From contig JALHMO010000055.1 of the NCBI GenBank assembly GCA_022844015.1, forward strand, positions 8,305-32,304: 24,000 nt of DNA, given 5' to 3'. The DNA is from Reyranella sp. Lineage in GTDB: Bacteria > Pseudomonadota > Alphaproteobacteria > Reyranellales > Reyranellaceae. Below are positions 1 to 24,000 of the stretch, one piece after another. How positions within the stretch are numbered: the first letter of the stretch is position 1; every line of letters begins with the position of its first letter. The translations under genes and the position numbers were made by a program. Under the pieces are notes generated by a model. That model was not told the DNA's origin. It made no database searches and was given only the letters and a program-made list of their open reading frames with translations.

Positions 1-2
1 TG

Positions 3-314
3 CTGCTGACCGACGGCATATGGAACGGCCGCCAGGTGCTACCCGCGGGCTGGGCGGCCCAATCCGTCAAGCCACGCATCAACGGCGAGGGGCTCTTCTT
101 CTACGGCTATCAATGGTGGCTCGGCCGATCGTTCCGCAACGGCGCGGAACTCGACTGGGTGGCCGGCGTCGGACTGGGCGGCCAGCGGCTGTACGTCGTG
201 CCGGCGCTCGACCTCGTCGTCATGATCACTGCCGGCCACTACACCCAGGCCCTGCAGGGCGTGATCCCGGCTGGCATCTTCTCGCGGATCGTGCTGCCGG
301 CGGTAAAGGACTGA
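3..314 (+). CDS. serine hydrolase / beta-lactamase-family protein, C-terminal fragment (5' end lies outside the window)
   Basis: Frame 3 is open from the window edge to TGA at 312-314. The translation LLTDGIWNGRQVLPAGW...FYGYQWWLG...GLGGQRLYVVPALDLVVMITAG looks like the C-terminal part of class-C beta-lactamase/esterase-type serine hydrolases. The catalytic SxxK region would lie upstream and is not visible. Confidence 0.7.
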   Translation: MLTDGIWNGRQVLPAGWAAQSVKPRINGEGLFFYGYQWWLGRSFRNGAELDWVAGVGLGGQRLYVVPALDLVVMITAGHYTQALQGVIPAGIFSRIVLPAVKD

Positions 315-385
315 CCGCCGAAGAGCTGCAGCAGAGCCTGGAGGCTCAGCCTTGCACCGAGACGGGACTGAACAACCGACATGGC

Positions 386-1180
386 TCAGCGGAACGGCCG
401 TGGACCCTCGTAGTTCCCGATGTAGCTCATGTGCGTGACGAGGCCGGTGCCCGGCCGCCACAGATGCAGCGCCACGCCCGGCGGCTCCATCATCATCGAG
501 AACGGCGCGTTGTCGTGCAGGTCGAGCGTTGCCTGGTGGGCCGTGCTGGGCGCGACGGAGGCCATGGTGCCGGCCCAGCGCACGTGGATCGGCCGGTGAA
601 CGTGGCCGCACAGCGCGCGCTCGACATGGCCGTGACGCCGCACCAGCTCCGCCAACCGCGGCTCGCCTGCCCACAACCGATGTCCGTCGAAGGCGGTGAT
701 GCCGCAGTCGAACGGCGGATGGTGCAGGAACAGGATCGTCGGGTGATCGCTTTCGGCCAGCCGAGCCTCCAGCCACCCCAGTCGTTCGTCGCACAGCTCG
801 CCATGCGTGCTGCCGGGCGCCAGCGTATCGAGCGCGATCAGGCGTACCGGCCAGCCCTCGATCGTGTACTGCAGGAAGCCGGTTCGCGGCAGGTAGGCAT
901 GATCGGCGAATGCCCGGCGCAAGGGATCACGGGCGTCGTGATTGCCGGGGATCAGGTAGACCGGCATCTCGAGCGGCGCCAGCAGGCGGCGAAGCTCGGC
1001 ATACTCCTCGACCTTGCCGCCCTCGACGAGGTCGCCGGTCGCCAGCACGATGTCGGGTCGCGGATCGAGCGCGTTCACATGCGCCACCGCCCGCTCGAGG
1101 AAACCGGCAGTGTCGATGCGCCCGAAGAGCAGCTCGCCCGCCGGCTTGATGTGCATGTCGGAGATCTGGGCGATCAGCAT
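386..1180 (-). CDS. metallophosphoesterase, GpdQ/CpdA-type phosphodiesterase
   Basis: ORF 386..1309 trimmed to the ATG at 1180 (MLIAQISDMHIK...), 8 nt downstream of the nadE stop, with AGGA upstream. Calcineurin-like motifs are present: DMH, GDLV, GNHD, HHPP, GHVH. The overall residue pattern resembles Enterobacter GpdQ as I remember it. Confidence 0.8.
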   Translation of the reverse strand: MLIAQISDMHIKPAGELLFGRIDTAGFLERAVAHVNALDPRPDIVLATGDLVEGGKVEEYAELRRLLAPLEMPVYLIPGNHDARDPLRRAFADHAYLPRTGFLQYTIEGWPVRLIALDTLAPGSTHGELCDERLGWLEARLAESDHPTILFLHHPPFDCGITAFDGHRLWAGEPRLAELVRRHGHVERALCGHVHRPIHVRWAGTMASVAPSTAHQATLDLHDNAPFSMMMEPPGVALHLWRPGTGLVTHMSYIGNYEGPRPFR

Positions 1181-1188
1181 CGATGGTC

Positions 1189-2844
1189 CTATCCGCGAAA
1201 TCCGTTGACGATGGGATAACGGCGCTCCCGGCTGACGTTGCGCGCCGTGATCTTCACCCCGGGCGGCGCCTGCCGGCGCTTGTACTCGGCGGCCTCGAGC
1301 AAGCGCCACACGCGATCGACGACTTTGCGATCATGGCCCTCGCCCGCCAGCGCATCGGCGTCGAGGTCACGCTCGATCAGGCCGCGCAGGATGGCGTCGA
1401 GCATCGGGTAGGGCGGCAAGGAGTCCTCGTCCTTCTGGTCGGCGCGCAACTCGGCCGACGGCGGCTTGCCGATGATCCGCTCCGGGATCACGCGGCCGCA
1501 CGGCCCGAGCGATCCTTCGGGCCGGTGCCGGTTGCGCCAGCGGCAGAGCTCGAACACGGTGGTCTTGTAGACGTCCTTCAGCACATTGAAGCCGCCGCAC
1601 ATGTCGCCATAGAGCGTGGCGTAGCCCACCGCCATTTCCGACTTGTTGCCGGTCGTCACCACCATGCCGCCGAGCTTGTTCGAGAGCGCCATCAGGGTGA
1701 CGGCGCGGACGCGGCTCTGGATGTTTTCCTCGGTCACATCGGGGCCGGCATCGCCGAACAGAGGCCGCAGCATCCTGGCGTACGCCTCGACGGCAGGCTC
1801 GATGTCGACGACGTCGTGCCGCACCCCCAGGGCCTGCGCGCAGGCCCGGGCATCCTCCAGCGAGGGGGCGCTGGTATAGCGCGACGGCATCATCACCGTA
1901 TGCACCCGGGACGCCCCGAGCGCATCGACCGCCACGGCCGACGTCAGCGCGGAATCGACGCCGCCCGACAGGCCGATCAGGACCGACGGGAACCCGGTCT
2001 TGTTCACGTAGTCGCGCAGCCCCAGCATCATTGCCTGGTAGATCGACTCGATGTCGTCGAGCTCGGCCGCGATCACCGCGGGCCGGCACTCCCAGCCATC
2101 CGGGCCGCGGCGGAACTCGACGGTCGCGACCTCCTCACGAAACGACGCGAGCTTGGCCTTCAGTGCCCGGTCGGCCCCGAGCACGAAGGAGCCACCGTCG
2201 AACACCAGCTCGTCTTGGCCGCCAACCTGGTTCAGGTAGACGAACGGCAGGCCGCTTTCGACGACCCGTTGCACGCCGAGCTGGACGCGGACATCGGTCT
2301 TGCCGACCTCGTAGGGCGAGCCGTTGGGCACCAGCAGGATCTCGCCGCCGGTCTCGGAGATGCATTCGACGACGTCGGCCGTCCACACGTCCTCGCAGAT
2401 CGGCACGCCGAGGCGCACGCCCTTGAAGACCAGCGGCCCCGGCATCGGGCCGGGCGCGAACACCCGCTTCTCGTCGAACACGCCGTAGTTCGGCAGGTCG
2501 ACCTTGAAGCGCTTGCCGATCACCTCGCCCTTGTCGAGGCAGACGATGGCGTTGTGCAGCCTGCCGGCCTCGCGCCACGGCGTGGTGACGAACATAGCCG
2601 GCCCGCCGTCCCGCGTGTCGGCGCGCAAGGCCTCGACCGCCTCGTGACAGCGTTTCTGGAAGGCGGGCTTCAGCACCAGGTCCTCCGGCGGATAGCCCGA
2701 CAGGACGAGCTCGGAGGTCAGCACCAGCTCGGCGCCCTGACACGCCGCCTCGGCACGCGCGGCGCGCACCTTGGCCAGGTTGCCCTCGACGTCGCCGACC
2801 TTCGGGTTGAGCTGGGCCAGGGCGACCTTCAGCGAATCAGGCAT
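1189..2844 (-). CDS. nadE: glutamine-dependent NAD(+) synthetase (N-terminal CN-hydrolase domain plus C-terminal NAD synthetase domain)
   Basis: 551-aa ORF. The N-terminus KVALAQLNPKVGDVEGNL...ICEDVW is typical of the nitrilase-type glutaminase domain. The C-terminal half has the PP-loop SGGVDS and the NadE-like ...TGNKSE(M)AVGY.TLYGD... segment. Confidence 0.93.
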   Translation of the reverse strand: MPDSLKVALAQLNPKVGDVEGNLAKVRAARAEAACQGAELVLTSELVLSGYPPEDLVLKPAFQKRCHEAVEALRADTRDGGPAMFVTTPWREAGRLHNAIVCLDKGEVIGKRFKVDLPNYGVFDEKRVFAPGPMPGPLVFKGVRLGVPICEDVWTADVVECISETGGEILLVPNGSPYEVGKTDVRVQLGVQRVVESGLPFVYLNQVGGQDELVFDGGSFVLGADRALKAKLASFREEVATVEFRRGPDGWECRPAVIAAELDDIESIYQAMMLGLRDYVNKTGFPSVLIGLSGGVDSALTSAVAVDALGASRVHTVMMPSRYTSAPSLEDARACAQALGVRHDVVDIEPAVEAYARMLRPLFGDAGPDVTEENIQSRVRAVTLMALSNKLGGMVVTTGNKSEMAVGYATLYGDMCGGFNVLKDVYKTTVFELCRWRNRHRPEGSLGPCGRVIPERIIGKPPSAELRADQKDEDSLPPYPMLDAILRGLIERDLDADALAGEGHDRKVVDRVWRLLEAAEYKRRQAPPGVKITARNVSRERRYPIVNGFRG

Positions 2845-2859
2845 GACGACCAGAGCCCA

Positions 2860-2906
2860 TTATGCTCACAGTGAGTATATAACTCTAATGCTAGTTCTGA
2901 GCATAA
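2860..2906. promoter_or_regulatory. two tandem 21-bp 9-N3-9 palindromic operator-like boxes upstream of nadE (NadQ-box-like by recollection)
   Basis: Box 1 at 2860-2880 is TTATGCTCA-cag-TGAGTATAT. Box 2 at 2886-2906 is TAATGCTAG-ttc-TGAGCATAA. The outer half-sites are perfect reverse complements and form a 13-bp perfect inverted repeat, cccattatgctca at 2856-2868 and tgagcataatggg at 2898-2910. The tract is AT-rich in a GC-rich genome. Confidence 0.5.
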
Positions 2907-2916
2907 TGGGTGTCAA
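2888..2916 (-). promoter_or_regulatory. sigma70-type promoter for nadE (TTGACA - 17 nt - TAGCAT)
   Basis: On the minus strand there is a perfect -35 TTGACA (2916-2911), a 17-nt spacer, and a -10 TAGCAT (2893-2888). This lies about 45 nt upstream of the nadE ATG (2844) and 6 nt after the upstream RidA-family gene's stop. Confidence 0.55.
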
Positions 2917-2922
2917 GCCGGC

Positions 2923-3309
2923 CTACTTTGCGGCGACCGCCTCGATCTCGACCAGCATGCCGGGATCGGCCAGCCCCTGCACGATCAGGAGCGTCGAGGC
3001 CGGATAGGGTTCCGCCGCGATGAACGCGGCGCGCGTCGCGCGATAGGGCTCGATGAAGCGGCTGTCGGTCAGGAAGACGTTGACCTTGACGATGTCGCGA
3101 AAGCCCATGCCGGCGCTCTTCAGCACCTGGCCGATGTTCTTCCAGGCCTGGGTGCACTGCTTCTCGATGCCGGCCTGCAGCTTGCCGCGCGAATCGACCC
3201 CGACCTGGCCCGAGACGAACAGCACGCGGGCGCCCTGCGGCACCTCGGCGCCCAGGCTGTACTTGCCGGCCAGCGATACCGATTTGGGATTGTGATACGT
3301 GATGGCCAT
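2923..3309 (-). CDS. RidA/YjgF/TdcF-family reactive-intermediate (enamine/imine) deaminase
   Basis: 128-aa ORF. The ...VFVSGQVG......IE.Q..Q...N......AG....IVKVNVFLTD...F...Y...F....PA.STL.V..L......VEIEAVA pattern is typical of the YjgF/RidA family. Confidence 0.85.
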   Translation of the reverse strand: MAITYHNPKSVSLAGKYSLGAEVPQGARVLFVSGQVGVDSRGKLQAGIEKQCTQAWKNIGQVLKSAGMGFRDIVKVNVFLTDSRFIEPYRATRAAFIAAEPYPASTLLIVQGLADPGMLVEIEAVAAK

Positions 3310-3356
3310 GATGGCTCCCCCTGTTTAAGAGAGGGCACGGTTTCAGGTCGGACAGG

Positions 3357-4715
3357 ATGACGTCAAGCAGCAAGAGCGTTCATATCGTCGGCGGCGGCCT
3401 CGCGGGCAGCGAAGCGGCCTGGCAGCTCGCTTGCGCCGGTGTGCCTGTCGTCCTGCATGAAATGCGGCCGGTGCGCGGCACCGATGCCCACCAGACCGAG
3501 ACGCTGGCCGAATTGGTCTGCTCCAACTCCTTCCGCTCCGACGATGCCGTCAACAACGCGGTCGGCCTGCTGCACGAGGAGATGCGACGGGCGAACTCCC
3601 TGATCCTGCGTGCCGCCGACACCCACAAGCTGCCGGCCGGCGGGGCGCTCGCCGTCGACCGCCACGGCTTCTCCGCCGACGTGCAGGCGGCGTTGCTCGC
3701 CCATCCGCTGGTCGAGCTGCGGCGCGAGGAAGTCACCGGTTTGCCGCCAGCCGACTGGGACAGCGTGATCATCGCCACCGGACCGCTGACCTCGCCCGCC
3801 CTCGCCGAGGCGATCCGCCAGCAGAGCGGGCAGGAATCATTGGCATTCTTCGACGCCATCGCGCCGATCGTCCATTTCGAGAGCATCGATCTCTCGATTG
3901 CGTGGAAGCAGTCGCGCTACGACAAGGGCGGACCGGCCGGCGATGGCGCCGACTACCTCAATTGCCCGCTGAGCAAGGACGAGTACGACGCCTTCGTCGC
4001 GGGCCTGCTTGCGGGCGACAAGACCGAGTTCAAGGAGTGGGAGCACAACACGCCCTACTTCAACGGCTGCCAACCCATCGAGGTGATCGCCGCGAGCGGA
4101 CCGCAGACCCTGCGCTTTGGCCCTATGAAGCCGGTCGGCCTGCGAGATCCCCGCACCGGCCATCGTCCGTGGGCGGTCGTCCAGCTCCGTCAGGACAACG
4201 CGCTCGGCACGCTGTGGAACATCGTGGGCTTCCAGACCAAGCTCAGGCATGGCGAGCAGACACGGATCTTTCGCACCATACCTGGCCTGCAGAATGCCGA
4301 GTTCGCCCGCCTGGGCGGCCTGCATCGCAACACTTTCCTGAACAGCCCGCGCCTGCTCGACGCGACCCTGCGCCTGAGGGCGATGCCACGCCTGCGCTTC
4401 GCCGGCCAGATCACCGGCTGCGAGGGCTATGTCGAGAGCGCCGCCATCGGCCTGCTGACCGGCCGCTTCGCCGCGGCCGAGCGGCTCGGCCGCGCCCCGA
4501 GCGCGCCGCCCGCGACGACGGCGATGGGCGCCCTGCTCGGCCACATCACCGGCGGCGCCGACGCAGCGACCTTCCAGCCGATGAACGTCAATTTCGGCCT
4601 GTTCCCGCCGCTGCCCGGCACCCTGCGCGGCAAGGAACGCAAGCAGGCCCTGTCGACAAGGGCACTGCGCGATTTCGATGACTGGCTGTCGCCGGCCCCT
4701 CTCGCAGCGGATTGA
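3357..4715 (+). CDS. trmFO: methylenetetrahydrofolate--tRNA-(uracil54-C5)-methyltransferase (FADH2-oxidising) TrmFO
   Basis: 452-aa ORF. It has the N-terminal FAD fold [18 protein letters not shown], the [11 protein letters not shown] motif, ...YLNCP..K.EY..F... and ..[16 protein letters not shown]... typical of TrmFO/Gid. Confidence 0.93.
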
Positions 4716-4866
4716 AGCCCGACACGGCGCGCGATGCCGTCGAGCCTGAGCGCTGCTTAAGCTGCAACATTATGAAATGTGCGGCAACACGCCGTAACGA
4801 TTTGTTATTTCCCATTCAGGGCGCGTTGCTGTCCGATGCCTTTCGGGTCCATCGGCGGAGGTCAAT

Positions 4867-5157
4867 GTGCACGGTACGGATGTTCTGGTCGCCGAGAATG
4901 TGGAGCGTGTCACCCTGCAGCTCGAGGTGATGCGGGAAATTCGCCGTCACCTGGCGCCCTATCATTCGGCGGGAACGCCGATCACGGGCGAGACGGTGAT
5001 CTGCACCGGCCTGACCGTCGATTCTCTGACGATCATGGACCTGATCATGGAGCTCGAGGATCATTTCGACGTCACGATCCCCATGAATGTCGTGGCGGAG
5101 ATCCGCACCATCGACCAGTTGGCCTCGACCGTCCTCGGCCTGCACGCGCAGCGTTGA
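4867..5157 (+). CDS. acyl carrier protein-like (phosphopantetheine-attachment) protein
   Basis: GTG at 4867 sits 5 nt after GGAGG (4857-4861). The translation contains LTVDSLTIMDLIMELEDHFDVTIP, an ACP-type DSL attachment motif followed by an acidic helix. The start could instead be GTG 4900 or ATG 4930. Confidence 0.65.
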   Translation: MHGTDVLVAENVERVTLQLEVMREIRRHLAPYHSAGTPITGETVICTGLTVDSLTIMDLIMELEDHFDVTIPMNVVAEIRTIDQLASTVLGLHAQR

Positions 5158-5248
5158 TCCAGGAGTTGCCCCCAGCCTGGCGCCCCGATGATGGGATCAT
5201 GAGATAAGCTTGCGCGCGGCGGCCGGGGCGCATGCTACCTGACAGGCC

Positions 5249-6598
5249 ATGAGTCCCGCTGAGCGCCGGCAGATGATGCTGGCCGGGCCGATCGTGCCCA
5301 CCATCCTGGTCCTGGCCGCCCCCAATGTGCTGAACGTCGCCATGCAGAGCCTGGTCAGCGTTTCCGACAGCTGGTTCGTGAGCCAGCTCGGCATCGTCGA
5401 CCTCGCCGCCCTGGCCCTCGTCTTCCCGACCCAGATGGCGCTCGGCCAGATGTCGGCCGGCGCCATGGGCGGCGGCGTGTCGTCGTCGGTTGCGCGCGCC
5501 CTCGGCTCGGGCAACCGGGCGGCAGCCGAGGCGGCGGCCGCCCATGCCCTGGTGATCGCGCTCGCCATGGCGACGCTGTTCGCCATCGTGTTCGTGGGCT
5601 TCGGCCGCGCGATCTACGGGGCGCTCGGCGGCAGCGGTCGCGCGCTCGACGGCGCCGAGGCCTTCGCGTCCATCCTGTTCCTCGGCTGCTTCGCCCACTG
5701 GATCGCCAACTCGCTGGCCTCCGTCTTGCGCGGCACTGGCGACATGAAGACGCCGGGCTACGCCTTGGTCGTCACGGCAGCGCTGCAGATCGTCCTCACC
5801 GGTGCCCTGACCCTGGGCTGGTTCGGGCTGCCGCAACTCGGAATCCGCGGACCCGCGCTCGCCGCCGTCATCGCCTTCACGCTCGCCGCGATCTGGATGG
5901 CCTCGCGCCTCGTCGGCCCCGGTGCCGCGCTCAGGCTGCGCTGGCCGAAGGGCGGCTTCCGCTGGGCCTCCTTCCGCGACATCCTCAAGGTCGGCCTGAT
6001 CGCCTGCGTGGTCGTGATCCTGACGAACGGCACGGTGCTGCTCGTCACCGGCCTGGTGGGCCGCGAAGGCGATGCCGCCATCGCCGGCTACGGTATCGGC
6101 AGTCGCCTGGAGTACATGCTGGTGCCGATCAGCTTCGGCATCGGCGCCACGCTGACCGCCCTGGTCGGCACCAACATCGGCGCCGGCCAGTACGCCCGCG
6201 CCCAGCGCGTCGCGTGGACCGGCGCCCTGATGGCCGGCTCGATCGCCGCCGCGATCGGCGCGGTCGTGGCGATCTGGCCCGACCTGTGGCTCGGCCTGTT
6301 CACGGCCGACCCCGGCGCCCTGGCCTCGGGCCGCACCTACCTGCACATCGTGGGACCGGTCTACGGCTTCTTCGGGCTCGCCATGGCGCTGTACTTCGCC
6401 TCGCAGGGAACCGGCGAGATGGTGTGGCCGGTGATGGCCAACCTGAGCCGCATCGCCATTGTGCTGTGCGGCAGCCTGCTGGCGCTCGACGTGCTTGGCT
6501 GGGGCATGCGTGGCCTGTACGGCTTCGTCGCCCTGGGCATCGTCTCGTTCTCGCTGGTGATCGCCTATTCCACGACGCGGCGCGCCTGGACGGGGTGA
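5249..6598 (+). CDS. MATE-family multidrug/toxin efflux transporter
   Basis: 449-aa polytopic membrane ORF. The N-terminus ...MMLAGPIVPTILVLAAPNVLNVAMQSLVSVSDSWFVSQLG... and the internal ..LRGTGDMKTPGYALV.. match the duplicated 6+6 TM MATE (NorM/DinF-like) pattern. Confidence 0.85.
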   Translation: MSPAERRQMMLAGPIVPTILVLAAPNVLNVAMQSLVSVSDSWFVSQLGIVDLAALALVFPTQMALGQMSAGAMGGGVSSSVARALGSGNRAAAEAAAAHALVIALAMATLFAIVFVGFGRAIYGALGGSGRALDGAEAFASILFLGCFAHWIANSLASVLRGTGDMKTPGYALVVTAALQIVLTGALTLGWFGLPQLGIRGPALAAVIAFTLAAIWMASRLVGPGAALRLRWPKGGFRWASFRDILKVGLIACVVVILTNGTVLLVTGLVGREGDAAIAGYGIGSRLEYMLVPISFGIGATLTALVGTNIGAGQYARAQRVAWTGALMAGSIAAAIGAVVAIWPDLWLGLFTADPGALASGRTYLHIVGPVYGFFGLAMALYFASQGTGEMVWPVMANLSRIAIVLCGSLLALDVLGWGMRGLYGFVALGIVSFSLVIAYSTTRRAWTG

Positions 6599-6657
6599 GC
6601 GCGAGCACATCGTGCGGACCGCTGATAAAAGGGCCGCAGCCCCAGGGAGCAGCGGTC

Positions 6658-7416
6658 ATGAAGACGATCCTGATCATCGGCATCGGCGCCGGCGATCCCG
6701 ACTACATCACGGTGCAGGCGATCAAGGCCCTGAACCGGGTCGACGTCTTCTTCCTGATGGACAAGGGTCCGGCCAAGGTGAAGCTGCGTGCCCTGCGCGA
6801 CGAGCTCTGTCGGCAGCACATCCAGGGCCGCACCTGGCGCACCGCCGAAGCGCCGAGCCCGCCGCGCGATACCGCGCCGACCGACTATCGGGCAGCGGTC
6901 GACGCGCTCAATCGCGACAAGAAGGCGGTGTTCGAATCCATGATCGAGAGCGAGATGAAGGACGGCGAGACGGCCGGCATCCTGGTGTGGGGCGATCCCA
7001 TGCTCTACGACAGCACGATCCGCAACATCGAGGCGATTGCCGCCGCCGGACGACACGCCATCGCCTACGAGGTGATCCCCGGCATCACCGCCGTCCAGGC
7101 GCTGGCCGCCCGCCATCGGATCCCGCTCAACCGCATCGCCGAGCCGGTCACGCTGACCACCGGCCGACGCCTGGCCGAGGGTTTCCCGGGCGACAGCGAC
7201 AGCGTCGTGGTGCTGCTCGACGGCGAGGACACCTATCGCCGCTTCGCCGACCAGGACATGGAGATCTATTGGGGCGCCTATCTCGGCACGCCCGACGAGA
7301 TTCTCGTCTCGGGCCCGCTGTCCGAAGTGTCCGACGAGATCCATCGCCGGCGCAGCGAAGCACGCCGCGCCAACGGCTGGATCATGGACACCTATCTGAT
7401 GCGCAAGCGGACCTGA
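6658..7416 (+). CDS. cobF: precorrin-6A synthase (deacetylating)
   Basis: ORF 6214..7416 trimmed to the ATG at 6658, which is preceded by GGGAGC. MKTILIIGIGAGDPDYITVQAIKALNRVDVFF...VWGDPMLYDSTIR...VIPGITAVQALAARHRIPLN...GWIMDTYLMRK closely follows the Pseudomonas denitrificans CobF pattern as I remember it. Confidence 0.88.
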   Translation: MKTILIIGIGAGDPDYITVQAIKALNRVDVFFLMDKGPAKVKLRALRDELCRQHIQGRTWRTAEAPSPPRDTAPTDYRAAVDALNRDKKAVFESMIESEMKDGETAGILVWGDPMLYDSTIRNIEAIAAAGRHAIAYEVIPGITAVQALAARHRIPLNRIAEPVTLTTGRRLAEGFPGDSDSVVVLLDGEDTYRRFADQDMEIYWGAYLGTPDEILVSGPLSEVSDEIHRRRSEARRANGWIMDTYLMRKRT

Positions 7417-7445
7417 CCGGCCCTCGGCAGGACTAGAGGCAAACG

Positions 7446-7922
7446 TCAGAATTTGGGCGAGTTCTGATCCCAGTCGGGATCGCTGCTCGGGCTGAGCGGC
7501 TGCTCGAAGGCCAGGAGGCCCTTGCCCGGCACGTAGTTCACCTCGAGACGAATGCCGTCGGGGTCCTCGAACACGATGTAGTAGTAGCCCGGTGCCCAAC
7601 CGCCCTCGACCGGGCCGCGATCGATAACGGCACCCATGGCCTTGAGCTTCTCCGCCACCTTGTCGACATCCTCGCGCGAGCGCGCCCGCAGGCAGAGGTG
7701 ATGCAGGCCGATGCGGTTCTGGACGAAACGCTCCTTCGTGTACTCCTCGGCAGCGCGCTGGATGCCGATCGCCGTTCGGCCGCCCACGTGATAGAGAAAA
7801 TTGTTGCCGTCATAGACCTTCTTCATGCCGAGGAAGGGCATCAGCTCGGCATAGAACTTTCGCGACTTCTCCCAATCGCTCACTGTCAGGATGACGTGCG
7901 CCATCCCGTTCACCTCGATCAT
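7446..7922 (-). CDS. VOC (glyoxalase/bleomycin-resistance/extradiol dioxygenase) family protein
   Basis: ORF 7446..8567 trimmed to the ATG at 7922 (MIEVNGMAHVILTVSD...), which overlaps the upstream gene's stop in an ATGA (7919-7922). The beta-alpha-beta-beta-beta module signature is present: H..L.V.D...S..FY...LG ... G.HH.C......ED.. ... F.DPDG..LE. Confidence 0.8.
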   Translation of the reverse strand: MIEVNGMAHVILTVSDWEKSRKFYAELMPFLGMKKVYDGNNFLYHVGGRTAIGIQRAAEEYTKERFVQNRIGLHHLCLRARSREDVDKVAEKLKAMGAVIDRGPVEGGWAPGYYYIVFEDPDGIRLEVNYVPGKGLLAFEQPLSPSSDPDWDQNSPKF

Positions 7923-9097
7923 GGTCGCGCCTCCGCAGCGTCGTGTTCGTAGAGCCAGGCAATGTTGTCGAATGACCGGTCGCCCGACGTGGCCATGGCG
8001 TGATCGCGCTTCTGCTGGTCCGGCCCGTCGGGCAGATGGAAGCGCATGCGGTTGGCGGCGCTCGCCTCCTGCAGCCGCGTGGCGCGCGGCTTGCGCACGT
8101 CCTCGTAGCGCCGCAGCGCTGCCGGCACGTCGTCCGGCATCGCCTTCAGGAGCGTGGCGAGCGCCGCGCCGTCCTCGATCGCCTGGGCGGCGCCCTGCGC
8201 CATCATGGGCAGCATGGGATGACAGGCATCGCCCAGCAGGGTGACCCGCCCCTGCGACCAGCGCGGCAGCGGCAGACGATCGTGCAGGGCCCAGATGAAG
8301 GTCTCGGGGAAGGCGGAGATCAGGCCGCGCACCGTGGGGTGCCAGCCGTCGTACAGCGCCAGCACGTCCTCGACGCGGCCCTTGTCGGTCCACGATTCGC
8401 TGGTCCACGCGCCGTGCTCGACGACGCAGACCACGTTCATGAACCGCCCTGCCGAGACCCAGTAATGCACGCAATGGGCCCCCGGCCCCATCCAGTTGTG
8501 CGACGCCACCTCGATGTCGAGATGGCCGATCCGCTCGGCCGGCACCAGGCCGCGCCACGCCACGCAACCGGTGAAGCGCGGCTTCTCGGGACCGAACACC
8601 AGGTGGCGGACGCGGCTGTGAATGCCGTCGGCGCCGATCAGCAGGTCGGCCTCGGCCGAGGCCCCGTTGTCGAAGCGAGCGACGATCCGGCTGCCCCTCT
8701 CCTGCAAGTCGACGAGACGGTGGCCGGCATGGGCTCGCTCGGTCGGAATCGCCTCGGCCAGCAGAGCCGCCAGATCGCCGCGATGAAAATGAAAGTATGG
8801 CGCGCCGAACCGCGCCTCGACGTCCGGCCCGAGCAGGGCACGCTGCAGCGTGCGGGCGTCGTCCCAGCGCTTCTGATGGACCGCGCGGGGCCGCACGCCG
8901 TAGCGATCCATCGCCGCCGCCAGCCCATAGCGATAGAGCAGCCGCGCCGCGTTCGGGCTGATCTGGATACCGGCGCCGATCTCACCGAACCTGGCCGCCT
9001 GCTCGTAGACCTGCACGTCGAAGCCCTCGCGCAGCAGGGCAAGGGCAGCCGACAGGCCGCCGATGCCGCCTCCGACGATGGCGACGCTGAGCGTCAT
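7919..9097 (-). CDS. FAD-dependent aromatic monooxygenase, salicylate-hydroxylase/3-hydroxybenzoate-6-hydroxylase-like (group A flavoprotein)
   Basis: ORF 7919..9169 trimmed to the ATG at 9097 (MTLSVAIVGGGIGGLSAA = GxGxxG), which overlaps the upstream stop in an ATGA (9094-9097). It also has DLLIGADGIHSRVR (DG motif) and LLGDACHPMLPMMAQGAAQAIEDG (GD motif). Confidence 0.85.
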   Translation of the reverse strand: MTLSVAIVGGGIGGLSAALALLREGFDVQVYEQAARFGEIGAGIQISPNAARLLYRYGLAAAMDRYGVRPRAVHQKRWDDARTLQRALLGPDVEARFGAPYFHFHRGDLAALLAEAIPTERAHAGHRLVDLQERGSRIVARFDNGASAEADLLIGADGIHSRVRHLVFGPEKPRFTGCVAWRGLVPAERIGHLDIEVASHNWMGPGAHCVHYWVSAGRFMNVVCVVEHGAWTSESWTDKGRVEDVLALYDGWHPTVRGLISAFPETFIWALHDRLPLPRWSQGRVTLLGDACHPMLPMMAQGAAQAIEDGAALATLLKAMPDDVPAALRRYEDVRKPRATRLQEASAANRMRFHLPDGPDQQKRDHAMATSGDRSFDNIAWLYEHDAAEARP

Positions 9098-10671
9098 GCG
9101 TGCTCCCTCGTTGGCGCGGCCAATCCGCCATCGAGGACCTGCGCCCAGACGGCGGCGCCGTCGCGACACGCGTTGCCGCGCCAGGCGACGTGCGTGTCGG
9201 GCCGCACCAGCACCAGATTCGCCTCGTAGATCGGCGCGATCGACGGATCGTCGACGATCGCCGTCTCGAGCGGTACCGGCGCGGCATCGATCAGCGGCGA
9301 CGGATCAGAGTCGCCGAAGCGCAGCAGCGTGAACCATGGACCCAGCCGATCGTAGAGCGCGCTGCCGTCGTGCAGGAACACGCTGGGCAGGCGCGCGCCG
9401 GGCGCGGTGGTCGGCCGATAGGCCACGGGATCGCCATCGACGCCGTCATAGCGGTAACCGAGCTCGATGCCCCAGCTCTCGTTCTCGGCGTTGCCGAGCC
9501 GGGCGATGCCCTGCCCCAGCGCATCGGGATCGGCCACGGTCCGGTAGAGGTTGGCGATCGCGATCCTGACATCGGTGTGGCGCTCGGAGGCGCGGCGGTT
9601 GCGCAAACCGACCGGCCGGCGCTCGCCTTCGTAGGAGGCGAGCAGGCCGGTCCTCGCGAAGCCCCTGAGCGTCGCCGCGAGCTTCCAGCCGAGATCGACC
9701 GCATCGCCGATCCCGGTGTTCATGCCGTAGCCTCCCGTCGGGATGTATTGATGCGCGGCATCGCCTGCCAGGAACACGCGCCCGCTGCCATAGCGCTCGG
9801 CCACCAGCAGATGCGTGAACCAGGGATTGGCGACCAGGATGTCGCGCGCGAATGGACGGCCGGCCCAGGCATCCAGCGTCGCGTGAGGATCGATGGCCGC
9901 CGGATCGACGCCGGCCGGCGGCCGCGTCTGCAGGGTCCAGGTGTCGACGTCGTCCTGCGCGATCAGCGTCCCCTTGTCGGTCTGGTAGTGCCAGGCGATG
10001 CCGAACGACTGCAGCAGGTCGCGCGCCTCGGAGCGGAAATGGATCATGTAGCGATGCGCCACGGCGGCCTTTCCTTCGAGGCCGATACCGAGCCTCTCGC
10101 GCACCGTGCTCGAGCCGCCATCGCAGCCGGCGAGGAAATCGCAGCGCACCGTCTCGCTGGCGCCGGTCTCCGTCGTGCGCAGCGTCGCCGTCACGCCCGA
10201 CCCGTCCTGCTCGAAATCCTCGAACGCGACGCCCCAGCGGGCCTCGACCAGCGGGTCATCGACGATCGCCCGGCGCAGCACCGGCTCGATCACGGCCTGG
10301 CTCACCCGCATCGCCGGCTCGCGAGGCTGGGCGCCGTCGTTGTTCCGACGGATCTCGGCCCGCTTCGCGGTCACGCTGGGATAGCGGAAGCGATGCAGCT
10401 CGCGGCCGCCCGCCTCGCGGGCAAGCGAGGTGATCCAGGAGACGTCGAAATTGTTGTCCTCGGCGACGCCGACAGCACGCAGCTCGTCGACCAGACCGAG
10501 CCGGCGGAACAGCTCCATCGAGCGGCCGTTGGTGATGTCCATCTTGGGATGACGGGTCGTCGAGGCATTGCGCTCGACCAGCAGGCAGCGCACGCCGAAC
10601 GACGCGAGCGTGCGCGCAAGCGTCATGCCGACCGGCCCGCCACCTGCGATCAGCACGGGCACACGCTTCAT
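9094..10671 (-). CDS. FAD-binding aromatic-ring hydroxylase, PheA/TfdB family
   Basis: ORF 9094..10713 trimmed to the ATG at 10671 (MKRVPVLIAGGGPVGMTLA). It has FLAGCDGGSSTVR and FLAGDAAHQYIPTGGYGMNTGIGDAVDLGWKL, plus a C-terminal thioredoxin-like tail (..LVRPDTHVAWRG) typical of the roughly 530-aa phenol-hydroxylase-type enzymes. Confidence 0.85.
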   Translation of the reverse strand: MKRVPVLIAGGGPVGMTLARTLASFGVRCLLVERNASTTRHPKMDITNGRSMELFRRLGLVDELRAVGVAEDNNFDVSWITSLAREAGGRELHRFRYPSVTAKRAEIRRNNDGAQPREPAMRVSQAVIEPVLRRAIVDDPLVEARWGVAFEDFEQDGSGVTATLRTTETGASETVRCDFLAGCDGGSSTVRERLGIGLEGKAAVAHRYMIHFRSEARDLLQSFGIAWHYQTDKGTLIAQDDVDTWTLQTRPPAGVDPAAIDPHATLDAWAGRPFARDILVANPWFTHLLVAERYGSGRVFLAGDAAHQYIPTGGYGMNTGIGDAVDLGWKLAATLRGFARTGLLASYEGERRPVGLRNRRASERHTDVRIAIANLYRTVADPDALGQGIARLGNAENESWGIELGYRYDGVDGDPVAYRPTTAPGARLPSVFLHDGSALYDRLGPWFTLLRFGDSDPSPLIDAAPVPLETAIVDDPSIAPIYEANLVLVRPDTHVAWRGNACRDGAAVWAQVLDGGLAAPTREHA

Positions 10672-10723
10672 GCGAACCGCGCGGGCGAACCGCGCATCAC
10701 GGCCGTCGCGCATACCATTTTCT

Positions 10724-10842
10724 CCGTCATCCCGAGCGAAGCCGAGCGGAGCGAGGCGCAGTCGAGGGACCTTTCTCTAGTCGACAGCAAGAGAGGTCCC
10801 TCCACTGCGCCTCGCTCCGCTCGGCTCCGGTCGGGATGACGG
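10724..10842. repeat. long imperfect palindromic (REP/MITE-like) intergenic element
   Basis: The arms are about 52 bp (10724-10777 and 10791-10842). By hand alignment they pair with 3 mismatches and one 2-nt indel around a 13-nt loop, tagtcgacagcaa. There is only one copy in this window. Its membership of a repeat family rests on my recollection of similar GTCATCCCGAGCGAAGC... elements in GC-rich soil Proteobacteria. Confidence 0.7.
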
Positions 10843-10958
10843 CTCTTTCTTGCAGATGCGATCGCCGCACGTCCGGCACGGAGCGGTTTCTCGCCCTCCG
10901 CAAAAGTGCGGGCGAGACGCCTCCGCGCGTCTTGCGGGCCCACGCGGTCCGACCCTGA

Positions 10959-12185
10959 TCACGCCCGCTGGGCTTCCTTCTCGGCCATCTTCTGCTTCAG
11001 CTGCTCGGGCGTGAGGCGGACGATGTGCTCGTTCTGATGGCTGTAGATGTCGTACTTCCCGACATCGAGATCCTCGAGCACGATCTCGCGCGCCAGCACC
11101 TTCTGCTTCCAGGCGGCGTGCTCGGCCTCGGCGGCGTGGAACTCCGGCATGACCTCGCGCGCGAACAACTCGAGCGACACGCAGATGTCCTTGTGGCTGG
11201 TCTTGCCGGCCTGGTTCAGCAGGATGACCTGGTCGACGCGGCTCTGCTGGAACTGGCGCAGCTTGCGGCGGATGGTCTCCGGCGAGCCGATCAGGCCCGA
11301 CTCGAGCGCCTTGCGCTCCTCCGGCCCGCCTTTCCAGCTCTGGTACTCCTCCCAGAGATTGGAGGTGCCCGGCGCGTCGACGCCCTTCCGGCCGTAGTAC
11401 GACAGCGCAAAGATGAAGAACGTCCAGCCGGCGGCCTTGGCTTCGGCCTCCGCGTCGGTCGGCGCGCACATGAATCCGGACACCATGGCGACGTTGGGAT
11501 TGCTCGGATACTCGGCGAGCTTCCGGGAGTTGTTCAGCAGGTTGTTGTAGTACTTGTGCACCCAGGCGCGCGCCGCCTCCGGCGTGACGAAGGTGAAGCC
11601 GAGCGCGCCCATGCCCCATTCGCCGGCCTTGCCGATGGTCTGGATGTTGGAGCAGGCGACCCACAGCGGCGGATGCGGCTTCTGGAACGGCTTGGGGATC
11701 ACGTTGCGCGCCGGGAAGTCGTAGTACTGGCCGTGGAACTCCCAGCTGTCGCGCGTGAACATCGGGACGATGGCCTTGACCGCCTCCTCCCAGCGCTCGC
11801 GCTTGTCGCGCACGCGGATGTTGAACGGATGCAGCTCGGCCGGTCCCGCCGCCTCGCCCATGCCTAGATCGACGCGTCCGCCCGACAGCAGGTCGAGGGT
11901 GGCGATGCGCTCGGCGACGCGGTGCGGCTGATTGGTGGTGAGCTGGACCACGCCATGTCCGAGCCTGATCCGCTTGGTGCGTTGGCTGGCCGCGCCGAGA
12001 AAGACCTCCGGCGCCGAGGAGTGCGAGTACTCCTCGAGGAAATGATGCTCGACCTCCCACGCGTAGTCGTAGCCCAACGCATCGGCCAGCTCGATCTGGG
12101 TCAATGAATCCTGCAGCAGCTGGTACTCGCTGCTCGGTCCCCAGGGACGTGGCAGCTGATGCTCGTAGAAAATGCCGAATTTCAT
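10959..12185 (-). CDS. LLM-class (luciferase-like) flavin-dependent monooxygenase
   Basis: 408-aa ORF with ATG at 12185 preceded by GGGAG. MKFGIFYEHQLPRPW......LGYDYAWEVEHHF..EYSHSSAPEVFL......T.RIRLGHGV is the classical bacterial-luciferase TIM-barrel N-terminus. Confidence 0.88.
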   Translation of the reverse strand: MKFGIFYEHQLPRPWGPSSEYQLLQDSLTQIELADALGYDYAWEVEHHFLEEYSHSSAPEVFLGAASQRTKRIRLGHGVVQLTTNQPHRVAERIATLDLLSGGRVDLGMGEAAGPAELHPFNIRVRDKRERWEEAVKAIVPMFTRDSWEFHGQYYDFPARNVIPKPFQKPHPPLWVACSNIQTIGKAGEWGMGALGFTFVTPEAARAWVHKYYNNLLNNSRKLAEYPSNPNVAMVSGFMCAPTDAEAEAKAAGWTFFIFALSYYGRKGVDAPGTSNLWEEYQSWKGGPEERKALESGLIGSPETIRRKLRQFQQSRVDQVILLNQAGKTSHKDICVSLELFAREVMPEFHAAEAEHAAWKQKVLAREIVLEDLDVGKYDIYSHQNEHIVRLTPEQLKQKMAEKEAQRA

Positions 12186-12218
12186 GTCCGCTCCCTCGCC
12201 TTCCTCTCGCCAGGCCGC

Positions 12219-13109
12219 TCAGGCCTTGGCTTGCCCGCAGAATGTCGCGATGCGCTCCACCAGGGTCGGCACCAGCGCATCCGGCATGTCATGGCCCCAT
12301 CCCGGATAGGTCTCGATCTCGGCGCCCGGCACCAGGCGCGCCACGTCGCGGCCGCACTCGACCGGCAACAAGGGATCCTCCTCGCCGTGCAGGACCAGCG
12401 TCGGCGCCCTCACCGTCTTCAGCAGCTCGACCCTGTTGCCCGAGGCGATGATCGCGAGGTACTGGCGCCCCGCACCCTCGGGATACCAGCGCCGATCGAT
12501 GTTGATGGCGACGAGTTCCCGCAAAGCGTCCTCGGAGGCGGGATAGCCGGGGCTGCCGATGGCCGCACGCACCTTCATGCCGTGGGCGATCAACTGATCG
12601 CGCGCCGGCCCGGACGGCAGCGCGGTCAGCATGGCCAGCGCCTCCGGCTTGCCGAGCGGCAGGCCCGGCCGGCCGCTGGTCGAGAAGATCGACACGAGGG
12701 AACGTGTCCGCTGCGGTGCCACGCCGGCGATCGTCTGGGCGATCATGCCGCCCATCGAGCCGCCGACGATATGCGCGCGGTCGATGCCCAGCGCATCGAG
12801 CAGTCCGGTCCCGTCCGCCGCCATGTCGCTCACCAGGTAAGGCGCCGCGACCTTCCTGCCGCCCATCGCATCGCGCAGCGCCCCGGCAATGTCCGGAGGC
12901 CCCCACGCGCCGAAATCCGTCGACAGGCCGCAATCGCGATTGTCATAGCGGACGACGAAGAACCCCTTGCCGGCCAATCCCTCGCAGAACGCCCTGGGCC
13001 ACAGGGTGAGTTGGGCGCCGAGACCCATGATGAGCAGCATCGCCGGATCGGCCCGGTTTCCGAATGTCTCGTACTCGATCTCGATGCCATTGGCCTTAGC
13101 CCGTGCCAC
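12219..13109 (-). CDS. alpha/beta-fold hydrolase
   Basis: 296-aa ORF with GTG start at 13109 preceded by a strong GAGGAGGG. It has the nucleophile elbow VGGSMGG (G-x-S-x-G), the oxyanion region LLIMGLG, and C-terminal ..VLHGEEDPL.. and ..GWGHD.. (catalytic Asp/His regions). Confidence 0.88.
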   Translation of the reverse strand: MARAKANGIEIEYETFGNRADPAMLLIMGLGAQLTLWPRAFCEGLAGKGFFVVRYDNRDCGLSTDFGAWGPPDIAGALRDAMGGRKVAAPYLVSDMAADGTGLLDALGIDRAHIVGGSMGGMIAQTIAGVAPQRTRSLVSIFSTSGRPGLPLGKPEALAMLTALPSGPARDQLIAHGMKVRAAIGSPGYPASEDALRELVAINIDRRWYPEGAGRQYLAIIASGNRVELLKTVRAPTLVLHGEEDPLLPVECGRDVARLVPGAEIETYPGWGHDMPDALVPTLVERIATFCGQAKA

Positions 13110-13313
13110 GCGCCCTCCTCGCTCGTTCTCACCTGTCGACCATGACTAGCGCGGCACCGATGAAACAGACAACTCATTCCGCCAACGTCGTAATGCTCGT
13201 ACTGATTGAGTGGACTTGATATTCATCCCTCGGATCGTGTACTTCATGCAGGTTCCATTTTTGTTCTATTCACAGGACCAAGGTGGTAGCCTTCGATCCA
13301 GGAGTTGGGTGCA

Positions 13314-14501
13314 ATGAAGGTTGCAGGACTATTTGCAGGCATTGGCGGCCTCGAGCTGGGGTTGCAGGCAGCCGGGCATGCGCCTGTCATGGCCTGCGAG
13401 ATTTGGGGGCCAGCTGCTGGCGTCCTGAAGGCCCACTTTCCCAAAGTTTCCAAGCGGCCAGACGTCAGGGAACTGAATTCCTTGCCACGCGCCGTAGACG
13501 TGCTCGCGGCAGGCTTCCCATGCCAGGACCTGTCTCAGGCAGGGCTGACCGCCGGCATCTCCGGCAAGAGATCTGGATTGGTCGACCATGTGTTTCGACT
13601 TCTCGACAATCGCCGCGTCGAGATTGTCATTCTCGAGAACGTTTCTTTCATGTTGTCCCTCGACAAAGGCGCCGCAATGGATCGCCTGACGAAGGCGTTC
13701 GAGGAGAGGGGCTACCGTTGGGCGTATCGAACCGTCAACTCACTGGCGTTTCTGCCACAACGCCGCGAGAGGGTGTTTTTGGTCGCGAGCGTCGGCGAGA
13801 TCGAGCCACAATCTGTGCTGTTCGCTGACGAGGTAAAGCCTTCCATCAGTCCGACCCGCCTGGATACCCACGCCCATGGGTTTTATTGGACAGAGGGTAC
13901 GCGCGGCCTGGGTTGGGCGCCGAACGCTGTGCCAACCTTGAAGAATGGGTCGACTATCGGCATTCCCTCCCCGCCGGCGATCCTGCTGCCTTCCGGAAAG
14001 ATCATCAAACCCGACATCAGGGACGCCGAGCGGCTGCAGGGCTTTCCCAGCGACTGGACTTCCTCTGCTCCAGAGAGGCAACGCTGGTCGCTCGTCGGAA
14101 ATGCCGTGTCGGTTCCCGTTGCCAAGTGGCTCGGAGAACGCCTGCAGATGCCTGGCCTGTACGAGCGCGACCGCGATCGCGATTGGTCGAGAAAGCCTGG
14201 TGCCTTTCCGCGGGCCGCGAGGTTCGATGGTAGTCGGCGGCACGTTGTCGAGATCAGTGACTTCCCGGCTTGGGTCCGCCGCCCCGATCTGCACGAATTC
14301 TTGCATCATCCCGGCGTACCGCTCTCCGAACGTGCAACCACCGGATTTCTCAAGCGCGCAGAAGCGTCGTCTCTTCGATTTGTGCCGGGATTCCTCGATG
14401 CGGTCCGTTTACATCTGCGAAAGATGGCAGATGCGCGACTGCAGGGTCAGATGGTCGAAGAGCGACTGCTCTCGCCAACGACTGCTCGGGCCGCAGCCTG
14501 A
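13314..14501 (+). CDS. DNA (cytosine-5)-methyltransferase
   Basis: ATG at 13314 lies 9 nt after AGGAG (13300-13304). All diagnostic m5C-MTase motifs appear in order: I LFAGIGG, IV GFPCQDLS, VI ENV, VIII QRRERVF, IX-region RDAERLQGFP, X GNAVSVP. Confidence 0.93.
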   Translation: MKVAGLFAGIGGLELGLQAAGHAPVMACEIWGPAAGVLKAHFPKVSKRPDVRELNSLPRAVDVLAAGFPCQDLSQAGLTAGISGKRSGLVDHVFRLLDNRRVEIVILENVSFMLSLDKGAAMDRLTKAFEERGYRWAYRTVNSLAFLPQRRERVFLVASVGEIEPQSVLFADEVKPSISPTRLDTHAHGFYWTEGTRGLGWAPNAVPTLKNGSTIGIPSPPAILLPSGKIIKPDIRDAERLQGFPSDWTSSAPERQRWSLVGNAVSVPVAKWLGERLQMPGLYERDRDRDWSRKPGAFPRAARFDGSRRHVVEISDFPAWVRRPDLHEFLHHPGVPLSERATTGFLKRAEASSLRFVPGFLDAVRLHLRKMADARLQGQMVEERLLSPTTARAAA

Positions 14502-14507
14502 GAAGGC

Positions 14508-14945
14508 ATGCCGCGCGGTACCTCGAGAGGAACCGATCCGCAGCGCAGCGCGCTAATGAAGCGCGTGCGTCAGAAGGGAACTCCGCTCGAGGTGGAAGTC
14601 GCCAGGATCTGCACTTCGTTGGGCCTGCGATACCGACGCAATGTCAAGTCATTGCCCGGGTCGCCCGATCTCGCGAACAAGACGGGAAAATGGGCCATCT
14701 TCGTGAACGGTTGCTTCTGGCATCATCACGCCAACTGCAGGTTGGCGACTATCCCGACACGAAATGCCCGCTTCTGGCAGCAAAAATTCTCGATGAACCG
14801 ACTACGAGACGCTCGCAAGATCCGGCAACTCGAGTGCCTGGGATTCCGGGTCGCGGTCGTCTGGCAATGCGAACTGGCCAAGAATCGTCGCATTGTCGGA
14901 CGCCTTTCAAATCTGGCCGAAGCGCGTATCGTAAAGGCCACGTAG
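14508..14945 (+). CDS. vsr: very short patch repair (T:G mismatch) endonuclease
   Basis: ATG at 14508 lies 6 nt after the methyltransferase stop. RSALMKRVRQKGTPLEVEV...LPGSPDL...AIFVNGCFWHHHANC...RNARFWQQKF..N..RD......LGFRV.VVWQCEL follows E. coli Vsr (..RSKNMRAI..DT..E..; ..LPGRPDF..; FTHGCFWHHHHC; ..FW..KI..N..RD). Confidence 0.92.
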   Translation: MPRGTSRGTDPQRSALMKRVRQKGTPLEVEVARICTSLGLRYRRNVKSLPGSPDLANKTGKWAIFVNGCFWHHHANCRLATIPTRNARFWQQKFSMNRLRDARKIRQLECLGFRVAVVWQCELAKNRRIVGRLSNLAEARIVKAT

Positions 14946-15755
14946 CCGGTCGATCATCGAGGTGTAGTGATAGACTTCGCCCGCCTGCGGTGCAGGATGT
15001 GCGGTCACGAGCTCGACCTTCGACCCGTCGTTGGGACAGTCGACTACCACGATACTCAGCGCGTCGTAGCCTTCGGTGCCTGCCTTCGATCTCCTCGGAA
15101 GCTGCTTCACCTTGTCCATCGTGATGTTCACCGACTTGGGTTGATCGTGAACGTTCCACTTTTCATTGTCCACGTGGTGCCTCTCGTTGCGGCCGGGACT
15201 CAGAAATTTCCGGGCGGCATTCACCATGACGAATCCGGCTGCGATTGCCAGATCGTGCGAACCGTGAATTGTCTGATGGCTGGAGTTCAGCTCGTCATAG
15301 AGTCGCGGGAGCGCCTTTTGGTGAGCGGTCATGCAGGCCTTCGCCTCCAAGGCGAGGAGGACGTTGCCCACGGGGGCTTGGCGTAACTCGGGCAGAGCCC
15401 GCAACTCGTCGAGCTCTCCTGCCGAGAGCTCGATTCTATGGTGCTCGGCCAATCCGGCCAAAGTGCGCGAACCCGCCTTCGCCGTGCTCGCCGGCAGGCT
15501 GATGACCAGATCGAGATCCTTCTTTCGGTCGTTTCGAAAGTCGCGCATCTCGTGGTTGATGCCGAAGCAAACCTTTCCCGATGCGACGTGCGCGCGGAAG
15601 AGATTCGATATGCGGAGCAGGTCGAAAACGATCGCCCAGCACGCGATCTTGGAGTGACGATCGCTTCGGCTGTGGTAGTTCCACGCGTTGCCGTGCTGGT
15701 CCTCGACCGAGGTCTTGGAAAGTGAGCGGACAAGGATCTCGGTGCCGGAAATCAT
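14907..15755 (-). CDS. hypothetical protein; candidate PD-(D/E)xK nuclease / type II restriction endonuclease partner of the adjacent methyltransferase
   Basis: 282-aa ORF with no competing frame, convergent with M-vsr. It contains KKD80-L-D82-LVIS, then about 55 aa later LLALE137-A-K139-ACMT, a D...ExK arrangement in hydrophobic strand-like contexts. I recognise no family. The function is inferred from context plus this motif only. Coding confidence is higher than functional confidence. Confidence 0.55.
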   Translation of the reverse strand: MISGTEILVRSLSKTSVEDQHGNAWNYHSRSDRHSKIACWAIVFDLLRISNLFRAHVASGKVCFGINHEMRDFRNDRKKDLDLVISLPASTAKAGSRTLAGLAEHHRIELSAGELDELRALPELRQAPVGNVLLALEAKACMTAHQKALPRLYDELNSSHQTIHGSHDLAIAAGFVMVNAARKFLSPGRNERHHVDNEKWNVHDQPKSVNITMDKVKQLPRRSKAGTEGYDALSIVVVDCPNDGSKVELVTAHPAPQAGEVYHYTSMIDRLRGLYDTRFGQI

Positions 15756-15810
15756 AGCCCTGATTCTGTTTCTTCGGGCGAAGTCTAACTGCCATCTACA
15801 CTGGAAGCAC

Positions 15811-16458
15811 TCAATACCGCCCGGTCCTCGCCGCCCACCAATAGGCGAGCGGCTTGCGCCAGGGTGTCAGGCCACCGTCGAGCGACAAGGCCGGAAGCAG
15901 GATGGGCAGTGCCGCCTTGTCGATCCTGCTGCGCAAGGCGCGGGCTTCGGCGAGCAGCGCCGCGCGCTCCGGTCCCTCGCCCATCAACCAGGCCGAGCCA
16001 ACTGTCCGGGCCGCCTGCAGCGTCGCAGCATCAGCGACGCCGAGCACGGCGAGCTCGAGATCGGCCAGTGCGTGGCCCGCGCGCACCACGTCGAGGGCGC
16101 CGTCGATTTCCTCCTCTCGGGCGTCGATCAGCGCCTCGAGCCTCTCGGGGGCGAGACGATGACGGCGCACTGCTTCGCTGAGCGCCTCGACGACAGGTTG
16201 CGCCCGCGGTGCGCCAGCGCCTGTCGCCTCGGCCACCGCCTCGCGCCACCACTGCAGGCGGATGCGCGCCAGCATGGGCTCTCGCGTGACCGTCGGGGTG
16301 CGCGCCAGCTCGTGATCGAAAGCCAGCAGCGCCAGCAGGTCGGAGCGCGCCGGCTCGGGCGCGAACAAGGCGGCGAGGAAGCGATCCCGGTCGGCAGCAC
16401 GCACCGTTTCGAGCACGTAGCGGTGTGCGGCGTCGGGCGCACGGTAGCCATCCGTCAT
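15811..16458 (-). CDS. squalene/phytoene synthase-family protein (short alphaproteobacterial form, NDUFAF6-like)
   Basis: 215-aa ORF. ...VRAADRDRFLAALFAPEPARSDLLALLAFDHELARTP..V.EPMLARIRLQWWREA matches the N-terminal pattern of the non-carotenoid phytoene-synthase-like proteins common in alphaproteobacteria. Confidence 0.72.
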   Translation of the reverse strand: MTDGYRAPDAAHRYVLETVRAADRDRFLAALFAPEPARSDLLALLAFDHELARTPTVTREPMLARIRLQWWREAVAEATGAGAPRAQPVVEALSEAVRRHRLAPERLEALIDAREEEIDGALDVVRAGHALADLELAVLGVADAATLQAARTVGSAWLMGEGPERAALLAEARALRSRIDKAALPILLPALSLDGGLTPWRKPLAYWWAARTGRY

Positions 16459-16568
16459 CGCGGACAGTGACCCAACTGCGACAGTTGAACGCAGCCCCCC
16501 GGAGGATTACACTTCCACTCATAGGGATTTGCCAATCCCTTCAATGAGATAAAGGGGGAGATACCGAG

Positions 16569-17165
16569 ATGGGTGCAATATTCACCTCGCCAGGACGCAC
16601 CGTAGCCGCCGGTGTCGTGCTGCTGATCCTGATCGTCATCGTCGTCGGCCTGCTGACCGGACAGATGGCCAAGATCGATCACAACTGGGCCACCTTCCTC
16701 ATGCGCTGGTTGCACGTCGTCAGCGGCGTGCTGTGGATCGGCCTTCTCTGGTACCTGAACTTCATACAGGTGCCGACCATGCCGACCATCCAGCCGGTCG
16801 AGAGCCGCAGCGCCATCACCAAGTACATTGCCCCGAACGTGTTGTTCTACTTCCGCCACGCCGCCCTCGCCACGGTGATCACGGGCCTGCTGCTGGCGTG
16901 GATGCTGGGCTACATCGTGAGCGCGCTGACCCTGCAGAAGGGCTTCGTGATGATCGGCATCGGCATGTGGATGGCGCTCGTCATGGCCTTCAACGTCTGG
17001 TTCATCATCTGGCCCAACCAGCAGAAGATCCTCGGCCTGGTCGAGGCGACCGCCGAGGAAAAGGCGGCGGCCGCCAAGCCGGCGCTCTATGCCAGCCGCT
17101 TCAACACCATGTTCTCGATCGGCATGCTCTATTGCATGGTGGCGCAACAGAACGCGCCGGTGTGA
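16569..17165 (+). CDS. integral membrane protein resembling the N-terminal membrane domain of urate hydroxylase PuuD (no cytochrome c domain present)
   Basis: ATG at 16569 is preceded by AGGGGGAG. The 198-aa product has about 4-5 hydrophobic spans, and LMRWLHVVSGVLWIGLLWYLNFIQVP resembles the PuuD N-terminal domain motif as I recall it. The function is uncertain. Confidence 0.6.
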   Translation: MGAIFTSPGRTVAAGVVLLILIVIVVGLLTGQMAKIDHNWATFLMRWLHVVSGVLWIGLLWYLNFIQVPTMPTIQPVESRSAITKYIAPNVLFYFRHAALATVITGLLLAWMLGYIVSALTLQKGFVMIGIGMWMALVMAFNVWFIIWPNQQKILGLVEATAEEKAAAAKPALYASRFNTMFSIGMLYCMVAQQNAPV

Positions 17166-17187
17166 ACACGGCATGGAGCCGAACGTC

Positions 17188-17218
17188 GAACGGGGCCCGC
17201 ACGGGCCCCGTTTCTTTT
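17188..17218 (+). terminator. Rho-independent terminator downstream of the membrane-protein gene
   Basis: A perfect 10-bp GC-rich stem, aacggggccc (17188-17197) and gggccccgtt (17202-17211), has a 4-nt loop gcac and is followed by tcttttgg. It lies between the convergent genes ending at 17165 (+) and 17231 (-). Confidence 0.72.
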
Positions 17219-17230
17219 GGCCGATCGCGC

Positions 17231-17848
17231 TCACGGCCGTCGGGCAAGCGCCAGGCCGACGCCCGCACCGATCAGCAGGCCGCCGGTCAGGCGGTTGCGC
17301 AGCCGGACGTGAGCGATCAGCAGAGCGCGCAGTCGGTCGGCCAGCAGCGCCCACACGCCGTCCAGGACGACCGCGATCGCCAGGAAGGTCGCGGCCAGCA
17401 GCAGCAGCTGGTCGGACGCCGTCGGGCCGGGAACGATGAACTGCGGCAGGAAGGCGCCGTAGAACAGCAACGTCTTGGGGTTGGTGAGCCCGACCAGGAA
17501 GCCGCGCATGAAGATCACCCGGGCCGAGCGAGCCTGCGGACCGACCTGGCTGAGATCGGTCGCCGGTGCGCGCCAGGCGGCGATGCCGAGCCATACCAGG
17601 TAGGCGACACCAATCCAGCGCAGCCAATCGAAGCTCGCCGCGAGGAAGCTCAGCACGACGGTGGCTCCCGCCACAGTGAGCGCCAGGTGGACGACGACGG
17701 CACTGCTGGTGCCGGCAACCGTCAGCAACCCGAAGCGGGCGCCATGGGCCACGCTGTTGGCGACGATCAGCGCGACGTTCGGTCCCGGGATCACGATCAG
17801 GACGACGCAGGCGAGGACGTAGGCGAGGTAGAGGTCGAGGGGCATCAT
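17231..17848 (-). CDS. LysE/RhtB-family amino-acid (threonine/homoserine-lactone type) exporter
   Basis: ORF 17231..18160 trimmed to the ATG at 17848 (MMPLDLYLAYVLACVVLIVIPGPNVALIVANSV...). The IPGPN motif, ..GLTNPKTLLFYGAFLPQF.. and the roughly 205-aa six-TM layout are typical of the LysE superfamily. Confidence 0.85.
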   Translation of the reverse strand: MMPLDLYLAYVLACVVLIVIPGPNVALIVANSVAHGARFGLLTVAGTSSAVVVHLALTVAGATVVLSFLAASFDWLRWIGVAYLVWLGIAAWRAPATDLSQVGPQARSARVIFMRGFLVGLTNPKTLLFYGAFLPQFIVPGPTASDQLLLLAATFLAIAVVLDGVWALLADRLRALLIAHVRLRNRLTGGLLIGAGVGLALARRP

Positions 17849-17910
17849 TGCGGATACTGTAGCCGGAATTTCTCTTCTCCGGACCACGGGGTCCGGCCGG
17901 CTCTTCCCAT

Positions 17911-18318
17911 CTACAACGGCACCAGGGCGGCGGCCACGCGCCGGCTCTCGGCGAGCAGCACGTTGAAGATCCGGCAGGCCGAGCCGGTGTCGACCACCTC
18001 GAGGGCCAGCCCGGCCTGCCTGAGCTCGGCGCGCAGCGCCGGCGGCACGAGGATGGCGCGCGGCCCGCAGCCCAGCACCAGCAGCTCCGGCGGCGGCTCG
18101 ACCTGGCGGAGCGGTGCCAGGGAGGCGAGCGACAGCTCCTCGACCCGTGCCACTGCCCATTCGACGGTCAACGTGGGCGTCACCAGCACGGGCGTGCGCC
18201 AGTCGCGCTCGCCGATCAGGAAGCGGCCGGGACCGTAGCTGCGGATGAGCTGGACACGAGCCGGGTCCGGCGTCGGCAGGGTCTTGTCGTCGGGCGGGCC
18301 GGCCGACGGGCCGCTCAC
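17911..18318 (-). CDS. Mth938-like (DUF498) domain protein, bacterial NDUFAF3 homologue
   Basis: This is the 3' end of the long ORF 17911..20439. The proposed GTG start at 18318 overlaps the secF stop in a GTGA (18315-18318). ..IRSYGPGRFLIGERDW.....VTP....W..........L..L......PELLVLGCG......PPALRAELRQAGLALEVVDTGSACRIFNVLLAESRRVAAAL fits the Mth938 domain. The start codon is uncertain. Confidence 0.72.
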   Translation of the reverse strand: MSGPSAGPPDDKTLPTPDPARVQLIRSYGPGRFLIGERDWRTPVLVTPTLTVEWAVARVEELSLASLAPLRQVEPPPELLVLGCGPRAILVPPALRAELRQAGLALEVVDTGSACRIFNVLLAESRRVAAALVPL

Positions 18319-19493
18319 GCCCTTGCCTTCTCGGCTTTCTCGTCGTCCCTGTTCAGCTGCTCGGGCCGCAGGTTGAGGTAGACCAGCGTCGCGCCGGCGA
18401 TCCAGACCGAGGAGTAGGTGCCCACGATGACGCCCCACAGCATGGCGATGGAGAAGCTGTAGAGCACCGGGCCGCCGAACAGGACCAGCGCCAGCACGGC
18501 GACGAACATCGTCCCCGAGGTCATCAGCGTGCGGGCCAGCGTCTCGTTGATGCTGAAGTTCAGCAGCTCGACCAGGCCCATCTTCTTGTAGCGGCGCATA
18601 TTCTCGCGAACGCGATCGAAGATGACCACGGTGTCGTTGATCGAGTAGCCGGCGATGGTCATCAGCGCGGCGAGGGCCGTCAGGCTGAAATCGAGCTGCA
18701 GGACCACGAACAGGCCGACCGTGGAGATCACGTCGTGCAGCAGCGCGACCAAGGCGCCGACACCGAACTGCCATTCGAAGCGGAACCAGACGTAGATCGC
18801 GATCGCCGCGAGCGTCGCCACGATGGCGATGATTCCGCTGCGCATCAGCTCGTCGCCGATCTTGGGGCCGACCGATTCGGTGCCGCGCAGCTCGTACTTG
18901 TCGCCGATCGCGTCCTCGACCAGCTTGATCGCAACCTGCTGGCACCATTCGGCCCGCTGGTCGGGCGTCATCTCGACCTTTGCCGTGTTGACCGAGCCAC
19001 GCGGCAGCTGGCGCTCCTGGACCGTGAGGCCGACGCGGCTCACCGCGTCGCGCCAGCCGACGGAATCGAGCGCGCTCGGCGCAGTGAACTCCACGTCTCC
19101 CGTCCCCGCAGCGCCCGGCTTGACGGCCCAGTTGCCGCCGGCCCGGCGCTTCAGGACGCGGTCGGCGTTGGCGACGCACTGGGCGCTGCCTTCCTGGCGC
19201 TGAACGCGGATCAGGGCAGTGCTGGCATCGCCGAACTCCTGGAGCGACACCTCGCCGACATCGAGTGCGCCCACCGTGGCGCGCAGTTGGTCGAGCTGGA
19301 CCGTGCCCTGCTTGGCGCGGACCTGGACGGCAATGCCGCCTTCGAAATCGATGCCGAAATTGAGGCCGAACACGAGGACGCCGACCAGCGACAGCACGTT
19401 GATCACGGTCGAGGCAATGAGCGCCACCCGGCGCTTGCCCATGAAGTCGAAGCTCGTACGGGCGCGAATGAGGTGGTGCGGTCTCCACAACAT
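18315..19493 (-). CDS. secF: protein-export membrane protein SecF (with enlarged periplasmic P1 domain)
   Basis: 392-aa ORF starting 9 nt after the secD stop. It has ..TSFDFMGKRR.. then TM1 and LNFGIDFEGG, and later ..SVGPKIGDEL..G and ..IAGYSINDTVVIFDRVREN.., all typical of SecF. Confidence 0.92.
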   Translation of the reverse strand: MLWRPHHLIRARTSFDFMGKRRVALIASTVINVLSLVGVLVFGLNFGIDFEGGIAVQVRAKQGTVQLDQLRATVGALDVGEVSLQEFGDASTALIRVQRQEGSAQCVANADRVLKRRAGGNWAVKPGAAGTGDVEFTAPSALDSVGWRDAVSRVGLTVQERQLPRGSVNTAKVEMTPDQRAEWCQQVAIKLVEDAIGDKYELRGTESVGPKIGDELMRSGIIAIVATLAAIAIYVWFRFEWQFGVGALVALLHDVISTVGLFVVLQLDFSLTALAALMTIAGYSINDTVVIFDRVRENMRRYKKMGLVELLNFSINETLARTLMTSGTMFVAVLALVLFGGPVLYSFSIAMLWGVIVGTYSSVWIAGATLVYLNLRPEQLNRDDEKAEKARA

Positions 19494-19502
19494 GGCAGCG
19501 CC

Positions 19503-21173
19503 TCAGATCGGCAATTCGGTCGGCCGCCGGACGCGCACCCAGGTCGCCAGCAGCATGCGGGTGAAGATCGTGGCGGTAAACAGGTGGGTGAGCAGGCCGA
19601 GCGTCAGCGAGGTCGCGAAGCCGCGGATCGGACCCGAGCCGAAGCCGAACAGCAGCACGCCGGCGATCAGCGCTGTCAGGTTGGAATCGATGATCGCCGT
19701 CAGCGCCCGTTCGTATCCCGTCGCCAGGGCGCTGAACGCCGACCGGCCGTTCGCCTTCTCCTCGCGCACGCGCTCGTAGATCAGCACGTTGGAATCGACG
19801 GACATGCCGACGGTCAGCACCAGGCCGGCGATACCGGGAAGGGTCAACGATGCACCGAGGATCGACATGCCGGCGAACACCAGCAGCATGTTGACCAGCA
19901 TGGCGATGCTGGCGAAGCCGCCGAAGACCGGGCCATAAACGACCAGCATCAGCAGGATGACCAGGGCGGTGCCGATCAGCGCCGCCGTCGTCCCGGACTG
20001 GATGGCGTCGGCGCCGAGATCGGCGCCGACAGTGCGCTCCTCGATGATGCTGAGCGTCGCCGGCAGGGCGCCCGACCGCAGCAGCAGGGCCTGCTCCTGG
20101 GTCTGCTGCGTGGTGAAGGTGCCAGTGATGATGCCGCTGCCGCCACAGATCGCGCTCTGGACGACCGGGGCACTGATGATCTCGTTGTCGAGCTGGATCG
20201 CCAGCCGCTTGCCGACGTTCTGCCGCGTGGCGTTGCAGAATGCCCGTCCGCCAGCGGTGTTGAAGGTGAAGCTGATGATCGGCCGGCCACCCTGCTGCTG
20301 CTCGAAGGTCGCCTTGGCATCGTCGAGATCTTCCCCGCCCACGACCACGCGCTTCAGCACCGGCAGGCACTGCGGCTGGTAACGGCGGCAGATCTGCTCG
20401 GGCGAGAGCCGCGGGTTGGCCGCCTGGATCTCTTCCCATGCCTTGGGATTGGCGCGGCGCAGCTCCTGCATGCCCTCGCGCGTGGGCACCAGAGAGGTCG
20501 TGGGCGGCAGGCTCGTGGGAATGTTGGCGCCGGATTGCGCCACGTCCTCGTTGACCAGATGAAAGGTGAGCTTGGCTGTCTGGTTGATCTTGCGCTTGAG
20601 GTCGGTCGTGTCCTTGATGCCCGGTACTTGCAGCAGGATTCGATCGTCGCCCTGCCGCACGATGGTGGGCTCGATGGTGCCGGTCTCATCGACGCGGCGG
20701 CGCAGGATCTCGATCGACTGCTCGATGACCTCCTTCTTCCTGTTGAAGAGCTCCTGGTCGGAATAGGCGAGGCGGATGGTGTCACCGCTGCCCGACACGG
20801 CGAGCGACGGGTCAACGGCCCGGATCGCTTCGAGGGCCTTCGCGCGCTGCGCCTCGTCCCGCAAGGTGACGATCACGGCGCGGCTCGCCTCGACCGTCAC
20901 GTCCTTGAGGCCGACCTGCTGCTTGCGCATCTCCGCGCGCACCGAATCGGACAGGTTGGTAAGCCGTTCGTTGAGGACGGTGCGCAGGTCGGCCTCGAGC
21001 TGGAAATGCGCGCCGCCCCGCAGGTCGAGGCCGAGATTGATTCGGCTCTGCTGGTACCAGCCGGGCAGGTGATCGAGCACCGCCGCCGGCAGGATATTGG
21101 GCAAGGCAAACAGCGCGCCCAGTGCCGTGAAGACGATGACGGCGATGGTCTGCCAGCGGGGAAGATTGAGCAT
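19503..21173 (-). CDS. secD: protein-export membrane protein SecD
   Basis: 556-aa ORF. It has ..INLGLDLRGGAHFQLEADL.., ..VGADLGADAIQSG.., and ..LPGIAGLVLTVGMSVDSNVLIYERVREE.. characteristic of SecD. Confidence 0.93.
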   Translation of the reverse strand: MLNLPRWQTIAVIVFTALGALFALPNILPAAVLDHLPGWYQQSRINLGLDLRGGAHFQLEADLRTVLNERLTNLSDSVRAEMRKQQVGLKDVTVEASRAVIVTLRDEAQRAKALEAIRAVDPSLAVSGSGDTIRLAYSDQELFNRKKEVIEQSIEILRRRVDETGTIEPTIVRQGDDRILLQVPGIKDTTDLKRKINQTAKLTFHLVNEDVAQSGANIPTSLPPTTSLVPTREGMQELRRANPKAWEEIQAANPRLSPEQICRRYQPQCLPVLKRVVVGGEDLDDAKATFEQQQGGRPIISFTFNTAGGRAFCNATRQNVGKRLAIQLDNEIISAPVVQSAICGGSGIITGTFTTQQTQEQALLLRSGALPATLSIIEERTVGADLGADAIQSGTTAALIGTALVILLMLVVYGPVFGGFASIAMLVNMLLVFAGMSILGASLTLPGIAGLVLTVGMSVDSNVLIYERVREEKANGRSAFSALATGYERALTAIIDSNLTALIAGVLLFGFGSGPIRGFATSLTLGLLTHLFTATIFTRMLLATWVRVRRPTELPI

Positions 21174-21199
21174 TCCGGTCTTCTATCCGGCCTTTGCGG

Positions 21200-21622
21200 C
21201 TACTTCTTGCCGCCGAACAGGCTGCCCAGCAGGCTCCTGCGCTCGGGCACCGGCGCAGGCGGCGGCAACATGGGCTTCTCGTCCTCCTCGGAATCTTTGG
21301 CACCGCGCACCGATTCGCCGCGCGTCACGATGTCCGTGATGGTCTGCTTGACGATGCGCACGCGCACGCCGTCGGCGAGCTCGACCTGCAACTCGTTGTC
21401 CGAGATGACTTTGGTGACCAGGCCGATGATGCCGCCGCCGGTCACGACCCGGTCGCCGCGCTTGACGCCGGCCAGCATCTCCCGCTGGGCTCGCACCTTG
21501 GCTTGCTGTGGACGGATCAGCAGGAAATAGAAGACCACGAAGATCAGGATCAGCGGGAACAGCTGGACGAGGAAATCGCCGCCGCCACCCGACCCTTGCG
21601 CCCATGCCTGGGAAATGAACAT
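21200..21622 (-). CDS. yajC: preprotein translocase subunit YajC (with C-terminal Pro-rich extension)
   Basis: ORF 21200..21688 trimmed to the ATG at 21622, preceded by GGGAGCGGAAG. ..LFPLILIFVVFYFLLIRPQQAK..A...ML..VKRGD.VVT.GGI.G.V..V..... is the YajC signature. It lies 26 nt upstream of secD. Confidence 0.88.
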   Translation of the reverse strand: MFISQAWAQGSGGGGDFLVQLFPLILIFVVFYFLLIRPQQAKVRAQREMLAGVKRGDRVVTGGGIIGLVTKVISDNELQVELADGVRVRIVKQTITDIVTRGESVRGAKDSEEDEKPMLPPPAPVPERRSLLGSLFGGKK

Positions 21623-21780
21623 CTTCCGCTCCCGATTCTTTCCGGCCCCGTTGGCGCCTTTGGCTGCCGGGCGGCCAAAACGCCCCATTGAAAAGCGCGC
21701 GGACTATAGCGACCCCACCCCGCTTTGCAACGCAAGTGCGGGGACGATATGGTCTGGCCCTTTTTTCACGACGCAATCCA

Positions 21781-22644
21781 ATGGATCAAGACCTTAAGGC
21801 CACTCTTTCACGCATCGTCGAAGCCCTGGACCGGCTGGCACCGCCCACCCCGCCCGGCGCCGACCTGGCGGCGGCCGAGGCATACGTCTGGCACGCTGCC
21901 GGGCATCGCTTCGAGGCCGTGGCCAAGGTGAACCGCGTGGATCTCGGCCTGCTTAAGGGCATCGATCGCCAGAAGGAGACCCTGGTCGAGAACACCAGGC
22001 GCTTCGCCAGGGGTCTGCCGGCCAACAACGCCCTGCTCTGGGGCTCGCGCGGCGCCGGCAAGAGCTCGATCGTGAAGGCAGTCCACGCCGCGGTGAATCG
22101 CGAGATGGGTGGGCCGCCAGGTCCCCTCGCCCTGGTCGAGATTCATCGCGAGGACATCCCTTCCCTGCCCGTGCTGCTGGCGATGGTTCGCCCGTCGTCC
22201 CGGCGCTTCGTGGTGTTCTGCGACGACCTGTCGTTCGACGGCCAGGACGCCGCCTACAAGTCCCTGAAGGCCGTGCTGGAAGGCGGCATCGAGGGCCGGC
22301 CCGAGAATGTCGTGTTCTATGCGACGTCGAATCGCCGACACCTGATGCCGCGCGACATGATCGAGAACGAGCGGTCGACGGCAATCAACCCGTCGGAAGC
22401 GGTCGAGGAGAAGGTGTCGTTGAGCGACCGCTTCGGCCTCTGGCTCGGCTTCCACAACGCCGACCAGGACACGTTCTTCGCCATGATCGAAGGCTATGCC
22501 CGCCATTACGGGCTCGAGGTTCCGTCCGAGACACTGCACAAGCAGGCCATCGAATGGTCGGTGACACGCGGTGCGCGCTCGGGCCGCGTGGCCTGGCAGT
22601 TCATCCAGGAGGTCGCCGGCCAGCTCGGCAAGAAGCTGGGGTAG
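21781..22644 (+). CDS. DUF815-type AAA ATP-binding protein
   Basis: ORF 21688..22644 trimmed to the ATG at 21781 (MDQDLKATL...). It has Walker A LLWGSRGAGKSS and Walker B-like FVVFCDDLSF, followed by ..FYATSNRRHL.. It is divergent from yajC, an arrangement I recall as common in alphaproteobacteria. Confidence 0.8.
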   Translation: MDQDLKATLSRIVEALDRLAPPTPPGADLAAAEAYVWHAAGHRFEAVAKVNRVDLGLLKGIDRQKETLVENTRRFARGLPANNALLWGSRGAGKSSIVKAVHAAVNREMGGPPGPLALVEIHREDIPSLPVLLAMVRPSSRRFVVFCDDLSFDGQDAAYKSLKAVLEGGIEGRPENVVFYATSNRRHLMPRDMIENERSTAINPSEAVEEKVSLSDRFGLWLGFHNADQDTFFAMIEGYARHYGLEVPSETLHKQAIEWSVTRGARSGRVAWQFIQEVAGQLGKKLG

Positions 22645-22660
22645 CAACGGAGGTTCCAGC

Positions 22661-23278
22661 ATGGACAACCCCGAGGACGCGATGTTCTCGCCCGCCGTCA
22701 AGGCGGAGCAGGCGCGCCTCGGCTCGCGCGCCCAATTCGAAGGCCGCGCCTGGAAATCGGAGATCACCGACGAGCTGCGTCAGTTCCTGGCCGTCGTCGA
22801 CACCTTCTTCCTGGCGACCGCCAGCGCTGACGGGAGGCCCTACGTGCAACATCGCGGCGGCCCACCCGGGTTCCTCAAGACGATCGGCACCCAAACGCTG
22901 GCCTTCGCCGACTTTGCCGGCAACCGCCAGTACATCTCGCTGGGCCATCTCAAGGAAAACGACCGCGCCCACATCTTCATCCCCCACTTCGCCACCCAGC
23001 AGCGGGTAAAACTGTGGGGCCGCGCGCGCGTCGTCGAAGGCGACCGCGAGCTGATGGAACGCCTGGTCGATCCGGGCTATCGCGCCCGCCCGGAGCGGGC
23101 GATCGCCTTCCGCCTCGAAGCCTGGGACATCAACTGCCGCCAGCATATCGTGCCGCGCTACACGGAGGCCGAGCTCGCGCCTGCGGTCGATCGGCTGGCG
23201 CAACGGATCAAGGAGCTGGAGGCGGAGGTCGCGCGGCTGAAGGCACCAACTGCTCCAACCAACAAGACCTCATCCTGA
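22661..23278 (+). CDS. pyridoxamine 5'-phosphate oxidase-family (FMN-binding split-barrel) protein
   Basis: ORF 22571..23278 trimmed to the ATG at 22661, which is preceded by ACGGAGG. ..FFLATASADGRPYVQHRGGPPGFLK......AFADFAGNRQYISLGHL..NDRA..F... fits the PNPOx-like fold family. Confidence 0.75.
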   Translation: MDNPEDAMFSPAVKAEQARLGSRAQFEGRAWKSEITDELRQFLAVVDTFFLATASADGRPYVQHRGGPPGFLKTIGTQTLAFADFAGNRQYISLGHLKENDRAHIFIPHFATQQRVKLWGRARVVEGDRELMERLVDPGYRARPERAIAFRLEAWDINCRQHIVPRYTEAELAPAVDRLAQRIKELEAEVARLKAPTAPTNKTSS

Positions 23279-23381
23279 GGAGGTCGCGTAGCGACCGTCT
23301 CGAAGGATGGCGATCAGGCACGGTGCTTTGTTGCCCATGCTTCGAGACGCCGCGTCGGGCGCGGCTCCTCAGCATGAGGTC
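23266..23381. repeat. branched palindromic (REP/MITE-like) element overlapping the stop codon of the preceding gene
   Basis: The outer 17-bp arms gacctcatcctgaggag (23266-23282) and ctcctcagcatgaggtc (23365-23381) have 1 mismatch. The inner 15-bp arms cgtctcgaaggatgg (23296-23310) and ccatgcttcgagacg (23335-23349) have 1 mismatch. Each linker is itself a mini-hairpin (gtcgc-gta-gcgac and ccgcg-tcggg-cgcgg). There is a single copy in the window. Confidence 0.7.
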
Positions 23382-23459
23382 GTGAACTAGTTGAGAAGGC
23401 TCCGATTTCTCGGCGCACGGCACGGTCCTTGCTTCCCTTCGGTCGCGAAAGGGAGATTC

Positions 23460-24000
23460 ATGTCCAAGACCCGAGCCGTCACCGTCAATCGTCGCACATT
23501 GCTCGCCGCTGCCGGGGCGGCGACCGCAGCCCTCGCCGCGCCGCGCATCCTCCGCGCCCAGGGCAAGGAGGTCGTGGTCGGTGGTGCGGCCAGCCACAAG
23601 AACTTCGTCGAGACGGTGATCGCTCCGGTCGTCGAGAAGAAGCTCGGCTGCAAGGTCGTGTTCGAAGGCACCCGCTCGCTGGTCAACCTCGAGAAGATGC
23701 AGAAGAACAAGGACAAGCAGTATCTCTCGGTCGTCATGATGGACGATCCGGTGATGATCCCGGCCGTCGCCGAGGGCCTGCTCGAGAAGCTGACGGCCGC
23801 CAAGGTGCCGAACCTCGCAATGCTGAAGCCCGGCACCGTCCACATGGACGGGATGTGGTGCAACTACCTGCAGCCCTGGCTCGGCATCGCCTACAACCCG
23901 AAGGCGCTCAAGGCGGCGCCGACCTCGTGGGCCGACATCTACGATCCCAAGTACAAGGGTCGCATCATCCTGCCCTCGCTGCAGAACACCGAAGGCCTCG
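23460..24000 (+). CDS. ABC-transporter periplasmic substrate-binding protein (PotD/PotF-like family 1) with twin-arginine signal; 3' end outside window
   Basis: This ORF is absent from the supplied ORF track because it runs off the window. My own translation starts at ATG 23460, which is preceded by GGGAG at 23451-23455. It reads MSKTRAVTVNRRTLLAAAGAATAALAAPRILRAQGKEVVVGG...LSVVMMDDPVM...WCNYLQPWLGIAYNPKAL..APTSWADIYDPKYKGRI. It has a Tat-type RR motif plus an A-x-A-like cleavage region and polyamine/iron-type SBP motifs. Confidence 0.8.
   Translation, partial: MSKTRAVTVNRRTLLAAAGAATAALAAPRILRAQGKEVVVGGAASHKNFVETVIAPVVEKKLGCKVVFEGTRSLVNLEKMQKNKDKQYLSVVMMDDPVMIPAVAEGLLEKLTAAKVPNLAMLKPGTVHMDGMWCNYLQPWLGIAYNPKALKAAPTSWADIYDPKYKGRIILPSLQNTEGL

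Follow-up and report, generated by a model that had tools for sequence, protein, structure and literature searches.

A large unnamed protein family adjoining DNA methyltransferases and Vsr, proposed to be PD-(D/E)xK Type II restriction endonucleases

What is encoded by a 282-aa open reading frame (ORF) that runs convergent with a very-short-patch repair gene, which itself directly follows a C5-cytosine DNA methyltransferase gene, and that cannot be placed in any protein family by reading it? The question is raised by a window of 24,000 nucleotides from Reyranella sp. (contig JALHMO010000055.1, positions 8,305 to 32,304), by which we mean the whole stretch of DNA that was analysed here, and which lies on a 74-kb contig of a drinking-water/activated-carbon metagenome. 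Family assignment in the window covered the ORF (hereafter R) and its two neighbours, the methyltransferase gene (M) and vsr (V), which together with R form the following features.

13110-15810, no strand: R-V-M cassette of 2.7 kb and low GC, flanked by a hydrolase gene of the host and an SQS_PSY gene.
13305-14501, plus strand: M gene, C5-cytosine DNA methyltransferase, 398 aa when read from TTG (PF00145, 9e-46; TIGR00675).
14508-14945, plus strand: vsr, very-short-patch repair endonuclease, 145 aa (PF03852, 8.7e-24; TIGR00632, 1.4e-32; PADLOC Vsr).
14907-14945, no strand: tail-to-tail coding overlap of R and vsr, 39 nt (from the ORF coordinates).
14907-15755, minus strand: R gene, putative Type II restriction endonuclease of 282 aa from an unnamed PD-(D/E)xK family (from the ORF, its homologues, the AlphaFold model and the methyltransferase linkage).

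The M protein contains a PCQ motif, read in its sequence, and matches the PADLOC model MTase_II (PDLC03324) over its full length (E 3.7e-148); gene callers choose the ATG at 13314, which gives a product of 395 aa. For R, reading of the window returned an ORF that begins with ATG, as well as the two motif stretches described in the initial annotation, K78-K-D80-L-D82-L-V-I-S86 and V132-L-L-A-L-E137-A-K139-A-C-M-T143, and residues 109-124 read E109-LSAGELDELRALPEL-124. R is a real gene, since its homologues form 3,866 clusters at 90% identity (E <= 1e-3; 545 clusters at 50% identity), nearly all of them 280-285 aa long. A homologue is encoded by 260 species-representative genomes, mostly of Alphaproteobacteria, with a few from Polyangia, Gammaproteobacteria, Acidobacteriota, Actinomycetota and Thermodesulfobacteriota, and two rhizobial plasmids carry one next to genes named "very short patch repair endonuclease" and dcm in RefSeq.

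The early impression that the protein could not be placed in any family was upheld by the searches, as the R ORF gave zero matches in Pfam, NCBIfam, PADLOC and PHROGs and no match among PDB sequences, either as a single query or as a 58-sequence profile. The 58 aligned homologues, scanned one by one against Pfam and PADLOC, gave no match, and no domain of the Mrr_cat, SRA or PUA kind turned up in the Pfam scans of the family. Every named homologue (RefSeq WP_064832106.1 included) is labelled "hypothetical protein", and no experimental characterisation of any member was found. R therefore remains an "orphan", as it had been called, as far as database naming goes, but not in any wider sense, because it belongs to a large and widespread family (about 3,900 clusters) that is without a name in Pfam, NCBIfam, PADLOC, PHROGs and the PDB. 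One homologue of 739 aa that looked like a fusion (P0136, L091:5001-7220) is apparently a gene call merged with an upstream oxidoreductase, and it too adjoins a C5-methyltransferase.

Residue conservation was counted in 58 diverse R homologues, down to 32% identity, and the codons of the positions of interest lie in the window as follows.

15621-15623, minus strand: D45, in helix 33-49, invariant (58/58).
15516-15518, minus strand: D80, Asp in 15/58 homologues.
15510-15512, minus strand: D82, a residue of core strand 2 (77-88) proposed to bind metal, Asp in 54/58 homologues and on a strand in the AlphaFold model.
15372-15491, minus strand: residues 89-128, a variable insert of two helices that separates strands 2 and 3 (AlphaFold, alignment).
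15339-15347, minus strand: E137-A138-K139, proposed (D/E)xK motif on core strand 3 (129-141), from conservation and model.
15291-15293, minus strand: E155, in helix 145-166 after strand 3, a candidate extra active-site acid, as its conservation suggests.

Position 137 is Glu in 54 and Asp in two of the 58 proteins, position 139 is Lys in 57 and Arg in one, and position 155 is Glu in 57 and Asp in one, and besides D45 the residues H34, Y27, R151, N179, N242 and Y264 are invariant (58/58 each). D80 and D82 had both been put forward as catalytic; D82 stands, but D80 is variable and falls outside the motif. The trio of D82, E137 and K139 is kept down to about 27-33% identity.

An AlphaFold2 model of R was built on the 58-sequence alignment (pLDDT 96.4, pTM 0.93) and its elements were assigned by DSSP. 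In this model helices 33-49 and 51-58 lead into strand 63-72 and then strand 77-88, on which D82 lies; after two short helices (99-105 and 112-120) come strand 129-141 with E137 and K139, helix 145-166 and strand 171-179, and the predicted order is that of the canonical alpha-beta-beta-beta-alpha-beta nuclease core, which DSSP also assigned to a core-only model. D82 is thereby modelled on core strand 2 and E137 and K139 on core strand 3, as expected of the PD-(D/E)xK arrangement that had been read from the split D...E-x-K motif, and the helical insert suspected in the same reading corresponds to the two short helices, within a 40-residue stretch that is the least conserved of the alignment.

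Foldseek searches against the PDB returned no significant match (the lowest E values being 0.015 with the full and 0.11 with the core-only model). Most of the top 50 matches to the full model, weak as they are, were PD-(D/E)xK nucleases by our own count. Weak matches to restriction enzymes comprised SgrAI (repeatedly), BbvCI, OkrAI, PaqCI, PspGI and BstEII, and those to other nucleases comprised Cas4, MGME1, Exo5, Mus81 and arenavirus endonucleases; the core-only model matched similar kinds of protein, plus RecE, again weakly. The best match in predicted viral structures was "Restriction endonuclease [Synechococcus phage S-CAM7]" (E 8.1e-4, probability 1.00). Both the predicted core order and the overwhelming share of PD-(D/E)xK nucleases among these weak matches agree with the nuclease fold first suspected.

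In order to follow R across genomes, 80 genome loci were probed by tblastn with the methyltransferase and Vsr of the window, of which 74 could be assessed, and the loci divide as follows.

53 loci: layout as in the window (M with Vsr downstream, convergent with R).
12 loci: convergent C5-methyltransferase without Vsr.
6 loci: other gene orders that keep a C5-methyltransferase.
3 loci: adequate flanks, without a C5-methyltransferase.
6 loci: cut by contig ends.

A DNA methyltransferase adjoins R in all 74 assessable genome loci, so that the linkage surmised from the single window is borne out, and in 71 of them it is an orthologous C5-methyltransferase, in most cases accompanied by Vsr. Even the remotest full-length homologues examined, at 33-36% identity, have a C5-methyltransferase as their neighbour, in gene orders that differ, and the identity of R to the window copy correlates with that of M (r = 0.77, n = 68). 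A methyltransferase that appeared broken in one locus (L100:3849-5536) turned out to be a gene-calling difference, as its DNA is 100% identical to L101:2884-4571, one of the two records having an intact 390-aa methyltransferase call and the other two unrelated short calls. The coding overlap between R and vsr is likewise a property of the family: its median is 39 nt and it measures 10-54 nt in 52 of 58 convergent pairs, and in loci where R faces M directly the two genes never overlap. Such a conserved overlap may be due to compaction and nothing more, or convergent transcription may exert control there.

Three loci from alphaproteobacterial genomes pair R convergently with a methyltransferase of another kind, of ~305 aa, that matches the N6_N4 family PF01555 (E 1e-31 to 5e-35).

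L015, 5971-7800: R with PF01555 methyltransferase.
L016, 5995-7707: R with PF01555 methyltransferase.
L045, 6001-7782: R with PF01555 methyltransferase.

These partners are beta-class enzymes, in which motif IV (TSPPYG) precedes motif I (DPFAGTGTT), and their NCBIfam names are generic only; an SPPY motif is typical of N4-cytosine methyltransferases. Vsr was absent from all three loci by tblastn, with adequate flanks. Their R proteins sit in one small clade together with C5-linked copies and their methyltransferases share 80-86% identity, which suggests a single methyltransferase replacement followed by co-divergence. With these three loci, the R family has partners from two unrelated methyltransferase classes, and Vsr accompanies the m5C enzyme only.

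Two further loci, reached via methyltransferase orthologues on long contigs, hold decayed copies of R. An IS3-type element splits R in L103 (4596-6861), where residues 103-282 and 4-105 flank the rve genes, and just the last 58 codons of R remain, beside an IS, in L104 (4594-6006); both loci retain an intact M and Vsr. From a toxic endonuclease, loss of R before M is expected, together with a scarcity of R copies without M, and the two loci are indirect evidence of such toxicity. An Xre/RES toxin-antitoxin pair was also seen just upstream of the methyltransferase in L103.

Among bacterial genome loci with full flanks, none was without a methyltransferase. A solitary R homologue (40% identity, with E-T-K as its (D/E)xK variant) lies on a phage contig from IMG/VR (L088:4974-5843) with no DNA methyltransferase in the 10.8 kb of that contig covered here, and a short contig (L098) has another homologue, whose neighbour is a Schlafen-like helicase. 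The archaeal homologue, on Haloferacaceae plasmid CP132293.1 (L086:3905-4684), has 27% identity and a D-A-K motif, and the plasmid encodes a relative of the N4-type methyltransferase (54% identical; L105:260-1282) at 3.2 kb from it, past ParB-like genes. A lead towards the haloarchaeal CTAG methylases was dropped, as no connection was found between this archaeal N4-type enzyme and the known CTAG methylase family.

The GC content of the cassette is about 0.60 in the window, against 0.67-0.70 in the flanks, and it is below that of the flanks in 68 of the 74 loci. Genes flanking the cassette are unlike those of the window in 76 of 78 other loci, and the insertion context is shared only with the nearest relatives, L005 and L007, which, together with its GC content, suggests that the cassette is horizontally mobile. 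Its borders showed neither terminal repeats nor a tRNA or Rfam element. A perfect inverted repeat of 13 nt (14971-14983 and 15775-15787; TAGACTTCGCCCG / CGGGCGAAGTCTA) joins the leader of R to the 3' end of R, just beyond the stop codon of vsr; it was found in no other locus, is probably due to chance and was set aside as a functional element. When L005:4534-10842, from the nearest genome relative, is aligned with 10959-17165 of the window, identity is 92-94% for the distal flanking genes but much lower for the cassette genes, at 73% (R), 79% (M) and 73% (V), and for the genes immediately beside the cassette, at 69% (SQS_PSY) and 70% (hydrolase), a pattern that could stem from replacement of the whole segment by recombination or from faster-evolving genes. 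On plasmid pRphaN841c of Rhizobium phaseoli (L085:1049-5302) the surroundings of the cassette include a toxin-antitoxin pair, VapBC, as well as a DUF2726 gene, and look like a defence or mobile island.

The recognition site was approached through palindrome avoidance, scored as Markov observed/expected ratios (O/E) of every palindromic 4-mer and 6-mer across 678 kb of flanking host DNA from ~80 loci. None of the GC-rich hexamers was conspicuous in these flanks (GCGCGC 0.96, GCCGGC 0.95, CGATCG 0.78), and low ratios, computed with no control genomes alongside, were seen for the generic CTAG (0.38) and for CTCGAG (0.61) only. The names of the best 120 methyltransferase homologues are generic throughout, and the target sequence could not be inferred from palindrome avoidance or from these names. 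Caulobacter ScmA (YGCCGGCR) was considered as an ortholog and rejected, no evidence of orthology having been found.

With an intact gene, a large family, conserved residues, a nuclease core topology and linkage to two methyltransferase classes, R is very probably the Type II restriction endonuclease of the R-V-M cassette, cutting an unmethylated, cytosine-containing site that its partner methyltransferase protects. This was also the main reading of the initial annotation, and it now draws support from fold, residue conservation and linkage. R would then be a Mg2+-dependent PD-(D/E)xK enzyme, probably a homodimer, with D82, E137 and K139, and perhaps also D45 and E155, as its putative active site, and would recognise a short cytosine-containing sequence and cut it when unmethylated. 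The adjacent C5-methyltransferase would protect the host DNA, and Vsr would repair the T:G mismatches left by deamination of 5-methylcytosine, limiting the mutational cost. A bolder version, which we put forward tentatively and consider doubtful, is that R represents a structurally distinct branch of the PD-(D/E)xK enzymes with an uncatalogued specificity, and that its overlap with vsr is regulatory (through convergent transcription or antisense) and ties restriction to the expression of methyltransferase and Vsr; if it were true, the solitary phage and archaeal homologues would be cases of the scaffold working outside restriction-modification.

The mechanism would be the same if R were an isoschizomer within a family that is characterised in REBASE and merely lacks a Pfam, PDB or PADLOC model, which we regard as unlikely. 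Many sequenced restriction enzymes have no Pfam family, the full-length match of M to PDLC03324 means that close methyltransferase relatives are catalogued, and McaTI (discussed below) shows that ORFs clustered with a C5-methyltransferase and vsr have already been characterised. McaTI is, however, the sole analogue found and differs in the size of both R and M, no Methylococcus protein is among the top 120 matches of either of two homologue searches (one of them with a gammaproteobacterial seed), and all named homologues, WP_064832106.1 among them, are "hypothetical protein".

Two other readings would take R out of restriction altogether. It might assist Vsr-type very-short-patch repair as an accessory nuclease, for instance as a strand-discriminating nickase, a role to which the conserved 39-nt tail-to-tail overlap with vsr would lend itself, as would the Vsr-linked genotoxicity tied to cytosine methylation that has been reported in Caulobacter (PMC12907096). 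The 12 loci that have R and a C5-methyltransferase without Vsr, and the 3 that have an N4-type methyltransferase without Vsr, argue against this, because they make the methyltransferase, and not Vsr, the constant partner of R; the IS-disrupted copies of R, moreover, leave M and Vsr intact, and we hold a repair role to be highly improbable, the least probable of the readings considered here. The alternative raised at the outset, a non-restriction effector that uses methylation status (a toxin, a Type IV-like nuclease or a regulator on a nuclease-like fold), gained no support and is very unlikely. It would accommodate the copies without an adjacent methyltransferase (in the phage, beside the Schlafen-like helicase and on the archaeal plasmid), as well as the lack of a significant match to any solved restriction enzyme, but a methyl-dependent nuclease encoded next to a working methyltransferase would turn on its host, and the switch between m5C-type and N4/N6-type partners fits an enzyme that is blocked by either mark. 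Conservation of the catalytic triad across the family and loss of R before M (L103, L104) also count against an effector.

Should restriction by R be confirmed, it would name a large family that is now annotated just as "hypothetical protein". The Pfam and NCBIfam libraries and defence finders such as PADLOC presently miss this family, and therefore the restriction-modification systems that many Alphaproteobacteria of soil and water carry, those on rhizobial plasmids among them, would be under-called and the methyltransferases partnered with R misread as solitary. The enzyme may also add a new specificity to the restriction-enzyme toolbox. Our understanding of restriction-modification in general is unchanged by the family, which offers a natural example of an endonuclease scaffold protected either by an m5C enzyme with Vsr or by an N4-type enzyme without it.

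Among known systems, SgrAI is the top solved-structure match of the core model and recurs with the full model, at non-significant values (E 0.05-0.1, TM 0.2-0.3). The R protein resembles SgrAI-type enzymes in its long spacer from the strand-2 Asp to the strand-3 Lys and in a conserved Glu on the next helix (E155), features that Cfr10I and NgoMIV share. CCGG-family enzymes (SgrAI, NgoMIV, Cfr10I, PspGI) carry an R-x-D-R or R-E-R recognition motif after the catalytic Lys, whereas none follows K139 in R, where the sequence reads K139-ACMTAHQK and the residues after K139 are ACMTAHQKALPR. R also has no sequence or profile match to any PDB chain, and with the motif absent and the structural matches non-significant we rejected its membership of the CCGG family. 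The best structural match overall, to the phage "restriction endonuclease" domains, is to a predicted protein (E 8.1e-4, TM 0.55 on the target). An Mrr-type domain protein is also among the matches of the model (E 0.033), but there is no Pfam match to Mrr_cat, and Mrr enzymes are methyl-dependent and have no cognate methyltransferase, whereas the R family is methyltransferase-linked in bacterial genomes; for this reason, and for its lack of Mrr_cat, SRA and PUA domains, a Type IV or Mrr-like class was also rejected for R.

The placement of vsr directly after a C5-methyltransferase gene is shared with E. coli Dcm-Vsr and with m5C restriction-modification systems that carry Vsr, among them HpaII, XorII and those of Neisseria, and Vsr counteracts the deamination of 5-methylcytosine (PMC2615612). 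Dcm-Vsr is without a restriction partner, whereas the window has a conserved third gene whose coding region runs about 39 nt into the 3' end of vsr. In gene content, the closest documented analogue of the R cassette is McaTI of Methylococcus capsulatus Bath, where the unassignable ORF MCA1617 lies between the C5-methyltransferase MCA1616 and the vsr gene MCA1618 (PMC2615612). Compared by size only, the two differ, the McaTI R and M genes being 1,023 bp (340 aa) and 1,038 bp (345 aa) long (PMC13390346), against 282 and about 395 aa here, and the McaTI site GCGCGC is not avoided in the flanks of R-family hosts (O/E 0.96). As in the window cassette, however, a C5-methyltransferase, Vsr and a restriction enzyme without a recognisable family stand together, and the M-R-V order of McaTI recurs in the distant R-family loci L076, L078 and L080. 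McaTI was found through its gene context and then proven active, cutting GCGC^GC (PMC2615612).
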